From the NCBI GenBank assembly GCA_000092065.1, contig CP000596.1: a stretch of DNA of 64,000 nucleotides; one strand, 5' to 3'. The stretch comes from Ostreococcus lucimarinus (Eukaryota). Below, one piece after another: positions 1 through 64,000 of this stretch. The position numbers and the translations under genes were made by a program. Below the pieces are notes generated by a model. That model did not search any database. It was not told the origin of the DNA and saw only the letters and a list, made by a program, of their open reading frames with translations. Each line of letters starts with the position of its first letter. Positions within the stretch are counted from its first letter, which is position 1.

Positions 1-204
1 ACTCTTGACTCGTGCATGACTGATATTGCCGCGTGCGAGATCAAGCAAGTTGGAGCCGACACCGACGAGCTGAACGCACTGTTTGTAAAACGCGATTCGT
101 TGAAAAGTCTCAACGACACTTTGCGCGACTGCAAGGCGTGCTTTGCTTTCTCGCTCAATACGTTGGACCAACGCTGGGAACAGTTTAAACCGATGCGCTT
201 GTGA
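1..204 (+). CDS. 3' end of a gene entering from the left; the frame is open from base 1 (TLDSCMTDIAACEIKQVGADTDELNALF...). Function unknown.
   Basis: No stop in frame between base 1 and the stop at 204. Ordinary, non-R-rich composition. No family recognised. Confidence 0.3.
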   Translation, partial: TLDSCMTDIAACEIKQVGADTDELNALFVKRDSLKSLNDTLRDCKACFAFSLNTLDQRWEQFKPMRL

Positions 205-322
205 ACTGTACTTTTCGTTGAGTCGCATTGTATTAATATCACCACTAATTTTCGTTGCGTGTACGAAAGATGATCGGTAGCTAGTTACAAGAAATCTATT
301 TCAAGCCATGAAGGTTATGAGG

Positions 323-1612
323 CTAAGCCATGAGACCCGCTAAAAACGCTTTGCGACGCGCTTCACACTCGCGCGGCGAAGGTCGATAGTACTTGAGCAT
401 ACCGTCCCAGGGTACGGCTTTCAAACCCGCGCGCTTGCATATCATTCCTCGCACACGCTCCGCAAACTCGATGCTTGTTTCATCCTCACGTTTTCTCTGT
501 GGCTCCATGTACCATACATCCGCGACGACGGCCCAAGAGCTCATGAGTGTGCACAAGTGCCTGGAAAAGCTCTGTCGCCGCGAGTTCCAAAACGCATCGA
601 CGAAAATGTTGTTGTACTTTATCGCCACCGGCACGACGTCCACGCCGAGATCAAACGCCCCTCGCTTGAACATCACGCAATATTTGTTGTTCACGCACGT
701 GCCCTCGGGGAAAATCAACAGCGGCAACCGCGACTTCTCCGCCACGTGCTGCTTGAGTCTCGTCGCCACTGTGTTGCGGTCTTTGATATCAGTGCGGTTG
801 AACTCGATGCAATCTATCGCATTCATCGCCGTTCTCTGTAACAGCCCCACCCATCCTTTATGCTTCTGCTGTATCACCGCGAACGGTGAGACTTGCGTCA
901 TCACTAAGTAATCGATCATCGACGTGTGGTTACTGACGTACACCATCCCTCCCATGTGTCCTCTTCGCGACGGTCTCGGCCCGTGATACTTGATCACTCC
1001 CGTCCACGAAACCACAAACGCCGCCGCATACAGCTCCACGCACTTTCTCTCGAATCCCCACCGTCTCGGTGTGCAGTAGTGCGAAAACATAAACGCCAAC
1101 GCGAACGCCGCGCTCGCGCTCAAAATGAACCCCAGTCGCAACGGAAACAAGACAAAGTGTCGAATCACCCATCCGCACCACCACAGCGGCAGCAGATAAA
1201 AGTTAAAATTCCAATTCGCCTCCGCGGACTCTTGAAAGCATCGATTGAAGCTGTCATCGATCATCGCCGCGCACGCGTCTTGCAATATGCCGGAGCAGTC
1301 CAACAACCTCGCGAGCGTCGCCGCGTCCTCGGGCGTCGACGTTCGCGACGCCGTCGCGCGTCTTTCCAGCTCGATTCCGGGCGTCACGCGCTGAACCTCT
1401 TCGCGCTCGAGCTCACCGTCGCCGAAGCTGTCGAACGGGGCGAAGGACAGCGAGCGCGCGCCCATGGATGGTCTCTTCGCCACCTCGGGCGTGGACGCGC
1501 GATCGCTCTCGCGCGCGTCGTCGTCGTCGCCGTCGACGCGCGGCATCGCTCGCGTCGACGCGTCGTCTCGAGACGCGTCGGTTTGCGCTCTGGGCGGACG
1601 CGCGTGCGACAT
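323..1612 (-). CDS. Lysophospholipid/glycerol-3-phosphate acyltransferase family protein (GPAT9/LPLAT-like).
   Basis: Reverse-strand ATG (plus cat at 1610-1612). Acyltransferase motif I NHTSMID (NHxxxxD) and motif III FPEGTC. The N-terminal ~130 aa are low-complexity and acidic. Confidence 0.6.
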   Translation of the reverse strand: MSHARPPRAQTDASRDDASTRAMPRVDGDDDDARESDRASTPEVAKRPSMGARSLSFAPFDSFGDGELEREEVQRVTPGIELERRATASRTSTPEDAATLARLLDCSGILQDACAAMIDDSFNRCFQESAEANWNFNFYLLPLWWCGWVIRHFVLFPLRLGFILSASAAFALAFMFSHYCTPRRWGFERKCVELYAAAFVVSWTGVIKYHGPRPSRRGHMGGMVYVSNHTSMIDYLVMTQVSPFAVIQQKHKGWVGLLQRTAMNAIDCIEFNRTDIKDRNTVATRLKQHVAEKSRLPLLIFPEGTCVNNKYCVMFKRGAFDLGVDVVPVAIKYNNIFVDAFWNSRRQSFSRHLCTLMSSWAVVADVWYMEPQRKREDETSIEFAERVRGMICKRAGLKAVPWDGMLKYYRPSPRECEARRKAFLAGLMA

Positions 1613-1750
1613 CGCGCGCGCGAGTGCGGACGACGGCGCGGGTCCCGCATCCTCCCCTCGAGCGCGCGGGGCGCGCCGGGCGCGGCGTCGAGCGTCGGTC
1701 GGTTTGATTTTAAAACTCGTGGCTATGACGTAGATTAGGTAAATACGACG

Positions 1751-3184
1751 TTACTTTTTACTCTCGCGCATCATTTGCACGAAATCCGCGAAGCAGCGAT
1801 CGGAATCGTGCGGACCCGGAGACGCCTCGGGGTGGTACTGAATCGTCATCGCGCGCTGCTCGGGCCAAACCATGCCGGCGCACGTGCCGTCGTTGAGGTT
1901 GACGTGGGAGACTTGAACGCCCGCGGGCAAGGACTTGGGGTCCACGGCGAAGTTGTGGTTCTGAGAAGAAATCTCAACCGCATCGTCGGGGCCGCGAACG
2001 GGGTGGTTACCGCCGTGGTGACCGAATTTGAGCTTAAACGTGGACCCGCCGAAGGCTTGGCCGAGGACTTGGTGGCCCATGCAAATGCCAAAGACGGGAA
2101 GCTTACCGAGGATTTGCTTGGCGTTCTCCACCGCGTACGGCACCGCGCTGGGATCGCCCGGACCGTTGGAGAACAAAATTCCATCCGGGTTCATCGCCAT
2201 CACCTTATCCGCCGGGTAAGACGCCGGAACGATGGTGAGCTTGCACCCGAAAGAAGCTAAGCGGCGCAAAATGTTGTGCTTGACGCCGAAGTCGTACACC
2301 ACGACGTTGAACGAATCCTTGTTCGCCTTGGCTTCGTTACTGAATTCCCACTCCGCTGTGGTTTCCTTCCACTCGTACGGTTCCTTGCACGTCACTTCGC
2401 TGATCAAATCCTTCCCGACGATATTATACGCCTTCGCCTTTGCGACGAGTTCGGCGTCGCTCAACGAGGCATCCGTCGTGAGCACGCCATTTAAGCAACC
2501 AGTTTCCCGCAATCGACGCGTGATCTCACGAGTATCGATATCGGTGATCCCAATCACCCCTTGTTCTTCCAAATACGTCCCCAAATCCTTCACGCTGCGG
2601 TAGTTCGACACGTTCAGCGACAAGTTTCTCACCAGCATCGCGCCCATGTGCACCTGCTTGCTCTCCATGTCGCCCTCGTTGATGCCGACGTTGCCGATGT
2701 GCGGGCACGTGAACAACACGAACTGCCCCGCGTACGACGGATCGGTGAGAATTTCCTGATACCTAAAATTTCATCAAACGCGCGATGCGTCGTCGGCGTC
2801 AGTCAGACGATCGATCGAAGTCCGCGAAGCGCGCGCGCGAGATTTCAAAAACCGTCGGCGATCCGCCCCTCGCCCGCGCGCGCTTCCGACTCAACCATCC
2901 CTCTCCGCGCCTCGCGCCCTCGCGACGCGCGCGAACGACGTGACGTACCCACTGAGCGAGGTGTTAAACACCACCTCACCGACCTGCGTCGCCTTGGCGC
3001 CGAACGACCGCCCGTTCCACACGCTCCCATCCTCCAAAACCAAGCGGCAGTCGCGCTCTTCCCACGGCTTTTTCGCCGTCGCGCTCGCGCGCGCGACCGC
3101 GGCGCGTCGCGCGGCGCTTCGACGCGTCGGGAGCGAGCGCGCGGGCGTCGCGCGCGTCAGCGGGGTGGGCTTCGAGCTCAGCAT
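1751..3184 (-). CDS. CARA: Carbamoyl-phosphate synthase small (glutamine amidotransferase) subunit, probably plastid-targeted. Two exons: 2949..3184 and 1751..2762, with an intron at 2763..2948.
   Basis: Exon 1 encodes a Ser/Arg/Ala-rich transit-like peptide and then [19 protein letters not shown]...[10 protein letters not shown]. The donor GG|GTACGT plus the acceptor ttttag|G restore [29 protein letters not shown]. The GATase active site GICMGHQ and the His in HNFAV are present. Reverse-strand ATG at 3182-3184. Confidence 0.8.
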
Positions 3185-3355
3185 CGCGTTCGCGCGGGCG
3201 CCGCGATGTGAAGCCCCAGCGCGAAGCCGCCATTCGAATCGCGCGTCCGCGCGTGTGTTTCATGGCTTACTTTGATCGCTCAATGCGCTGTTTTCGCGCA
3301 CGAGTCTGTCATAAATATGTAAATTCGGACATTAGGGTATGTGAGATTATGTGAG

Positions 3356-4642
3356 ATGATGAAAAAGATCGATCTGGGGACGCCACCTCGTCGCGCGCGC
3401 CGCCTCAAATCATCGCGCGCCATGCTCGCGCCGTCCAGCGCCGCGGCGCGAACGACGCCGCGCGCGCGCTCGACGACGCACTCGGTGACGCGCTCGAACC
3501 AGCTCCGAATCGCGACCGGCCGAAAAGCGCGCGCGACGACGGTTCGAGCGACGTTTTTCGATCGATTGAAGAAATCCACCGACGACGACGTCGACGCGGA
3601 GGGCGAGGCGGGGGACGGCGAAGACGAGGGCGAGGGCGGAGAGGCGAGGAAAATGATCGAGCGACGCGCGTCGGGGGCGAGCTTGGACATCGACGACGCG
3701 ATGGCGAGCTTTAACGAGTTTGGGTCTGGGATGTTGGATAAGATCAACGCGATGGTGTCGCAGACGGTGGACTTGGACGTCGTGGAGGTCGTGGAAGAGG
3801 ACGTGTACGAACGACCGAAGCCGAAGTTTAAGGCGCCAGCGTTTGGAGGACGAAAGGAGCCCGTGGAGGCGCCGAAGGAGAAGAAGGAGCGCGCGGGAAG
3901 GGCGCCGTCGTTTGGTTTCGGCGGGCGCGTGAGTCGAAGCGTCGACGAGGAAAAGGTGGAGGAAGAGCCGAAGCCGAAGTCGAGTGGGTTCGGGGCGATT
4001 CTAGAGCGGAGTGCGAGACGGCTGGATAAGACGAGGGAGATTTTAGACGAGGACGTGAAGAGGGGGGAGGCGGCGAGGATGAAGTTGCGCGCGGGACGGG
4101 AAGGCGGTAAAGCCGTCGCGGCCATCGCCGGGGACAGCCGTTTGGCTGCGGATGGCACGTGGACGCTCACGTCGGTCGTGGAAGAAGGTACAAATGGTAA
4201 GAAATTACCTTCGTTGAAGATCAAGCGCGGCGAGTCGAAAATTATCGGTCGTGCGAAGGGGCCTGGGGTGGACTTGGTCGTCCCGCTGCCGTGCGTCAGC
4301 ACTGTGCACTGCGAACTCGAGACCGAGGGCAACAAGCTTTACATCACCGATCTCGGCTCGACGAACGGCACCTACGTAGAAGGTTTCGAGGTTAAGCAGA
4401 ACAGGCGATTCCGTATCTTCAACGGCGCCCAAGTGCGACTCGGCGCCGAAAACTTCAACGGCGAGCCGTACGCCACGTTCAAGGCTTCGTTGTCGGGCGC
4501 CAAGGAGTTAGAGAAAGATTCCGAGTACGGTCAGTTGAACTACTTTATTGAGTTCTTGGGCGGTCCCCAAGTCGTGGTCAACTTCTTGTTCATCAACTTT
4601 GCCTTCCAAATGACCTTCTTCTTCATCATCACTTCGCAATAG
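3356..4642 (+). CDS. FHA domain-containing protein.
   Basis: C-terminal FHA signature GESKIIGRAKGPGVDLVVPL...HCELE...LYITDLGSTNGTYVEG. The first ATG is at 3356; the track ORF starts at a GTG at 3341. The N-terminal half is an acidic/basic low-complexity region. Confidence 0.55.
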   Translation: MMKKIDLGTPPRRARRLKSSRAMLAPSSAAARTTPRARSTTHSVTRSNQLRIATGRKARATTVRATFFDRLKKSTDDDVDAEGEAGDGEDEGEGGEARKMIERRASGASLDIDDAMASFNEFGSGMLDKINAMVSQTVDLDVVEVVEEDVYERPKPKFKAPAFGGRKEPVEAPKEKKERAGRAPSFGFGGRVSRSVDEEKVEEEPKPKSSGFGAILERSARRLDKTREILDEDVKRGEAARMKLRAGREGGKAVAAIAGDSRLAADGTWTLTSVVEEGTNGKKLPSLKIKRGESKIIGRAKGPGVDLVVPLPCVSTVHCELETEGNKLYITDLGSTNGTYVEGFEVKQNRRFRIFNGAQVRLGAENFNGEPYATFKASLSGAKELEKDSEYGQLNYFIEFLGGPQVVVNFLFINFAFQMTFFFIITSQ

Positions 4643-5016
4643 CGGGAGTCGAGCAGAGGCGTGTAAGCTAAAATCCCTTTCAACAATATCGTGCGAATAG
4701 AATAACAACTAAATCTAACAAAGAATGCTTCGCGAGACGTGGACGGACGCCGCGGCGGTCGCGCCGCGCCTCATCGCGCCTTGTTCAACGAGACGGCATC
4801 GGCTAAAAAGAAACCTGTCCCGAACACGAAACTCACCGAGCCGAGCATGTAGAAGACGCATCCGAGGAGATAATTGGACATGATTGACGATTTTACCCGC
4901 GGCGCGTCCTCGGTCGTCCCCTTCGCGGGGTGGACCGCGATTACGACCTCCGAAATCGTCACCGTGGCGCGCGAGAGTGTGGCGCGGCGGTTGGGCCGGC
5001 GGAATATTTTACAATT

Positions 5017-6738
5017 TTACACCACTTCTAAAGCTTGCTTGCCCCTTGCGCGCGACTGCTTGTCGATCATTTGGACGCTAGTTGATAATATTTCCTGCGC
5101 ACGCCTCTTTCTCACGTCGTTTCGTCGCTTGATTTGGCGATTCTCGACGGCGATGTACAGCGCTCGTGACGTCGGCACGAGGAAGAAAATGCCCGCGTAC
5201 ACGAGCAAGAGCGGCATGAGGAGTTTGAGCAGTTTGGGGAACAGCTCGAGGATAAGAATCACCAACGGTGGTTCGCCGTAGTCATCGATCGGGACGGTGC
5301 TCGTCGTCGGCGCGGCGTCACGGAATCTTCCCGCACGACGTCCCATCGTTTGTTCGGCTCTTCGTGGAAGTTGACTTTGGCGTGGAGGCTTGAAGTCCAT
5401 ACCACCGGCGGCACGGAAGATGAAAATAAGTGCTACGTTCAAAAATCCCAGGGCGACAACAAGCGGCATCTTCGCACCGCTCTCCCACAGAGGTCGGACT
5501 CGCTCGTAAATTGGCGGCGGCGTCGGAGCCTGAACGCTGCGCGACGGCATCAGTCGCGACGAAGAGGGTTCGACCGCGCGAGCGGTCACTTGCAAAGATG
5601 GGAACACGTATATGAGCTCTCCAGCATCCGAAGCTTCGGCAAATCCACCGAAACGCGTCAAGACCTCGAGCATGTAGCCCTCGTGCATCCTTCGAACGTC
5701 TCGCTCGGCATCCGCCTTCCTTCTGAAAAGTCGTCGCGCGTGCGCGACAAGGTCGAAAACCACGGCAAATAACCCGTTTCGAACTTCGCTATGATCCTCT
5801 TTCGTGAGGAGATACGTGTCTAAAAACGGCGCCACTTGCTCGGCGAACACGCAGCCTTTGTTCACTCGCAAAAGCGCCCCGACAGCGCGCCATCGCCTGG
5901 TTTCCAAATTATCGTTCGGATCACCTCTTCCGAAAACAAACGCGAATATGCTTTCAAAAAATGACAACTCACGATCGCGGTCGAGCCAATCGTCTTCTTC
6001 CTCTTCTTCATCGCCATCAACGCCGTCGCCGCCTCTTCGCGGGCCGACGTTTGTCGGTGGCGGCGCGTTCGCTCGCCCTGCGGGATCCCCACTTCCTCCA
6101 TCGTCACCGCCACCGCCACCGCCACCGTGTCCGCTGCCGCCAACGCGCGGTTTACTCACTGGAACGCCCTCCGCGACGCCATGCGCGCGATCAAACGCGC
6201 GCGCTCGTTCGAATCGCATAACGTCGTTCCAATACGCTAGTTCAATCAAATCGCGCATCCACAGATAGTACCAGAAATCCGCGTTCACCCCTCGTCCGTG
6301 CCCGACGTACGTGGGTAACACCGGCGTCGACCCTCCACCTCCTCCTCGTCCCTGGTGGCCTCGAGAAAGCGCGATGACGACCAACGCGATGACTGCGAGC
6401 GCCGTCAACGCCGCCGAGACGACGAGGAAAGACCCAAACGCGGCCCTCACCGCGCGCATCGTCGTTCGCCACGCCGCCCGACGCGCTCGGCGCGCGCGTT
6501 CGCTCACATCACGGGCTAAGATGGCCGCGCGCACGCGCACGGGGACTACGTAGATGACTTCTCGGGTTTCTTCGTCGACATCGAGATGACCACCGCTCAG
6601 ATGGACGGCAAAGATGACGCGTTGGCGCAGAGCGTCCGCGGAATCATCCAGCGCGGGGCCTTCGGAGAGGAGTAAGTCACCGAGCGTAAACCGCGGGCCG
6701 ACTCTTTCGAGCGCGAGATGGAGCTCGCGGTCGCTCAT
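5017..6738 (-). CDS. Hypothetical membrane protein with Gly-rich tracts.
   Basis: 573-aa ORF with a reverse-strand ATG at 6736-6738. Predicted TM segments near the N-terminus and the C-terminus (LLKLLMPLLLVYAGIFFLV). Poly-Gly runs. No domain recognised. Confidence 0.4.
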   Translation of the reverse strand: MSDRELHLALERVGPRFTLGDLLLSEGPALDDSADALRQRVIFAVHLSGGHLDVDEETREVIYVVPVRVRAAILARDVSERARRARRAAWRTTMRAVRAAFGSFLVVSAALTALAVIALVVIALSRGHQGRGGGGGSTPVLPTYVGHGRGVNADFWYYLWMRDLIELAYWNDVMRFERARAFDRAHGVAEGVPVSKPRVGGSGHGGGGGGGDDGGSGDPAGRANAPPPTNVGPRRGGDGVDGDEEEEEDDWLDRDRELSFFESIFAFVFGRGDPNDNLETRRWRAVGALLRVNKGCVFAEQVAPFLDTYLLTKEDHSEVRNGLFAVVFDLVAHARRLFRRKADAERDVRRMHEGYMLEVLTRFGGFAEASDAGELIYVFPSLQVTARAVEPSSSRLMPSRSVQAPTPPPIYERVRPLWESGAKMPLVVALGFLNVALIFIFRAAGGMDFKPPRQSQLPRRAEQTMGRRAGRFRDAAPTTSTVPIDDYGEPPLVILILELFPKLLKLLMPLLLVYAGIFFLVPTSRALYIAVENRQIKRRNDVRKRRAQEILSTSVQMIDKQSRARGKQALEVV

Positions 6739-6792
6739 GGCTCGGAGTGCGGATTAGCGGCGCTCGCGACGAGCTATTTGTTGAATACAAAG

Positions 6793-8352
6793 CTAAATGC
6801 GAACAACGTAGGACGAACTCTTGGTCATGTAACGAATCCATCTGTGTGGATTTCGCGGTGGGTCATCGCGATGACGAGGCTCGTTGGAAGAGCCGACGAC
6901 TTGGAGGTAGCGCACGGCGAGGTCGCTCGCGCTAAAGGTTGGAATCTGAAACGTCAACGATAGCGGACCAATCTCTCGACGAACGTTTGGAATGCGCTCG
7001 GATTGCAGCGAGATTTGTACAGAACACTCGTGATCGGAACCGCCGGGTAGTTTTTTGAACTGCCAGACGATTTGCTTTTCGGCGGCGTCGTACATGACGT
7101 GCTGCGTGCTTGCCGTGACGTGCTTTGGCAATCGAGCAGTGGCGCCAATCGCACCTTTGGGGATTGGCAAGGTTACGATACACCCCGTACACGTGTGTTT
7201 TGCGTTAAAGTCAGCGTAGAGCTTGAGCTCGATGCCCACTTTGTACGGTACGCTCTCGTCGATGATCGGTACGATTCTAAATGGAGGCTTGAAGTCGTCG
7301 GCGCTTCGATAGTGCATCAACGAAAACTCCCCTTGTGGCGGTCGTAAACTTATCGTACGATCGATGTCGAACTGATCCAAGTTTGCCGTCTCGTGGAAGT
7401 TGCAATCATCGAGGATGACGCCTGTATACGCGCCACCCGCGCTCGCACCTTTCCCGCCAATGGTCAAGTCTTCCGACAGCGCCAGCTTCACCTTTGTGTC
7501 CTCACCTTGCAAAAAGTTCCGTACTTGAATGTGCCCATTGATCTCAGACGTTACTACATCTCCATTCGCGTTGAACGTCACGTTCACTTTCTCGATGATG
7601 TCCACGAAAATCTCATCCCGAGTCGTCGCGCTCGACGCGCTCACCACGCTCTTTTGCGTCGCGCTGCTAGAAACTCTATTCACCCCACTCGCCACCGACG
7701 CCGCGTTCATTAAATTAATCGCCGCCTTGGTCGGAAAGTTGACTCTCATCCCCAGATTATTTTTAAACATCGTCTCAACCTTCTGTCCCGCCTTGAGCGC
7801 CCCCGCCGCGATTTTCGTCGAATCCGCCTTTGCGCTCACCAGCATCCCCGCCAACCCCCCTCCGATTTCCACCGGTTCGTTACATACCCTCTCGCGAAGC
7901 ATCTCCGTCGACGTCGTTTGTGCGTATCCATAATCCATCGCCTCATCGATCACCTCGTACACCAACGTCGCGTTTTTCCTCACCGCGTCCTCCGTCAGCG
8001 CGCCGCAATAATCCTTCACCAATCTCGCCAACCGATGCAAAAGTTCTAATATCACGCTCCCGCTCGCGTTTCGCGTCGTCGTCGCGACAAAGTACAGCCC
8101 ACTCGCCTTGACGTGCGCGTAATTCACCCCATCCTCGCGAAAAACCGCCGGCGCGCCGCTATATTCCCGAGAATGTTCGCCCATCGCCGATTCCTCCGCA
8201 TCCTCTTCGCCGTCCTCACGCCGCCGCGAGCGCGCCCACGCGCGCACGGTTCGATAAAACGTCTCGTGCGTGCGTCGAGGCAAGTCCCTGCGGAAGTCTT
8301 TCGTCACCAGCGCGTCCCCGCGCGGGCTCAGGATGAAGAATTGCGACAGCAT
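6793..8352 (-). CDS. AP4M: AP-4 adaptor complex mu subunit.
   Basis: MLSQFFILSPRGDALVTKDFRRD is a longin-like N-terminus. ATLVYEVIDEAMDYGYAQTTSTEMLRE and the C-terminal PHRWIRYMTKSSSYVVRI closely match animal AP4M1. The track ORF extends 146 R-rich codons further upstream to 8790; I re-anchored to the ATG at 8350-8352. Confidence 0.75.
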   Translation of the reverse strand: MLSQFFILSPRGDALVTKDFRRDLPRRTHETFYRTVRAWARSRRREDGEEDAEESAMGEHSREYSGAPAVFREDGVNYAHVKASGLYFVATTTRNASGSVILELLHRLARLVKDYCGALTEDAVRKNATLVYEVIDEAMDYGYAQTTSTEMLRERVCNEPVEIGGGLAGMLVSAKADSTKIAAGALKAGQKVETMFKNNLGMRVNFPTKAAINLMNAASVASGVNRVSSSATQKSVVSASSATTRDEIFVDIIEKVNVTFNANGDVVTSEINGHIQVRNFLQGEDTKVKLALSEDLTIGGKGASAGGAYTGVILDDCNFHETANLDQFDIDRTISLRPPQGEFSLMHYRSADDFKPPFRIVPIIDESVPYKVGIELKLYADFNAKHTCTGCIVTLPIPKGAIGATARLPKHVTASTQHVMYDAAEKQIVWQFKKLPGGSDHECSVQISLQSERIPNVRREIGPLSLTFQIPTFSASDLAVRYLQVVGSSNEPRHRDDPPRNPHRWIRYMTKSSSYVVRI

Positions 8353-8771
8353 GACGGTCGCGTCGCGTTGTGTCGCGTTTACGCGCGCGTCACAGACGCG
8401 CGCGCCGCGTCCACGCGCGCCTCGCGACGCCGCGCGTCGCGCGAGACGATCTTCATGTCCGCCGCGCGCTCGGAGGCGCCGACGTCGACGCGCGCGACGA
8501 CGAACGCGACGACGACGGTTCAAGATGCGAACGACGGCGTGAGCGCGGCGTTCGCGCTGACGCTGAGCGTCGTCAGCAGCGTGTCGCTCGTGATCGTGAA
8601 CAAACACTTGATCAGCATTCTCGGGTTCAGAGAGGGTGCGTCGCGCGCGACGCGCGAGGGCGCGCGCGAGGCCGGAGGGCGTCCGCTCGCGTCCGGACGC
8701 GTTTCCGGAGTTTTGGATTTTTGGAAATTTCGCGAGACGCGGGGCGACTGACGACGGAGAAACGCGGCGCG

Positions 8772-9629
8772 ATGGCGATCGCAGTGACATTTTTGACGGC
8801 GATGCACATGGTGCTCACGGCGTTGGTGCTTCGCGCGGCGGCGAGGATGGGGTACTTTGAAAAGAAGTCGGTGGGGAGGGCGGAGGTGGTGAAGTTTGGC
8901 GTGTTGAACAGCGCGTCGATCGCGCTGTTGAACTTATCGCTAGGATTTAATTCGGTGGGGTTTTATCAGATGACGAAACTGAGCATCATTCCCGTCACCG
9001 TGGGGTTACAGATAACGTATTTTAACAAGAAATTCAGCGCTGGGGTGAAGATGAGTTTGTTGGTGCTGCTCCTCGGCGTCGGGGCGTCGACGGTGACGGA
9101 TGTGCAGCTCAACGCGACGGGGAGCGTCGTCGGGGGGTTATCCGTGGTCACCACGGCGTTAGGACAGATATTGACCGGATCGATGCAACAAAAGCATCAA
9201 ATCAGCTCAACGCAGCTGCTATGCGCGTCGGCACCGTGGATGGCGATGACGCTCATGATCCTAGCCCCGCCCGTGGACGGCGTCCTGAACGGAGGTAACA
9301 TCCTCGAGTCGAGGTACTCCAACGAGGTCCTCATCGTCGCCTTCATCTCGTGCGGTCTCGCCATCGCGGTAAATTTCGCCACTTTCGCCGTCATCGGCAA
9401 GTGCTCCGCCGTCACCTACCAAGTCGTCGGTCATTTGAAAACCATGCTCATCCTCGGTTTCGGTTTCGCCGTCGTCGGCGACCCAATCGTCGCCAAGAAC
9501 GTCTTCGGTTTGCTCGTCGCTCTTTGCGGCATGTTCCTCTACGCTCGCGCCGAGATGCGCGATCGCGCCGTCGCCACCGCCGCGCCTCGTCGCGCTTCGG
9601 CGGACGAGGAATCAGCCGCTGGAAAGTAG
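8772..9629 (+). CDS. Nucleotide-sugar transporter of the TPT/DMT family.
   Basis: First ATG is MAIAVTFLTAMH. Multi-TM protein with the KT/TPT-family signature ...YQMTKLSIIP...TYQVVGHLKT.... The upstream part of the track ORF (from a GTG at 8370) is antisense to the AP4M leader. Confidence 0.65.
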   Translation: MAIAVTFLTAMHMVLTALVLRAAARMGYFEKKSVGRAEVVKFGVLNSASIALLNLSLGFNSVGFYQMTKLSIIPVTVGLQITYFNKKFSAGVKMSLLVLLLGVGASTVTDVQLNATGSVVGGLSVVTTALGQILTGSMQQKHQISSTQLLCASAPWMAMTLMILAPPVDGVLNGGNILESRYSNEVLIVAFISCGLAIAVNFATFAVIGKCSAVTYQVVGHLKTMLILGFGFAVVGDPIVAKNVFGLLVALCGMFLYARAEMRDRAVATAAPRRASADEESAAGK

Positions 9630-9816
9630 TCGTGCAATCCGATTCGCGTCCTTCGCCTCGCGAAACCCCGGCGCCGCGACGGGGCCTGCAAAACCTCAAG
9701 CCCGTCGCCCCATCGCTCGTCCCGCACACGCGCGCGCGCGACGCCCGCGACGCCCGCTGCGCTCGCGCGAGATGCCTCCGGGTGATCTCAGTCGCATGGA
9801 CCCGCGCCAGGTGCGA

Positions 9817-9817
9817 A

Positions 9818-9846
<29 letters not shown>
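9817..9846. repeat. (GACGC)n pentanucleotide microsatellite, about 5-6 units, in intergenic DNA.
   Basis: gacgcgacgcgacgcgacgcgacgc is seen directly in the sequence. Confidence 0.7.
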
Positions 9847-9851
<5 letters not shown>

Positions 9852-10102
9852 TCGCGCGTCGTCGCGACGCCCCAGGGCTCGAGCGCCGCGACGCGCGATG
9901 AAAACGCGCGCGACGACGCGCGGACGCGCGCGAAGGGCGATCGGCGACGAAGACGCGAACGATAACGTCAATAGACGCGCGACGCGCGCGCGAACGGACG
10001 AGAGCGGCGAAGAGGGACGCGCGAGACGCGACGGGAAGGCGCGCGAGGACTGACCCGAGCGGGACGCGCGCGCGACGGACGAAACAGGTGCCGGCGCTGG
10101 TG

Positions 10103-10906
10103 ATGCGAAGCGTGGAGAACGCGCGGACGGCGTTAGACGATGGAAAGGTAGACACGGCGATAAAAATGATGAAGAGCACGGACGCGCTGTGCTCGAGGGT
10201 GGTGGCGCCGCCGACGGTGCACGGGATAGCGTTGAGGGTGCTCGCGGACGCGTACATGGAGAAGGCGGCGGGACGGACGGAGAGCGGGACGGTAGAGGCG
10301 AGCGAGAGCGGAGAGGACGCGGCGAAAGATAATGGTAAAGAAGAGGCGGAAGAGGAGTCTGATTACGTTGATTGCGCGAAGAGGACGCTGAAGAAGGCGC
10401 TCGATATTTGCAAGGTGCACGACGGGAAAGCCGGGATGCCTCGGTTTATGGTGCAGGATTTAGCCGGTCGCATGGGAGATCTCTACGCAGCGCAAGGGGA
10501 AATTTTTAGACAAGAAGGGAACTATAAAGAAGCGCTTCGCTCGCTTCGCCTGGGCATAGGAAAGTTTGAAGTGCTCGGGGCGAACGAGTTTGTCGGCGCC
10601 ACCTACAATCGCGTCGCGTACTGCTACATGGAGAAAGAGCAGTGGAAAGAGGCTCTGGAAGAGCTTCAAAACGCCGAGCGAATCGTGAACGGGGTCGAGG
10701 CCGAGTCCGCCATCTTGAGCACGACTTTCGCCTACCGAGGCGAGTGCTTAAAGAGACTCGATAAAATCCAACTCGCCCGCGCGGCGTTCGAAAGCGCTCT
10801 GAAATTCGGCATGGCGAGCGGTAACGAGGGCGTCGTCCGCGAGGCCGAAGAATTTCTAGCCCAAACCCAACAGCACAGCACCGTTGACGACTCTGCTTTC
10901 CTTTAA
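10103..10906 (+). CDS. TPR-like helical repeat protein, function unknown.
   Basis: 268-aa ORF starting at the first ATG (the track starts at a GTG at 10088). Amphipathic helical repeats with A/L/Y/G periodicity reminiscent of TPR (YNRVAYCYMEKEQWKEALEELQNAERI). Confidence 0.35.
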   Translation: MRSVENARTALDDGKVDTAIKMMKSTDALCSRVVAPPTVHGIALRVLADAYMEKAAGRTESGTVEASESGEDAAKDNGKEEAEEESDYVDCAKRTLKKALDICKVHDGKAGMPRFMVQDLAGRMGDLYAAQGEIFRQEGNYKEALRSLRLGIGKFEVLGANEFVGATYNRVAYCYMEKEQWKEALEELQNAERIVNGVEAESAILSTTFAYRGECLKRLDKIQLARAAFESALKFGMASGNEGVVREAEEFLAQTQQHSTVDDSAFL

Positions 10907-11269
10907 CGGACGGCTGGGTGATTTTTCGGCGATTAGACGTCTCCGCCGCGTCTCGGCTCATGAGCGCGTCCCGAGCGTCCAAACCTCTTCTCACTCTTCG
11001 CCGCGCGACACTTGAAATTGACATAGCAGCGCAACATTCACTCGCGCCGCCGCTCGCGCGCCCCCCCGTCGCGCTTTCGCGGCGCCGTCGACGCCAGTCC
11101 TCGACGCTCGACGCTTCGTTCCCCACTTCCCCACCGCGCACTGTTTACCCATACGACATCGCGCCCTCGAAAATCTCGACGCCGACGCGAAAAAGCGCGC
11201 GATTGATTGCATCCACGTCAGCACACGCCGGCGCGCGCGCCGCGGAGCGCCTCTCGACGCGCGCTCGAC

Positions 11270-14200
11270 ATGCGAGGCGCCGCAAAACTTCGATCCGATC
11301 GCGCCGACGTCGCGCGCCCGAGCTCGACGAGCGATCTCGCCGCGCGCGGCGCGCGACGGTCGACGAATCGCGACGATCCGAACGGCCTCGGCGCGTCGAC
11401 GACGGCGCGACGCGCGAGCGACGACGACGCGCGAGCGATGGCGCGATCGAAATCAACGCCGATCGACGCGCGACGGGAGCGAAGGATGAGCGCGGGCGCG
11501 CGAGACGCGAGGACGTGGCGAGCGTTCGCGCGGGGACGGGTGGACGGCACGGGGGTGCGGTTGAGCGCGCTGACGGTGTTGTTTTTGTCCTTCGTCGTGC
11601 TCACGGAGTGGATACGCGATCGCGAGGGAGAAAAGTTTAGCGCGTTTACGCCGAGGTTGATTCGGTCGAGACACGTGCTGGACGTGACGACCGGGGAACG
11701 GGTGATGATGACGGAGGAACGCGCGCGAGGGAGCGGATTGAACGCGGGGAACGCGAGCGGAGCGGCGGCGGCGAATTTGCGAACGTACATGGATCACGGC
11801 GTGGTGCGACTGGAGGCAGAGGTGTGTGGATCGACGTCGCTGATGGCGCTCACGGTGTTCGCGGTGTGCGCGAGCATTGGGTTGAACGATATCATGTGGA
11901 CGGCGTCGAGACAGAGGCGAAGAGTGAGTTCGACGGTTATGTACATCACGATTATCGCGTGTTACACGCACTATTTGATGGTTCAAGGGTCGGATTTGCT
12001 CATGAAGAGCATTGAAGGGACGTACTACTCGCTGTTGCGATATTTGGAGTGGATTTTCACGACGCCCGTGCTGCTGATTTTGGTGTTTCAACTTCACGCT
12101 CTCGTCGTCGGCGGAGCAAAGTCGAGATTTCGCACGGAAATGTACGCCATCTGCGTCGCGGATGAAATCATGCTCATCACCGGCATGCTGGTGAATGAAA
12201 TGAACGGCACGGTGCGAGGTATGCTTCTCACCGTGTCAATCGGTTGCTTCATGTACGTCATCACTACGTGCATTCAACTCTTTCGCGAGGTGCTCGCGAA
12301 CGAGCTCACCAAGGGCGATCGCACGAGATTTGTCATCCTCGCCATCGCCAAGACGGTGTGCTGGACGTCGTTCCCCTTGGTCTTCATGGCAAAAGAGCTG
12401 AACTACATCGATACGAGCGCCGAACACGAGTGGTTTTTGAGTTGTGACGTGTTGACCAAGGCGGCGTACTGCCTATTGCTCTCCGCCGGGAACATTCGCG
12501 TCCTCGACGCCGCTCGTGACGAAGAGATGGCTGACATCGAGCGCTTGACCAAAATGCAGCGAGATTTCTTCTTCAACATCACTCACGAATTGCGCATGCC
12601 TCTGAACTCCGTGATAGGCTTCAACACCTTGGCGGTGGAATCCGGTGAGTTGACGGATGTCGCCGACGGCTTTATCAAAAATTCCCTCACCTCAGCCGAG
12701 GCGTTGCTCGGGTTGATTAATCAAGTCCTGGACTACGCCAAGTTCAACCGCAAGGGCGCCGAAGTCGACCAGGCGCATGGGCTAGAGCTGACCAACGACG
12801 ATTTCACCATCGAAGAGCTCATAGATCAAACTTTGAGCATCTCTCAGCGTCAAGACTACACTGGAAACGTCTTCGTGCGCATCGATCCGAGCTTGTTTCG
12901 CATGACGTACAAGAGTGACTTTTTCCGTTTGCGTCAATGTCTTGTGAACGTCGTGAACAACGCGTTGAAGTTTTCCAGTAATCTCGATCGATCAGGGAAC
13001 GTCATAATCGATGTTCGCGGCTATCTCGAGGAGCAGGAGGCGCGCCTGACGTTTTCCGTCGAGGACAACGGTGTGGGCATTCCGGAAGAGAAACAGAGCG
13101 CTGTCTTCGTGCCGTTCAGCCAGCAGTCCGACTACTCCGCGCTCCGTGTGCAAGGCACCGGTCTCGGTCTTACTATCACGAAGACTATCATCGAGCTCAT
13201 GGGAGGCGTTATCGACTTCACGTCTCGAGAAGACGTCGGCACAAAGTTCAACATCACGCTTCCGCTCGGGTACAAGGCGACGGAGAAACAACACACGGCG
13301 CCGCGAGACTTGAAGGTGCTCATCGGGCTTCGCCCTGGCTTGCAAATGCGCACCGTTCGAAATATTTTAGCGTGCTATCAAGTTAACGTGCAAGATATGC
13401 TCGAAGTTGGTCTCGAAGACGCTCAGGATCGCGAACAAGTGGAGCATTACGTGCGACACTCGCACAAGGCAAACAGACCCGCGGTGTTGTGCATCGAAGA
13501 AGAGCAGTATTTCGCACACGAAAGCTGGTTGAATTCGATCGATCCCGAACCTCACATCTTGATCATATCCAAGTCTTCGAGAATGAAAGACTTGCCGCAT
13601 TCCGCGTGTAAGCGAGCCATCATGAAGCCGATAGCGATGTCAGCGTTCATCGAGACGCTCGAATACCTCGCGGCGGACGCGAAGAACGGCGAAGTCGACG
13701 AGAACGCGATGAGAACACGCGGTCTCGGAGGGAGAGACGAGAGCACTTCGAGTCTCGCTGAAAACTCTATGATGAGAAGTGAGAGAACTTCAAGTGACTC
13801 CAAACGTGCGCCCAAGTCTAGCGCAGAGCAGCCTGACATCGACATCAGCTCCATGCGCGTGCTCCTCGTCGAAGACAACAGGCTGAATCAGCAAGTGGCG
13901 ATTCACTCGATGAAAAGATGTAACGTATTCGTCGATGTCGCTGAGAATGGTTTGATCGCGACGCACAAAGTCGAAGACACCATTCGTGGGAACTCCAAAC
14001 CTTACGACGTCATTTTCATGGACATGATGATGCCCGTGATGGATGGAAACGACGCGACGAGGCGAATTCGCGAGATGGAACAAAGCGCCCCGCCTGGGTA
14101 CAAGCGTAATCTGATCGTCGCCTTGAGCGCAAACGTCGGACCCGAGCATACACTTGCGGTCACGGAAGCTGGATGTGATGGTTCACTCGGGAAACCATTC

Positions 14201-14302
14201 TACCCGAGCACGTTGCGCTCGCTTTTGTATTCCATCTTTCTCGACGAATACGAAGGCTTCGAGGGTGAGACGATGAACACGGCGTCGAGGCCCGGACACT
14301 GA
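11270..14302 (+). CDS. HKR: Histidine-kinase rhodopsin (HKR): a microbial-type rhodopsin fused to HisKA, HATPase_c and a receiver domain.
   Basis: Helix C LLRYLEWIFTTPVLLIL (compare bacteriorhodopsin RYADWLFTTPLLLLD). Helix F CWTSFPLVF (WxxYP). Helix G CDVLTKAAYCLLL, with the Schiff-base Lys codon at 12458-12460. H-box ITHELRMPLNSVIGF (His at 12584-12586). N box VNVVNNALKFS, G1 VEDNGVGIP, G2 GTGLGLTITK. Receiver LLVEDNRLNQ...YDVIFMDMMMPVMDG (Asp at 14021-14023). The track start at 11207 is a TTG; the first ATG is at 11270. Confidence 0.85.
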   Translation: MRGAAKLRSDRADVARPSSTSDLAARGARRSTNRDDPNGLGASTTARRASDDDARAMARSKSTPIDARRERRMSAGARDARTWRAFARGRVDGTGVRLSALTVLFLSFVVLTEWIRDREGEKFSAFTPRLIRSRHVLDVTTGERVMMTEERARGSGLNAGNASGAAAANLRTYMDHGVVRLEAEVCGSTSLMALTVFAVCASIGLNDIMWTASRQRRRVSSTVMYITIIACYTHYLMVQGSDLLMKSIEGTYYSLLRYLEWIFTTPVLLILVFQLHALVVGGAKSRFRTEMYAICVADEIMLITGMLVNEMNGTVRGMLLTVSIGCFMYVITTCIQLFREVLANELTKGDRTRFVILAIAKTVCWTSFPLVFMAKELNYIDTSAEHEWFLSCDVLTKAAYCLLLSAGNIRVLDAARDEEMADIERLTKMQRDFFFNITHELRMPLNSVIGFNTLAVESGELTDVADGFIKNSLTSAEALLGLINQVLDYAKFNRKGAEVDQAHGLELTNDDFTIEELIDQTLSISQRQDYTGNVFVRIDPSLFRMTYKSDFFRLRQCLVNVVNNALKFSSNLDRSGNVIIDVRGYLEEQEARLTFSVEDNGVGIPEEKQSAVFVPFSQQSDYSALRVQGTGLGLTITKTIIELMGGVIDFTSREDVGTKFNITLPLGYKATEKQHTAPRDLKVLIGLRPGLQMRTVRNILACYQVNVQDMLEVGLEDAQDREQVEHYVRHSHKANRPAVLCIEEEQYFAHESWLNSIDPEPHILIISKSSRMKDLPHSACKRAIMKPIAMSAFIETLEYLAADAKNGEVDENAMRTRGLGGRDESTSSLAENSMMRSERTSSDSKRAPKSSAEQPDIDISSMRVLLVEDNRLNQQVAIHSMKRCNVFVDVAENGLIATHKVEDTIRGNSKPYDVIFMDMMMPVMDGNDATRRIREMEQSAPPGYKRNLIVALSANVGPEHTLAVTEAGCDGSLGKPFYPSTLRSLLYSIFLDEYEGFEGETMNTASRPGH

Positions 14303-14414
14303 AAACGTGATCCGTGCGATGCAACTACTACTACTGTACAGTATAACTATTATAACGAACGTGACGCCCCCCGCGCGCGCGCGCGGGAAATTTTGTAACG
14401 AAGCTTGTATCACG

Positions 14415-15296
14415 TCACGTCGCGCTTCCTTCTCGTAGGCGCTCTTCGACCGCGTCCATCGCCGCGGCGTCGAACCCCAAAATCTCGTACCACATTTTCC
14501 CATTCGCAGACTTCAAGTCTTTTTCACACTTCAAATTGACGCTCGCGCGGCGCACTGCCGCCGCCGCGATCGTCGGCGCCTCCTCTTCCCCCACGGGCTC
14601 CGCCGTCGCGAAGAGGGCATCCAACAGCGTCGCGCTCGCCGCGCACGCCAATTCCCTACTACCTCCGATCACATGTACGATGTGAAACATGTACACGTGC
14701 GGTTGCGCCGTGTTCAACTCATATTCCATCGCGCGAAGCATCTCTTGCTCCAAAACTAAGATTCGATCCTTGTACGCGTAATACAACGCCCCCGTCGCCG
14801 CGTTCATCGCGTCGCCGTCGCGCGCCGCGTTCATCGCCTCCGCACCCTCATCTCCCGCCCCACGACCCACGACCGCGTACCCAGCCAGCATTTCACCCTC
14901 CGCCCGTTCTCTCGCGTCCGCCTCGCTCAACCGCACGTCCGCGCGATCATCCAGCGCCACCGTTCCGTCCTCGCCGTCGAGCGTCGCCGCCGTCGCCGCC
15001 ACGACGTCCGCCAACCGCACCACCGACTCCTCCAGCTTACACGCCAGGTAGATCCCCGCCTGCACGACCAATTCGGGCGAGACTTTCGCGCGCTTCCGCG
15101 CCTCGTCCTCGCTCGCGCGCTCGATCGCGTCGCGCCGTTTATAAAACTTTAAAACGTTCGCCAGCGCCGTCACCGCGGTGTCGATCGGGAGGTTCAGCAG
15201 CTCGCACGCGCGCCGACACAGCGCGCGCGCCTGCGCGTTGCGACGCGCGCGACGCGCGTCGTCGCCGTCGCTCGACGCGACCGGCGCGCGGGACAT
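14415..15296 (-). CDS. Cyclin-like protein with a cyclin N-terminal fold (C/H/K/L-type).
   Basis: Cyclin-box-like ...VLKFYKRRD...VVQAGIYLACKLEESVV... (compare CLFLASKVEE of cyclins C/H/K). The track ORF runs to 15506; the internal ATG at 15294-15296 (MSRAPVASS) is the more likely start after a basic low-complexity leader. Confidence 0.5.
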   Translation of the reverse strand: MSRAPVASSDGDDARRARRNAQARALCRRACELLNLPIDTAVTALANVLKFYKRRDAIERASEDEARKRAKVSPELVVQAGIYLACKLEESVVRLADVVAATAATLDGEDGTVALDDRADVRLSEADARERAEGEMLAGYAVVGRGAGDEGAEAMNAARDGDAMNAATGALYYAYKDRILVLEQEMLRAMEYELNTAQPHVYMFHIVHVIGGSRELACAASATLLDALFATAEPVGEEEAPTIAAAAVRRASVNLKCEKDLKSANGKMWYEILGFDAAAMDAVEERLREGSAT

Positions 15297-15504
15297 GCGT
15301 CGCGGTGTGCGGAGATCAATCGACGTTCTAAATTTATGGCGCGACGTCGTCATCGCGCGACGCGACGCGTTTTCGGCGCGGTCCCGTCGCGGCCGTCGAC
15401 GCGGCGCGCGACGCGACGCGCGCGACGACGCGCGAGGCGGTTCGCGAGGACGCGCGGACGCGCGAACGCGCCGGAAACGCGTCGCGACGGTTCGTTTGAG
15501 CGTC
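15297..15504. promoter_or_regulatory. Putative bidirectional promoter between the cyclin-like gene (-) and the small GTPase-like gene (+).
   Basis: About 200 bp separate two divergent start codons. This is an inference from gene arrangement. Confidence 0.3.
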
Positions 15505-16359
15505 ATGGGGAGCGATTACGCGCGACGCGTGCGGCGCGCTCGCGCGCTCGCGCGCGATCCCACGACGGCGCGCGACGCGCTGAGGGCGTTTTGCGCGTCC
15601 GACGCGAGCGCGGTCGGCGCGGTCGCGACGTTGGCCACGGCTGGGGCGAGCGGGTGCGGGAAAACGGCGCTCGTGCGGCGATTCTTCGCCGAGTCGCGGC
15701 GTCGACGCGGATGCGCGAACGCGGACGCGAGCGAGGATCGGCGCGCGACGCGGACGATCGGGATGGATTTCGGCGTGATGTCGTGCGCGCTCGAGCGCTC
15801 GGACGGCGACGAGGACGGTGGCGAAGCGCGCGCGCCGGCGCGCGCGCGCGGACGGTTTTTCGATCCGAGCGGCGCCGCGGCGCACGCGGCGTGTCGCGCC
15901 GCGGCGTACAGACGCGCCGACGGCGTCGTCTACGTCCTCGATCAGACGCTCGGAGACGTCGACGCGCGAGCCATCGAGCGCGGGCTTCGCGAGATCGTCG
16001 ACGCGCGGCGCGGCGAGACGCGCGGCGTCGTCCGCGTGCTCTTCGCGACGCGTCGGCGCTCGGGCGTCGACCGAATCGACGCCGCGACGACCGTCGACCG
16101 TCGCGCGCGAAAGCCGAGACCGACGCCGCGAGACGATCCATTCGCGCTGCTGCGCGACGTCAAAGCCGCGTGCGCGGCGGTGCTGACGACGAATCCGCTC
16201 GACGTCGCCTTCGTCCTCGTCGAGCCGCCGCGCGGGGCGTCGCTCGCGCGCGCGCTCGATTCGCTCCGCCATCTGACCCTCGTCGAAGTCGACGCTCGCG
16301 CTGGAACCGGCGTCGTCGACGCTTTTCACGCGTTATTCGCCGTCGCGCGGCGCGAGTGA
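15505..16359 (+). CDS. Divergent Ras/Rab-like small GTPase-like protein.
   Basis: P-loop GASGCGKTALVRRF. Switch I TIGMDFGV. Switch II-like FFDPSGAAA, with Ala in place of the catalytic Gln. VVYVLDQT matches the G3 region. No canonical NKxD is present. ATG at 15505. Confidence 0.5.
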   Translation: MGSDYARRVRRARALARDPTTARDALRAFCASDASAVGAVATLATAGASGCGKTALVRRFFAESRRRRGCANADASEDRRATRTIGMDFGVMSCALERSDGDEDGGEARAPARARGRFFDPSGAAAHAACRAAAYRRADGVVYVLDQTLGDVDARAIERGLREIVDARRGETRGVVRVLFATRRRSGVDRIDAATTVDRRARKPRPTPRDDPFALLRDVKAACAAVLTTNPLDVAFVLVEPPRGASLARALDSLRHLTLVEVDARAGTGVVDAFHALFAVARRE

Positions 16360-16435
16360 CGCGCGCCGTCATCGCGCGTCTTCGTCTTCGTCGTCGTCGC
16401 CGCCGCGTCCCGCACACCTCGCCGCCCTATCCGCG

Positions 16436-17001
16436 ATGTTCGCCGTCTCGACGTCCACCGTTGCCCTCCGCGCGCCCGCGCGATTCACCGTCAAGGTGCG
16501 TTTAGAGCGCAGACGGCGCGTTCGCGCGCGCAGAGCGCGTTCGCGCGCCGTCGCGGCGACGAACGCGAGCGATCACGCGGCAATGACGTGTCCCGCTGTC
16601 GCGACGAAAGACTGACGAACGACGCGCGCGCGCGATGGATCGAGCAGCGAAGCGCGCGAGGCAACGCGCAGACGCGCGCGCTGTTTGGGAAGAAACCCGC
16701 GGCCGAGGCCGAGAGCGCGCCGGCGACGAAGAGCCGGTTCAAAGCCAAGGCGAAACCCGCGGCGGCGGCGAAAGCCGTCCCGGGCGAGCCGTACTACGTG
16801 GACGGTAAATTGTGGGTGTGCCAAGGGTGTGGATACGTCTACGACGGCTCGAAGGGGGCGTGGGCGGAGGGGAAGCGATGCCCGGCGTGCGGTGAGCGAC
16901 GATTCGCGCTGAAGTCGCCGCAGGAATTGCAAACGGCGATTTACGCCCTCGCGGCGTCGGTGGCGCTCATCGGCTTGCTCTTCATCATTCCCCGATTGTG
17001 A
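16436..17001 (+). CDS. Membrane-anchored rubredoxin (RBD1/RubA-like), probably thylakoid-targeted. Two exons: 16436..16495 and 16645..17001.
   Basis: Rubredoxin knuckles WVCQGCGYVYD and CPACG, plus a C-terminal TM helix AIYALAASVALIGLLFII. The downstream ORF has no in-frame ATG (the track start is a GTG). An upstream ATG exon MFAVSTSTVALRAPARFTVK ends in AAG|GTGCGT. A CTGAC branch lies at 16612-16616 and an AG at 16643-16644. This model is an inference. Confidence 0.5.
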
Positions 17002-17046
17002 TGACGCGCGCGGTGGGGTGGGATGATAACATCGCGCGCGCGGCGA

Positions 17047-17068
17047 GTCGGTCGGTCGGTCGGTCGGC
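17047..17068. repeat. (GGTC)n tetranucleotide microsatellite in a 3' intergenic region.
   Basis: gtcggtcggtcggtcggtcgg is seen directly. Confidence 0.6.
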
Positions 17069-17118
17069 GCGCCACGCGATTAATTTTTTATGACTATCAA
17101 TCGATGAAACAAAACTTT

Positions 17119-17997
17119 TCACTCTCGCGGCGGCTCGCCGAATGGCTTTAAAATCCCTCGCGCGAACGCTTGCTCGAGCGCGAGCGCGGCGAAGGCGTAC
17201 GTCAGCACGCCTTGACCCGCTAAGAGCGCCGCTTGCGCGTACGTCGCGAAATCGGCGTCGCCGTTCAGAGACGCGGCGCGTAGATAGACGTCGGCGGCGC
17301 TCAAACCGCGCGCCAATCCAAACGCGCCGACGACGCCACCCTTGAGCTCGTTATTCCCCAGATCTCGTCTCACAGCGTACCGATACGTGACCCCGAACAC
17401 CGCGCACGACACGGCGACGATGCCGATGGACACCAAGCCGCCGCCCTGCGACACAATCAAAGGCGTCGCCAATAAAGCGCCCGACGCGCCGCCGACGGCG
17501 GCTGACTTCGCGCTCTCCGCCTTCTCCGCCGCCTCATCGATCGACGTCCCGTCCGCCCACTTATCGCCCGCACCGTTCCCACCAGACGCGTCTTCTTTCG
17601 CTAATTCCTCCCGCAACGCCGCGCGTTCGGCGTCCAACGCCCGCATCTTCGCCTCGGCGCGCTCCACCGCGTCTCGCTTCAACGCCAGCGTCTCCTCCGC
17701 CGCGCGCTCCGCCTTCGACTGACTCGCTTCCGTCTTCATCTGCACCTCCTCAAACGTCGTTCGCACGCGCTCTCGCTCCATCTGTTCAACCTTTTCGATC
17801 TCCCGCGCCGCGACGTCGCGCGCGTCCCGCCCCGCCCGCTCCGCCTCCGCCCGCACGCTCGCGTCGCTCGCCATCATCGCCTCGATCTCCCGCGCCGTTC
17901 GCGCCTCGAGCGTTTCGATCGACGCGTCGATCGCGCGCGCGACCTCGTCCTCGCTCGCGTCGTCCAGCGCGCGCGCGCGCGTCGCGCGTCGCCGTCG

Positions 17998-18029
<32 letters not shown>

Positions 18030-18099
18030 CGCGCGCGCCGGACGACGACGCGACGCGCGCGCGCGCGATCGCGACGCGCGCCATCGTCGTCGTCGTCAT
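17119..18099 (-). CDS. Hypothetical protein with a long coiled-coil and a C-terminal membrane domain.
   Basis: ATG at 18097-18099. Charged heptad-like E/R/A region (AEAERAGRDARDVAAREIEKVEQMERERV...) followed by 2-3 hydrophobic segments. The N-terminal (AT)n tract is encoded by a hexanucleotide repeat. Confidence 0.45.
17990..18038. repeat. (GTCGCC)n hexanucleotide microsatellite inside a CDS, encoding an ATATATAT tract.
   Basis: gtcgccgtcgccgtcgccgtcgccgtcgcc is seen directly. Confidence 0.7.
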
Positions 18100-18597
18100 C
18101 TCGTCGTCGCGCGTCGTCGGCGCGCGCGCGCGTGCGCGGTGTCGCCGACGCCGACGCGCGCGCCCGCGACGCGCGCGTGGTCATTAATATAATCTGTTTC
18201 ATTAGCGCTAGTGGGACATTTTCGTTAGTTGTGTGGGTAAACAGTAGCGGCAGGCGAGATGGAAAAAAGGGACTCGACGGTTCGTGATTCGAGAGGTGGC
18301 TTTTGGAGCGGTATTATTATTTTTGTCCGCGCTTGAAGAACGGAAAAAAATGCACAAAAAAAAGTCTCGTCGCGTTTTTTGTTTTTTGTCCATCTACCGT
18401 AAAGTGAATGTTAAATACGTAACCTCGTTTGAGTCCGCGTTAAGTAGTTTGGGTCCGTTTAGTGGTATATTTTATTTCGGATCCGCCCTCGGTGGTCACC
18501 CGTCGCGGCGTAGACCCTCGTCGATGCGATGCGGCCGCCGATCGCGGGCGCGCGCGTCTCGCGCTCCGTCTCTACGCGACGCGCGTGTTTAGGCAAC
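18100..18597. promoter_or_regulatory. AT-enriched divergent promoter region upstream of RPS4.
   Basis: Local GC drops sharply. A/T runs are present (ggaaaaaaatgcacaaaaaaaagtctcgtcgcgttttttgttttttgtcc). The region sits between divergent start codons at 18099 and 18598. Confidence 0.35.
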
Positions 18598-19643
18598 ATG
18601 GCCCGTGGCCTCAAAAAGCATTTGAAGCGTCTCAATGCGCCCAAGCACTGGATGCTCGACAAGCTCGGCGGCGTCTTCGCCCCGAAACCGTCGCCCGGTG
18701 CGTGTCGCGCGAAGGGTTTCGCGCGCGCGGGACGATGGGCGACGCGCGCGCCTCGCGAGCGCGCGATGACGCGCGATCGAGATCGCGATCGACGCGAGCG
18801 ATATCTCGTCGACCGTCACTGACCGTTCGTTCGACGTCGCGATCGCGCGCAGGTCCGCACAAGTCGCGCGAGTGCTTGCCGCTGTGCCTCATCCTTCGCA
18901 ACCGCTTGAAGTACGCGCTGACGTACAAGGAAGTGACGACGATTCTCATGCAGCGCGTGGTGAAGGTGGACGGGAAGATTCGCATGGATAAGTGCTACCC
19001 GTGCGGGATCATGGGTGCGTGGATCGAGGCGACGCGACGCGAACGACGCGCGAATTTCAGCGATCTCGACTCTTGGCTTAGGGCTTGCGCGACGCGCGAG
19101 ACGCCGGACGACTGACGAAGGACGACGACTTTGACTTTGACAGACGTCGTGAGCATCGAAAAGAGCGATGAACACTTCCGATTGATTTACGATAACAAGG
19201 GACGATTCGTCGTGCACCGCATCGAAGCCATCGAGGCGCAATACAAGCTGTGCAAGGTGAAGAGCAAAAAGCTCGGGGATAAGGGCGTGCCGTGCGTCGG
19301 CTTGCACGACGGACGCACGATTCGATACCCCGATCCGCTCATCAAGGAGGGTGACTCCGTCATGGTTGACATCGCGACGAACAAGATTACCGATTTCGTC
19401 AAGTTTGACGTCGGTGCGTTGTGCATGATCACGGGCGGCCGCAACGCCGGTCGCGTCGGGGTGATTCAACGCCGCGAAAAGCACATCGGAAGCTTTGAAA
19501 TCGTGCACTTGAAGGATGCCGCGGGTCAAGAGTTTGCGACGCGCGCGACGAACGTGTTCGCGATCGGCACCGGGAGCAAGCCGATGATTTCTTTGCCCAA
19601 GGGTAAGGGTATCAAGCTCTCCATCGTCGACGAGCGCCACTAG
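18598..19643 (+). CDS. RPS4: 40S ribosomal protein S4 (eS4). Three exons: 18598..18697, 18853..19014 and 19144..19643.
   Basis: Spliced product [44 protein letters not shown]...[23 protein letters not shown]...[14 protein letters not shown] is collinear with eukaryotic eS4. Donors are G|GTGCGTG in both introns. Acceptors are cgcgcag|GT and tttgacag|AC. CTGAC branches lie 27-28 nt upstream of each AG. Confidence 0.9.
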
Positions 19644-19993
19644 GCGCCGAGACGACGCTCGAGCGGCGATTCTCGAAGTCGCGTTCGCGTCCGATGATTT
19701 CGTCCGACGCATCGTCCGACGCATCTATCTCGACCGTCTGTCCGTCTGTCTTCGATCACCACCTTAAGCGCTTCGTGCGAGGATCCAATAGCCCGGTAGA
19801 TTTGTGATTTTCTTCAAGCCGAACCGCACAACAAAAGACGTTATTTTTTGCCACGACCGCGGGCGTCGAATGCGTGCGCGCGCAAACGCAATTGGCGTCG
19901 TCGTCGTCGTCGCGTCGTCACACCGCGACGCGCTCGACGCCCGCGCGCGCACGCACGCGCCCGATCACAACGCTCGATCGCACCGCCCTCGAC

Positions 19994-21166
19994 ATGCTCG
20001 CCGCGCGCCGCGCGCTCGACGCGCGCGCGCACCGATCGCCGACGACGCATCCGCGTCAGCGTCGCCATCGCGGCGACGCGCGGCGACGAAACGACGCGAT
20101 GACGCGATGCGCGCGCGCGAACGACGCGCGGAGAGACGCGCGACGATGCGCGGTGACGACGGGCGCGACGCGCGCGCCGGCGGGATCGGCGCTGGACGCG
20201 GCGCGGGCGTTCAGTAATCTCGTGCTGGATTCTAAAAAGTTCGCGAGCGAGGCGGAGGCGGAGGCGAACGCGATGGATTTGGGCCCGCGGGCGGGCGTCG
20301 TGAGCTCGTGCGTGCTGCTGTACAGCGTGAAGAGCGGAGGACGCGACGCGGGGGCGGTCGAGGGGGCGATGGCGGCGATACCGGGAGGATTGAACGCGGA
20401 GAACGTCGATTTCGTGGTGGACAAGGCGAAGGCGAATTTGGCGAGCATGTGGTCGACGAAGGTGGACGGTCGGGTGAGCGTGGAGCTCGGATGGTGGTTG
20501 GTGAACGACGCGGACGCGTGCGAGAAGAAGGCGATAGAGATGCTCGCGCTGTGTGATGACCTGAAAACGCCGAGGGATAAGCTGCTGTTTAAGATTCCGG
20601 CGACGTACGCGGGCATCGAGGCGACGCGAAGGCTCGAGGCGCGCGGCGTGGCGTGTCACGTGTCGCACGTGTACTGTCGCGAGCAAGCGAACGCGGCGAT
20701 CGATGCGGGCGCGTCAGTGGTTCAACTGTACTACTCTCGCTTGAACGCGTGGTACAAGTCCAAAAAATCGCTCGACGCGAACGCCGATCCCGGGTACGAG
20801 CTCGCGCGAGACGCCTTGGCGCGCGCCAAAGCCGCCGGCGGAAAGACGAAAATCATGGTGGCCAGTTTAGCGAACGTCGACGCCGTCAAGCGCGTTTTGG
20901 GAGCGGACTACTTGTTAGTGGGCCAACGCATCATCGACGAGCTGGCGAACACGCCCGCGAGTGATCTTGGGGAAACAATCATCTCCGACGCCGCGAGCGT
21001 CGCGGTGGGCGCCCCGGCGCGCCTCGACGAAGCCGCGTACCGCGCGGCGTGCGACGCGTCCCCAGCTTCGGAAGAGCTCGAGATCGCGCTCAAGCGCAAC
21101 GCTGCGAGTGACTCTGAACTGATCGATTACATCAACGAGCACAAAGGCGGCGGCGGGAACGCGTAA
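19994..21166 (+). CDS. Transaldolase-like protein, probably plastid-targeted.
   Basis: GRVSVELGWWLVND and KLLFKIPATYAGIEATRRLEARGVACHVSHVYCREQANAAIDAGASVVQLYYSRL align to the transaldolase core (GRVSTEVDARL / ILIKLSSTWEGIQA...GIHCNLTLLFS). The first ATG is at 19994; the track start at 19874 is a GTG. Confidence 0.75.
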   Translation: MLAARRALDARAHRSPTTHPRQRRHRGDARRRNDAMTRCARANDARRDARRCAVTTGATRAPAGSALDAARAFSNLVLDSKKFASEAEAEANAMDLGPRAGVVSSCVLLYSVKSGGRDAGAVEGAMAAIPGGLNAENVDFVVDKAKANLASMWSTKVDGRVSVELGWWLVNDADACEKKAIEMLALCDDLKTPRDKLLFKIPATYAGIEATRRLEARGVACHVSHVYCREQANAAIDAGASVVQLYYSRLNAWYKSKKSLDANADPGYELARDALARAKAAGGKTKIMVASLANVDAVKRVLGADYLLVGQRIIDELANTPASDLGETIISDAASVAVGAPARLDEAAYRAACDASPASEELEIALKRNAASDSELIDYINEHKGGGGNA

Positions 21167-21329
21167 AATTTTGGCCAGTCGGGCTTCTCGGCGTCCTCGT
21201 CAGCGCGTCGCCCACCGCCGAGCGAGTTCGACTTTCCCGCGATCGATCGTCGACGCCGTTCGACGTCGACGACGCGCGCGCGCGCGATCCACGATCCGCG
21301 TCACGATCTGCGCTTTGTAACGAATAACG

Positions 21330-22346
21330 ATGACTTTACGACGACTTTACGACTGCGTCGTCCCGCCCGCGTCGTCCCGCGCGTTCAAACGAAACCGTTA
21401 CGCTCGGCGCGACTCGGCTCGACCGCACACGATGGCGCGCCTCCGACCGTGCGCCGCGAGCTGGCACCGCGGACACGGCACGAACAGACTCTTATGCGCG
21501 TACGAGTACTCGCCCGAGCGCAAACCGCGCGCCGTCGTCGTGTTTTTGCACGGCATCGGCGAACACGCCACGCGCTACTCGAACCTGTTTAAACGACTCA
21601 CGAGCGCCGGTCTGCGCGTCGTGACGTACGATTGCGTCGGACACGGCGCGTCCGAGGGCTTGCCCGGATACTTCGAACAGTTCGAGGACGTCGTGGAGGA
21701 CGCGCGCGGGTTTTGTGAGATGACGCGGGCGCGGCGAGCGGGACGCGAACCGCTGGTGCTGTGCGGACAGTCGTTCGGGGGACTCGTCGCGGCGACGGTC
21801 GCGGCGAACGACGCTCGAGCGAACGCGCGGTTGATCGATGGTTTAGTGCTCACGGCGGCGAGCATCGACGTGAAGTGGAACGCGGTGCTGAGGGCGCAGG
21901 CGGCGATGGGGGCGCTGTTGGCGAGAGGGGCGCCGCGCGCGCGTTTGGTGCCGGCGGTGCGGTTGGAAGACATGTCGAACGATGCGGCGACTTTAGAGTC
22001 GTACGCCACGGATCCGTACGTGCAGTTAGGACCGGTGCGTTGTCGCACGGCGTATGAGATCCTGCGCGGGTTCAAGGCGCTCAGAGCGAGATACGGAGAG
22101 TTGAGGTGTCCGCTCTTGGCGCTGCACGGCGCCGAGGACGCGTGCGCGGATAAAACCGCGAGCGAGCGCCTCGTGTGCGAGGCATCGAGCGCGGTGAAGC
22201 AATACGTAGAGTTACCGGGGATGCACCACTTGATTCTTCAGGAACCGGGAAGCGGGACGGTGCTGAATCGAATAGTAGAGTTTGTCGACGGCGTCGCCGG
22301 CGCGGCGTCGCCGGCCGCCCGGGACCAACCTCGATCGAGGCTGTGA
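21330..22346 (+). CDS. Alpha/beta-hydrolase of the monoacylglycerol lipase/lysophospholipase-like family (Hydrolase_4).
   Basis: VVVFLHGIGEHATRY...TYDCVGHGASEG and the nucleophile elbow GQSFGG. ATG at 21330. Confidence 0.65.
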   Translation: MTLRRLYDCVVPPASSRAFKRNRYARRDSARPHTMARLRPCAASWHRGHGTNRLLCAYEYSPERKPRAVVVFLHGIGEHATRYSNLFKRLTSAGLRVVTYDCVGHGASEGLPGYFEQFEDVVEDARGFCEMTRARRAGREPLVLCGQSFGGLVAATVAANDARANARLIDGLVLTAASIDVKWNAVLRAQAAMGALLARGAPRARLVPAVRLEDMSNDAATLESYATDPYVQLGPVRCRTAYEILRGFKALRARYGELRCPLLALHGAEDACADKTASERLVCEASSAVKQYVELPGMHHLILQEPGSGTVLNRIVEFVDGVAGAASPAARDQPRSRL

Positions 22347-22577
22347 CGTCGTCTCGCTCCCCGCCGCCGCCTGTACATTACGAAACCTACGACGTCACGC
22401 ATCGTCACCGAGCGAGCGAGCGCCGACGCGCGCCATGCCGCTGTAATATAACGTTTCGCGAAACCGTCCCGAGCCGCCGCGCGCGCGTCGTCGGCCCGTC
22501 ACACCGCCACTCGCGCGTCCCGCTCGCGTCGCGCCTCGCTCGCGCCGCACGTCGCGCGCGATCGCGAGTCGCTCGAA

Positions 22578-23975
22578 ATGCCCGCCGCGAGGCGCGCGCG
22601 CGCGGCGCCCGCGCGCGCGCAGCGAAAACCAACCACCGAGAAAGAATCCACCGCGCGCGACGATGTCGACGCGAAACCCGACGACGACGTCGCGGTGAAG
22701 CGCGAACGGCGCGCGGCGGACGCCGACGCCGTCGCGTCCGACGACGAGTCGACGCGGGCGACGAAACGGACGAAATCGAGCGAGACGGGGACGGGGACGG
22801 TTGGCGGCGGCGGCGACGCGTGCGACGACGATTTCAAGACGCTCGTGCGCATCGATAACAACGCGGGCAGAGTGATCGGTAAGGGTGGCGAAAATGTCAA
22901 GTACATCGAGAACACGTGCGGATGCGTGGTTGAATTTCGCCGCGATGAAGGCGTGGCGGTGGTTCGGCCGAACGTCGTCGGCGCGGGCGGCGCGCGGCGA
23001 ACGAGCGAGGAGAAGCGAGCGAGCACGCAACGCGCCAAGGCGCTGATCGAAGAGGTGGCGAACACGGGACAGATCATGGAGATGTTAACGGCGCACGTGC
23101 CGAGCGATGTCAACGCCGGGATACGGATCGATGTGAGCGTGGTGCCGGAAAGCGTCATTTCGGGGGACGACGAGGAGGAAATCGAAGTGGCGATTCCGTG
23201 CCCGGGGAAAGAGGGTCGCGTGATCGGTCGCGGCGCGGCGACGATTCGAGAGATAAGCGCGAGGAGCGGGGCGAGTTGTCACGTCGTTAAAGGTAGTGGC
23301 GTGTGCACGGCAAAAGGAAAGCGCAAGTGCGTGAGAATCGCGTATCAAATGGTGCACGACACGCTGCAGCTGCAAGTAGATAGATTCGCGGCGCCGAGCG
23401 CGCCGGCTGTGGCGCCACAGATGCAACCACATGCTTTGCCGATACAAGGTTTGCCTCAAGGCGCAGTGTTACTTCCGAATGGCATGGCCATGGTGCCTCT
23501 GGCCGCGATGGGACTCGCGGCGCCGGCGCCGACCGCGGCGCCGGCGACGACTATCGAGGTTCCTTGCGCCGGGAACGAGGGACGAGTCGTCGGTAAGGGT
23601 GGTGAAATGATCAAACATTTACGCGCCGTAACGGCGTGTGGGGTTGATATTAAGAATAACAAATCGCCGCACGCGGTGGTGGCGATTACTGGGCCGCTCG
23701 CGAACGCGCAACTGTGCGCCTCGTACGTGCGCGAAGTCATGGAAATGGGCGACACTCGCGCGACAGGGGGATTAAGCGGAGCGCCTCTACACGCGGCGCC
23801 GGCGAACACACCTCCGTTCATCGTGCCACAGCAGCAACAAGCGTATCAACACGCGCCGGTGACGCCACATTACGCGCCGGCGCCTCACGGAGCCGAGACG
23901 TGGGTACGATACTACGACGCCGAAGGTAAGCCTTACGAGCACAACCCGGTGACGAACGAAACGCGTTGGGTGTGA
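22578..23975 (+). CDS. RNA-binding protein with three KH domains and a C-terminal WW domain.
   Basis: Three I(G/A)xxIGKGG-type KH cores (VIGKGGENVKYIE, VIGRGAATIREIS, VVGKGGEMIKHLR). C-terminal WVRYYDAEGKPYEHNPVTNETRW (W...W with a P). ATG at 22578. Confidence 0.7.
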   Translation: MPAARRARAAPARAQRKPTTEKESTARDDVDAKPDDDVAVKRERRAADADAVASDDESTRATKRTKSSETGTGTVGGGGDACDDDFKTLVRIDNNAGRVIGKGGENVKYIENTCGCVVEFRRDEGVAVVRPNVVGAGGARRTSEEKRASTQRAKALIEEVANTGQIMEMLTAHVPSDVNAGIRIDVSVVPESVISGDDEEEIEVAIPCPGKEGRVIGRGAATIREISARSGASCHVVKGSGVCTAKGKRKCVRIAYQMVHDTLQLQVDRFAAPSAPAVAPQMQPHALPIQGLPQGAVLLPNGMAMVPLAAMGLAAPAPTAAPATTIEVPCAGNEGRVVGKGGEMIKHLRAVTACGVDIKNNKSPHAVVAITGPLANAQLCASYVREVMEMGDTRATGGLSGAPLHAAPANTPPFIVPQQQQAYQHAPVTPHYAPAPHGAETWVRYYDAEGKPYEHNPVTNETRWV

Positions 23976-24006
23976 GGACTTTGCGACGTGAGACGAATGG
24001 ATAACT

Positions 24007-24696
24007 TTAGATTAGCAAATCGTAGTGATTTTCGCCGTTGTAGAGCAGCTTAATAGCCTTTCGCTTACCCTCCTTCGCGAATTCCTCGCCGTACGTCTGA
24101 ATCGACACGAACCCACTGCCCTGCGCGTTCTTCGCCTGACTCGCGTGTATGAACACCTTGATCGGTCGGCGAATCAACCTCGCGATCACTAACAATTCCG
24201 GCTCGCCGCCCCAAAACGACGGGTCCAGGATCCGTCGACAATATTGCTCCAAACCGTACTCGTACGAAATCGCCATCACCGCCTCACTAAAATTTTCCCG
24301 TTTCTCCGACGTCCGGCACAAACTTTCCGCCACGGCCAACCGCAACTGATCCGCCTCGAACTCCTCCTCCCCGCTCGTCATCGTGCGATTCGCGATCGCC
24401 GCTAAACCGAGCGCGAGCGACCGAAACATGCACCGCCCGTCGCCGCGCGTCCGCACGACTTGATAAAACTCCCCCCTTCGCGCCTCCCTCTTCGTCGCTT
24501 TCGTCGCTCTCGCGATCGAGAACACCTCTCGTCGCGCATCGCGCGTCGTCGCGTCTTCGCCGTCGCCGTCGTCGCGCGCGCGCCGTTCGGGCGCCGCGCG
24601 CGCGCGCACCGGTCTCGACGCTTTCGGGTTTTCATCGCGCCGCCGCGGCGCGCCGCGCGCGCGCTCGGCCGCGCGCGCGCGTCGCGGTTCGTCCAT
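24007..24696 (-). CDS. OTU-domain cysteine protease (deubiquitinase-like).
   Basis: Cys box VRTRGDGRCMFRSLALG. His box NGENHYDLLI. ATG at 24694-24696. Confidence 0.7.
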   Translation of the reverse strand: MDEPRRARAAERARGAPRRRDENPKASRPVRARAAPERRARDDGDGEDATTRDARREVFSIARATKATKREARRGEFYQVVRTRGDGRCMFRSLALGLAAIANRTMTSGEEEFEADQLRLAVAESLCRTSEKRENFSEAVMAISYEYGLEQYCRRILDPSFWGGEPELLVIARLIRRPIKVFIHASQAKNAQGSGFVSIQTYGEEFAKEGKRKAIKLLYNGENHYDLLI

Positions 24697-24777
24697 GTCG
24701 CGCGTCGTTCGCCGCGCGCGCGTCGCGCTCGAGGGCGTCGCGGAGTGCGGATCGCGGTTGCAAACTGTCCCGAAGAG

Positions 24778-25663
24778 CTAGCCTAGAGAGATTCTCGCGC
24801 GGCGACCGTCGCAGTGACTGAACGTGCGCTCGACGCAGTACGTCGCGCTGCGCGCCTTGAAACGGGCGCCGCGAAGGGCGCTGGTGACGGTGGCGCACAT
24901 GGCCTGCACGGCGCGCGCGCGCTCTGGGTCCATCTGAAAGCCGTCGGCTCTGGCGAAGAGTCGCGCGAGCGTGCAGTGCACCGTGTCGTTCTGCGCTCGC
25001 GCGGCGCCGACGGCGCTCCGAGCCAATCTCTCGCGAATGGTCTGCACGTTCCCGTGAACGTCGTTGAAACAAAGAATGAGACACCCGCTCGGCGCCAGGC
25101 AGACGCGATCGACCTCGAGCTCGCACTCGCCGCACCCGCGCAGCGCCTCCGCCACGGCGCTCTCCTCGTACGCGACGGCGTCCTCGCGCGCGTTCGGCGC
25201 GTTCGGCGGCAGCGTCGCCGCGCTCGCGAACTCCACCGGCGCGCGCACGTACTCGAACGTCCGACTCAGATGAAACAGCGTCACGTGCAGGCTTCCTCGT
25301 CCCGGCGCGTACGCGTCCATCGTCGTCCCGCACAGCCGCGTCAACTCTCGCGTCGCCCGCTCCGCGGCGCTCACGATCGCCGGCGCGTCCTCCATCGTCA
25401 GTATCACCAATCTCGCGCAATCGCTCGGCATGCCCATCTCCGCGTACGTCTTCGGCCGCGTCCCGACGTCGGCGCGGCGCGCGAAGCGAAACCGCCGCCG
25501 CGCCGTCGTCGTCGTCGCGTCCAGCCCGTGCGTCGCGAACGCGAGCTCGAGCGCCTCGTACGTCCGCGAGACCTCGCGCGTGTGTTTCACGTCGATCGGC
25601 GCGCGCTTTTTCGACGTCGACGCTTCGGCGCGCCTCGTCCGCGCGTCGTCGTCGTCGTAATCG

Positions 25664-25700
<37 letters not shown>

Positions 25701-25800
25701 GCGCGAAGACGCGCGACGCGCACGCGTAATACGCCCCCGCGCCGCACGCCGCGCCCGCGAGCGCGGCGAGCGCGATCGCGCGCGTCCGTCGATCGAACAT
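24778..25800 (-). CDS. Secreted or membrane-anchored protein with 2H-phosphoesterase-like HxT motifs and a poly-Asp tract.
   Basis: N-terminal hydrophobic signal/anchor AIALAALAGAACGAGAYYA. A DDDDDDDDDDDDDYDDDD tract. Two H-x-T-L motifs (SLHVTLFH and TVHCTLARL) about 95 aa apart, as in the LigT/CPDase 2H fold. The track ORF extends upstream to 26784 as R-rich antisense; I re-anchored to the ATG at 25798-25800. Confidence 0.4.
25645..25700. repeat. (GTC/GAC)n trinucleotide tract encoding poly-Asp.
   Basis: cgtcgtcgtcgtcgtaatcgtcgtcatcgtcgtcgtcgtcgtcgtcgtcgtcgtcg is seen directly. Confidence 0.7.
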
Positions 25801-25953
25801 CGCGTCGCGACGTGCCGATCGATCGCATCCGTCACACCGCGCCGTCGCGCATCGCGACGGCGCGCGTCGCGACGACCGCCGACGCGCGCGCCATCTCCGG
25901 CGCGCGAACGTTCCTGCGACGCCGCCGCGATACGCGACGACGCGGCGCGAACG

Positions 25954-26907
25954 ATGGATTCGCGATTCGCGTGCCGACGCGCGCTCGTCCGTCGCGCGCG
26001 CGACGCGTGCGCGCTGACGCTCGCGGCGTGCGCGCTGATCGCGGCGGTGAGCGCGGCGGCGACGCCGACGACGGCACAGGTCTCGATCGGGGCGCGGCGC
26101 GCGCGGACGGGGGCGATCGTCGCGGCGTGCGCGGCGGCGGCGTGCGCGGCGGCGACGCGCGCGCTGGATCGGGTCGGCGCGCGCGCGCGGTTCGTCGGAC
26201 CGGGGTCGCAGGACGCGCGGCGCGATGGGCGCGCGCGCGGGGGGGGGTCGGGCGGCGCGGGAGGGGCGCTGGAGACGCGGGCGTGGAACGGAAGCGCGTG
26301 GGTGGCGCGAGACGCGGCGGCGGCGGCGCCGGTGACGCGATGGATGGGACGCGATCGGAACGCGAGCGACGGCGTCGACGTCGTGCAGGGGACGGGGGCG
26401 TTCGGGTACGGTGGGTATCAGGAGGGGGTGGGGTACGAGGACGCGCGCGCGCGCGCCGAGGCGGAGCGCGCGGAGCGGGAAAAGTGGGCGCGGTGGGAAG
26501 CCGAGGACGAAGAGCGCGAGTCTCGCAAAGCGGAGAAGAAGGCGGAGAAAAAAGCGGAAGATCGGGCGAAGAAGGAAAAATCGCGCGCGAGGCGTTGGCA
26601 AAAGTACGACGAAGCTTGGGCGCGGTTGGACGCCGACTCGGGCGCGTCGTCGGAACCGCTTCGCTACGCCGACGTTCCTTGGCCGCCGAAAATGAAAGAG
26701 CTCCTCGACCGCGAAGCCGGCGGCGCGAGCGCCACCGATCGCGAGCGCAAGCTCGCGTACCACCGCTGCGTGAAGCGGTGGCACCCGGACAAGTTTCTCG
26801 CCAGATTCCGCGCGCGCCTCCGCGCCGACGACGCCGAGCGCGTCGTCGAGCGCGTCGAGGCGGTCGCCAAATCCTTGACCATCGCCTACGCCGCCTCCGC
26901 CTCGTAG
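25954..26907 (+). CDS. J-domain protein with an N-terminal signal/anchor, a Gly-rich region and a charged coiled-coil.
   Basis: C-terminal J-like helix II/III RKLAYHRCVKRWHPDKF (HPD motif). Preceded by LRYADVPWPP and an E/R/K-rich coiled-coil. ATG at 25954, 153 bp from the divergent 2H-like gene. Confidence 0.55.
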   Translation: MDSRFACRRALVRRARDACALTLAACALIAAVSAAATPTTAQVSIGARRARTGAIVAACAAAACAAATRALDRVGARARFVGPGSQDARRDGRARGGGSGGAGGALETRAWNGSAWVARDAAAAAPVTRWMGRDRNASDGVDVVQGTGAFGYGGYQEGVGYEDARARAEAERAEREKWARWEAEDEERESRKAEKKAEKKAEDRAKKEKSRARRWQKYDEAWARLDADSGASSEPLRYADVPWPPKMKELLDREAGGASATDRERKLAYHRCVKRWHPDKFLARFRARLRADDAERVVERVEAVAKSLTIAYAASAS

Positions 26908-27071
26908 TCTCGCCGCTTGTATTTACGTATTTATGTAACCTCCTCTCGCGCCTCTCGCGCGCGTCGCGTCCGGGATTCATCGACACCGCGTCGGTTCGAT
27001 TTCGTCGCGCCGCGTCGCCGTCGCTCGCGCGCGCGCCGACGCCCAACCTCAGAGGGCGCCTCGCGAGCGCC

Positions 27072-28958
27072 ATGCTTCGCCCGCTCGCGCCGCGCCGCGT
27101 CCCGAGCGCGCGCCTCGCTCGCGCGTCGCGCGTCGCGCGTCGCGCGCCGCCCGCGCGCCCGCGCGCCCTCGCGCGCGCGTCGGCGGCGGCGTCCCGAAGA
27201 CTCTTTCGCCGCGACTCGGCGCGCGACGACGGCGCGCGCGACGGCGCGCGACGCCCGATCGCGCGCGACGCGCCCGTCGACGCCGCGCTCGCGCCCGCGG
27301 CGCGCGAGGACGAAAACGACGCGCGCGAGGCGAGGCGCGGGCGCGGGACGAGAAGCGGGACGAGGGACGACGACTCGAGCGACGACTCGAGCGACTCGAG
27401 CGACGACGACGACGCGACGAAGGAGGCGTCGGTGAAAGATTTGATGCGATTCACGCTGCCGACGATGGCGATATGGCTGTGCGATCCGCTGCTGTCGCTG
27501 GTGGACACGTCGGTGGTCGGGCTGAGCAGCGGGACGCTGGAGCTCGCGGCTATCGCGCCGGGGAGCGTGTACGCGGGGTATCCGTTTTATTTGCTGGCGA
27601 CCGGGTTCGCCGTGGCGACGACGTCGATGGTGGGACAGGATCGATTGCTCGCGAGACGCGGTGGGGCGGAGGATGAAGACGAGCGCACGGTGGCGTCGGC
27701 GATCATGACGGCGTCGGGGGTGGCGGCGATTTCGGCGGTTTTGTTAATCGCGGCGCACGAGCCGGCGCTCGCGAGATACGTGGGGAGCGCGAATGTGGCG
27801 CTTTTGCCCTACGCGAGCGCGTACAGCGTGATTAGAATATTGGCACTTCCCGCGGGGATCATCAGCGCGGTGGCGCAGTCCGCGTTTTTAGCCGTTCGCG
27901 ATCCGTGGACGCCGCTCAAGGCGGTGACGCTGACGACGGTGCTCAACCTCGTGCTGGATTTATGGTTCGTCACCGGGTTAGGTTGGGGGATCGCCGGCGC
28001 CGCCTGGGCGACGAGCGCATCACAAGTCATCACCATGGCGCTCCTCATCCGAGCGCTCGTGCGTCGAGGGCCGCAAATAGACAAGGTTAAGGAAATGTTG
28101 CGCGAGGCGAAGGAGCGCGCGAAGACGTCGGCGTTTTCGTCGACGAAGGAATCGCGCGCGGTGCGCAACGTGGGCGCACCAGCGTTGCGTCTACCATTTA
28201 AGAAGCCGAGAAATGATTATCTCGAGCGTTTGAAGTCGATCGCCGGGCCGGTGATGATGGTGGCGCTCATAAAGTGTATCTTTGTTGGTGCCATAGTGCG
28301 ATCCGCGACGGCCATCTCCCCGGAGGCGTCCGCGGCGAACGGCGTGCTCTTGACCGTGTACTTTTTTTTCGCCGTCGTCGGCGAGGGCGTGAGTCAGGCG
28401 GCGCAGGCCTTCTTACCGCCTCAACTCGGTAACTTTGAAAAGGCTTCCAAGCTCGCGTTCAACATCATGCTCGTCGGAGTCGTCATCGGCGGCTTCAACG
28501 CCGCCACGAGCGGTTTAGTGCCGAGCCTGTTCCCGCAAATGTTCACGAAGAGCGCGCCGGTGATCGATCTCATGAATCAAGCCATCCCATTCATGGCCTT
28601 GGCGCTTTTCGCGCACACTGGTAGCATGGCATCCGAAGGTTGTCTCCTCGCCGCGCGCGACGGCGTCTTCATGTCTCTCTCCTACGTCCCCAACGCCGCG
28701 CTGAGCTGCGTCACCCTGTCCATTTTATCCGCCAACGGCTTCGGCGTTCGCGCTTCCTGGATCGCACTCTTCCAGTTCCACTGCGTTCGTTTGGTCATCA
28801 ACGCCGTCCGTTTACGCGCCGCGAACAGCCCTCTGCGAAAGTCGTTATCCGCCGTCGCCGACGCTTCGAAAACCGACCTCGCCGCCGCCGCCGACAATTT
28901 CGCCGGTCTCGAGGGCATCGCCGACGTCGGCCAAACCCCAACCCCGACCACGTCTTAA
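27072..28958 (+). CDS. MATE (multidrug and toxic compound extrusion/DTX) family transporter with a plastid transit-like extension.
   Basis: MRFTLPTMAIWLCDPLLSLVDTSVVG is a typical MATE helix 1. There are 12 predicted TMs. The 120-aa N-terminal R/A/S-rich leader ends in an acidic linker. The first ATG is at 27072, in the same frame as the 1048-aa track ORF. Confidence 0.8.
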   Translation: MLRPLAPRRVPSARLARASRVARRAPPARPRALARASAAASRRLFRRDSARDDGARDGARRPIARDAPVDAALAPAAREDENDAREARRGRGTRSGTRDDDSSDDSSDSSDDDDATKEASVKDLMRFTLPTMAIWLCDPLLSLVDTSVVGLSSGTLELAAIAPGSVYAGYPFYLLATGFAVATTSMVGQDRLLARRGGAEDEDERTVASAIMTASGVAAISAVLLIAAHEPALARYVGSANVALLPYASAYSVIRILALPAGIISAVAQSAFLAVRDPWTPLKAVTLTTVLNLVLDLWFVTGLGWGIAGAAWATSASQVITMALLIRALVRRGPQIDKVKEMLREAKERAKTSAFSSTKESRAVRNVGAPALRLPFKKPRNDYLERLKSIAGPVMMVALIKCIFVGAIVRSATAISPEASAANGVLLTVYFFFAVVGEGVSQAAQAFLPPQLGNFEKASKLAFNIMLVGVVIGGFNAATSGLVPSLFPQMFTKSAPVIDLMNQAIPFMALALFAHTGSMASEGCLLAARDGVFMSLSYVPNAALSCVTLSILSANGFGVRASWIALFQFHCVRLVINAVRLRAANSPLRKSLSAVADASKTDLAAAADNFAGLEGIADVGQTPTPTTS

Positions 28959-29515
28959 TAAACGATGGAACACGTGTATCGTGACCTGTAATACATAACG
29001 TCGTAGACACAGTCGCGCGTCGTCGCGCGCGCCGTCGCGCGCGCCGTCGACCCGCGCCCTCGCCAAAATCCGTGTTTATCACGATACTCACGCACGCGAA
29101 ACCCTTCGCGCGCGGCGCGTCCCGCTCCGTCTTTTCAACGCGCTCGCGAACGAGCGTCGACTCGAGGTGCGACCCCGACGACGCGACCGCGCGATGCGCG
29201 CGCATCACTCTCGTCGCGCGACGCCGCGCCGCTCGATCGACGTCGCGCGCGCGACGGCGACGACGCGACGACGGTCGGCGTTAGGGCTTTGCGACATCGC
29301 GATCGCGTCGAACGCGAACGCGCGTCGCGCCGCGCGCGAGCGTCGAACGACGCGCGAGGGCGTGGAATCGGATGACAAAAACGCTCTCGCGTCGTTCGCG
29401 CGCGCGTGGGGTGGGAAAGGACGCGGGCGTGGGATGGAGGATGGCGATCTGTGATCGACGGACGATGGGACTGACTTTGGGACGCGACTGTCTCGCGCGC
29501 AGAACACAGCGAATA

Positions 29516-29608
29516 ATGTCTGATCGAGGCGGATTCTCCCGCGGTTTCGGCCGCGGTGGTGAACGCGGTCGCGGTGATCGCGGTCGCGGTGATCGCGGAC
29601 GCGGCGAT

Positions 29609-29643
<35 letters not shown>

Positions 29644-30337
29644 CGGCGACGACAAGGATGTGTGGGTGCCGTGCACCAAGCTCGGTCGTCTCGTGCAACA
29701 AGGGAAGATCAAGTCGCTCGAACACATCTTCTTGTTCTCTTTGCCGATCAAGGAGCACCAAATCGTTGAACACTTCATCGGTGGGGAGCTTAAGGATGAA
29801 GTTATGAAGATTTGCCCGGTTCAAAAGCAAACCACGGCGGGTCAGCGCATGCGCTTCAAGGCGTTCGTCGTCGTCGGCGACTGCAACGGTCACATCGGTC
29901 TCGGTGTCAAGGCGTGCAAGGAAGTCGCGCACTCGATCCAAGGTTCTATGATTTTGGCCAAGCTCAACATCGTTCCGGTGCGCCGAGGTTACTGGGGCTC
30001 CAAGCTCGGTGAGCCGCACACCATCCCGACCAAGGTTCACGGCAAGTGCGGTTCCGTGCACGTTCGTCTCATCCCGGCGCCGCGTGGTGCGGGTATCGTC
30101 GCGTCCGGTACCGTTAAGAAGGTGCTCGCCATGGCGGGTCTCCACGACGTGTACACGTGCTCTAGAGGTCACACCCGTACGCTCGGTAACTCCGTGAAGG
30201 CGACGTACGAAGCGCTCAAGAATTCTTACGGCTTCTTGACGCCGGATTTGTGGGCTGAGACTCGTTTCGCGAAGCCGCCGGCGCAGGAATTCACCGATTT
30301 GCTCTCCAAGCCGGACCGCAAGGCTCGCGATTACTAG
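29516..30337 (+). CDS. RPS2: 40S ribosomal protein S2 (uS5).
   Basis: RG-repeat N-terminus [19 protein letters not shown], then [14 protein letters not shown]...[21 protein letters not shown]...[23 protein letters not shown], collinear with eukaryotic uS5. ATG at 29516-29518. Confidence 0.9.
29560..29650. repeat. Imperfect 15-18 bp tandem repeats (ggtcgcggtgatcgc / gacgcggacgcg) encoding the RG/RGD repeats of RPS2.
   Basis: Seen directly. The repeats lie inside the coding sequence. Confidence 0.6.
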
Positions 30338-30393
30338 ACGTCGACGAGTTTTACGTAGCTAGAGTTTATGATACAACAATCTTCGTAAACAAA

Positions 30394-31053
30394 CTATCGC
30401 CCGATCCGCGCGGCGTTGCGAATGCGTTCGTCGTACTCGAGCCCATCGATGCGCTCCAACTGCGCCACGGCGTGCGCTCGAAGCGAGTGGAGAATGCGTA
30501 CGAGCGCTTTACGTTTCTGCGCTTCGCGACCATCGCTGACTGGGACGTGCGGTCGAACCACCGCCTTCTCGTTCCGTCTCTTCGCCGTCTGGCGCTCTCT
30601 AAATTCCATCGCGCGATACAAATTCTCCGTCGCCTTCGCCTTCTCCATCGCCGCATCCCGCTCCGCCGTCGCTCGCAGCACCATCAACCTCGCCTCGAGC
30701 ACTTCTTTATCCCTGACCGCGTCCAACGCGCGCTGTCGTTCGCGCGCGCTCTCTCGAGCCGCTCGAAACCACGCTCGCAGCCAACCGCGTCGGCGTCGTC
30801 TCGCCCATCGCGCGCGATGCGCCTCCAATCGCGCCGCCGGATCCGCGCGTGCGCTGCGCTCGCGCCAAGCGGAGAACGCGCGCGCGAGCGCCCGCGCGCG
30901 ACGCGCATCGGCGACCGCAGCGCGCGCCGCGCGGCGTCGCACCGCGTCAGAGGCGACGAATCGCCACTCCGCGAACGCGCGTCGCATCGTCTCTCCGCGT
31001 CGAACGCGCGCGCGCGAGACGGATTTCCATCGCGCGAACGCGTCCGCGGACAT
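30394..31053 (-). CDS. Hypothetical Arg/Ala-rich helical protein with repeated AF(A/S)xW motifs (Sfi1-repeat-like).
   Basis: DAFARWKS, RAFAEWRFV, RAFSAWRER and RARWARRRRRGWLRAWFRAARE recur at about 23-33 aa spacing. First ATG at 31051-31053; the track start is a GTG at 31131. Confidence 0.35.
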   Translation of the reverse strand: MSADAFARWKSVSRARVRRGETMRRAFAEWRFVASDAVRRRAARAAVADARRARALARAFSAWRERSARADPAARLEAHRARWARRRRRGWLRAWFRAARESARERQRALDAVRDKEVLEARLMVLRATAERDAAMEKAKATENLYRAMEFRERQTAKRRNEKAVVRPHVPVSDGREAQKRKALVRILHSLRAHAVAQLERIDGLEYDERIRNAARIGR

Positions 31054-31140
31054 CCGCCGCGCGCGCGCGCCGCGCGCCCGGTCGACCGGTCGCGCTCTGA
31101 CGCGACGACTCGTCTCGTCGAAAAGCGCCACCGAGGTGAG

Positions 31141-31226
31141 CGGGACAGCGGGACAGCGGGACAGCGGGACGCGTAGGGACGACGGGACGCATCGCGAGCG
31201 AGCGAGCGAGCGAGCGAGCGAGCGAC
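31141..31226. repeat. Adjacent simple repeats in intergenic DNA: (GGGACAGC)x3-4, then (GCGA/GAGC)x7-8.
   Basis: gggacagcgggacagcgggacagcgggacg ... gcgagcgagcgagcgagcgagcgagcgac is seen directly. Confidence 0.7.
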
Positions 31227-31279
31227 GTAAGCTCTAATGTAATACTGAATGTTGGCCTACGTCGCGTGGTGCGCGTCCA

Positions 31280-32839
31280 TCAAGACGCGCGCGCGGGGAG
31301 ACGCTCGAGCTTGGCGAGCGTGTTGAAGGCGGCGACCTGGCTCAAGCCGTCCGGCCACGTCACGGACATGGCGTAGTTTCCGATGACGGACATTTCTATC
31401 GGAGCGATATCGTCCGGGATCGGGGTGCCGTTTAAGAGCCTGTCCGGGGACTCGTCGCTGCCCTTGACGCGAGCGCTCGTGTCGGACATGCGAACGTTTT
31501 TCGCCGTGATCCAAAACGGCTTATCGTCATTCTCCCCGGGAAGTTCGACGCGAAACGCGCCATCATAACCTGGATCGATATCGACGCGCGGCTTCTTTCC
31601 GTTGTTAAGCTTGGCGACCTCTCGAACGACGGTGGCGGCGACGTCTTGGTACCTCGAGCTCGTCTTGCACGCCGGGTCTCGCAACACGAGCGGCCGACCG
31701 GTGTCCCCGCACGCGCTCAACTCGGGCACGATGGGCATTTGCAGCAAGTTTGGCACGCCATATTGCTCACAAATCGCCGCGCCACTGCCCTCGCCGAAGG
31801 GTTTGTGTTTGACGCCGTCGACTTCAAAGTAACTCAGGTTTTCTACGACGCTCACGCACGGCACCGCTAGCTTGGCAAACATGCGCACACCTTTTTCGAC
31901 GTCGATGAAGGCTAACTTTTGCGGCGTTGTCACGACGACCGCAGCGGTGATGGGGACGACTTGGCACAGCGTCAACTGAATATCCCCAGTTCCCGGTGGC
32001 ATGTCGAGAATTAAATAATCCAGCTCGCCCCAATCCGTCGTCGTCAAGAGTTGATTAATCAACCCGCTCACCATCGGTCCGCGCATGATGGCGCTCCCTT
32101 GTCCGGCGAACCCGAACGAGACCACCTTCACTCCCTCGTACTCCACCGGCGTGATCGTTCCCGTGCCTTTATCCATCTCTAACACCGGCGATTCGGGCGA
32201 AATCATCGTCGGCAAGCTCGGTCCGTAGACGTCGGCGTCCAAAATCCCCACCTTTGCCCCCATCATGGCCAGCGTGTACGCCAAGTTCACGCTCGTCGTC
32301 GATTTCCCGACTCCGCCCTTACACGAGCTCACCGCGATGATGTGTCGCACTCTGCGCAATCCCTCAACCGTCTCCGGCGCGTCGTTTCTCGCCGGCTGCG
32401 CCGTCATCGTCACCCGCACGTTCTTCACCCATTCCAACTCCCCGACGAACGCCTTCGCCTGCCGTTCGAATTCCGCCTTCACCGGGCACGCCGGTGTCGT
32501 CAATTCAATCGCAAACAGCACGTTTCCCGCGCTTTCGTCCACGTTCAGCGCTTTGACAAAGCCGCAGTTTACGATGTCCTCGCCAAAGTCTGGGTCGATC
32601 ACCCGTCGCAGCTTTTCCAGCACCGCCGCCTCTTTGCTCCCGTCCGGGGCGCTGTAAATCGCGGGCATGGACGTGGTATCCACGTCCGCGGCGTCCAACG
32701 CGTCGTGACCGTCCACCGCGGCGTGACGCGCGCGCACGGCGGCGCGCGGGCGTCGAGCGGCGTTATCCAAACGCTCGCGCGGCGGCTTCATAGCGCGCGC
32801 TGACGGCGCGAAGACGCGCGCGGCGCCGACGCGAGGCAT
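31280..32839 (-). CDS. HCF101: HCF101-type Mrp/NBP35 Fe-S cluster assembly ATPase with DUF59 and DUF971, plastid-targeted.
   Basis: DUF59 LEKLRRVIDPDFGEDIVNCGFVK. P-loop IIAVSSCKGGVGKSTTSVNLA...ILDADVYGPS. C-terminal DUF971 FRVELPGENDDKPFWITAKNVRMSDT...GNYAMSVTWPDG. N-terminal transit-like leader. ATG at 32837-32839. Confidence 0.8.
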   Translation of the reverse strand: MPRVGAARVFAPSARAMKPPRERLDNAARRPRAAVRARHAAVDGHDALDAADVDTTSMPAIYSAPDGSKEAAVLEKLRRVIDPDFGEDIVNCGFVKALNVDESAGNVLFAIELTTPACPVKAEFERQAKAFVGELEWVKNVRVTMTAQPARNDAPETVEGLRRVRHIIAVSSCKGGVGKSTTSVNLAYTLAMMGAKVGILDADVYGPSLPTMISPESPVLEMDKGTGTITPVEYEGVKVVSFGFAGQGSAIMRGPMVSGLINQLLTTTDWGELDYLILDMPPGTGDIQLTLCQVVPITAAVVVTTPQKLAFIDVEKGVRMFAKLAVPCVSVVENLSYFEVDGVKHKPFGEGSGAAICEQYGVPNLLQMPIVPELSACGDTGRPLVLRDPACKTSSRYQDVAATVVREVAKLNNGKKPRVDIDPGYDGAFRVELPGENDDKPFWITAKNVRMSDTSARVKGSDESPDRLLNGTPIPDDIAPIEMSVIGNYAMSVTWPDGLSQVAAFNTLAKLERLPARAS

Positions 32840-33040
32840 CGCGGCGCGTTCTATCGATCGCGCGCGCGCGTCCGGAGAATCGCGCGGGCGCCGACGCGCG
32901 CGCGTGCGTGTGCGCTCGTCGCGCCTCGTCGCCTCGCGTCTCGTTCGACGTTCAACGTACAGCGCTATTCCTATTCCTATTCTCCGCGCTCGTCGCGCGC
33001 TCGCCGCGCGCGCGCGACGTCACCTCGCGATCACCCGATG

Positions 33041-33625
33041 TCACCCGCGCCCGCGCCCGCGCCCGCGCGCGCCCCCCCGTCGGCCGAATTCGCCTCGCCG
33101 TCTCGCGCGCAGCGCCTTGTCGACGGCTTTGCTCTCTCGCAGCGCCGCCTCGAGTTTCGCCCCGCCGTGCGCGCGCTTGAACACCCACAAAAAGCACCCC
33201 GCCTTGGTGCGTCGTCGCCAAATCCCGCTCCCGGTCGCGCCCGCCTCGTACTTCGACCCGCCCTCGCGTTCGATTCGAAGCGTCTCTCGCAGCGCGGCGT
33301 CCATCGCGTCGCCGCCGAACGCGCGCGCGAGCCTTCGCATCAGGTGTCGCTTCGGCTCCTCGATCGTCGCCGCGACGCGTTCGGCGCACTTGAAATCTTC
33401 TTCGCGCATCTCGACGCGCGTCGGATCGTCGACGTCGAGCATCGCGTCGTCGTCGCGCGTCGTCGTCGTCGCCGCGCGGCGCGCGTCCCGAGCGTCGCGC
33501 GCCGTCACCTCCCCCTCCTCGACCTCGCGTTCGGCGTCGACCGCGCGCGCGTCGTCCATCGCTTCCATGGCTTCGTAATCGATCAGCGCGTCCTCGTCGT
33601 CGTTCGCGTCGTCGTCGCGCGCCAT
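33041..33625 (-). CDS. Acidic protein with a PHAX-like RNA-binding domain (RNA_GG_bind-like).
   Basis: LRETLRIEREGG...SGIWRRRTKAGCFLWVFK resembles the PHAX RNA-binding domain (ETLRIEAEGG...GRRRRTPGGVFF). Acidic N-terminus and a C-terminal RG box. ATG at 33623-33625. Confidence 0.45.
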   Translation of the reverse strand: MARDDDANDDEDALIDYEAMEAMDDARAVDAEREVEEGEVTARDARDARRAATTTTRDDDAMLDVDDPTRVEMREEDFKCAERVAATIEEPKRHLMRRLARAFGGDAMDAALRETLRIEREGGSKYEAGATGSGIWRRRTKAGCFLWVFKRAHGGAKLEAALRESKAVDKALRARRRGEFGRRGGARGRGRGRG

Positions 33626-33699
33626 GACGGTGCTCGCGCGCGCGAATCGATGTCCCGTTGCGTCACAATCTGCCGCGCGCGCCGTCGCCGTCGCGCGCC
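33626..33699. promoter_or_regulatory. 74-bp head-to-head intergenic region between the PHAX-like (-) and ARF (+) start codons; a minimal bidirectional promoter.
   Basis: Divergent ATGs at 33625 (minus) and 33700 (plus). Confidence 0.35.
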
Positions 33700-34335
33700 A
33701 TGGGCGCGGCGCTGAGCCAGGCGCGGACGCTGTTCGACAAGTACTTCGGCAACGTGGACATGCGCGTCGTCATGCTCGGCCTGGACGCCGCCGGGAAGAC
33801 GACGATCCTGTACAAGCTGCACATCGGCGAGGTCCTGAGCACGGTGCCCACGCTCGGGTTCAACGTCGAGAAGGTGCAGTACAAGAACGTCGTGTTCACG
33901 GTCTGGGACGTCGGCGGACAGGAGAAGCTGCGACCGCTGTGGAGGCATTACTTCAACAACACGGACGGGTTGATCTTCGTGGTGGATTGCCTCGATCGAG
34001 AGCGCGCGAGACGAGCGAAGGAGGAGTTTTACAGCATCGTCAACGACGCGTTCATGCGAAACAGCGCGATATTGATATTCGCGAATAAACAGGACCTGAA
34101 GGGGGCGATGACGACGGCGGAGCTGGTGGAGGCGTTTGAACTGCCGTCGCTGAAGGGACGGAGGTGGCACGTGCAGGCGTCGTGCGCGACGCAAGGGCTG
34201 GGGCTGTACGAGGGACTGGATTGGTTGTCGAGCACGCTGACGAAGATGCGAAGGAATGGGGTGGTGACGAGCGTGGGGAGTAGCGGAGAGCGACACGGGG
34301 CGGGGAGACAGGGACGCTCGGCGCGGTTTACGTAG
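33700..34335 (+). CDS. ARF: ADP-ribosylation factor family GTPase (ARF1-like, with a C-terminal extension).
   Basis: MGAALSQ (Gly2 for myristoylation). [51 protein letters not shown]. About 60% identical to ARF1 over the G domain. Confidence 0.85.
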
Positions 34336-34520
34336 GCGAGGCGAGCGAGACGCTTTAGACTGGGAACGCGGTCGCCTCATAGCAGCGGCGTCGGGTTCGT
34401 GTAATAAGACGACGATACGTGTGATGTGATGATGATTTTCGCGTCGGCGCGTCGCGCGATGGCGAAGCGTCGACAGTCGTCGACGATGATTCGAGTAATA
34501 CAAGTACACACAACGTAGGG

Positions 34521-36890
34521 CTACTTTTTACGCGCGAGCAGCAGCTTGGCTTCTTCGAGTTCCTCGCGACACTTGCCGCAGCCCTTGGCGGCGTAGCGAC
34601 ACTTCGAGCACCCGAGCTCGGTGCGAGGCGGACGCAACACGCGAGGTCGACCGCGAGCGGGCTTACCGTCCGCCGTGCGCACGGGGACGAGCGTGAGCTC
34701 CGTGACGATTTTCCGTTCGCCCGTGTTGATGTCGATGAACGCCTTCGCCTTTGACTTGGATGGGAACTTGACGTTGACTCCCTTGGCGCTCTTCGTTTGA
34801 ACGCGCGGGGCCGTCTTTGCCTTGGTCTTCGTCGTCTTCTTCGCCGCCACCGCCCTGGTCTTCGGCGTTCCACCGCGAGGTCCGCGTTTTGAGCGCGGCG
34901 TGTCTGGATCGCACGCGCCGCACCCTGTGGATGCCCAACGACACTTGCTGCATCCTTTCCCGACGACCACGAGCGCCATGGAATTGTCCGCGCGAACGCT
35001 CGCCTTCTTCTTTGGCGCCTTGGTGGCTTTCTTCGCCGCGAGTGCCAACTTTTGCGCAGCTGGTCCGCGCGGAAGTCGCGCGGTGCCGGGATCGCATGCG
35101 CCGCACCCGTTCGCGGACCATCTGCACTTGCTGCAACCCTTGGTGCCGTAGACGACGAGCGCCATCGAATTCGATGCGGTGGCTTTCGCCGCGCTCTTCG
35201 TCTTCTTCGTCGCTTTCACCACCGTCGGAGCTTTTGTCTTCTTCTTCGCCGCAGCCGCGCGTGGCCCTGTCGGCGCACGCGGCGTGTCTGGATCGCACGC
35301 GCCGCACCCGTTCGACGCCCATCGACATTTGCTGCATCCTTTCGAGCGCACGAGCGCGAGCGCCATCGAATCGTCCCTCGCGGGCGCTTCGACTCTGGAC
35401 TTTTTCGCCGGTGGCGGACCGTTTTTCACCTTGGGTGGGCGCCCACGGCGCTTTTTTTGTGGCTTCGAAGCTTCTGACTGCGTCGTCGCCGCGTTCAAGT
35501 CGACGACGCCGAGCGGCGATCGCGTCGCCTCGACGACGGGCGCGACGTCCACGGCGACTCGCGCCACCGTGACCACGGGCGTGCTCGCGACGGGCGTTTT
35601 CTCTCGTGGAGGCGGCATGTCATCCTCCGGCTCGCGCGCGTGCTGTAAGTACATCGGCGGCGGCAATTCGACGAGTTGTCGGTTCATGAGCGGATGCCAT
35701 CTCGGTCCCGGCGTGCACGAATCGATGGCGGGCGTCATCGCGTACGGCGTCGGCGCGTACGGCGTCATCGTGAATGGACCCGGCGTCAGCGCTTGCACGC
35801 TCATTGGACTTCTCTGTTCGACTTCTTCGCCTTCGTCGTCGTCTTCTCCGTCGTCCACGTCCGTGCACTGCACGCTCTCCTCTGGGAAACTCGTCGGGCG
35901 CGCGGGCGTGCACCCGCCCATGGGCAGCTCCAAATCGTTTGCTTCGCGGAAATCCACCATCTCCTCGATCGCCTCGTCCGCGCTCCACCGCTCGTTCGCG
36001 TCGACCCAGGTCGTGGACTTCAAAAACTCGTACAACACGCGACATCCCGGCGCGACGCGGTCGTCAAACTTGGCGAGAATCTCCTTGACGCGCGTCTCTT
36101 GACCCGCCGTCGCCGCAATCTTCTTCTCCAACTTCAGCTCCCCGAGCGCTTCTTCCAGCTGACAATCCACCAAAACCTCCACGTCTAAGCACATGGACGC
36201 GGCCCAGACCAAGAACGCCCACATATCGGCTTGAAAGTCGTAATGCGGCCCGCGCGTCTCCGGCGCGATGTACCCGCACGTCCCCGGTCCCTGCAGCGTC
36301 ATCCTCCGCTTCCCAACCTTTGGCAGCCGCACCGCGGTCCCCCAATCCGTGAATCCGATCGTCACCTTCGTCACCGTCCCGAACGCGTTCCTCAGCGCGC
36401 TCCGCACCAACAAATTCTTCGCCTTCAAATCCCTCCACACCACGCGCGCGCCCTTCAGCGCCTCCAGTCCCTCCGCCACCTGCAAGAACAAATCCAACTT
36501 CACCCGCTCGCTCAGCGCGCGTCCGCTCGCCCGCTCCCGCGTCACGAAATCCTCCAAGCATCCGTCCTCGCAGAGTTCGCTCAGCACCGCCAGATACTTC
36601 TTCCCGTCGCTCGGCCGCGTCGTCGCCGCGCACCCGTGCACCTTGACCGCGCACCGCGGCAAATCGCTCACCGTCGCCACCTCGCTCACCACCAGCGATT
36701 CCTTGTTCGAGTCCACCACGCGCGCGCACACGATTTCGTTTCGAAACCGCGCGGCGTACGCGGTGCAGAACCCGCCCTCGCCGAGGACGCGCGCGTAATC
36801 CACCTCCACCTCGGGCTCGGCGAACTGCTTCATGTCCGGGCGGTGCGCCGCGATCGCGCGCAGGCACCGCGCGCACTCGTCGGCGTTCAT
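34521..36890 (-). CDS. Protein kinase with atypical catalytic motifs fused to four C-terminal Cys4 (CxxC-x7-CxxC) modules separated by Lys/Ala-rich H1-like linkers.
   Basis: Kinase region: LGEGGFCTAY, WRDLKAKNLL, DWG, GTCGYIAPE. Then an acidic linker (EDDDEGEEVEQ). Then three near-identical repeats (MALVVYGTKGCSKCRWSANGCGACDPxTxR...AAKKxTKAPxK) plus a fourth ELGCSKCRYAAKGCGKCRE. ATG at 36888-36890. Confidence 0.7.
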   Translation of the reverse strand: MNADECARCLRAIAAHRPDMKQFAEPEVEVDYARVLGEGGFCTAYAARFRNEIVCARVVDSNKESLVVSEVATVSDLPRCAVKVHGCAATTRPSDGKKYLAVLSELCEDGCLEDFVTRERASGRALSERVKLDLFLQVAEGLEALKGARVVWRDLKAKNLLVRSALRNAFGTVTKVTIGFTDWGTAVRLPKVGKRRMTLQGPGTCGYIAPETRGPHYDFQADMWAFLVWAASMCLDVEVLVDCQLEEALGELKLEKKIAATAGQETRVKEILAKFDDRVAPGCRVLYEFLKSTTWVDANERWSADEAIEEMVDFREANDLELPMGGCTPARPTSFPEESVQCTDVDDGEDDDEGEEVEQRSPMSVQALTPGPFTMTPYAPTPYAMTPAIDSCTPGPRWHPLMNRQLVELPPPMYLQHAREPEDDMPPPREKTPVASTPVVTVARVAVDVAPVVEATRSPLGVVDLNAATTQSEASKPQKKRRGRPPKVKNGPPPAKKSRVEAPARDDSMALALVRSKGCSKCRWASNGCGACDPDTPRAPTGPRAAAAKKKTKAPTVVKATKKTKSAAKATASNSMALVVYGTKGCSKCRWSANGCGACDPGTARLPRGPAAQKLALAAKKATKAPKKKASVRADNSMALVVVGKGCSKCRWASTGCGACDPDTPRSKRGPRGGTPKTRAVAAKKTTKTKAKTAPRVQTKSAKGVNVKFPSKSKAKAFIDINTGERKIVTELTLVPVRTADGKPARGRPRVLRPPRTELGCSKCRYAAKGCGKCREELEEAKLLLARKK
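34540..35420. repeat. About 3 tandem copies of a ~180-bp coding repeat within the kinase gene 3' half (each copy encodes one Cys4 module plus a KA-rich linker); a fourth degenerate copy lies near 34560-34620.
   Basis: Protein-level repeats recur on both strands' translations (GSHAPHPFD...HLLHPF on plus; GCSKCRW...GCGACDP on minus). Confidence 0.55.
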
Positions 36891-37230
36891 GGCGACGTCG
36901 AGGATTAAATTTTTGGCGTCGCGCGCGTCGTCGACGCGCGTCGGTCGCGTCGCGCGTCGCGCGATGGCGCGCGCGGGCGGACGGCCGTTGGACGACGTCT
37001 TTCCCCTGGGCGCGTCGTTTTATCGCACTCGTGTACGCATTGTGTGTACGTTTCAGCCCATGTGAGTATCACGGAGCTGGTATTGGTGTCGGACACATGG
37101 GTATGTGTATTTAGTAGTGTATAAATAACACACGAACGCGAGGAAACCCTCGGACCGCGCGCGCGATCGGCACACCGCGGCGTCGATCGCGTCTCCGCGC
37201 GCGCGCCGACGGTCGACGCGCGACGAGAGC

Positions 37231-38124
37231 ATGCTCGCGTCCACCGTCTCCGCGCGCGGCGCCGCGCCGTCGCCGCGCGGCGCGAGCGCGCGCGCGGGAC
37301 CGGGACCGCGCGCGGGCGCGGCGACGACGACGCGACGCGCGGCGACGGCGAGCGCGCGCGCGACGCTCGGAAACTACGGCGGATTCGTCGATGGGAATAA
37401 ACTCGCGCGCGGGCTGGCGCGAGGCGACGGACGACGACGCGCGGCGACGTTCGCGGAGCGCGCGGGCGGGGCGGTGCGCGCGCCGAGGACGCGAGGCGGA
37501 CGCGCGACGAAGACGATGATGCCGATCGGTGTCCCGCGCGTGCCGTACAAGACGCCGAACGAGAACATGTGGCAGTGGGTTGATATTTGGAATTGCTTGT
37601 ACCGAGAGCGGATCATCTGGATCGGGCAGACGATCGACGAGGAACTCGGGAACCAACTCGTGGCGACGATGTTGTTCCTGGACAGCGCGGATCGAAACAA
37701 GCCGATGTACCTGTACATCAACAGCGAGGGGGGGCAGATCGTGCCCACGATGGCGATCCTGGACACCATGAAGCATCTGAACGCCGAGGTCGGGACGGTG
37801 GGGTTCGGAAGCGCGCGCGCGATGGGCGGTTTACTCTTGGCGAGCGGGGCCAAGGGCAAGCGCGCGGCGCTCCCGAACACGTGCATCATGCTTCATCATC
37901 CCTCCGGCGTCGCCCGCGGTTCGGCTTCGGACGTTCAAAACGAGGGTAAAGAGCTCATGCGCATCCGCGGTCAGATCAACAAGAAGATCAGCGACATCAC
38001 CGGTCGTCCCGTCGAGCAAGTGTCCGAGGAGATTCGTCGCGACAAGCACTTCACCCCCGAAGCCGCGCTCGATTACGGCATCATCGACAAGATTCTCTAC
38101 CGTCCGCGCGCGGGCGCGAGATGA
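37231..38124 (+). CDS. Clp protease proteolytic-subunit homolog lacking the catalytic Ser (ClpR-like), plastid-targeted.
   Basis: ClpP fold YLYINSEGGQIVPTMAILDTM...TVGFGSARAMGGLLLASG. The position of the Ser in GQAASMG is Ala here. His retained in IMLHHPSG. The 90-aa N-terminal leader is R/A-rich. Confidence 0.75.
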   Translation: MLASTVSARGAAPSPRGASARAGPGPRAGAATTTRRAATASARATLGNYGGFVDGNKLARGLARGDGRRRAATFAERAGGAVRAPRTRGGRATKTMMPIGVPRVPYKTPNENMWQWVDIWNCLYRERIIWIGQTIDEELGNQLVATMLFLDSADRNKPMYLYINSEGGQIVPTMAILDTMKHLNAEVGTVGFGSARAMGGLLLASGAKGKRAALPNTCIMLHHPSGVARGSASDVQNEGKELMRIRGQINKKISDITGRPVEQVSEEIRRDKHFTPEAALDYGIIDKILYRPRAGAR

Positions 38125-38571
38125 TCACGACACCGTTCGCTTCGTTCCTCGCATTCGTTCGCGGCGCGCCTTACGCGCGTTCGTTTGTCATAGTTTGATT
38201 CTTCGCGCTTCGCGACCGCGTCCCCTCGTCGCGCTATCCAGATCCCGCGCCCTCGAAAACGCCACTGATGGGCTCCAGCGCCTCTTCAATGCGTCATCCT
38301 AAAACCCTAGTTATGACGTCCCGTGACGTCGATGATGCGCCGACGTCACCACACGTCGACGCGCTCGCCCGCGCCCGACCGATCGCGCGCGCGCGAGCAC
38401 GCGAGCGCCTCTCGCGCCTCTCGCGCCGCGTCTCCCGCGCCCTCGCGCCGCGACTCGGCGCGCTCGACGACGCGCGACGCGACGCGCGCGCCGACCGAGG
38501 GATCGACGGCGACGGCGCCGCGCGACGGCGACGGCGACGCGGCGCGGACGCGGCGCGCGCGGTGAGGCGCG

Positions 38572-39951
38572 ATGATGCGCGCGACGACGACGACGACGAC
38601 GCTGAGCGCGCGCGCGGGATGCGCGACGCAGACGCAGGAACGGTGGACGAGCGTGAGGTCGATGGCGACGAGTCGAGGGGCGAGCGGGACGCGCGGGACG
38701 GCGACGCGAGGCGGACGCGCGAGCGCGAGAGCGCGCGGAGAAGGCGCGACGGTGAGATCAGAGCGCGAAAGGGAAGAGATGAGACGGAGAACGGGCGCGA
38801 GCGGCGGCGCGAGAGGACGGACGTGCGCGCGGGGAGGCGCGAGGAGACGCGCGGTGGCGCCGGATGCGGCGCAGGATAAGAGCGGGACGCCGATGGGGGG
38901 ACGAGTGGCGACGTCGTTCGATGAGCTCGATCCGGAGCATAACACGTCGTTCGGATCGAGTGATGAGGGGAAAGGATACGACATCGCGCAGATCACGGCG
39001 CCGGTGGCGGAGGATATGGAACAGCTGCGCCTGAATTTGAGGGATATCATCGGAAGGAAGAATCCGCTCCTCTTGGCGGCGGCGGATCAAATTTTTGGCG
39101 CTGGAGGGAAGCGGCTGCGACCGGTCTTGGTGTTTCTCGTCGCGCGTGCGACGGCGGAACTGATGCATATGAGCGATATTACGGATAGACAGAGACGGTT
39201 GGCGGAGATTACGGAGATGATTCACACGGCGTCGCTCGTGCACGACGACGTGTTGGACGACTGCGATACGCGTCGCGGCAAGGAAACCATCCACACGTTG
39301 TACGGCGCGCGCGTCGCGATTTTGGCCGGTGACTTCTTATTCGCGCAGTCGTCGTGGTTCCTGGCGAACTTGGACAACTTGGAGGTGATTAAGCTCATCT
39401 CGCAAGTCATCGCGGATTTCGCCGACGGGGAAATTTCTCAGGCGGGCGCGCTATTCAACTGCGACTTGACCCTGGACGAGTACCTCGAAAAGAGTCACAA
39501 CAAGACGGCGTCTTTGATCGCGGCGTCGTGCAAGTCCGCGGCGGTGTTCAGCGAAGTGACCGAGTCGGTCAAGGTTGACATGTACGAATACGGTAAGCAC
39601 CTCGGGTTGGCGTTTCAGGTCGTGGACGATATCTTAGACTTTACGCAATCGGAGGAGCAGTTGGGTAAGCCTCAAGGCCAAGACTTAGCGAGCGGAAACT
39701 TGACAGCCCCGACGATTTTCGCGCTGCGGGCAAAGCCAGAGTTGCGTGCGTTGATTGAGACGCAGTTTGAGAACGAGGGCGATCTTCAGAGAGCGATTGA
39801 GATCGTCAACGAGTTCGGCTTGGAGGAGGCTCAAAAACTGGCGAAGAGAGAGGGCGACATCGCGCTGGCGTCTCTCAGGCAACTCCCCGATAGTGAAGCA
39901 AAGCGGTCGTTAGTAGGCATGGTTGGGTACGTTCTCGAGCGTATCTATTAA
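38572..39951 (+). CDS. SPS: trans-Polyprenyl diphosphate synthase, solanesyl-diphosphate-synthase-like (plastidial long-chain prenyltransferase).
   Basis: [47 protein letters not shown] and [11 protein letters not shown] are collinear with plant SPS1/2. ATG at 38572. Confidence 0.75.
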
Positions 39952-40037
39952 AAGCACATCCAGCGCGCATTTTTTAGGTTGCCAAAACAAAACAAGTTCC
40001 AACATCACTAAAACACTCCCGATCGATCAAATATTAT

Positions 40038-42896
40038 CTATCGTTTCCGTTCGAATACACCGTGAGAGGCGATGGTATCGTCATCGCGCTTCGCCTCGTC
40101 GAGCGAGCGCACGTATCCACCGGTAATACCTCTCGATATGCGATAGAGGAGCGAGTTCTCGGGCGCGCCGTCGTCGACGATGACGTCCCGACGCTTCTCC
40201 ATGGCTTCGACGTTTGGCGGGAAAAGCTTCGGTTGATCGAGGCTTTCTCGCGGAATGTGCCTCGCATAGGGCAATCCCGGACGACACCGATCATACGCGT
40301 GTAGAAGCGACTCAAATGTTCGCTTCCACGTCAACCCACTCGTGCTCGCCACCGCTGCGGCAGACATGCGTTTCGCGAGCTCTCTATCCTTCATCAATCG
40401 CCTGATTGCGTTGACGTAGTTGGTAACGTCGCCGGGCAATGGTGCCGTGTTCTTCACAATGATCCCGCTCACCTCATCTTGCACTATAGCTCGATTCACA
40501 CCAACGTCATCCGTGATCACGGGCAACCCTGAAGCCATGGCTTCGATGAGATTGTTTGGAATCACCTCTGTCTTCGACGGGAAGAAGAATATATCTCCCG
40601 CCGCGTACGTTTTCGCGAGATTTGTCCCACCTTTATGACCTAGAATCACCACGTTTTCAAACTGCTTCAAGCTTGATCGCACCCAAGCCAAATCCGGTCC
40701 ATCGCCGGCGACGACGACTCGAAACTTTGGTAAATCCGCCTCGCGCTGCGCGACCTTGTTCAACGACTGGATCGTTTTCACAAAGCTCCCGAGACCTTTC
40801 TCGCGAACGATGCGAGCGACCCATAGAATGACAATATCGTCGCTCGATGCGCCGAAGACATCTCGTCTGTACTCGTCATCGCGCATCGATGGGTTGTACA
40901 ACGTTTGATTGACTCCTCGCGGAAAGAATCCCATCTTTTCTCCGGGAATCCCGATCGAACGGAGATGGTTCGCCGCGGCGTACGTCGGTACGGCGACGAC
41001 ATCGCACATGGAATAAAAATCTTTGAGCAAGTGTTGGATCGGATGGGTCAACAATCTGACGCGATAGTACTGCATGTAAGTGTCAAACGCAGTGTGATAT
41101 GAACACACCGAGCACGCGCCAACTTCTCTGGCCCAACGCACCGCGCTGTGACCGAGCATGTCAGGTGCGGCGACGTGCACGACGTGAGGATTGTACGCCT
41201 CGAGAACAGCGCGTTGCCTGGCTTGCAATGGGGCCGCCATCTTGTATTCTGGCCGTCCAGGAACTTCAACGGCGGGCACCGGCGCCACGAGTTGGTGAAC
41301 GCTGTGGTAATTGTTCGCCTCAACGTAATCTCGCTCGGCTAGATCCGGAGACATGACGAGCACACTCGCATCGTCCCGATCGCGTAAATAGCTGGCAAAG
41401 CGCTTCATCGTTCGACTTACGCCGTCAACGTGCTCCCAAACAGTAGTGACGATGGCGATTCGACGCACATCCAGCGCGACTACGTCGGACGACGCCTCGC
41501 TGCACGCCAACTCCGGACACGTCTTGTCGCTCACGACATTTTTTGCTTCCTTCAGCGTTGTCGCCAAGTCTGACGTCGCTTTACGCGCGTCTTCCAACCC
41601 GCACGCTTCGTACGCCGAAGCGACTTGGTACAACTGTTCCACCGCGCCCTCGTGCCACTGGTAGTGCTGCACGGAAATTGGCACTGGGAAAATGTTGTCC
41701 TGACGAATGTCCAACGCCGTCGCCGGAACAACGTCGTCGTGCGCGAAATCGTGCAGCGCACGCACATCGGCGACGTCAAATTTTAGCTTATGTGCGATCA
41801 CCATGCCTTCGCGCGGAAGTACTTGACCCGCTCCATTTGTATTCGGCGGCGACCTTCGCACGTCGCACGCCGGCCCCACGTGACACTTTCTCGGATAGCT
41901 CTTGTGCAACGACGTCTCCGCCTCGCGCTCGACAAGGGAACCATCGGAAGAGATTCGATCGAACCAAACACCGTTCACGAGCTCGAAACCGAGCGCGTCC
42001 GCGCGCGCCAGAAACGCAGGAATGCTATACTTTTCGCTCCCCAAATCCGCTTGCTCGGGGACGAATAAATGTTCATCAATGTCGGCTAAAATCACCCAAT
42101 CTTCCTCGCACGCCACGCCCGCGAGTTGCCGTTGCCAATATCTCGACAAATCGCTGTGTAAAAGCGTCTCGCCCCAGTATTTAGAGTACGTCACCCCGCG
42201 TTTCTTCATCACCGTTTCAAATTTCCCAAACCGCGATTTCGAAGCCTCTCCGACGTGCACCACCATAAACACATTCTCCGCCGGAATCTTCCCGTAGTCG
42301 ACGTAATGCGTCAAAAATTCCTCTAAAAGTCTCACCCCAAACGTCGCGTGCGCGTGCACGCCCGTCAACAGCACCGTCTTCGCCGCCTTTCCTCGTCCGA
42401 GCGCCTTGTCCAACGCGCTCCTCCGCCGTCCCGCCGAGCTCACTCGCCGCGGTCTGTACCTTCGATTCGGTCCCTCGAACCGTCCTCGATCGCCCGCGTC
42501 CAGGTCCCCACAGCTTAATTTCTTCGCCCGCCGTCCATCGCCTCCCTCGGCGCCGCTCCACGACTCGAGCGCTCTGTCCGCGCGTCTCGCGCTCAGCGCG
42601 TGTCGCCGTCTCGACACCGCCCGTCCGTCGCTCATCCATCGCACCGCCCACACCACCATCGCGCACGCGCACGCGCGCGCCACCATCACCCGCGCGCTCG
42701 CGCGTCGCTTTCGTCCGCTCCGCTGTCCTCGCTCCCGTCGCGCGCCGTCGTTTCGCCACGCCGCGCCGACTCTATCCATCATCTTAATCAACTTTTGTCG
42801 CCACCGCGCGCGGCTGCCGCACAGCGCGCGGTGCTGCGCCCGGTCCCAGGACGTGTGCGGGGAGCTGTCGCCGCTCGCGCTCAGCGCGAGCGGCAT
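40038..42896 (-). CDS. Large glycosyltransferase with a C-terminal GT4 (Glycos_transf_1) domain and an N-terminal domain of unknown family.
   Basis: C-terminal FFPSKTEVIPNNLIEAMASGLPVITDDVGVN...DEVSGIIV (GT4 E-x7-E-like core), preceded by a GT4 N-lobe (HVVHVAAPDMLGHSAVRWA). 952-aa ORF with an ATG at 42894-42896. Confidence 0.65.
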   Translation of the reverse strand: MPLALSASGDSSPHTSWDRAQHRALCGSRARWRQKLIKMMDRVGAAWRNDGARRERGQRSGRKRRASARVMVARACACAMVVWAVRWMSDGRAVSRRRHALSARRADRALESWSGAEGGDGRRAKKLSCGDLDAGDRGRFEGPNRRYRPRRVSSAGRRRSALDKALGRGKAAKTVLLTGVHAHATFGVRLLEEFLTHYVDYGKIPAENVFMVVHVGEASKSRFGKFETVMKKRGVTYSKYWGETLLHSDLSRYWQRQLAGVACEEDWVILADIDEHLFVPEQADLGSEKYSIPAFLARADALGFELVNGVWFDRISSDGSLVEREAETSLHKSYPRKCHVGPACDVRRSPPNTNGAGQVLPREGMVIAHKLKFDVADVRALHDFAHDDVVPATALDIRQDNIFPVPISVQHYQWHEGAVEQLYQVASAYEACGLEDARKATSDLATTLKEAKNVVSDKTCPELACSEASSDVVALDVRRIAIVTTVWEHVDGVSRTMKRFASYLRDRDDASVLVMSPDLAERDYVEANNYHSVHQLVAPVPAVEVPGRPEYKMAAPLQARQRAVLEAYNPHVVHVAAPDMLGHSAVRWAREVGACSVCSYHTAFDTYMQYYRVRLLTHPIQHLLKDFYSMCDVVAVPTYAAANHLRSIGIPGEKMGFFPRGVNQTLYNPSMRDDEYRRDVFGASSDDIVILWVARIVREKGLGSFVKTIQSLNKVAQREADLPKFRVVVAGDGPDLAWVRSSLKQFENVVILGHKGGTNLAKTYAAGDIFFFPSKTEVIPNNLIEAMASGLPVITDDVGVNRAIVQDEVSGIIVKNTAPLPGDVTNYVNAIRRLMKDRELAKRMSAAAVASTSGLTWKRTFESLLHAYDRCRPGLPYARHIPRESLDQPKLFPPNVEAMEKRRDVIVDDGAPENSLLYRISRGITGGYVRSLDEAKRDDDTIASHGVFERKR

Positions 42897-43182
42897 CGCG
42901 GCGCCGCGCGCGCGCCGCGCGTCGAGGTGTGTCGCGTCGTATGGGCAAACAGTGACGCGCCGCGATCACAAACGTCTCGAACGTTGAGACCGACGCCGCA
43001 GACGACGACGCGCGAGCGCGCGCGCGCGGCGACGCGCGCGCGCGCGCGAGGCGACGACGGCGAAGGCGACGGACGGCGCGACGCGGCGAGGCGCGGGCAC
43101 GGCGGCGCGCGCGCGCGACGCGACGCGAATCGTCGCGAATCGAATCGAATCGATTCATCGCACTTTTTAATCGCGTCGAGCG

Positions 43183-45474
43183 ATGGTCTGGCGCGCGCTG
43201 GGACGCGCGTTCCGCGCGATCCGAGGACCGTTTCATCGACCGCTGGAACCGCTGCTGTGGCTGGCGAGCGTGGTGAGCGCGCGGCGAGTGTGGGCGGGGA
43301 AGGATGCGAAACACGCGGCGGCGCGGGCGGCGATGGACGCGCGATTGGCGGCGATGCATCCGGCGAGACGGGCGCTGCCGCTGCTGGCGGTGATCGCGCA
43401 GTGGAGGGTGGACGGCGCGCGGTGGCAGGTGGTGCCGGCGTACATCGGGACGGGGGTGTGCATGAGCGTGGGGGCGGCGGGGAGTAAATTGCCGCTGTGG
43501 GCGCGGCGCGCGGCGGCGCTGAGCGGAGGCGCGACGACGTTCGCGAGCGTGCTGAGTGGATTGTTGATACCGGTGTTTCGAATGCCCAAACCCACGGGAC
43601 CGCATAAGGTTGGAAAGAGGACGCTGATGTGGACGGATCGATCGAGGAAGAGTTGGTTGTTGAACACGAAGGGACGCGGGGCGTTTCCCGAGCACAGAAA
43701 ATTGATGGCGAACATTTGGTATCCGGCGTGCGAGCGCGGGCTCAAGGAGGTGAAGAAGCCGCGCAAGGCGAACTGGCTCGAGCCCTTGCTCGCGAAGTCT
43801 TTAGCGGTGAGCTTTTGGGCGCCAGAGTGGTGCGTGAATTACTTTCGATTGGTTCGCATGGAGGCGCTGGAGGACGTCCCCGTCGCGGGTGGACGAGGAG
43901 AGCAATTCCCGGTGGTCGTGTTTTCGCACTCATTCACGGGGATGAAGGAGCAAAACAGCGCGCTGTTGCAAGAGCTCGCGAGTTGGGGGTACATCATCGT
44001 CACCGTCGATCATCCGCACGACGCGGCGCTGGTGTTGTATCCGGACGGGTCGACGGCGGATTTCAGAGGATACGACATGCCGAACGACACCGTGCCGTTC
44101 AACTGGTGGAAATTTAGAAATCAGCACTTGCGTTGGCGCGCGCTGGATGTGGCTTTCGCCCTGGATCAGGTGGTGGCGATGAATGCCGATCCTGAAAGCG
44201 ACTTTTACGAGCGATTGGATTTGACGCGCGTCGCCGCCATGGGACACTCGTTCGGCGGCGCCGCGGTGGGGATGCTCGCGCAAATGGATTCTCGAATCCA
44301 GTGCTGCATCATGCTTGATCCTTGGATGTGGCCTTTCGGGTACGAGCGCATGAAACAAGGCATCCCATGCCCAGTGTTGGTCTTCGAAGCACCGCGATTT
44401 CTGGGTAATCGGGACATCTTTTGCATTTCCAACGCCGAGATGACGTCGGACTTGTGCGCCAACACGGCGCCGGCGGCGTGCTCGAAAGAGGTCGAGCCCC
44501 GACGTTTGTCCGAAGTTCTCGAAGCCCCCGACGCGAGTGCGACAATAGATGTCGCCGGCGAGCAATCGCCGAGCGATGAGATCGATTACAGAGAAGATGA
44601 TGCGTCGAACGAAGAATCGGCTCGCGCCGCTTCGCCGGGACGTCCGCCGCGTCCGCCGCGTCGCTCGAGTGGTGCTGATTCGACAGATAGGCGTGCGACA
44701 GACGCCCGCGCGTTATCACAAAGTAGAAACAGTAGCTGGGGATCTTTCATGTCGGTGGATGAGCAACGCGAGCCGAGCGGTGTGGCGTTCAAGGCGGTGA
44801 TCGAAGAGACGATGCACTTTGATTTCACCGATCTCGCCATGGTCGCCCCGTTGACGACGCGCTTACTAGGCGTCGTCGCGGTCGGAGGATACGAAGTTCA
44901 TCACATCACTTCGGCCGCGATTTTGCGTTTCTTGCACGGGTATAATCATCCGCACAAGTTTGAATCGATCTTCAGCGCGGAGGAACTCGACGAGCAAGCG
45001 AGAGCGTTGTACCCGGGGCCTTGGTTGGGTTGCCCGTTTGACGAAAAGGCGAAGCGTGTCGCTGAAAAAGAGTCTTTGGACGCCCTCGATGGGCGTGCGA
45101 CACCACTCAAGACGCTTCGCGAGGAATTGTCGAAACCGCGATCGAGCGGCTGGAAGGAGAAGGGCGGTATTTGCCGATGGATCCCCACCGAAGAGTTTAC
45201 TCTCGACAAGAGACGACCGTGGATCGACGAACAAAATCGCGAGATCCGATGGTTGTGCGCCGAGACGGAGGACAAAGGTGTGCCACTAACGGACCGCGAT
45301 TTGCACTGCATGTTCCCCACGCGTTCGTTGAAGAGTACGCGAGACGCCATCCGGGCGTACCGAGACAGCGATGAAGTGTTTCCCGAGCCGACCAAGTTAG
45401 CGTGGTTGTCGCAGGCGCTTCTCGACGGCGATGCCGCGGATTCAGGTCCAGACTACGCATCACTACGACCGTGA
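43183..45474 (+). CDS. PAF-acetylhydrolase-like (PAF-AH plasma/II family) alpha/beta-hydrolase lipase with a long C-terminal extension.
   Basis: FPVVVFSHSFTGMKEQNSALLQELASWGYIIVTVDHPHD and the nucleophile elbow GHSFGG, then LDPWMWP. The C-terminal 350 aa are low-complexity plus an unrecognised domain. Confidence 0.6.
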   Translation: MVWRALGRAFRAIRGPFHRPLEPLLWLASVVSARRVWAGKDAKHAAARAAMDARLAAMHPARRALPLLAVIAQWRVDGARWQVVPAYIGTGVCMSVGAAGSKLPLWARRAAALSGGATTFASVLSGLLIPVFRMPKPTGPHKVGKRTLMWTDRSRKSWLLNTKGRGAFPEHRKLMANIWYPACERGLKEVKKPRKANWLEPLLAKSLAVSFWAPEWCVNYFRLVRMEALEDVPVAGGRGEQFPVVVFSHSFTGMKEQNSALLQELASWGYIIVTVDHPHDAALVLYPDGSTADFRGYDMPNDTVPFNWWKFRNQHLRWRALDVAFALDQVVAMNADPESDFYERLDLTRVAAMGHSFGGAAVGMLAQMDSRIQCCIMLDPWMWPFGYERMKQGIPCPVLVFEAPRFLGNRDIFCISNAEMTSDLCANTAPAACSKEVEPRRLSEVLEAPDASATIDVAGEQSPSDEIDYREDDASNEESARAASPGRPPRPPRRSSGADSTDRRATDARALSQSRNSSWGSFMSVDEQREPSGVAFKAVIEETMHFDFTDLAMVAPLTTRLLGVVAVGGYEVHHITSAAILRFLHGYNHPHKFESIFSAEELDEQARALYPGPWLGCPFDEKAKRVAEKESLDALDGRATPLKTLREELSKPRSSGWKEKGGICRWIPTEEFTLDKRRPWIDEQNREIRWLCAETEDKGVPLTDRDLHCMFPTRSLKSTRDAIRAYRDSDEVFPEPTKLAWLSQALLDGDAADSGPDYASLRP

Positions 45475-45586
45475 TGAATGTAAAATATAGCTCAAGCACG
45501 CGTTACGTTGCCATATATTATTGATATTAAAAACCGCCGCTAAGCGCGCGACGAGCGAGCAAAACGCAAATTTTACGGGACGCGCA

Positions 45587-46381
45587 TCAATTCCGTTTGC
45601 CCACGTCCAACTGGAACCACTGGTCGGCCAAAGGTTCCACACCGCTTTGCGCGTAGTAGTACGCCGCTATAGTACTCGCGAGGCGCTTCTTCTTCACCAA
45701 CGGTCGTTCGTTCGCGTCGTTCCCGCCTCCGTCCACGATGAAATCCGCCGCTTTCTTATACCACGGCAAACGTCGCTCCATAATCTCCCGAAAACTCTTC
45801 GACGCGTTCAAATCTGGCCTGTTCGAATCACCCGCGATCCTCTCGATCAAATAATCCACGTCTCGATCGAGAAACACGATCACTCCCCCCTTCGCCTTCA
45901 GCGCGTCCACCTTGCGTTGCGAAAACACCTCCTCTCCGTTTTCGTCCAAATCCGTCACGACCCCGCCCCCGGCGTCGATCAGCGCGAACCCATCGAACGC
46001 GCGTCCCGCTTTCACGCACACCTCAAACTCTAGCTCACGAAATCCACGCCATCCGCGCTCGTCCACGATCGCCGGTATCGACGCGCCGCCGGCTTCGTAC
46101 ACTATGAGGTCGTCCAGCGACATGTGTTTAAATCTTTTGTCGGCCGCCGCCAACCGTCGGCACACGCTCGACTTCCCGCACCCGCGCCCGCCGATGACGA
46201 TCAAGTTCAACCCCGCGCCGGCCGATCCCGCGTCGGTCGATCCCGCGTCGGTCGACGCCGCGCGCGCGCGCGCGCGCGCGCTCGCGGCGTCGACCGATGC
46301 GGCGCTCCGTCGACGCCCCGCGACGCGCGCGATCGACGCGCGCGCGTCGCGGCGCGTCCAACACGCGCGCGCGGTCGTCAT
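45587..46381 (-). CDS. Shikimate kinase(-like), plastid-targeted.
   Basis: Walker A LIVIGGRGCGKSSVCRRLA. LIDAGGGVV corresponds to the shikimate-binding GGG. RPDL... lid region. The track ORF extends to 46762 through an R-rich leader; I used the internal ATG at 46379-46381. Confidence 0.6.
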   Translation of the reverse strand: MTTARACWTRRDARASIARVAGRRRSAASVDAASARARARAASTDAGSTDAGSAGAGLNLIVIGGRGCGKSSVCRRLAAADKRFKHMSLDDLIVYEAGGASIPAIVDERGWRGFRELEFEVCVKAGRAFDGFALIDAGGGVVTDLDENGEEVFSQRKVDALKAKGGVIVFLDRDVDYLIERIAGDSNRPDLNASKSFREIMERRLPWYKKAADFIVDGGGNDANERPLVKKKRLASTIAAYYYAQSGVEPLADQWFQLDVGKRN

Positions 46382-46465
46382 CTCGCGTCCCGCGCGCGCG
46401 CGCGCGACGTCGAGCGCGTCGACGCGCGTCGAGCTCTGCGACGCGCGGCATTGCGCGACGCCGTC
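46382..46465. promoter_or_regulatory. 84-bp head-to-head intergenic region between shikimate kinase (-) and the Fcf2/SAP gene (+).
   Basis: Divergent ATGs at 46381 and 46466. Confidence 0.3.
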
Positions 46466-47779
46466 ATGACGCCCGCGGCCGCGTCGACGACGCCGCTCAC
46501 GCTCGAGCGATGCGCGACGATGAAAGTCAAGGAACTTCGCGACGCGCTCGACGCGCGCGAGCTCCCGAGCGACGGCCTGAAGGCGACGCTGCGGGCGCGT
46601 TTGGAAGAATTCGTGCGGCGGGGCGATGGCGGCGGCGACGACGACGACGACGCGGAGCGCGCGTCGGACGCCGAGGCGAGCGCGACGGCGAGCGAGGGGT
46701 CGACGTCGGAATCGGCGTCGGTGGAGGACGCGCTGGCGAGGCGAATACGGGCGTCGGCGCAAAAGGCGGCGAGCGCGGCGAACGACGACGGCGACGGCGG
46801 CTCGAGCGACGAAGGCGACGACGAGAGCGAGGACGAGGCGTCGAGCGACGAGGAAGAGAAGAGGGAAGAATCGGAGTCAGAAGAGTCGGATTCGAACGGT
46901 GTGGAGGAGGATAAGTGGCGGCGGAAGGATGATCCGGTGCTGCATGAATTGCTTTCGTATTACGTCGCGCGCGGCGTGGAGACGGCGTGCAAGCTCGAGG
47001 CGTTTCGGAGACGCGTGGAGGATCCCGCGTTTGAACCCACGGCGGAGGAGGCGGCGTTCGTGGATGAATTGCAGACGAAGCTGATCGAGGAGTTCACGCA
47101 GCCGTTGCCGACGCTCGAGAGCGAGGCGAAGGCGCAGAGGGAGAGGAGATTAAAGGAGGAGGGCGGCATCGACGGGAGCGCGCCGAAGGCGCGAGGGGAC
47201 GAAAAGCGGAGCGCGATGCCCACGGATGGTTGGAATCGCACGCGGAAGAAGGAACGCGTGAAACTAAAAAAGAACGACCCATCCGCGCAAGGGACGTACG
47301 AGACGCGTAAGCTCATCGAGGAAGGCGCCGGATTGTTCGTCGCCCCGAACGACAAAACCAAGGTTCGTCGAGAGTTGCGAAAGATGGAACGCAAGACCGC
47401 GGGCAAGGGATGGTTCGACATGAAAGCCGTGGAGTATACTCCAGAGTTACGCAGAGAGATGCGCATGCTCAAGCTTCGCGGGGCGTACGACCCGAAGCGT
47501 TTCTACAAGAACGCCGATACCTCCAGGCTGCCGACGCACTTTCAAGTCGGCACCGTCGTCGGCGGCGCCGCGGACTTTTACTCCGCCAGGCTCGCCAAGA
47601 AGGATCAAAAGCGCACGCTCGCGGAAGAAATCATGCACGACAAAGACATCGAGCACGTCAGACGCCATCGTTTCGCGAAGATTCAAGAAAAGAACGCCGG
47701 AAACATGGGCCGAAAAGCCAAGCGTAAGCTCGGCGGCCGCGAGCGCGGCAACGCGCACCACAAAAAGAAGAAAATCTAA
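46466..47779 (+). CDS. Nucleolar pre-rRNA processing protein with an N-terminal SAP motif and a C-terminal Fcf2 domain (DNTTIP2/Fcf2-like).
   Basis: SAP MKVKELRDALDARELPSDGLKATLRARLEEF. An acidic Ser/Asp/Glu tract. Fcf2 core GKGWFDMKAVEYTPELRREMRMLKLRGAYDPKRFYK...FQVGTVV...HRFAKIQEKN. Confidence 0.65.
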   Translation: MTPAAASTTPLTLERCATMKVKELRDALDARELPSDGLKATLRARLEEFVRRGDGGGDDDDDAERASDAEASATASEGSTSESASVEDALARRIRASAQKAASAANDDGDGGSSDEGDDESEDEASSDEEEKREESESEESDSNGVEEDKWRRKDDPVLHELLSYYVARGVETACKLEAFRRRVEDPAFEPTAEEAAFVDELQTKLIEEFTQPLPTLESEAKAQRERRLKEEGGIDGSAPKARGDEKRSAMPTDGWNRTRKKERVKLKKNDPSAQGTYETRKLIEEGAGLFVAPNDKTKVRRELRKMERKTAGKGWFDMKAVEYTPELRREMRMLKLRGAYDPKRFYKNADTSRLPTHFQVGTVVGGAADFYSARLAKKDQKRTLAEEIMHDKDIEHVRRHRFAKIQEKNAGNMGRKAKRKLGGRERGNAHHKKKKI

Positions 47780-47926
47780 GCCTCACCGCGACCTCGCGCT
47801 CGAGCGCGTCATTCGCAGCACCCACATCACCGTCGTACATCCCAAATCGTCGGAGATTGTAATAGAAATCATCCGCGTTGTATCGCCTCGTCCCGCGCCG
47901 CAGCCGTCGCCACTCGTCGCCTCGCC

Positions 47927-48820
47927 ATGGGCGCCAAAGTCTCCACGTCCGCCACCGCGGACGACCCTCGGGCGCCGCCGTGCGAGGGCGGCCGCGCCAT
48001 GTACGATCGCGCGCGCGAATCTAGCTCTGCCGCCGCCGACAGCGCGTGTCCCGTGCCGGAAGAGTACCGAGGAAACCTGGGGGTGTACAACGTGTACAAC
48101 ACGAAAATCGACGCCGCGCAGCCGTCGACGTCGAGCGATGGCGACCGGAAGAACGAGCGCAGAGGCATCGCTTCGTGGTTCGGATTCGGGGCGAGCGCGC
48201 TGGACCCGCGAAATAACATGCCGAGCGAGCCGGCGCAAGGGCGGGCGCCGGGACAACGGGACGCGCTGAGCGTCGCTCGCGAACGCTCGACGATTCCCAA
48301 GAGCGGCAGCGATGGTGGTACGTGGACGTACCCGTCGCCGCAGATGTTTTATAACGCATTGGTACGTAAAAATAAAGCCGAGGACGTGGAGGAGAGCGAT
48401 ATGGACAGCGTGGTGATGGTGCACAACGCGATGAACGAGGACACGTGGCGACGCGTGGCGCAGTGGGAAAAGTTGCACGCGTACGCTCGCGGGCAGCCGA
48501 TGCTGCTGCGATTTCGCGGACGACCGGACGAGTTGAGCCCGCTCGCGATGGCGCGATTGATGACCGGGGGCGCGCGACCGTTCGATAGACACGATTGGTA
48601 CGTCGATCGCGAAGGGCGCGAGGTGCGATACGTCATCGATTACTACTTCAACGAGGACAAGGCGGGGACGAGCGAACAATTCGACGTCGTCGTCCGTCCC
48701 GCCCTCGACAGCGTCGACGCGGTTTTGGACCGAATCAAAATGAACATTTACATCACGTGCGCGCGATTCGGGATTCCGTGTCCCGTGAGCGGCCACGGCG
48801 GCGAAATCGAAATCGACTAG
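47927..48820 (+). CDS. HCCS: Holocytochrome-c synthase (cytochrome c heme lyase, System III).
   Basis: CPV heme-regulatory motif. WTYPSPQMFYNAL, DMDSVVMVHNAMNEDTW and RPFDRHDWYVDREGREVRYVIDYY are collinear with the CCHL family. Confidence 0.75.
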   Translation: MGAKVSTSATADDPRAPPCEGGRAMYDRARESSSAAADSACPVPEEYRGNLGVYNVYNTKIDAAQPSTSSDGDRKNERRGIASWFGFGASALDPRNNMPSEPAQGRAPGQRDALSVARERSTIPKSGSDGGTWTYPSPQMFYNALVRKNKAEDVEESDMDSVVMVHNAMNEDTWRRVAQWEKLHAYARGQPMLLRFRGRPDELSPLAMARLMTGGARPFDRHDWYVDREGREVRYVIDYYFNEDKAGTSEQFDVVVRPALDSVDAVLDRIKMNIYITCARFGIPCPVSGHGGEIEID

Positions 48821-48897
48821 CGCGCGTCGCGCGACGAAACAAACGTCTCTCAACATTCTTTACGCGTCGTCATTAAATCAAATCATCGACGATTCCC

Positions 48898-49299
48898 TCA
48901 CCACAACCCGAACGGTCCCTTCTTGTTCGCCCGCGCTTCCTTCATCTTGCGCTGCGCCTCCGCCTTTTTCGCCGCGATCTCCGCCTGAAACTTTCGATAA
49001 TCTTCCGCCGTCACCTCCTTGGAGCCCTCCTTGATGAACGACCCGAGCAAGCCTTTCTTGATCGCCAGCTCCCCGTCGCGCAGTTCCCGCGCCGACTCGC
49101 CCGGCGTCTTCGCGACCGGCGTCTCGTTCGCCTTCGTCTCGCCCGACTTCCACGCGTCGATCCACCGCTGCGCCTCCGTCGCGCGCGCCTCGGGCGTCCG
49201 CGTCGCCGACGCGATCGTCGTTATCCGTTTTCGCGATCGACGCGGCGTCGTCGCGCGACGGTTCGCGACGGCGCGCGGCGCGGCGTTTGCAGCGAACAT
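48898..49299 (-). CDS. Small Lys/Ala-rich hypothetical protein of about 134 aa.
   Basis: C-terminal part of a long track ORF whose upstream two-thirds is S/R-rich antisense-like. First ATG at 49297-49299. Sequence WIDAWKSGETK...KFQAEIAAKKAEAQRKMKEARANKKGPFGLW. No family recognised. Confidence 0.25.
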   Translation of the reverse strand: MFAANAAPRAVANRRATTPRRSRKRITTIASATRTPEARATEAQRWIDAWKSGETKANETPVAKTPGESARELRDGELAIKKGLLGSFIKEGSKEVTAEDYRKFQAEIAAKKAEAQRKMKEARANKKGPFGLW

Positions 49300-49651
49300 G
49301 CGGCGAGTGAGGTTTTCGCGCTTTTGACGACGCGTTCGGGGCGGTCGCGAGGCGCGCGCGCGCGTGTCGACGTCGCGCGGATCGGCGGATGAATGAAGAT
49401 ACGCGCGCGACTGGAACCGACGTTCGCGATGCGATCCGACGACGCATCCATCGATCCGTCGTCGTCGCGTCGTCGTCGCGCGCGAAAAAGATCGCGCGCG
49501 CTCGCGCGTCGACGCGCGCGCGCGATGGTGAAACGCGCCCGCGCGTCGGCGCGCGCGGCGCGGCGTCTTCGTCGCGGGCGCGCGCGCGGCGAGACGATTC
49601 GCGCGTTCGCCGCGCGTCGACGCGTCACACCGCGCCGCGTCGACGCCGTCG

Positions 49652-50071
49652 ATGGGGTGCGCGTCGTCGAGCGCGCCGCGCGTCGACGCGCCGCGCGCCG
49701 CGGACGACGTCGAGACGGCCGACGCGACGCTCGGCGGCGCGAACGCCATCGATTCGTGGCGCCTGCCGACGACGCCGTACGCCGTGGGCGACGACGCCGA
49801 CGCGCTGTGCACGCGCGACGCGCTCGCGAGGCGACGGGATGAGTTTTGGGACACGGCGAGCGCGTACGGGGGGTCGAGCGAGGTGTGGGGGGCGCTGCGG
49901 GCGTGCTGCGAGGGGCGATTCGACGAGGAAACGTCGCGCGAGGTGCTGCGAGCGAGCGGCGCGGTGAGCTGCGACGCGCGATTGGCGGTGACGTTCGACG
50001 CGCTGGGACGGCGGTACGCGCTGCCGGCGTTCGTGCGAGGGACGCCGGATAGGTTCGAGGAGGATGGGTGA
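49652..50071 (+). CDS. UBTD (ubiquitin-domain-containing protein 1/2)-like N-terminal domain protein.
   Basis: MGC N-terminus. [26 protein letters not shown]...GRRYALPAF parallels UBTD1/2 ([21 protein letters not shown]...GNRYQLPVY). No ubiquitin-like domain follows before the stop. Confidence 0.45.
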   Translation: [139 protein letters not shown]

Positions 50072-50188
50072 GCGAAGGGCTCGCGGGGCGGCGAGGGACG
50101 GAGCGGCGACGCGTTCGAAGTAAAACGCAGCCGCTTACGGTTTAATCTCGCCAGACATCGCCGGAAGGGGTTCGATAAAACGCGGGCT

Positions 50189-50220
50189 ATCGCTACTGCT
50201 ACTGCTACTGCTAACGCTAC
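50189..50220. repeat. (GCTACT)x4 hexanucleotide microsatellite in a 3' intergenic region.
   Basis: cgctactgctactgctactgctaacgctact is seen directly. Confidence 0.6.
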
Positions 50221-51662
50221 TCCTCCACGAATAACTCGGGCTCGTGCACGCGGAGCCAGACGCACAGGCGATTGCACAGCGCCACCGCCGTCGTCGTCGT
50301 CGTCGACGGTTTGAGAGTTAAATAAATCTCAAAATCTCCGCCCACGCAGGCCAAAACGGAAAAGCGCGCGCGACGCTCGTATCGAACGCGCTGCGCGGCG
50401 CCGATGAATTTGGGTCCGGGTCCGCTCGCGTCGACGACGCCTTCGGTCTCTTTCATCGAAGTGTACGTCGACGCGTACGCTCGAGTAATCGCCTTGACGT
50501 CGGCGCCGTTCAACGACGGACTGAACGCGGAAGAAACGTGCTGATGACGCGCGGGGCGGTTGTACACGAAGTGCAAGAGCGGCTCACTCGCGTCCTGAAA
50601 CCCACCGAGGGCTTCGGATGGAAGTTTAGCGATGGACATCGATTCGCCGGCGGCGGCGACCATCTGCGCCAAAGCGCCGTCGTCGTTCAAGCGCTTTTCC
50701 AAGGCGTCTCTCGCCGCGCGACATTCCTCCATCGCGTCCGCGGATGCGGTTATGATACAAATCCCGATCGAACCCGACGACGCGCGCGTCGACTTCACCG
50801 GTTGTCCCTCATCGCCCGCCGCGTCGCCGTCGCGCGCCCGCAGCCTCGCCGTGTACGCGCGCATGAACCCGTCTGGATTAAATTCCGGCAAACACACGCG
50901 CGTGAACGAGTCTTCGTCGCCTTCGCAGCGCGAAACGACGCGCAGAAAATTCATCAACACGATCAAATCGCTCGCCGCGATCGTCGTCGGTCGATGTCCT
51001 CGCGGTTTCGCGTACGCCCCCACGCGACCGTCGTCTCCGAACGCCACGCACGCGAACGGTTTCGTCACCGTCTTCATCGCCTCCACCATCGCCCGCGCCA
51101 CCGTCTCCCGCACCTCCGCTCGCACGCGCACCGCCGTGTACGTATCGAACACGTAACACGTCTCCCAGCTCAAATTCCTCGCCAACTGCCCCAACACCTC
51201 GTCCGCCCGCGTCGCCGTCGCCAGCGCCCGCCCGACGTCAAATTTCGCATTCTTCGCCAGCGCCGTCTCCAATCCCGCGTTCGTCACCAGCATCTTCACC
51301 CCCCGCTCGACCCACTCCAGATGTTTCTCCAGCGTCGCCGCGCTCTCGCCTCGATCGCTCGACGTCGCGTACGTCATCGCGCCGCTCGCCCGTCTCGCCA
51401 ACCGCCTCCCCCCGACCTCCGCGCCCTCCAGCTCCCCCCCCATCGCGCTCGCGCTCACCGCGCCCAGCGCCTGCAGCGTCGCGCACAGCCCGCTCACGCC
51501 GTGCGTCGACCCGTACCGCGTCCACGCCGGCTTCCCGGCGCTCGTGAACGCGAGCACGTGTCGCCGTCGTCGTCGCCAGTCGTCGTGCTCGTCGTGCTCG
51601 CGCGCGCGCTTGTGCGCCGCCGTCCACGCCCGCGGCGCGCGCGCGTCGCGCGCGCGCGTCAT
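50217..51662 (-). CDS. MON1: Vacuolar fusion protein MON1 (SAND family) homolog.
   Basis: HVLAFTSAGKPAWTRYGSTHGVSGLCATLQALGAVS matches the MON1 longin-1 region (HFFILSSAGKPIYSRHG...). The overall length fits MON1. The track start is a TTG at 51746; I used the first ATG at 51660-51662. Confidence 0.65.
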   Translation of the reverse strand: MTRARDARAPRAWTAAHKRAREHDEHDDWRRRRRHVLAFTSAGKPAWTRYGSTHGVSGLCATLQALGAVSASAMGGELEGAEVGGRRLARRASGAMTYATSSDRGESAATLEKHLEWVERGVKMLVTNAGLETALAKNAKFDVGRALATATRADEVLGQLARNLSWETCYVFDTYTAVRVRAEVRETVARAMVEAMKTVTKPFACVAFGDDGRVGAYAKPRGHRPTTIAASDLIVLMNFLRVVSRCEGDEDSFTRVCLPEFNPDGFMRAYTARLRARDGDAAGDEGQPVKSTRASSGSIGICIITASADAMEECRAARDALEKRLNDDGALAQMVAAAGESMSIAKLPSEALGGFQDASEPLLHFVYNRPARHQHVSSAFSPSLNGADVKAITRAYASTYTSMKETEGVVDASGPGPKFIGAAQRVRYERRARFSVLACVGGDFEIYLTLKPSTTTTTAVALCNRLCVWLRVHEPELFVEE

Positions 51663-51964
51663 CGAGCGCGCGCGCGTCGACGCTCGATCGCGCGTCGCGC
51701 GTCGCGGCGTCCGACGGCGTCGTCCGAAACGCCGCTCGATGCGCAAAAATCAAATCAAACGAAAGAATGTAATCTTCTTCGCGATCGATTCGATCGTTCG
51801 AGCGCTTTTCGATCCCTCGGCGCGTCCGTCGACGCGATGTGACGCTCGCGCGTCCGCGATTCGCGATCGCGCGACTCAACGCGTCGCGATCTGCGGCGAC
51901 GCTCGAACGAGTCAGAAATTAAAACGCCCGACGACGTCACAGACGACCGCCGACGCCTCGAGCG

Positions 51965-53440
51965 ATGACGACGCGCGTCACGATCGGCGTCAAGCACGGC
52001 AAGGAGACGCACGACGTCGACGTCGACCTCGACGAGAGCGGCGCGACGTTCAAGGCGCGGCTGTGCTCGCTGACGAAGGTGCCGATCGAGCGCATCAAGG
52101 TGACGGGACTGAAAGGCGGACGACCGCTCGCGGACGACGCGGACATGCGAACGCAGGGCGTCGAGGCGCTGGCGCGACGAGGGAAGAAACTGCTGATGCT
52201 CGGGAGCGCGGCGACGCTGGCGAAGCCGGCGGAGGAGGTGGCGTTTTTGGAGGATTTGCCGGAGGGGGAGCGGGACGCGGCGAACGCGGGGGAAGGATAT
52301 CGACCGGGGCTGACGAATTTGGGGAACACGTGCTACGCGAACAGCGTGGTGCAGTGCCTGTACGCGGTGGAGGGGCTGAGGGACAGCCTGGGGGGGTACG
52401 CGGGAGGGAGGGACGCGCGCGGCGGGACGGCGGCGCTGACCACGGCGCTGAGAGATTTGTTCGGCGACGTGAAGACGGCCAAGGATACGGTGATGCCGGT
52501 GCGGTTTTTGAACGTGCTGAGGCAGTTGTATCCGCAGTTTGCGCAGCACGGACCGCAGGGGGTGCCGATGCAGCAGGACGCGGAGGAGTGCTGGTCGGCG
52601 GTGATGCACACGCTGGCGACGGAGCAGCCGGAGGAGACGCGACGGTTGTTCGGAATCGGGATGCGGCGCGAGTTGAGGTGCGCGGCGACGAACGAGACGC
52701 GCGTGGAGGATTCGGTGGAGTACACGTTCAAGTGTAACATCACGATCGAGGTGAACCACGTGACGGAAGGGTTTAAGATTGCGCTGAACGACACGCGCGA
52801 GCTGCGCTCCGAAGTCCTCGGCGCCGACGCCGTGTTCGAAGGGCAGTCGAAGATATCCAAGCTCCCGGATTACCTCACGACGCAGCTCGTGCGGTTTTAT
52901 TACAAGGCGGACATTCGCGCCAAGGCGAAAATTTTGCGCGCGGTGACGTTCCCGATCACCTTGGACGTGTACGAATTTTGCACCGACGAGCTCAAGGCGG
53001 AGCTCGAGCCGGCGAGAAAATTAAAATTGAAGCGCGAGGACGACGAAGCTCTGAAGCGCGTGAACGAAAAGAAGGCTGCTTTAGAAGACGTCGGCGCTAC
53101 CGCGAGCGGCGAGGGCGACGCATCGACGGACGGCGCCGCGACGGCGGCGGCGGCGAGCGAACCGGCGACGACGAGCGAGCCGGCGTCGATGGAAGTCGTC
53201 GACCCTCTCGAGGGCACTCGATTCACCGGCTTCTTCGACCTCGTCTCGGTGTTGACGCACAAAGGTCGCAGCGCTGACAGCGGTCACTACGTGTCGTGGG
53301 TGAAGAAGGACGACGGCTCGTGGACGGAATTCGACGACGAAACGCCCATTCCGAGAACAGAGGAAGACGTGTTGGCGCTCAAGGGCGGAGGCGATCACCA
53401 CATGTCCTACATCTTGTGTTACAAGGCTCGCAAGATTTAA
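51965..53440 (+). CDS. UBP6: Ubiquitin carboxyl-terminal hydrolase 14 (USP14/Ubp6): an N-terminal UBL followed by a USP domain.
   Basis: UBL MTTRVTIGVKHGKETHDVDVDLDESGATFKARL...LLMLGS. Cys box GLTNLGNTCYANSVVQCLY. His box GHYVSWVKKDDGSWTEFDDE. Confidence 0.8.
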   Translation: MTTRVTIGVKHGKETHDVDVDLDESGATFKARLCSLTKVPIERIKVTGLKGGRPLADDADMRTQGVEALARRGKKLLMLGSAATLAKPAEEVAFLEDLPEGERDAANAGEGYRPGLTNLGNTCYANSVVQCLYAVEGLRDSLGGYAGGRDARGGTAALTTALRDLFGDVKTAKDTVMPVRFLNVLRQLYPQFAQHGPQGVPMQQDAEECWSAVMHTLATEQPEETRRLFGIGMRRELRCAATNETRVEDSVEYTFKCNITIEVNHVTEGFKIALNDTRELRSEVLGADAVFEGQSKISKLPDYLTTQLVRFYYKADIRAKAKILRAVTFPITLDVYEFCTDELKAELEPARKLKLKREDDEALKRVNEKKAALEDVGATASGEGDASTDGAATAAAASEPATTSEPASMEVVDPLEGTRFTGFFDLVSVLTHKGRSADSGHYVSWVKKDDGSWTEFDDETPIPRTEEDVLALKGGGDHHMSYILCYKARKI

Positions 53441-53507
53441 AGAATTTGAACTAACTACTGTACGTTGTGGAAATTTGAAACATCCATCATTCTTTCTGAC
53501 GGTCGCG

Positions 53508-56236
53508 TCACGACTTCCAAACCTTTCTCCCGCGTTGTTGCTTCCCGCGTTGCACGGGTGCGTTTCGTCTGCGCGTGGCGGCGAACACGCGCGCCGCCAG
53601 CGGTAAGGCTTTCTTCTTGTCCTTCTCCTTGTTGCTCGAACCGCCAGTCTTCTTTTGTTTGCGCGCGCTCGACGCGCCGTACTCGTTGTCCTCGCGACCG
53701 GCGAGGACGGTGGCGAGACGCGACGCCTTGTCGTGCGCCTTCTTCAAGCCCGTCGCGGCGAGCGAATCAGGGTTCACCCGACGATCACTCGCGCGATCCG
53801 CCTTGCGAAGCATTAATCGAATGTGATCGGTCGCGACGTTCGAAGCCTTCATCGCGCCCGCCTTGGAGAGCGCGGCGTTGAGTTGCCGCTCCGTTTTGAG
53901 CGCCTTGATGCGCTTGAAATCCTCGTCGGTGAGAATGCGCTCTTGCTCCACCGGTCCACCCAGTTCGGCTTCCTCGGCCTCTTGCTCGGCGCGCACCTCG
54001 GCTTCTTCCTCTTCTTTACGCCTCTGCATCATTGCCTTGTGGCGACGCTTGAGTTCGGCGAGCGACAACTTGCCATTCTTACGAATCTTTGGCGGCGGCG
54101 CGTCGGGATCGATGGACGCTTCTTCGTCACTCTCGCGTCCGCGTTTGCCAATCGCTGGCGGCTCTACCTCGTCTTCTTCTTCTTCGTCCGCGTCTTCTTC
54201 TTCTTCTTCGTCCTCTTCCTCTTCTTCTTCGTTGTCTTCGTCTTCGTCTTCGTCTTCGTCGGAATACTCTTCCTCTGAAGACATTTCGACGGCTTCCTCT
54301 TCGCGTTTACGTTTCAAAATGTCGCGTTGAAGCAAGTCGACGCCGTCGATGCGACCCACCACTTCAGCTTCACCGAAACCCTTGAGCGTTCTTGACATAT
54401 CCGCCGCTTTCCCACGATCCTTCTTGTCGAGGAGGCCGGGCGCAATTTCTCGGAATAAAGCGATGAGTCCTCGCGCTGCGTTTGACACCGGCTTGTCGCG
54501 CGATTTTTTGTATTGCGTCAAATCTTGAAGTAAATCTTCATCCATCACCAAAGGACAGCGCGCACAAATTTCACGCACCGCGTTCAAACCAACCGCGGCA
54601 ATTTCAGGGCGCGCGCGATCGTGAATGAACTGGTTGACGAGCTGACGCAACATCGGCGCGAGCGCGTCCGGCGGCACGAGTTCGTGGCACGCCGTCGCGG
54701 CGGCGGCGAGAAGTCTCGTCACCTGCGTAAATGATGGAAATCAAACGTCAGTCGCGCATTCGATTATGCGTAAACGTAACCGCTCGATGCGTTCGCGTCA
54801 GGTACTAAGCGGAGGCGTTGGTATGGGTCATATTTGGAATGCCCTTGGCCTTGAGTTGTGTCGTCATTCGCGAGCGGGCGGCGCGTCGTCGAGCGCTCGA
54901 TGAATCAATGCGTACCTCCAGCTGACTCGGTTGAATATAGCGCTGCAAAAATGGATACACATTGAGCATGATGAGTTGATGCATGCCGATGATGCGACAC
55001 ATCATGAGGATGCACAGCATCTTCGTGTCGTACGACATGTGCCCGACTTGAAGCTTTCCGAACAGCAACTCAGCAAACGCTTGCGGATCGTTGATGAGCT
55101 GCATCGCGGCGAACCGAGAATCAATCGCTTTGTCCGCGTTGCGTTCTTTGCGCTGCATAGTCTTAATCGTCCGCTTTAGCTTCTTCTGCTTCTTCTTCTT
55201 AGACGAGGCGACGCCCTGCGCGATCGGAAGAAACGAGCGAGACAATTTTCGTCAGTATTTCGAACACTCGCTCGCGGCGCAAAGAAAAGAGCAAACGAAC
55301 GTCGCGAGAAAAGCCTCAGAGATCTTGGTGATTGATTGTCGTCACTGTCGAGCCTCGAGAGTAGCAAATATATTTGAACATCATCGGCTTGCACGTCGTC
55401 GTGTTTGAAAAAAAAGAGCGTTGAAAATGTGAGGCACCACGCACCGTCTTGTACGCCTTGAAAACGTCTTCCTTGGAAACCTGCGTGCGCGATTTAATCT
55501 CCGATTCGCGAGTCGACGGATCGTCGTCGGAATCGCTCCCATCCCCAGCTTCGGCTGCCGCCTCGGCGGCTTCGTCTTGACCTTCAAAAAACTTCAACGC
55601 GGCGATTAAGATCTTTTGCGATGGATGCTTGCACGCCTCCACCACCAAGTTGACCGTTTTCGCGTCGGTCCATATATTTCTCCGGTACATCTCCGTCAGC
55701 ACCGCGAGCGCCTTCTTCGCCGTGGCTTCGTTCTCATCCTTTATCGCCGTGTGCAAAAACGACTGCACCGTGCGATTATACTTGTCATCCGTCCTCTTCT
55801 TATTCGCCGCCTTCGCGTCGCTCACGATGTGTCTGAACATCAGCACCCGCAGATTTTTGTCCTTCACCCGGAACAGTTTAAAAAACAACGGCAGCGTCAC
55901 CTCCACACCGATCACGCCCTTGTTCCTCAATAAAATCAACGCGCTCGTCAAATTCTTCCTCAAGTGCGGGTCCAGTATCGCGTAATGTCGCTCCAGCACC
56001 TCCACCACCCCTTTCGAGAACCCTTTCGTCTGTTCCTTATACACCACGCTCACGTGCGCGATGAACGACACCAACTCACTGAATTCCTTATGATCCCGCG
56101 ACGGTTTCATCGCGAAGAGCGCGCGCAGCGCCTCGTAGTGTCGCAGCTGCAGCGCGAAATCCTCCTCGTATCCCTCCGGGTCGCGCTTACACGCGCTCTG
56201 CAGCGTCAGCAGGTCCATCGGTTTACGCGTCGACAT
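53508..56236 (-). CDS. SDA1: Ribosome-biogenesis protein SDA1 homolog. Three exons: 55445..56236, 54916..55215 and 53508..54722, with introns at 55216..55444 and 54723..54915.
   Basis: Exon 1 (ATG at 56234-56236) encodes LQSACKRDPEGYEEDFALQLRHYEA.... Exon 2 encodes ...FAAMQLINDPQAFAELLFGKL...YPFLQRYIQPSQLE. Exon 3 encodes VTRLLAAAATACHELVPP...GLNAVREICARCPLVMDEDLLQDLTQYK, collinear with human SDAD1. Donors are ACG|GTGCGTGG and GAG|GTACGC. Acceptors are cgcgcag|GGC and ttacgcag|GTG. CTGAC branches lie 24-30 nt upstream. The track ORFs start at TTG/GTG and miss the joins. Confidence 0.8.
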
Positions 56237-56473
56237 CGTTCGTCGCCGTCGCTCGTCTCCGGCGCGTTCGTCGCCGTCGCGCGTCTCACCGCGTCGATTC
56301 GCGCCGCGCGTCGAAAAGCGTCCCGGCGGCGGCGGCGCGTCGCGCTCGTCTCCCTCGCGCGCGCCCTCGCGTCGCTCGGCGCGGCGTCGGGACGCTGCGG
56401 TTCAAACGAACGATCGCCGCGGGTCCTCTCGCGCGCGCGTCGACGCGCGAGCGCGAGCGCGCGTCGAAAAGTG

Positions 56474-57991
56474 ATGCCGCGCGCGGCATCACTTCGCCGC
56501 GCGATGTCCCGACGCTCGCGCTCGCGCTCGCGCTCGCCGCGTCGCGCGCGCCGCGCGCGCTCGCGCTCGCGGTCGTCGAGCGCGTCCGCGCGCGCGCGTC
56601 GCCGCTCGCGGCGGTCTCGCGACGCGTCGTCGTCGACGTCGGACGCATCGCGGTCGCGCGCGCGAAATCGCTCGCGACGGCGCGACGCGTCGCGCGATCG
56701 CGACGCCGCGCGGCGACGACGGTCGTCGCGGTCGCGATCGACGTCGCGCGAGCGCGCGAGCGGCGCGGCGGTCCCGAACGCGATGGAGGAGGCGTTGCGA
56801 AAGCGGCGGCGACTCGAGGCGGCGCGGCGACTGTTGGGCGTCAAGCGCGGAAATCGCGACGAGGACGCGAACGAGGGAAGAGACGCGGGAGATGAGGGTT
56901 TGGATGGCGTGGACTCGTTGGACGCGTACATGGCGCGCGAGGTGGATCCGGAGGTGGAGAGGCGACGTCGCGCGGAGGCGACGGCGGCGGCGGAGGCGAA
57001 GCGACGACGCGCGATGGAGATCGCCGAGGCGAAGGCGCGAGGCGAACGCGTGCGCGCGCGAGAGGACGTGGTGATGTTAGAGCGCGCGGAGGCGGAGGCG
57101 GAGGCGACGGTGACGCCGGACGAGGTGATTGAGATTCCGAGCGGTAAGGTGAAGTTGCTGATAGGCGCCGGCGGGTGCAACGTGAAGGAGGTGATGCGTA
57201 AGAGTAAGGCGATGGTGCAGGTGCTGAAGAGCGAGGGGGCGATGAATGAAGGGTTTTCGGGGATGGACATACACGCCGCGAACGCGGCGGCGCGCGTCGC
57301 GACGCAGAGAATGTTGGACGCGATTACGGCGAGCGTCGCCGTCGGCGAGGACGTCGGCGAGGAAGACGCCGGCGAAGGCGACGACGTTTTAGCGCCGAAA
57401 GATAAAGCATCGAACGCGACGAAAACAAAAACCACGACGGATGCACCAGCCATGACAAAAATCATGATCAACGGTAGTGAAGAGGCGCGAACGATGGCGA
57501 AGCGGTTGATCGAGGAATTGTTCCAACGCGCCGTCGAGGAAAAGCGTGAACGCCGCGGCGAGGATCGCGAGCGTAAAAAAGAACAGCGCGCGCGGGAGCG
57601 GCGAATGTACCACTTGCGACACGTCGCTGATTACGAGCGTTTAGAAGTTCCGCTCGGGGCACCGAAGGACGACGTGAAGTCGGCGTATAGAAAGCTCGCC
57701 GTGCGCTGGCACCCCGACAAACATCCCGAGGGTCCGGCGCGCGTCGCCGCGGCGGAGCGCTTCGCCGTCATCCAAGCCTCGTACAATAACCTCATGACCA
57801 CGGACGAGGAGCAAGGAATGATGGGTTCGATCGCACACACGTCGACGCAATCGAAATCGGCGAAGCCGCCACCGAACGTCGTCGAAGCGCGCAAGGCGCT
57901 CGAGACGCGCGCCGAATTCGAGCGCGCGCTCAAGGCACAAATGGCCGCCACCGAAGCCGCCGCCGCGCGCCGCGCGTATAAAACTTTGTAA
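56474..57991 (+). CDS. Protein with an N-terminal Arg/Ser-rich (RS-like) region, one KH domain and a C-terminal J domain.
   Basis: RS region RSRSRSRSPRRARRARSRSRSSS...RSSRSRSTSRER. KH core IEIPSGKVKLLIGAGGCNVKEVMRKS. J domain DYERLEVPLGAPKDDVKSAYRKLAVRWHPDKHPE...ERFAVIQASYNNL. First ATG downstream of the divergent SDA1 start is at 56474. Confidence 0.6.
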   Translation: MPRAASLRRAMSRRSRSRSRSPRRARRARSRSRSSSASARARRRSRRSRDASSSTSDASRSRARNRSRRRDASRDRDAARRRRSSRSRSTSRERASGAAVPNAMEEALRKRRRLEAARRLLGVKRGNRDEDANEGRDAGDEGLDGVDSLDAYMAREVDPEVERRRRAEATAAAEAKRRRAMEIAEAKARGERVRAREDVVMLERAEAEAEATVTPDEVIEIPSGKVKLLIGAGGCNVKEVMRKSKAMVQVLKSEGAMNEGFSGMDIHAANAAARVATQRMLDAITASVAVGEDVGEEDAGEGDDVLAPKDKASNATKTKTTTDAPAMTKIMINGSEEARTMAKRLIEELFQRAVEEKRERRGEDRERKKEQRARERRMYHLRHVADYERLEVPLGAPKDDVKSAYRKLAVRWHPDKHPEGPARVAAAERFAVIQASYNNLMTTDEEQGMMGSIAHTSTQSKSAKPPPNVVEARKALETRAEFERALKAQMAATEAAAARRAYKTL

Positions 57992-58563
57992 TCTTTATAG
58001 AATCGTAGCCCTCATCGAGCGTCAGTCGCACGCGCGCGCGTTGAGGACGCCATCGAAAACGCCGTCTCGCGCGCGCCGAATCTGGATCCTCACACCGCGT
58101 CCAACCTTTCATCCCACGATGCCCAGCTGCCCGCGGTTGCCCTCCTGCACGGGTCGCTCTCCGGTACGCGCGCGATCTCGCGCGCGCGCCTTCGCGCCGT
58201 CGTCGCGCGCGCTCGAAAGACTGAAGAAGCGTAACGACGTCCACTTTGAAACACTTTGACGACAAAGACTGACGACGACGACCGCACGCGCCCGATGACG
58301 CGCAGTTACCGTGGACGATGATCACCTGGGGCTTGTGGATCATCCTATCGAGCATCAACATCGCGAGTGTGTGTTTGGTGGCGCTCACGGCGAAGGTACG
58401 CTCGGCGCTCGGCGCGCGCTCGGCGCGCGCTCGGCGAAGCGAATTTCATTCGGGCGCTCAAAACGACAAAGACTGACTGAATGCGTTCAATTCGCGCGCG
58501 CAGTATATAAAAAATGTCGTGGACCCGGTCACGGCGAAAGATTTGTTGGAACCAATTCATGCG

Positions 58564-59121
58564 ATGAGGTCTTACATGGCGGGCGTGTGCGTGGCCGTGG
58601 TGGCGTTTCACGTGATTTCGTTGTTCACACTCTTGTACAAGACGACGAAAAAGGGTGGCGTGACGCCGTGGTACGGTTTCGTTCTCGGCGGAACGTTTTA
58701 CATGATATTCATCATGATAGGTCAAGGACTCTTTGCGGGCGCGTTTCATCCGAATTTCGCGGCGATTCACGACTACCAAGTGTCGCAAAACAATCCGGGA
58801 ATTTATGGAAAGACGGAGTCGGATCGAAGCAAGGCGTTGGAGGGGCTGTCGTACACGAGCGCGGCTTTGTTCAGCGTTTCGTTTCTGATTTTGTTGTTCT
58901 ACCGGGACACGATTTGCGGTGCGACAGTACCACGAGAAGTGGCATCGGCGCCGCCGCCGGTTGCGTCGTCGACGCGGTCAAAGTCAAAGAAGGGTGCGTT
59001 TCGCGCCACGCAGCTGAGCGACAACGCGGCGTCTCCGAGCCATTCGGTTGTGGAAATGGGCGAGAGAAGCGATGGAGGATCGTCGCTTAGATTCGGCGCC
59101 GATAGATTTGCCGCGTCTTAG
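58564..59121 (+). CDS. Hypothetical small membrane protein with 3-4 predicted TM helices.
   Basis: The ORF lies in an unusually AT-rich stretch. The track start is a GTG at 58519; the first ATG is at 58564 (MRSYMAGVCVAVVAFHVISLFTLLY...). No homolog recognised. It may be non-coding. Confidence 0.25.
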   Translation: MRSYMAGVCVAVVAFHVISLFTLLYKTTKKGGVTPWYGFVLGGTFYMIFIMIGQGLFAGAFHPNFAAIHDYQVSQNNPGIYGKTESDRSKALEGLSYTSAALFSVSFLILLFYRDTICGATVPREVASAPPPVASSTRSKSKKGAFRATQLSDNAASPSHSVVEMGERSDGGSSLRFGADRFAAS

Positions 59122-59312
59122 CCGCCGGCGTTCTCTTTGAAATGCAAGATATGTCTAAGAGTACGACGTCATTTGTGCTACTTAAACGCACGACACCGTC
59201 GACACCATCGATGGTGATGAGCTCGCCGGTGTCGCCGCGGGACGCGTCTCCAGAATCGGTGACGATGATGACTGACGTCTTCTTTTCCCGGTCGCACGAT
59301 CTCGAGCTCTTG

Positions 59313-60626
59313 TCAATTTTCCTCTTTCGATTCAAACGAGCCAAAGAGACCCTGTCCCTTTGCACGGTCCGTTCGGTCGATGTCGATCGGCGGAACGCTC
59401 CAATGCATTCCGAGCGCGTCCAGAGCCTCGATTTTTCGCGCGCTCAATTCGCCAGCCTCGCGTTTCACTCGCATCTTACGAATCCACTGGTGGAGTTTTT
59501 TATCGCGCCTGGCGAGGACGTGCGGCGAACCATGAGTTTCGACGTACTCGGCGAAACGCGCTATATTTTTCTCAAATCCCGCGGCGCGCTTCACCTTCCA
59601 CTCCACACACACGCCATCGAGCGCTTCGACACGTTCGAGCTCGAGCTCCCCCTTTTCAAACCGCCGTCGTTGCTGCCGAATCCATTGAAACAGCGCGTCG
59701 TCTTCGCTCGATCGCGGTAACGCGCCGCGCGTCTCGTAAAACGATCGCATCGCAGACAACCGATCTTCCCAAGATTTGTGAACGGTGGAGCGCACGTCCC
59801 ACTCCACACCGAGCGCATCGAGCGCTGTTTCCCGCTCTTTAGAAAGCTTCCCGTCCCGCTTCGCCTTGCGTTGGTCGAGCAGCCAGAAATAGAGACCGTC
59901 TTCCTCGTCTTCGCGCACGCGACAGTGCCCGCGCGTCTTCACGTACGCCTCCAACGCCTCGCACCGAGTCTCCCACTGCACGACCCTCCGTTCCTCCACA
60001 CCATCGAAGTCCACCCCCAAATCCCTCAACGCCTCGTACTTTTCGCGCGACAGCGACCCGTCGCGGTGATCCGCCACGCAGTGACTCACCCACCGCGACA
60101 ACGCCTTCGATCGCGGCACCGCCCCATCCGACGCATAACACCTCGCCAGCTCCCTCAACCGCGCATCAAACGTAAATATCTCCTCCGGCACCTTCGTGAT
60201 CGCCTTTCGCAGCTCGAACGTCACCCCCAGCGCCCGCAATCGTTCCATTCGCGTCTCGCTCAGTTCGCCTCGCCGCGCCAGGTACCGCTGCCTCGCCAAC
60301 CATCGTCGCTGCGCGTTCAGCTCCCGCGGCAACCGCGCGACGTCCGCGCCGTGCATCGACTTGAACAGCGCGACCTCGTCGAACCTGTCGTCCCAGGACG
60401 CGCGCGCGCGACGCGGCGTTCCGTTTTCGTCGTCGCGAGACGCGCTAACGGTCGCGCATCTTCTTCGCGGTCTCGCGTCGCGCGCGGTCGCGCGTCGCGC
60501 GTCGCGGCGCGGCGTCGCGCGCGGTCGCGCGCGCGCGTCCGCGCCGCGCGCCGCCGTCGCGAGCGATCCCGGCATCGCGCCGCGCGCGCGTCGGCAGATG
60601 ACGTCGCGCGGCATCGCAATCATCAT
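59313..60626 (-). CDS. Protein made of 5-6 tandem helicase-associated (HA, PF03457-like) domain repeats.
   Basis: Recurrent ~60-aa units W-(E/D)xR(F/L)xxLxxFxxxHG...PRxxxxLxxWVxxQRxxxxxGxLSxERxxxLxxLG(V/M)xW (for example WDDRFDEVALFKSMHG...LRALGVTF and WEDRLSAMRSFYETRG...VEALDGVCVEW). The track start is a GTG at 60767; the first ATGs are at 60624-60626. Confidence 0.55.
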   Translation of the reverse strand: MMIAMPRDVICRRARGAMPGSLATAARGADARARPRATPRRDARRATARDARPRRRCATVSASRDDENGTPRRARASWDDRFDEVALFKSMHGADVARLPRELNAQRRWLARQRYLARRGELSETRMERLRALGVTFELRKAITKVPEEIFTFDARLRELARCYASDGAVPRSKALSRWVSHCVADHRDGSLSREKYEALRDLGVDFDGVEERRVVQWETRCEALEAYVKTRGHCRVREDEEDGLYFWLLDQRKAKRDGKLSKERETALDALGVEWDVRSTVHKSWEDRLSAMRSFYETRGALPRSSEDDALFQWIRQQRRRFEKGELELERVEALDGVCVEWKVKRAAGFEKNIARFAEYVETHGSPHVLARRDKKLHQWIRKMRVKREAGELSARKIEALDALGMHWSVPPIDIDRTDRAKGQGLFGSFESKEEN

Positions 60627-61053
60627 CGCGCGCGCCGTCGCCGCGCGTCCGCGCGCGCCGGTCGCGCGCGTCGGCGCGTCGCGCGTCCGACGCGCTCGAC
60701 GCGTCGCCTCGATCGCGCGACGCGACGACGCGCGCGACGCGACGCGCGCGCGCGCGCGAAGTTTCACGCTGCTCGTCGAGCGGTCGCCGAGCGTCGACGT
60801 CGTCCATCAGCGCGCCGCGCTCGACGCGTGCGACGCGATCGTCCATCCGGACTTCGGCGACGACGATTCGAGCGACGCGCGCGGCGAGGACGGCGCGCGC
60901 GCGTCGGTGCGGTCGGTGTCGGGGGCGCGGTGTCGGGACGCGGCGGCGGCGCGCGCGCGAATCTCGCGCGCGGTCGCGCGACGGCGCGATGCGGGCGGCG
61001 GTGGACGGTTCGCGCTGTTGTGCGTGAGCGGCGACGGCGATCGGGGAGGCGGG

Positions 61054-61626
61054 ATGACGAGCGAGGACGTGTTGAGGGAGGCGCGCGGGATGCGGGCGCG
61101 GGGCGAGGTGCCGCGGGAGACGACGCTGCTCGCGGCGGTGAATCCGATGCTCGGCGCGTCCGAGGCGGTGCGGATGCTGCGAAAGAGGGAATGCGGCGCG
61201 GATGGATTCATCTCGCAGCCGGCGCTGTTGCAAAATCGGTTCGAGGCGTGGCGGGAGGCGTGCGAAAGAAGCGGCGCGTTGGACGGCTTGGACGGCGGCG
61301 GCGACGGCGCGCTCGCGGGATTGTTTCTGGGCGTGTCCACCGCGAGAACGGCGAAGAGTTTGGAGTTTTGGTATAAACTGACCGGCGTCGACGTCGAGGA
61401 CGCCGATGCGCGCGCGCTTCGCGATGAGTACGTCGAACGCGCGCGGACGATGACGCGGGAACGATTCGACGACTGGACGTTTGAACGCGTCGAGCTCGCC
61501 GCGGTGCACGCCATCTCCTTCGCTCGCGCCTCGGGGTTACACGTCATGCCCGTGACCGCGGGTGGGTACGAGCACGCCGCGCGACTCGCGCGCGACGTTT
61601 TACCGGCGTTTAGGCAAACATCGTAG
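61054..61626 (+). CDS. C-terminal part of a methylenetetrahydrofolate-reductase-like (MTHFR-fold) protein. The true N-terminus probably lies upstream, around 60780, and is unresolved.
   Basis: LLAAVNPMLG...GADGFISQPALLQNRFEAW resembles the MetF region YPExHp...GAdraITQfFFD. The reading frame is open from at least 60780 with no in-frame ATG before 61054. There may be a missing upstream exon, or this may not be a real gene. Confidence 0.3.
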   Translation: MTSEDVLREARGMRARGEVPRETTLLAAVNPMLGASEAVRMLRKRECGADGFISQPALLQNRFEAWREACERSGALDGLDGGGDGALAGLFLGVSTARTAKSLEFWYKLTGVDVEDADARALRDEYVERARTMTRERFDDWTFERVELAAVHAISFARASGLHVMPVTAGGYEHAARLARDVLPAFRQTS

Positions 61627-61968
61627 CGCGCGCGACTCCCCTAGCCTTGTAGCGTCGACGCGTAGTCACAACTTCACACCGACGCGCGCGTCGGCGCGCG
61701 GCGTTCTCGCGCGTGGCCCACTCGCACGATGCGGTTTCTCGTGTACTTTGTCCATCGTCACAACGACTTCAGGTGCGTCGCGCGCGCTCTCTCGCGCGTT
61801 TCGAGTTCGAGTGCACTTTTTGTCCCATCGGTGGCGGCGGAAGTCCCGAACGTCTCGCGCGTCGCACAAAGCGTGAATCGCGACCGCGCGACCGCGAACG
61901 ACTGACAACAATAACGTATTTGCGATTCACGCACGCGCAGGCGCGCAGAGTTTGAATCCGTGGCGGAA

Positions 61969-63378
61969 ATGTGCGGAGTGTCGAACGTGGAGGACTTGGC
62001 GTGGACGCGCGCCGACGGCGGCGACTGCGAAGAGACGCCGTTTTGGTACGTCGAGCTCCCGGACGAGCGCACAGCGCGCGCGATCGCATCGCGCGCGCTG
62101 TTAGTCAAAGCGATTTTAGAGGCGTGGGGTTCGGCGCCGGACGAGGGTGGGCTGCGGGACGCGGTCGCGGCGTACGACGAGTCGCGAAAGACGCCGTATT
62201 TAGCGCCGGGGACGACGTTTAAGGTGGAGGTGGAGGATTTCGGCGTCAGGCGCGGGTCGAAAGACATCTTAAAGCGCGTCGGCGACTTGGGATTGCCGTT
62301 TCTAGGGAAGGCGGATCTTAAGAATCCGGAACATTTATTTTGGAGCGTGGTGAGCGACACGAAGGAGACGCCGAGTTTACCGCAAACGCCGCGGCATTGC
62401 TTCTTCGGGCGCGTCGTCGGTCAGAGCGATCGCTCGACGTTGAAAAGGTACGACTTGAAGCAACGTTCGTATTTAGGGCCGACGAGCATGGACGCGGAGA
62501 TGGCGCTTTTGATGGCGAATTTCGCGCAGGCGCGTCCTGGCGGCGTGATATTAGATCCGTTTTGCGGCACGGGATCAATGCTCGTCGCCGCGGCGCATTA
62601 CGGTGCGATGACGATGGGCATAGACATAGACATTCGCGTCATCAAGCATGGGAAATCGGCGCGCAAGAGCGGCTCGAAGTTTGGCGTAAAAGCGAGCGAT
62701 GGTTCGTCGGTGGACGTGTGGACGAATTTCGCGCAGTACGGTTTGCAACCGCCGGTGGCGTTGTTTGTCGGCGATTTGCACGCGTTGCCGACGCGACGGT
62801 TTGGTTTAGAGGGTACGCTCCAAGGTATCGTCGCCGACCCTCCGTACGGCGTCCGCGCCGGCGGACGCAAAAGCGGTGGGCGCAAACCGCTTCCCGAAGA
62901 CTACGCCATCCCGGAGGAGATGCGAGAAACGCACATTCCGAGCACCGCGCCCTATCCATTCGCCGAGATGAACGACGATTTGATGGAGCTCGCCGCTCGG
63001 TTTCTCTCCATCGGCGGCCGTCTCACGTTCTTCCTCCCCGGTTCCACCGAAGACGCCGAACGAGAGATTCGCGACCTCCCCGCGCACCCGGCGCTTCGCC
63101 TGCGATGGCACTCTCTAGAAACCTTCAACCAAATCTGGGGTCGCCGTCTCGTGACGTACGAAAAAATACACCCCTACGACGTTGAAGTCGCGCGAAAGGC
63201 GCGCGAAGACGCCGTCGCCGCCCGCGCGGCGAGCGACGAGCCGGATTTGATCGAACGGATGCGCGCGTTGGTGTACGACCAAGTCCCCGCCGAGGCGAAG
63301 CGTCGCAAGCGATACGAGAAATTCCACGGCGTGCCTCCGCCAGACGCGCTCACCGAGCGCGCGAGCGCAGAGACGTAA
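61969..63378 (+). CDS. TRM11: tRNA (guanine(10)-N2)-methyltransferase TRM11/TRMT11.
   Basis: SAM motif I ILDPFCGTGSMLVAAAHYGAMTMGIDID. Catalytic GIVADPPYGVRAG (DPPY). The N-terminal THUMP-like region is collinear with human TRMT11. First ATG at 61969; the track start is a GTG at 61960. Confidence 0.8.
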   Translation: MCGVSNVEDLAWTRADGGDCEETPFWYVELPDERTARAIASRALLVKAILEAWGSAPDEGGLRDAVAAYDESRKTPYLAPGTTFKVEVEDFGVRRGSKDILKRVGDLGLPFLGKADLKNPEHLFWSVVSDTKETPSLPQTPRHCFFGRVVGQSDRSTLKRYDLKQRSYLGPTSMDAEMALLMANFAQARPGGVILDPFCGTGSMLVAAAHYGAMTMGIDIDIRVIKHGKSARKSGSKFGVKASDGSSVDVWTNFAQYGLQPPVALFVGDLHALPTRRFGLEGTLQGIVADPPYGVRAGGRKSGGRKPLPEDYAIPEEMRETHIPSTAPYPFAEMNDDLMELAARFLSIGGRLTFFLPGSTEDAEREIRDLPAHPALRLRWHSLETFNQIWGRRLVTYEKIHPYDVEVARKAREDAVAARAASDEPDLIERMRALVYDQVPAEAKRRKRYEKFHGVPPPDALTERASAET

Positions 63379-63785
63379 ATTTACGCGTCACCCACGCGCG
63401 CGCATTAGCCTCGACGCGCGCGCGTCGTAGCTCTAGACTTGAAATTAGCCTCCGCGAATGAAATCTGTCCCGCTCGGCGAATATGTTATCGTTGATAACG
63501 ACCTGCGCTGCAAAGCACCGCGCGCCGGCCTCACCGCGCGCGACCGCCCGCGCGCGCGCCGAGCGCGAGCGCGCGATGCGCGTCGCCGTTTGCGCGCGCG
63601 CGCGCGCGACGCGCGTCGCGCGCGGCGGCGCCAGCGCGTCGAGACCGCCGACCGGTCGAGTTTCAGTCCCGCGCGCGACGCCGCGCCCTGGCCGCGCGAA
63701 CGCGTCTCGAGCGATCGTGATCGCGCGCGCGCGCTCGAGCGCATCGTCCCTGGCGCCGGCGACGACGCGGGCGCCGATCGAGACG

Positions 63786-64000
63786 ATGGATGCGTACGTC
63801 GCGCGCGTGGCGGATTTCGTCCCGCCCGCGGCGTTCGCGGCGACGCTCGGCGCGTTCGCGTTCACGGCGATTGGATTCATGCTCGGGTGTCTGCTGACGC
63901 TCAGAGAGCTCGTGCGCGCGTGTCGCGAGGCGACGCTGGCGTCGCGAGCGGTGCGGAACTGTGCGAATTCGATAGAGGTGTCGTGCGCGAGCGTGGATAG
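63786..64000 (+). CDS. 5' end of a hypothetical membrane protein that continues beyond the window.
   Basis: ATG at 63786: MDAYVARVADFVPPAAFAATLGAFAFTAIGFMLGCLLTL.... It has a coding-like composition, unlike the overlapping R-rich ORF at 63458 in another frame. Confidence 0.3.
   Translation, partial: MDAYVARVADFVPPAAFAATLGAFAFTAIGFMLGCLLTLRELVRACREATLASRAVRNCANSIEVSCASVD

Follow-up and report, generated by a model that had tools for sequence, protein, structure and literature searches.

Residue and domain map of a rhodopsin-histidine kinase gene of Ostreococcus lucimarinus, the probable counterpart of Ot-HKR

Histidine kinase rhodopsins (HKRs) are, to our knowledge, the sole rhodopsin-type photoreceptors in the tiny, ecologically dominant marine picoalgae considered here, and O. 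tauri has two histidine kinases, an HKR and LOV-HK. For the former, Ot-HKR, the 2019 work of Luck et al. is said to have found a long-lived deprotonated state. The protein (also OtRh1) carries E181, T185, T186, L192, D314 and K318; it is retinal-binding and photoactive according to papers which cite Luck 2019, and secondary accounts describe it as a green-absorbing, green-light receptor feeding the circadian clock. A pathway from the histidine kinase through HPt to TOC1 has been proposed (PMC4343026, PMC12704426), and the clock model assumes a light-activated kinase (PMC4343026). Among related enzyme rhodopsins, RhoGC (E254) and RhoPDE (E164) have Glu at the position of D85 in bacteriorhodopsin (BR), and in RhoPDE this Glu carries a proton permanently, with Asp292 as the sole counterion (PMC7644710). 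The 2c-Cyclops are light-inhibited (PMC6284317), and the central pseudo-receiver of the hybrid kinase ShkA binds c-di-GMP (PMC7010744).

Here we surveyed an HKR gene in a window of 64,000 nucleotides of O. lucimarinus DNA (assembly GCA_000092065.1, contig CP000596.1). The plus-strand reading frame opens at TTG 11207, has its first ATG at 11270 and contains no internal stop, and four Pfam domains were found in it: Bac_rhodopsin (PF01036; residues 195-408, E 5.5e-21), HisKA (430-492, E 9.7e-10), HATPase_c (552-666, E 6.8e-25) and Response_reg (864-985, E 4.2e-14). All four exceed the curated cut-offs and are therefore well past chance, which bears out the initial annotation in placing rhodopsin, HisKA, HATPase_c and receiver in one ORF. 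The features of the locus are as follows.

10103-10906, plus strand: gene of a TPR-repeat protein, the upstream neighbour, separate from the receptor (Pfam TPR_12, E 1.1e-10)
11270-14302, plus strand: complete HKR / Rhod-HK ORF, first ATG to stop inclusive, 1010 aa, 100% identical to P0001 (a 938-aa gene model)
11270-11485, plus strand: Arg/Ala-rich N-terminal extension or 5' UTR, of uncertain coding status (SNPs, codon-position GC, low identity)
11561-11620, plus strand: TM0 transmembrane helix, residues 98-117 (hydropathy, AlphaFold2, conservation)
11828-12487, plus strand: seven-helix microbial rhodopsin core, helices A-G, residues 187-406 (PF01036, AlphaFold2 helices, Foldseek)
12038-12082, plus strand: helix C motif RYLEWIFTTPVLLIL, residues 257-271 (BLASTP to BR)
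12446-12460, plus strand: helix G DVLTK, residues 393-397 (D393 = BR D212, T396 = A215, K397 = K216)
12488-12556, plus strand: short helical linker from helix G to DHp (near-continuous helices in AlphaFold2, pLDDT 57-77)
12557-12745, plus strand: HisKA / DHp domain (H-box ITHELRMPLN; H439 phospho-acceptor, E440 kinase residue, M443 at H+4)
12923-13267, plus strand: HATPase_c catalytic domain (N-box N563/N564; G1 D599-x-G601-x-G603; G2 G629-x-G631-x-G633)
13313-13687, plus strand: probable pseudo-receiver domain, residues 682-806 (AlphaFold2 fold, Foldseek match to ShkA)
13694-13828, plus strand: Ser/Glu-rich disordered linker, residues 809-853 (pLDDT 26-33; length differs among homologues)
13859-14224, plus strand: receiver domain (E868, D869, D918 as phospho-acceptor, S953 and K975, the full catalytic set, conserved)

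The single ORF thus runs from TM0 through the 7-TM core with Lys397, the helical linker, DHp with His439 and the CA domain to a receiver-like domain that is degenerate and then, past a disordered linker, to a receiver that retains its full catalytic set, including Asp918. Cyclase and HPt domains were absent from the protein in the Pfam search, including the guanylyl cyclase that follows the receiver in 2c-Cyclops, and the protein stops 25 residues past the receiver. Even at E = 1, Pfam gave nothing for the first 193 residues or for the stretch 668-860. The initial annotation took this for one of few eukaryotic light-gated two-component modules, which was overstated: 47 modular algal rhodopsins are catalogued, the majority coupled to HisK-RR (PMC7693036), and our own search gave over 50 cluster representatives that share the Rhod-HK architecture. 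For residue comparison, 57 full-length sequences were aligned with MAFFT.

The rhodopsin core was compared with known rhodopsins by fold and with BR by sequence. In Foldseek it matched rhodopsins with TM-scores (target-normalised) of at most 0.81, and the closest solved fold was the 8-TM Rh-PDE. BLASTP was run with a BR query that had been checked as identical to PDB 1o0a_A. The motifs quoted earlier for helices C, F and G are all present, WTSFP lying at residues 365-369, and the alignment gives R257 = BR R82, E260 = D85, T264/T265 = T89/T90, L268 = L93 and L271 = D96 in helix C, where W261 also aligns with its BR counterpart, and W365 = W182 and P369 = P186 in helix F. The helix G lysine, K397, is intact at the position of the retinal Schiff-base lysine, and it is kept together with the retinal-pocket residues in over 50 relatives. 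Leu377 occupies the BR E194 position. On its predicted fold, the helix C and F motifs and this lysine, the protein would classify as a microbial (type 1) rhodopsin.

The proton donor is absent because Leu271 occupies the D96 position, and here the earlier reading stands. Its "Glu counterion" stands only in part. Glu is indeed found at the D85 position, and the equivalent Glu is kept in all homologues covering the site except one (P0057); the counterion chemistry does not follow, since the corresponding Glu of Rh-PDE is neutral, and the phrase is therefore a statement of position. The same annotation held that HKR1-type sensors share both the Glu and the Leu. HKR1 has only the Leu, with L124 at D96 and M113 at D85 (Table 2B, PMC7693036); Met, a non-carboxylate residue, marks the HKR1 type at the D85 position (Cop5 M113, Vop5 M157), whereas the residue here is E260. 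The Glu ties this protein to Ot-HKR, RhoGC and RhoPDE, not to HKR1.

The extra hydrophobic segment proposed before helix A was recovered in three ways. The segment VRLSALTVLFLSFVVL, residues 96-111, peaks at a Kyte-Doolittle value of 1.84; AlphaFold2 places the TM0 helix at pLDDT 86-94; and TM0 identity in Ostreococcus-like relatives is 71-82%, against 30-40% for the tail before it. The model and these data point to TM0 as the eighth helix that enzyme rhodopsins (8-TM, "type Ib") typically have. In enzyme rhodopsins such a helix would put the N-terminus in the cytosol.

TM0 lies 3' of all three candidate starts: 11270, 11438 (954 aa) and 11486 (938 aa), the latter two being alternative in-frame starts. 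In six metagenome contigs, the 216 bp of 11270-11485 held five SNPs, none of them at codon position 3, whereas the core held six in 2757 bp, five of them at codon position 3. The latter pattern shows that the core is under purifying selection; the former suggests no coding constraint on 11270-11485, and for this reason the real start may be 11438 or 11486, with 11270 merely the first ATG. GC at codon positions 1/2/3 of the extension is 0.69/0.71/0.78, which is weakly periodic, and its identity to orthologues is just 20-40%.

The candidate starts also bear on how the gene was catalogued. Numbering from 11438 gives Glu 204 / Lys 341, exactly that of OlRh1; from 11270, Glu 260 / Lys 397, that of OlRh2, with 8/8 tabulated residues agreeing; from 11486, Glu 188 / Lys 325, exactly OlRh3; and from 11705, Glu 115 / Lys 252, exactly OlRh4 (Table 2B, PMC7693036). 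The four O. lucimarinus entries OlRh1-4 appear to describe a single gene read from four different start codons. This gene is not new; it has been catalogued under those four names and is an ordinary member of an established family. Residue pattern and gene neighbourhood both place it in the Ot-HKR orthologue group (Bathycoccaceae Rhod-HK), and the gene order TPT-TPR-HKR is kept in six marine contigs. The upstream TPR gene also agrees with the published OtRh2 model ("TPR at the N-terminus").

In the kinase module, K397 and H439 are 42 residues apart, and Pfam found no PAS or HAMP domain between them. The phosphorelay residues (H-box His, N, G1 and G2 boxes, receiver set) are intact, the sole exception being Met in place of Thr/Asn at H+4; what the residues at H+1 and H+4 do in HisKA is described in PMC3510030. 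This Met is present in 14/14 Bathycoccaceae-type sequences, and the remaining relatives have Thr (43/43). The N, G1 and G2 residues of HATPase_c are conserved except N563, for which the Bathycoccus-like group and nearly all other relatives have Asp.

Between the CA domain and the true receiver, AlphaFold2 gave a (beta-alpha)5 fold for residues 682-806 at pLDDT of about 93, and the top Foldseek match of the cytoplasmic model was full-length ShkA (6qrj, 580 alignment columns). In this domain L687/R688 stand in place of the acidic pair and E743 at the phospho-Asp position, while K786 is kept. By hhalign the middle domain aligns with the true receiver in register but weakly (probability 1.9%, E 0.026), and a PDB-sequence profile search returned only sub-threshold CheY and Rossmann-2x3 matches. 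Mainly from the AlphaFold2 fold and the ShkA match, residues 682-806 are probably a conserved pseudo-receiver. In the linker that follows (809-853) the codon-position GC periodicity is absent; a hidden intron was considered there and rejected, as the ORF is unbroken and the variable linker is present in relatives too.

One speculative reading of these two features is that the Ostreococcus and Bathycoccus HKRs are "kinase-only" hybrids deficient in phosphatase activity, with a ShkA-like pseudo-receiver gating phosphotransfer by a second, non-light input. The deficiency is proposed on the ground that HisKA phosphatase activity requires Thr/Asn at H+4, where these proteins have Met. We regard this combination as doubtful; if true, the protein would be a coincidence detector. 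No earlier description of the H+4 Met or the pseudo-receiver was found for HKRs in the accessible literature, and both are small, testable leads on the shaping of kinase output.

Taken as a whole, the protein is very probably a fusion of an 8-TM enzyme rhodopsin with a hybrid histidine kinase, the Ostreococcus counterpart of Ot-HKR. All-trans retinal on Lys397 would form a protonated Schiff base that Asp393 would stabilise, either alone or together with Glu260. Blue-green light would isomerise the retinal and lead to a long-lived deprotonated signalling state; the orthologue is reported, in secondary accounts, to absorb green. Movement of helices F and G, and possibly of TM0 also, may then be relayed by the helical linker to the DHp dimer, altering autophosphorylation of His439. 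The phosphoryl group would travel from His439 to Asp918 and be taken up by a separate HPt protein, which would hand it on to response regulators such as the clock protein TOC1.

The comparison with HKR1 in the initial annotation would instead make the protein a bistable UV/blue photoswitch of the HKR1 type, in which the resting Schiff base is deprotonated. The two proteins belong to one broad family with the TT pair and the Leu at D96 in common; PMC4343026, which predates any spectroscopy, raised as a speculation that Rhod-HK might be similar to HKR1 in its blue state; and without a proton donor, a long-lived UV-absorbing deprotonated state reversible by short wavelengths is plausible. We nevertheless consider such a switch improbable, as HKR1 has Met113 rather than Glu at D85, and Ot-HKR, with the same E/TT/L/D/K set and a near-identical pocket, is reported as green-absorbing. 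The PR-105 tuning position is likewise Leu268 here, and Leu is classed as "green" at this position (Table 3, PMC7693036).

It is less probable still that the gene is decayed or non-photoreceptive, for example a kinase with a rhodopsin-like membrane anchor that does not use retinal. Met for the H+4 Thr and the unconstrained N-terminal region would fit such decay, but the ORF is intact, Lys397, the pocket and the catalytic residues of kinase and receiver are kept in more than 50 relatives, the SNP pattern of the core is that of purifying selection, and citations of Luck 2019 credit the O. tauri orthologue with retinal binding and photoactivity. A light-driven ion pump or channel with a mere kinase tail deserves almost no credence: R257, E260, T264, D393 and E385 look like elements of a proton-release pathway, but Leu271 replaces the cytoplasmic donor, the BR E194 position is Leu, and the predicted topology is that of 8-TM enzyme rhodopsins. 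The nearest solved fold to the present protein, Rh-PDE, neither pumps nor conducts. Pump or channel function was rejected on the absent donor residue and the enzyme-rhodopsin fold.

HKRs are thought to inform the TOC1/CCA1 clock of green light and, by this means, of depth and photoperiod. The sequence provides a clean reference on which key residues, TM0 and phosphorelay sites are mapped, and no new class is proposed. The published record is corrected in that four OlRh entries appear to be one gene.

Among known systems, Ot-HKR / Rhod-HK shares TM0, rhodopsin, HisKA, HATPase_c and receiver with the present protein, lacks the cyclase likewise, and has the same E/T/T/L/D/E/K at BR 85/89/90/96/212/204/216; BR position 194 is Met in O. 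tauri and Leu in O. lucimarinus. The presumed O. tauri orthologue (P0004) is about 75% identical in the rhodopsin domain, and its retinal pocket is the same save at BR T142 (I324 here, M there), W189 (F372 here, Y there) and E194. Salpingoeca Rh-PDE and fungal RhoGC have the same 8-TM plan with TM0, Glu at D85, Asp at D212 and no D96 donor, but their output is a phosphodiesterase or cyclase, coupled directly, with no His-Asp phosphorelay. The 2c-Cyclops (Cop6 / Vop6) also join an 8-TM rhodopsin to an HK and RR phosphorelay in a single polypeptide, and differ by a C-terminal guanylyl cyclase and by Q/I/N rather than E/L/D at BR 85/96/212. Chlamydomonas HKR1 (Cop5) is likewise a rhodopsin-HisK-RR fusion with T/T, Leu at D96, Asp at D212 and Lys at K216; unlike the protein here, it has Met113 at D85, works as a UV-A/blue switch and bears degenerate cyclase, SMC_N and SAM domains. 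On the cytoplasmic side, the layout of DHp, CA, pseudo-receiver and receiver is that of Caulobacter ShkA and of plant cytokinin-receptor hybrid kinases, although ShkA is soluble and lacks the rhodopsin input, and the pseudo-receivers share no detectable sequence similarity.

The histidine-kinase rhodopsin (HKR) is encoded on the + strand by an uninterrupted ORF which begins at 11207 (TTG) or at the first ATG (11270) and ends with the stop at 14302; counted from the ATG at 11270, as all residues here, the protein has 1010 aa. Four domains were found by Pfam, each exceeding its curated cut-off, and PDB sequence searches matched microbial rhodopsins, histidine kinases and receiver domains.

Pfam domains of HKR
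Residues 195-408, Bac_rhodopsin, E 5.5e-21
Residues 430-492, HisKA, E 9.7e-10
Residues 552-666, HATPase_c, E 6.8e-25
Residues 864-985, Response_reg, E 4.2e-14

By identity and architecture, HKR is with high confidence a receptor of the type of Ot-HKR, its O. tauri counterpart; its function in sensing blue-green light and the photochemical details are held less firmly. The motifs quoted in the initial annotation were all recovered in the translation where they had been placed. The rhodopsin domain was aligned to bacteriorhodopsin (BR; query identical to PDB 1o0a_A), which agreed with the reported Glu and Leu at the D85 and D96 sites, respectively, and with the retained lysine.

Aligned residues (BR/HKR)
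R82/R257, D85/E260, W86/W261, T89/T264, T90/T265, L93/L268, D96/L271, D115/D298, M118/M301, W182/W365, Y185/F368, P186/P369, W189/F372, E204/E385, D212/D393, A215/T396, K216/K397

Conservation was scored over an alignment of 56 relatives from the protein search, using the sequences which cover each site. No variation was seen among them in the Arg, the Trp, the first Thr (BR T89), D212 or K216, and only P0057, the most distant relative, departs from the Glu at the D85 site. For Ot-HKR (OtRh1) the residues E181, T185, T186, L192, D314, M298, E306 and K318 are listed (PMC7693036). One relative, P0004, has Met at the BR 194 position, same as OtRh1, and by this residue is probably the O. tauri protein; its rhodopsin domain is ~75% identical to that of HKR and its retinal pocket differs only at BR T142 (I324/M), W189 (F372/Y) and E194 (L377/M). 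Ot-HKR is called green-absorbing with salt-dependent photophysics (PMC7693036) and is described as a green-light receptor (PMC12704426, PMC4343026).

The initial annotation had stated that UV/blue sensors of HKR1 type share both the Glu at the D85 site and the Leu at the D96 site. For the Glu this was mistaken, as Chlamydomonas HKR1 (Cop5) carries Met113 where HKR has E260 (PMC7693036 Table 2B), which makes an HKR1-like UV/blue switch improbable. The Glu at this site is common to HKR, RhoGC (E254) and Rh-PDE (E164); in Rh-PDE it is always protonated and Asp292 is the sole counterion (PMC7644710).

The extra hydrophobic segment reported before helix A was borne out as a transmembrane helix (TM0) by hydropathy, structure prediction and conservation. 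It passes the hydropathy threshold, and AlphaFold2 (34-sequence alignment) predicted residues 98-117 to be helical (pLDDT 86-94), ahead of seven more helices and a BC-loop hairpin. TM0 is 71-82% identical in most Ostreococcus-like relatives and ~50% in two others (P0008, P0009), and the tail N-terminal to it is only 20-40% identical in Ostreococcus-like relatives. The closest solved structure found by Foldseek is the transmembrane domain of Salpingoeca Rh-PDE (7d7q, 7cj3), the first 8-TM rhodopsin to be crystallised, in which TM0 packs on TM2/TM3 and is required for stable retinal binding (PMC7644710). All characterised enzyme rhodopsins are reported to have an eighth helix and a cytosolic N-terminus (PMC8575461, PMC6284317).

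Four O. lucimarinus entries, OlRh1-4, are published (PMC7693036 Table 2B), and each was reproduced exactly from a different Met of this ORF.

Start codons and matching entries
11438, OlRh1, E204 ... K341
11270, OlRh2, E260 T264 T265 L271 D393 L377 E385 K397 (8/8 residues match)
11486, OlRh3, E188 ... K325
11705, OlRh4, E115 ... K252

Between species, the N-terminal tail shows indels and little conservation, so that four coinciding offsets are very specific; on these offsets OlRh1-4 appear to be a single gene entered four times, as four start-codon models, and the window would come from O. lucimarinus or a strain nearly identical to it. SNPs were counted among six marine metagenome contigs: in the core (11546-14302) five of 6 SNPs fall at codon position 3, and in 11270-11485 none of 5, at a density ~10x that of the rest of the gene and with four variable sites 3 bp apart within 10 bp (11453-11462). 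The codon-position GC periodicity of 11270-11485 is also weak, and thus the first 72 codons would be either a disordered tail free of constraint or 5′ UTR. The choice of start among 11270, 11438 and 11486 is uncertain; all three keep TM0, and the OlRh4-type model alone lacks it. The conservation and the SNP pattern speak against a relic which no longer perceives light, making it very unlikely, and a pump or channel, given the absent donor residue and the enzyme-rhodopsin fold, can practically be dismissed.

The genes flanking HKR are the following.

10103-10906, + strand, TPR-repeat gene directly upstream of HKR on the same strand
14415-15506, - strand, downstream convergent ORF of 363 aa (Cyclin_N E 0.0045, under the Pfam cut-off)

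Contigs with an exact match stem from assembled seawater metagenomes. The six marine contigs keep the order TPT transporter, TPR protein, HKR and then an unannotated opposite-strand gene, which is the weakly cyclin-like ORF of the window and is called there on the minus strand. As the TPR gene, itself beside the TPT gene, adjoins HKR in this conserved order, the published OtRh2 model with its N-terminal TPR domain (PMC7693036) is probably a fusion of two adjacent gene models. Near-identical marine contigs show 3-bp and 8-bp indel polymorphisms between TPR and HKR, at 10935 and 11119-11126. The HKR body from the rhodopsin domain onward (11830-14302) has about 53-54% GC, beside 58% in the TPR gene, 66% in the cyclin-like gene and 73% in the HKR N-terminal region; its GC3 is still high (0.66-0.76), so the lower GC stems from codon positions 1 and 2, i.e. 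from amino-acid composition.

In the kinase module, the H-box ITHELRMPLN has both H439 and E440, the acidic H+1 residue being required for kinase activity (PMC3510030). HKR also has the N, G1 and G2 boxes and, in its receiver, E868, D869, D918, S953 and K975, all conserved in the alignment of relatives. HisKA phosphatase activity requires Thr or Asn at H+4 (PMC3510030). This residue is Met443 (12596-12598) in HKR and Met in 13/13 other Ostreococcus-/Bathycoccus-type HKRs, against Thr in 43/43 other relatives; this clean clade-specific change points to reduced phosphatase activity in the clade, and the enzyme may possibly be kinase-only. Pfam found no HPt domain or cyclase in HKR, hence a separate HPt protein is needed. 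K397 and H439 are only 42 residues apart, and AlphaFold2 models this stretch as a nearly continuous helix, which suggests that helix G is coupled directly to the DHp bundle.

Blue-green light would isomerise the retinal, and the change would pass along helix G, possibly with TM0 taking part, to the DHp dimer, where it would modulate the His439 to Asp918 relay, then HPt and then clock response regulators. PMC12704426 and PMC4343026 have Ot-HKR and LOV-HK feeding a His-Asp relay to an HPt protein and TOC1. The clock model assumes light activation (PMC4343026); 2c-Cyclops is light-inhibited (PMC6284317).

The CA domain and the receiver are separated by a conserved middle domain (residues 682-806; 13313-13687) with a (beta-alpha)5 fold at pLDDT ~93 in AlphaFold2. 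Its receiver-like sequence similarity is weak, though in register: L687/R688 stand at the acidic pair, E743 at the phospho-acceptor position and K786 is retained, leaving neither acidic pair nor phospho-Asp. When the cytoplasmic model was searched with Foldseek, full-length ShkA (6qrj) came out best, with E 3e-21 over 580 alignment columns, versus E of about 1e-13 for kinase-only matches. ShkA is laid out as DHp, CA, pseudo-receiver and receiver, and its pseudo-receiver binds c-di-GMP (PMC7010744). On the model, residues 682-806 are a probable pseudo-receiver.

The literature already covers the gene, its key residues and its family, and spectroscopic work exists on the orthologue; the HKR finding is correct yet unremarkable in a Mamiellales genome. 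Minor leads not yet reported are the H+4 Met, the putative pseudo-receiver, the apparent derivation of OlRh1-4 from a single gene, and the start, which is uncertain. The middle domain and the H+4 Met go beyond published HKR domain cartoons, the former being absent from the published schemes accessible to this analysis. In its position between CA and receiver, the probable pseudo-receiver resembles that of ShkA and of plant cytokinin receptors.

Follow-up and report, generated by a model that had tools for sequence, protein, structure and literature searches.

Our analysis indicates that one gene of Ostreococcus lucimarinus, lying in the 64,000-nucleotide stretch of DNA examined here (the window), joins a kinase-like head to a tail of four small four-cysteine (C4) units, and that this unit is shared well beyond the window protein, as a module widespread in algae and giant viruses, apparently uncatalogued and without a Pfam family. 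The best explanation, to which we assign a probability of roughly 0.6, is that the unit is a zinc-knuckle module that would tether its carrier to DNA or chromatin, here on a chromatin-anchored kinase or pseudokinase. The gene occupies 34521..36890 on the minus strand (as do all features given below), where the list of open reading frames holds a single uninterrupted frame of 789 aa plus stop codon (a continuous 2,370 nt); an exact-sequence look-up identifies the product as O. lucimarinus XP_001422011.1 / A4S969, which NCBI calls a "predicted protein". The sequence-only reading of this stretch had described a 789-aa kinase with C-terminal Cys4 copies, and this layout holds, with a protein kinase domain and three units plus a fourth in one frame. 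Between head and tail lies a middle region (aa 310-478, 35457..35963) made up of an acidic stretch and then a conserved Thr-Pro-rich segment (TPGPFTMTPYAPTPYAMTPAIDSCTPGPRWHPLMNRQLVELPPP), in which S/T-P pairs were counted; the region is conserved in two related proteins (P0019 and P0236), is probably disordered, and possibly carries proline-directed phosphosites.

The head (aa 33-309, 35964..36794) matches the Pfam Pkinase domain (PF00069) at 71.9 bits against a gathering cutoff of 31.7 (E 7e-20), and its matches to PDB kinases (STK33, LRRK2, ULK1/2 and PKR) are weak, with E-values around 1e-10. Its motifs include WRDLKAKN as catalytic loop, DWG in place of DFG, and a retained APE. Among the three residues by which pseudokinases are told apart (VAIK lysine, HRD aspartate and DFG aspartate), both aspartates are present (D154 in W-R-D154-L-K-A-K-N159, and D182-W-G) and invariant in comparison with CDK2 and PKA, whereas the β3 (VAIK) lysine is replaced: alignment with CDK2 places Arg57 (codon 36720..36722, motif VCARVVD) at the position of CDK2 Lys33. 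The same VCARVVD motif is shared by O. tauri, a Bathycoccus-like protein (P0029) and a Micromonas-like locus (L004), and all four lineages examined carry arginine for the β3 lysine with the HRD and DFG aspartates, the αC glutamate and APE kept. Because the Ostreococcus, Bathycoccus-like and Micromonas-like orthologues all have arginine at this position, the head is formally predicted to be a pseudokinase, and it may serve as a pseudokinase or scaffold and not as an enzyme; the earlier label "kinase" needs qualifying in this respect.

Arginine at β3 is nonetheless no proof of inactivity, and a fully active Ser/Thr kinase, with Arg57 or another residue standing in for the lysine, is a serious if less favored alternative. 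Under this alternative the tail would bring the kinase to chromatin, where it would target histones or replication/repair factors in the manner of Haspin, VRK1 and MUT9/MLK. The remaining signatures are intact (αC Glu70, RD154, K156, N159, D182-W-G and APE), the domain is strictly conserved throughout Mamiellales, as constraint on an enzyme would allow, and WNK kinases illustrate that loss of the canonical lysine need not abolish activity. The counterweight is that Lys-to-Arg at β3 is the classical kinase-dead substitution and the natural state of KSR pseudokinases, and that the Gly-loop position of the WNK-type alternative lysine is Cys42 here. KSR1/2 and other VAIK-less pseudokinases have the same natural arginine at β3 and likewise keep their catalytic-loop motifs and an otherwise intact fold; they share no sequence relationship with the window head beyond the kinase fold, but by analogy a scaffold function is plausible for the head as well. 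In our best explanation the head is probably an ATP-binding pseudokinase or scaffold, or else an atypical kinase of weak activity whose substrates are local, on chromatin.

The four C4 units of the tail lie at aa 506-543 (unit 1, 35262..35375, DDSMALALVRSKGCSKCRWASNGCGACDPDTPRAPTGP), aa 573-610 (unit 2, 35061..35174, SNSMALVVYGTKGCSKCRWSANGCGACDPGTARLPRGP), aa 635-671 (unit 3, 34878..34988, DNSMALVVVGKGCSKCRWASTGCGACDPDTPRSKRGP) and aa 757-789 (unit 4, 34524..34622, TELGCSKCRYAAKGCGKCREELEEAKLLLARKK). Units 1-3 have the cores GCSKCRWASNGCGACDP (aa 518), GCSKCRWSANGCGACDP (aa 585) and GCSKCRWASTGCGACDP (aa 646), and the fourth, GCSKCRYAAKGCGKCRE, begins at aa 760, with the C-terminal unit taking the form LGCSKCRYAAKGCGKCR; the three GCSKCRW copies and the fourth copy noted previously are all present. 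Units 1-3 read SMAL..GCSKCRW...GCGACDP, each preceded by a conserved SMAL(V/A) motif, unit 4 has the canonical family form LGCSKCRY..GC..CR, and all four fit the pattern G-C-x-[KR]-C-R-[YWFH]-[SA]-x-x-G-C-x-x-C. The SMAL(V/A) motif and the two AT-hooks of the tail had been overlooked by the earlier reader. Cysteine spacing is CX2C-X6-CX2C (C-SK-C-RWASNG-C-GA-C), giving a spacer of six residues where seven had been counted, and the asparagine taken to be invariant is a threonine in unit 3. At the end of units 1-3 stands an acidic CDP(D/G) where the family consensus has a basic CR, and their net charge is only +1 to +2.

At the DNA level, the supposed ~180-bp tandem array is borne out in its periodicity (201 and 183 bp), though Tandem Repeats Finder detected no repeat in it, and the copies, earlier called near-identical, share 70-78% nucleotide identity. 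Synonymous divergence between units is near saturation (dS 0.8-1.3) at a dN/dS of 0.15-0.25; the units are old and under purifying selection. A recent expansion, as had been proposed, is unsupported given a dS of about 1, this level of identity and the blank Tandem Repeats Finder result, and the orthologue in O. tauri (XP_022840457) has the same 3+1 layout. Unit 1 finds its best match in O. tauri unit 1, unit 3 in O. tauri unit 3, and unit 4 is orthologous across Ostreococcus clades.

The fusion of kinase and module is also kept in two further Ostreococcus clades, which have 1+1 and 2+1 units, and in Bathycoccus-like and Micromonas-like orthologues, with unit 4 degenerate in the Bathycoccus-like protein; kinase-Arf-ClpP synteny is conserved. 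An initial homologue search with the whole tail found 3 close relatives, and the word-indexed search performed poorly with short profiles (5 tiny matches, later none). A Tudor/Agenet-like insert was considered for the Micromonas-like orthologues and dropped, as a search of PDB sequences was unsupportive (best E 0.77).

A profile of the unit, run against 1.84 billion sequences, matched 453 clusters of proteins (E<=1e-3). The best 150 of these matches supplied 194 instances, and from them we derived the family consensus LGCSKCR[YWFH][SA]xxGCxxC[RNK], in which G-C..C......G-C..C is invariant and K/R at +2, R at +4 and an aromatic residue at +5 are near-invariant, and whose 16-residue core is 26.5% K+R and 0.8% D+E. 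The repeats lie well outside what chance would produce. Across 596 Gb of prokaryote genomes the strict DNA pattern occurred at chance level, with 3 matches, none in a credible frame (two are broken by stop codons and one falls in a Cys-rich low-complexity stretch). A literature search on the motif, its spacing and an Ostreococcus AT-hook kinase, together with a Chlamydomonas CDC6 paper and a review of viral histones, found nothing relevant. AlphaFold2 with a 104-sequence alignment modeled the module with only moderate confidence, at a mean pLDDT of 76 and 81-84 in the core, without secondary structure, which is compatible with a small ordered knot; a 10-sequence alignment gave an unusable model (pLDDT 56). 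Neither a structural search of the PDB with the AlphaFold2 model nor searches of PDB sequences with the tail (phmmer) and the 104-sequence profile (hmmsearch) yielded matches.

Comparison with described zinc fingers likewise left the module apart. Pfam gave no family match above threshold for the unit, including no CXXC, RanBP2 or CCHC model at an E-value limit of 10, and hhalign against the CXXC alignment (PF02008) returned a probability of 1.5%. We agree with the sequence-only reading that the unit is neither a CXXC-CpG nor a RanBP2 finger, and no confident match to a described family appeared in Pfam or among PDB sequences. CXXC domains (DNMT1, MLL1, CFP1, KDM2A/B, TET, MBD1) are likewise small, basic and Cys-rich with Gly-flanked CxxC knuckles, occur in chromatin and DNA-methylation proteins including one of the MBD family, and bind CpG DNA; they differ in being about 45-50 residues long, with a KFGG motif and with eight cysteines in two CGxCxxC clusters that bind two zinc ions, compared with four cysteines and about 17 residues in the module. 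CCHC zinc knuckles (PF00098) and RanBP2/NZF fingers (PF00641) are minimal single-zinc modules, as we infer for the C4 module; they frequently come as several copies joined by basic linkers, and their ligands are nucleic acids. The CCHC knuckle even has the same 14-residue ligand span, but its spacing (CX2CX4HX4C) and His ligand separate it from the module's His-free CX2CX6CX2C. The RanBP2/NZF pattern W-x-C-x2-C-x3-N-x6-C-x2-C sets its Cys pairs ten residues apart (CX2CX10CX2C) against the module's spacer of 6, and the module's tryptophan follows the first Cys pair instead of preceding it.

The remainder of the tail adds further putative DNA-binding elements. Two AT-hooks, each with an RGRP core and basic flanks, are predicted to bind DNA: KKRRGRPPKVK at aa 479-489, within the NLS-like basic patch KKRRGRPPKVKN (aa 479-490, 35421..35456) that is conserved in orthologues, and KPARGRPRVLR at aa 743-753 (KPARGRPRVL at aa 743-752, 34635..34664), directly upstream of the last unit, where orthologues keep RGRGRPR(V/I)LRPPRT(E/D)LGC. 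The Lys/Ala/Thr-rich spacers described before, including the quoted AAAKKKTKAPTVVKATKKTKSAAKATA, were found again, the pooled linkers containing 28% K, 29% A, 15% T, 5% P and 0% D/E. Linker 1 (aa 544-572, 35175..35261) is 31% K and 34% A with zero acidic residues and is also rich in Thr, linker 2 (aa 611-634, 34989..35060) is 29% K and 38% A, and linker 3 (aa 672-742, 34665..34877), conserved in three related proteins (P0001, P0002 and P0236), runs from a basic K/T/A tract into the conserved KGVNVKFP...IDINTGE..VTELTLVPVR. In composition these acid-free linkers resemble the histone H1 C-terminal domain, although they are less dense in Lys and Pro, at 28% K and 5% P where an H1.4 tail has about 41% and 13%; no Pfam Linker_histone match to the globular winged-helix domain of H1 was found at E<=1. 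The two RGRP hooks recall multivalent DNA tethers of the AT-hook/HMGA type, and neither H1 nor HMGA has a counterpart of the Cys4 units.

Further evidence comes from the proteins in which the module occurs elsewhere, although this sample of contexts is small, as only about 15 of the 89 longer matches have any Pfam domain. The module is carried, in repeated form, on the N-terminus of CDC6 (AAA+ and Cdc6_C; P0042 and P0030), an arrangement analogous to the AT-hook array of S. pombe Orc4, which carries nine AT-hooks. It stands at the extreme N-terminus of an MBD4-type glycosylase (P0159/L010), where the comparison is with a relative of the module and not with the window gene itself. Animal MBD4 has a methyl-CpG-binding domain at its N-terminus, and the algal protein keeps the same layout of N-terminal DNA-targeting module, disordered linker and glycosylase domain, with a C4 knuckle where the MBD stands. 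Other partners are BRCT, BRCT+BAH, CHD1 HTH, RING, SAP and Ulp1 (a SUMO protease), and on two IMG/VR viral contigs the module is fused directly to a histone H4 N-terminal tail. All these contexts belong to nuclear DNA transactions. Because AT-hooks share the tail with the units and the module recurs in CDC6, BRCT/BAH, CHD1-HTH, MBD4-type and viral H4 contexts, a role at DNA or chromatin is strongly suggested, in favor of the earlier proposal of a DNA/chromatin-binding array.

Some of the same contexts can be read differently. The C4 modules could bind a protein partner or modification (a histone surface, ubiquitin or SUMO) or RNA, leaving DNA contact to the AT-hooks and linkers; we regard this as unlikely. 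Some small C4 fingers of the NZF/RanBP2 type do bind ubiquitin or single-stranded RNA and not DNA, the family co-occurs with RING, Ulp1 and BRCT, all tied to ubiquitin, SUMO or phospho signaling, and units 1-3 are weakly basic. The family core is, however, very strongly basic with next to no acidic residues, the module takes the place of the DNA-binding MBD in the MBD4-type glycosylase, adjoins the DNA-proximal H4 tail, and is repeated on CDC6 N-termini as AT-hooks are on Orc4, and Pfam offered no RanBP2/NZF model even at an E-value limit of 10. Considerably less probable is that the Cys clusters are redox disulfide or metal-sensing (Fe-S, Cu) motifs or drifting low-complexity repeats: the BFD-like [2Fe-2S] Pfam matches of the GCxxC half that might speak for it (E 0.04-0.7, 11-15 bits against a cutoff of 26) are far under threshold, cover one CxxC only and amount to trivial similarity, whereas four cysteines and two glycines stay invariant at fixed spacing across the sampled instances, the units are under purifying selection in nuclear contexts, and a drifting repeat would lose its constancy across distant algal lineages and viral contigs. 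That the repeats form a gene of their own, or were joined to the kinase in silico by an assembly or annotation artefact, is a general possibility to which metagenome gene calls of 175-593 aa (contig-truncated fragments) might seem to lend weight, but it is effectively refuted by the continuous frame, by the same head and tail in independent O. tauri assemblies and metagenome contigs up to 59 kb, and by the shared architecture of two further orthologues, the Bathycoccus-like one of 884 aa and the Micromonas-like one of 757 aa with additional exons upstream.

In the favored reading of a DNA- or chromatin-tethering module, the window gene would encode a Mamiellales-conserved nuclear protein in which a multivalent basic tail keeps the kinase-like head at chromatin. 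Its two AT-hooks would enter the minor groove of AT-rich DNA, and the linkers would make non-specific electrostatic DNA contacts much like the H1 C-terminal tail. Each of the four 17-residue copies, (L/K)GCSKCR(Y/W)(S/A)xxGCxxC, most likely folds on one Zn2+ through two G-C-x-x-C knuckles and would turn a highly basic face towards DNA or nucleosomes; the module appears to be a portable tethering element. We infer zinc and DNA/chromatin binding from cysteine spacing, charge and guilt by association, and nuclear localization and the catalytic status of the head are predictions from sequence.

More tentatively, and doubtful enough that we rank it well below this reading, the LGCSKCR knuckle could be a DNA-reading domain that depends on zinc, has not been described before and belongs to green-lineage algae and the giant viruses that infect them. 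It would replace the MBD in algal MBD4-type glycosylases and target CDC6 to DNA, giant viruses would have attached it to the tail of H4, and the Ostreococcus protein would be a sequence- or mark-directed chromatin pseudokinase. Such a domain may recognize a particular DNA feature, for example CpG or its methylation, or the linker DNA of Mamiellales chromatin, which is densely packed and linker-methylated.

If the module is a real zinc-dependent DNA/chromatin binder, it would enlarge the set of chromatin domains by a small, new family and provide annotation for hundreds of "hypothetical" algal and giant-virus proteins. It would also explain how algal CDC6 and MBD4-like glycosylases reach their targets although they lack the domains that serve this purpose in animals and yeast, and would reveal a giant-virus strategy of H4 tail modification. 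For Ostreococcus, which serves as a picoeukaryote model and packs its chromatin extremely tightly, this would identify a conserved chromatin-anchored kinase or pseudokinase open to gene targeting in O. tauri.

The 789-aa ORF at 34521-36890(-), in a window derived from strain Ostreococcus lucimarinus CCE9901, is identical to XP_001422011.1 / UniProt A4S969, which is named "predicted protein" at NCBI and "Protein kinase domain-containing protein" in UniRef. Its sole Pfam match is a protein-kinase domain (aa 33-309, 71.9 bits), while its C-terminal 320 residues form a tail comprising an AT-hook/NLS-like patch (aa 479-490, KKRRGRPPKVKN), three four-cysteine (C4) units (aa 506-543, 573-610 and 635-671) separated by Lys/Ala/Thr linkers, a conserved segment after unit 3 and the linkers, a second AT-hook (aa 743-752, KPARGRPRVL) and a terminal C4 unit (unit 4, aa 757-789, TELGCSKCRYAAKGCGKCRE). 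Units 1-3 take the form (D/N)(D/N)SMAL(A/V)(L/V)..(K)GCSKCRW(AS/SA)(N/T)GCGACDP(D/G)T.R...GP. The sequence-only reading had described a kinase joined to Cys4 modules in one 789-aa protein, with a fourth copy, and was right on both counts; its spacing of CxxC-x7-CxxC is in fact CX2C-X6-CX2C, and the Asn it called invariant is Thr in unit 3. It had also called the linkers H1-like, which holds for their K/A/T-rich, acid-free composition (pooled, 28% K, 29% A, 15% T, 0% D/E), like that of histone H1 tails, but not for domain content, as a Pfam scan of the protein found no H1 globular domain.

Alignment with CDK2 places Arg57 (codon 36720-36722(-)) at the position of the invariant β3 lysine (CDK2 K33), within a VCARVVD motif common to O. 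tauri, a Bathycoccus-like protein and a Micromonas-like locus (there in the second exon), and the WNK-type alternative lysine position is occupied by Cys42. Loss of a single residue among VAIK-Lys, HRD-Asp and DFG-Asp is the usual ground for predicting a pseudokinase, and KSR naturally shares the β3 Lys-to-Arg state seen here. The closest solved kinases are distant (STK33, LRRK2, ULK1/2 and PKR, E around 1e-10). The head nonetheless retains αC Glu70, the catalytic loop W-R-D154-L-K-A-K-N159 (HRD reading WRD), D182-W-G (DFG reading DWG) and A-P-E, so that a fully active kinase is a serious if somewhat disfavored possibility, set against Arg57, which is conserved across genera; this alternative bears on the head alone and does not conflict with the model of the tail developed below.

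An exhaustive search of 1.84 billion representatives with a 15-sequence profile of the unit returned 453 proteins at E ≤ 1e-3 (14 at E ≤ 1e-10), from sources including Ostreococcus, the trebouxiophyte Symbiochloris irregularis, MMETSP transcripts and the dinoflagellate transcriptome "Dinoflagellata sp. MGD". Across 194 instances, G-C-x-x-C-x5-G-C-x-x-C never varies, and the consensus is (L/F)-G-C-S-K-C-R-(Y/W/F/H)-(S/A)-x-x-G-C-x-x-C-(R/N/K); the 16-residue core contains 26.5% K+R and 0.8% D+E, and its flanks are enriched in K/R/A/P. Modules lie mostly close to protein termini, one or two per protein in most cases, with eight in P0026 (1635 aa, without a Pfam domain). No Pfam model matched the module, whether scanned as part of the window protein, within 89 longer matches or as isolated units (E-value limit 10), and hhalign against a CXXC-finger alignment gave 1.5% probability, in agreement with the earlier failure to assign it to a known zinc-finger family. 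No PDB chain matched the profile, and full-text literature searches with the core peptide and spacing formula found nothing relevant. Among prokaryote genomes, a strict degenerate DNA pattern matched 3 times in 596 Gb against ~1 expected, which is chance level, and none of the three offers a credible reading frame (two are stop-interrupted, one falls within low-complexity sequence rich in Cys). Chromatin proteins bearing small zinc modules are a known kind, as are kinases or pseudokinases with targeting tails; this CX2C-X6-CX2C family appears widespread, uncurated and absent from both Pfam and PDB. A separate family (P0053, P0068, P0094, P0126, P0144 and P0155) has a conserved ~300-aa N-terminal region without a Pfam match, followed by a tail rich in Lys and Ala and, at the C-terminus, a module that ends in ...GC.QCRDP.F.G.R(W/Y).

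Recognizable domain contexts point to a DNA or chromatin role for the module. Two algal CDC6 homologues (AAA+; P0042, 900 aa, with a Cdc6_C winged helix, and P0030, 776 aa) carry 2-4 modules in their N-terminal region, an array that recalls the AT-hooks of S. pombe Orc4. Modules also stand beside tandem BRCT (P0164), BRCT+BAH (P0074), the CHD1 HTH domain (P0162, P0120) and RING (P0063), and co-occur with SAP, Ulp1 and DnaJ. Two more contexts carry particular weight. In an algal family that proves to consist of MBD4-type DNA glycosylases, the module sits at the extreme N-terminus (MxxxLGCSKCRYSxRGCxRCRDPAF...), such as at L010:4001-6059(+) on a Logan SRR5947238 contig, where the ORF of P0159 ends in the start of a glycosylase domain (E 1e-12 to PDB 1ngn); tblastn places one segment inside this ORF (5264-5395) and the rest of the domain in two exon-like segments downstream (5596-5748 and 5919-6059). 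The module thus occupies the place of animal MBD4's methyl-CpG-binding domain. P0073, P0112 and P0145 seem to be truncated models from this family. Finally, two IMG/VR viral contigs carry genes for a complete histone H4, its aa 45-143 matching PDB H4 at E 1.8e-48, at L005:1054-1488(+) (IMGVR_UViG_3300046163_000093) and L006:6568-7023(+) (IMGVR_UViG_3300033183_000520). On both, a ~45-aa N-terminal extension carries one module (…GCSKCRFRSNGCQACNPGFVPIGRGRGKGGKGLGKG…) directly adjoining the GRGKGGKGLGKGG H4 tail. Neighboring genes encode a DnaJ-domain protein, an RNase_T exonuclease and DUF5824/DUF5754 proteins, the last suggesting that these are probably giant viruses.

Most likely, each unit folds around one Zn2+ via two Gly-preceded CxxC knuckles, as suggested by the unvarying Cys and Gly positions and an AF2 model of moderate confidence; a redox or Fe-S role for the Cys clusters seems improbable, as does the view that they are drifting repeats. 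Charge and domain contexts suggest that the unit presents its Lys/Arg side chains and aromatic residue to DNA or nucleosomes, and we consider a protein, ubiquitin or RNA partner in place of DNA unlikely. Nuclear localization is predicted from the bipartite basic patch and AT-hooks. Four units, two AT-hooks and H1-like linkers would together provide multivalent, avidity-based chromatin retention, positioning the kinase-fold head either as a partner scaffold, if a pseudokinase, or to phosphorylate nearby substrates.

The idea that the tail belongs to another gene, or is an artefact, can be rejected with near certainty, since the kinase head and C4 tail recur together in O. tauri XP_022840457 (779 aa), Bathycoccus-like P0029 (884 aa) and Micromonas-like P0044, P0052 and P0041, each having AT-hooks and two or more C4 units, and the kinase-Arf-ClpP order of the window (Arf GTPase, 33658-34335(+); ClpP protease with a transit-peptide-like N-terminus, 37231-38124(+)) is retained in Mamiellales loci L001 and L004. 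The Micromonas-like proteins (P0044 at L004:4001-6274(+)) have an additional conserved insert between kinase domain and modules (RVRKWF...G.V......C.VRYDDGDEEDL), which looks Tudor/Agenet-like by eye and has no significant match among PDB sequences (best E 0.77). Beyond Arf lies a P-loop ATPase of Mrp/NBP35 type that resembles HCF101 on inspection (31280-32839(-)); between the two, a 194-aa ORF (33041-33625(-)) with a very acidic N-terminus and basic RG-rich C-terminus may be a shadow ORF in GC-rich DNA.

The repeat array had been described as a ~180-bp tandem array of recent expansion. Its periods are 201 and 183 bp, but the units share just 70-78% nucleotide identity and Tandem Repeats Finder misses the array. 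Nei-Gojobori-type estimates between units (dS 0.8-1.3, dN 0.14-0.25) indicate an old duplication with units under purifying selection, and O. tauri has the same arrangement of three units plus a terminal one (3+1), its units 1 and 3 pairing best with their positional counterparts, so the array in O. lucimarinus is not recent. In further Ostreococcus clades the count is 1+1 (P0002/P0019) or 2+1 (P0001), and copy number therefore differs by clade. We infer that the window gene encodes a lineage-restricted chromatin (pseudo)kinase. Its wider value comes from the module family, in which the fusions to CDC6, an MBD4-type glycosylase and viral H4 are striking.
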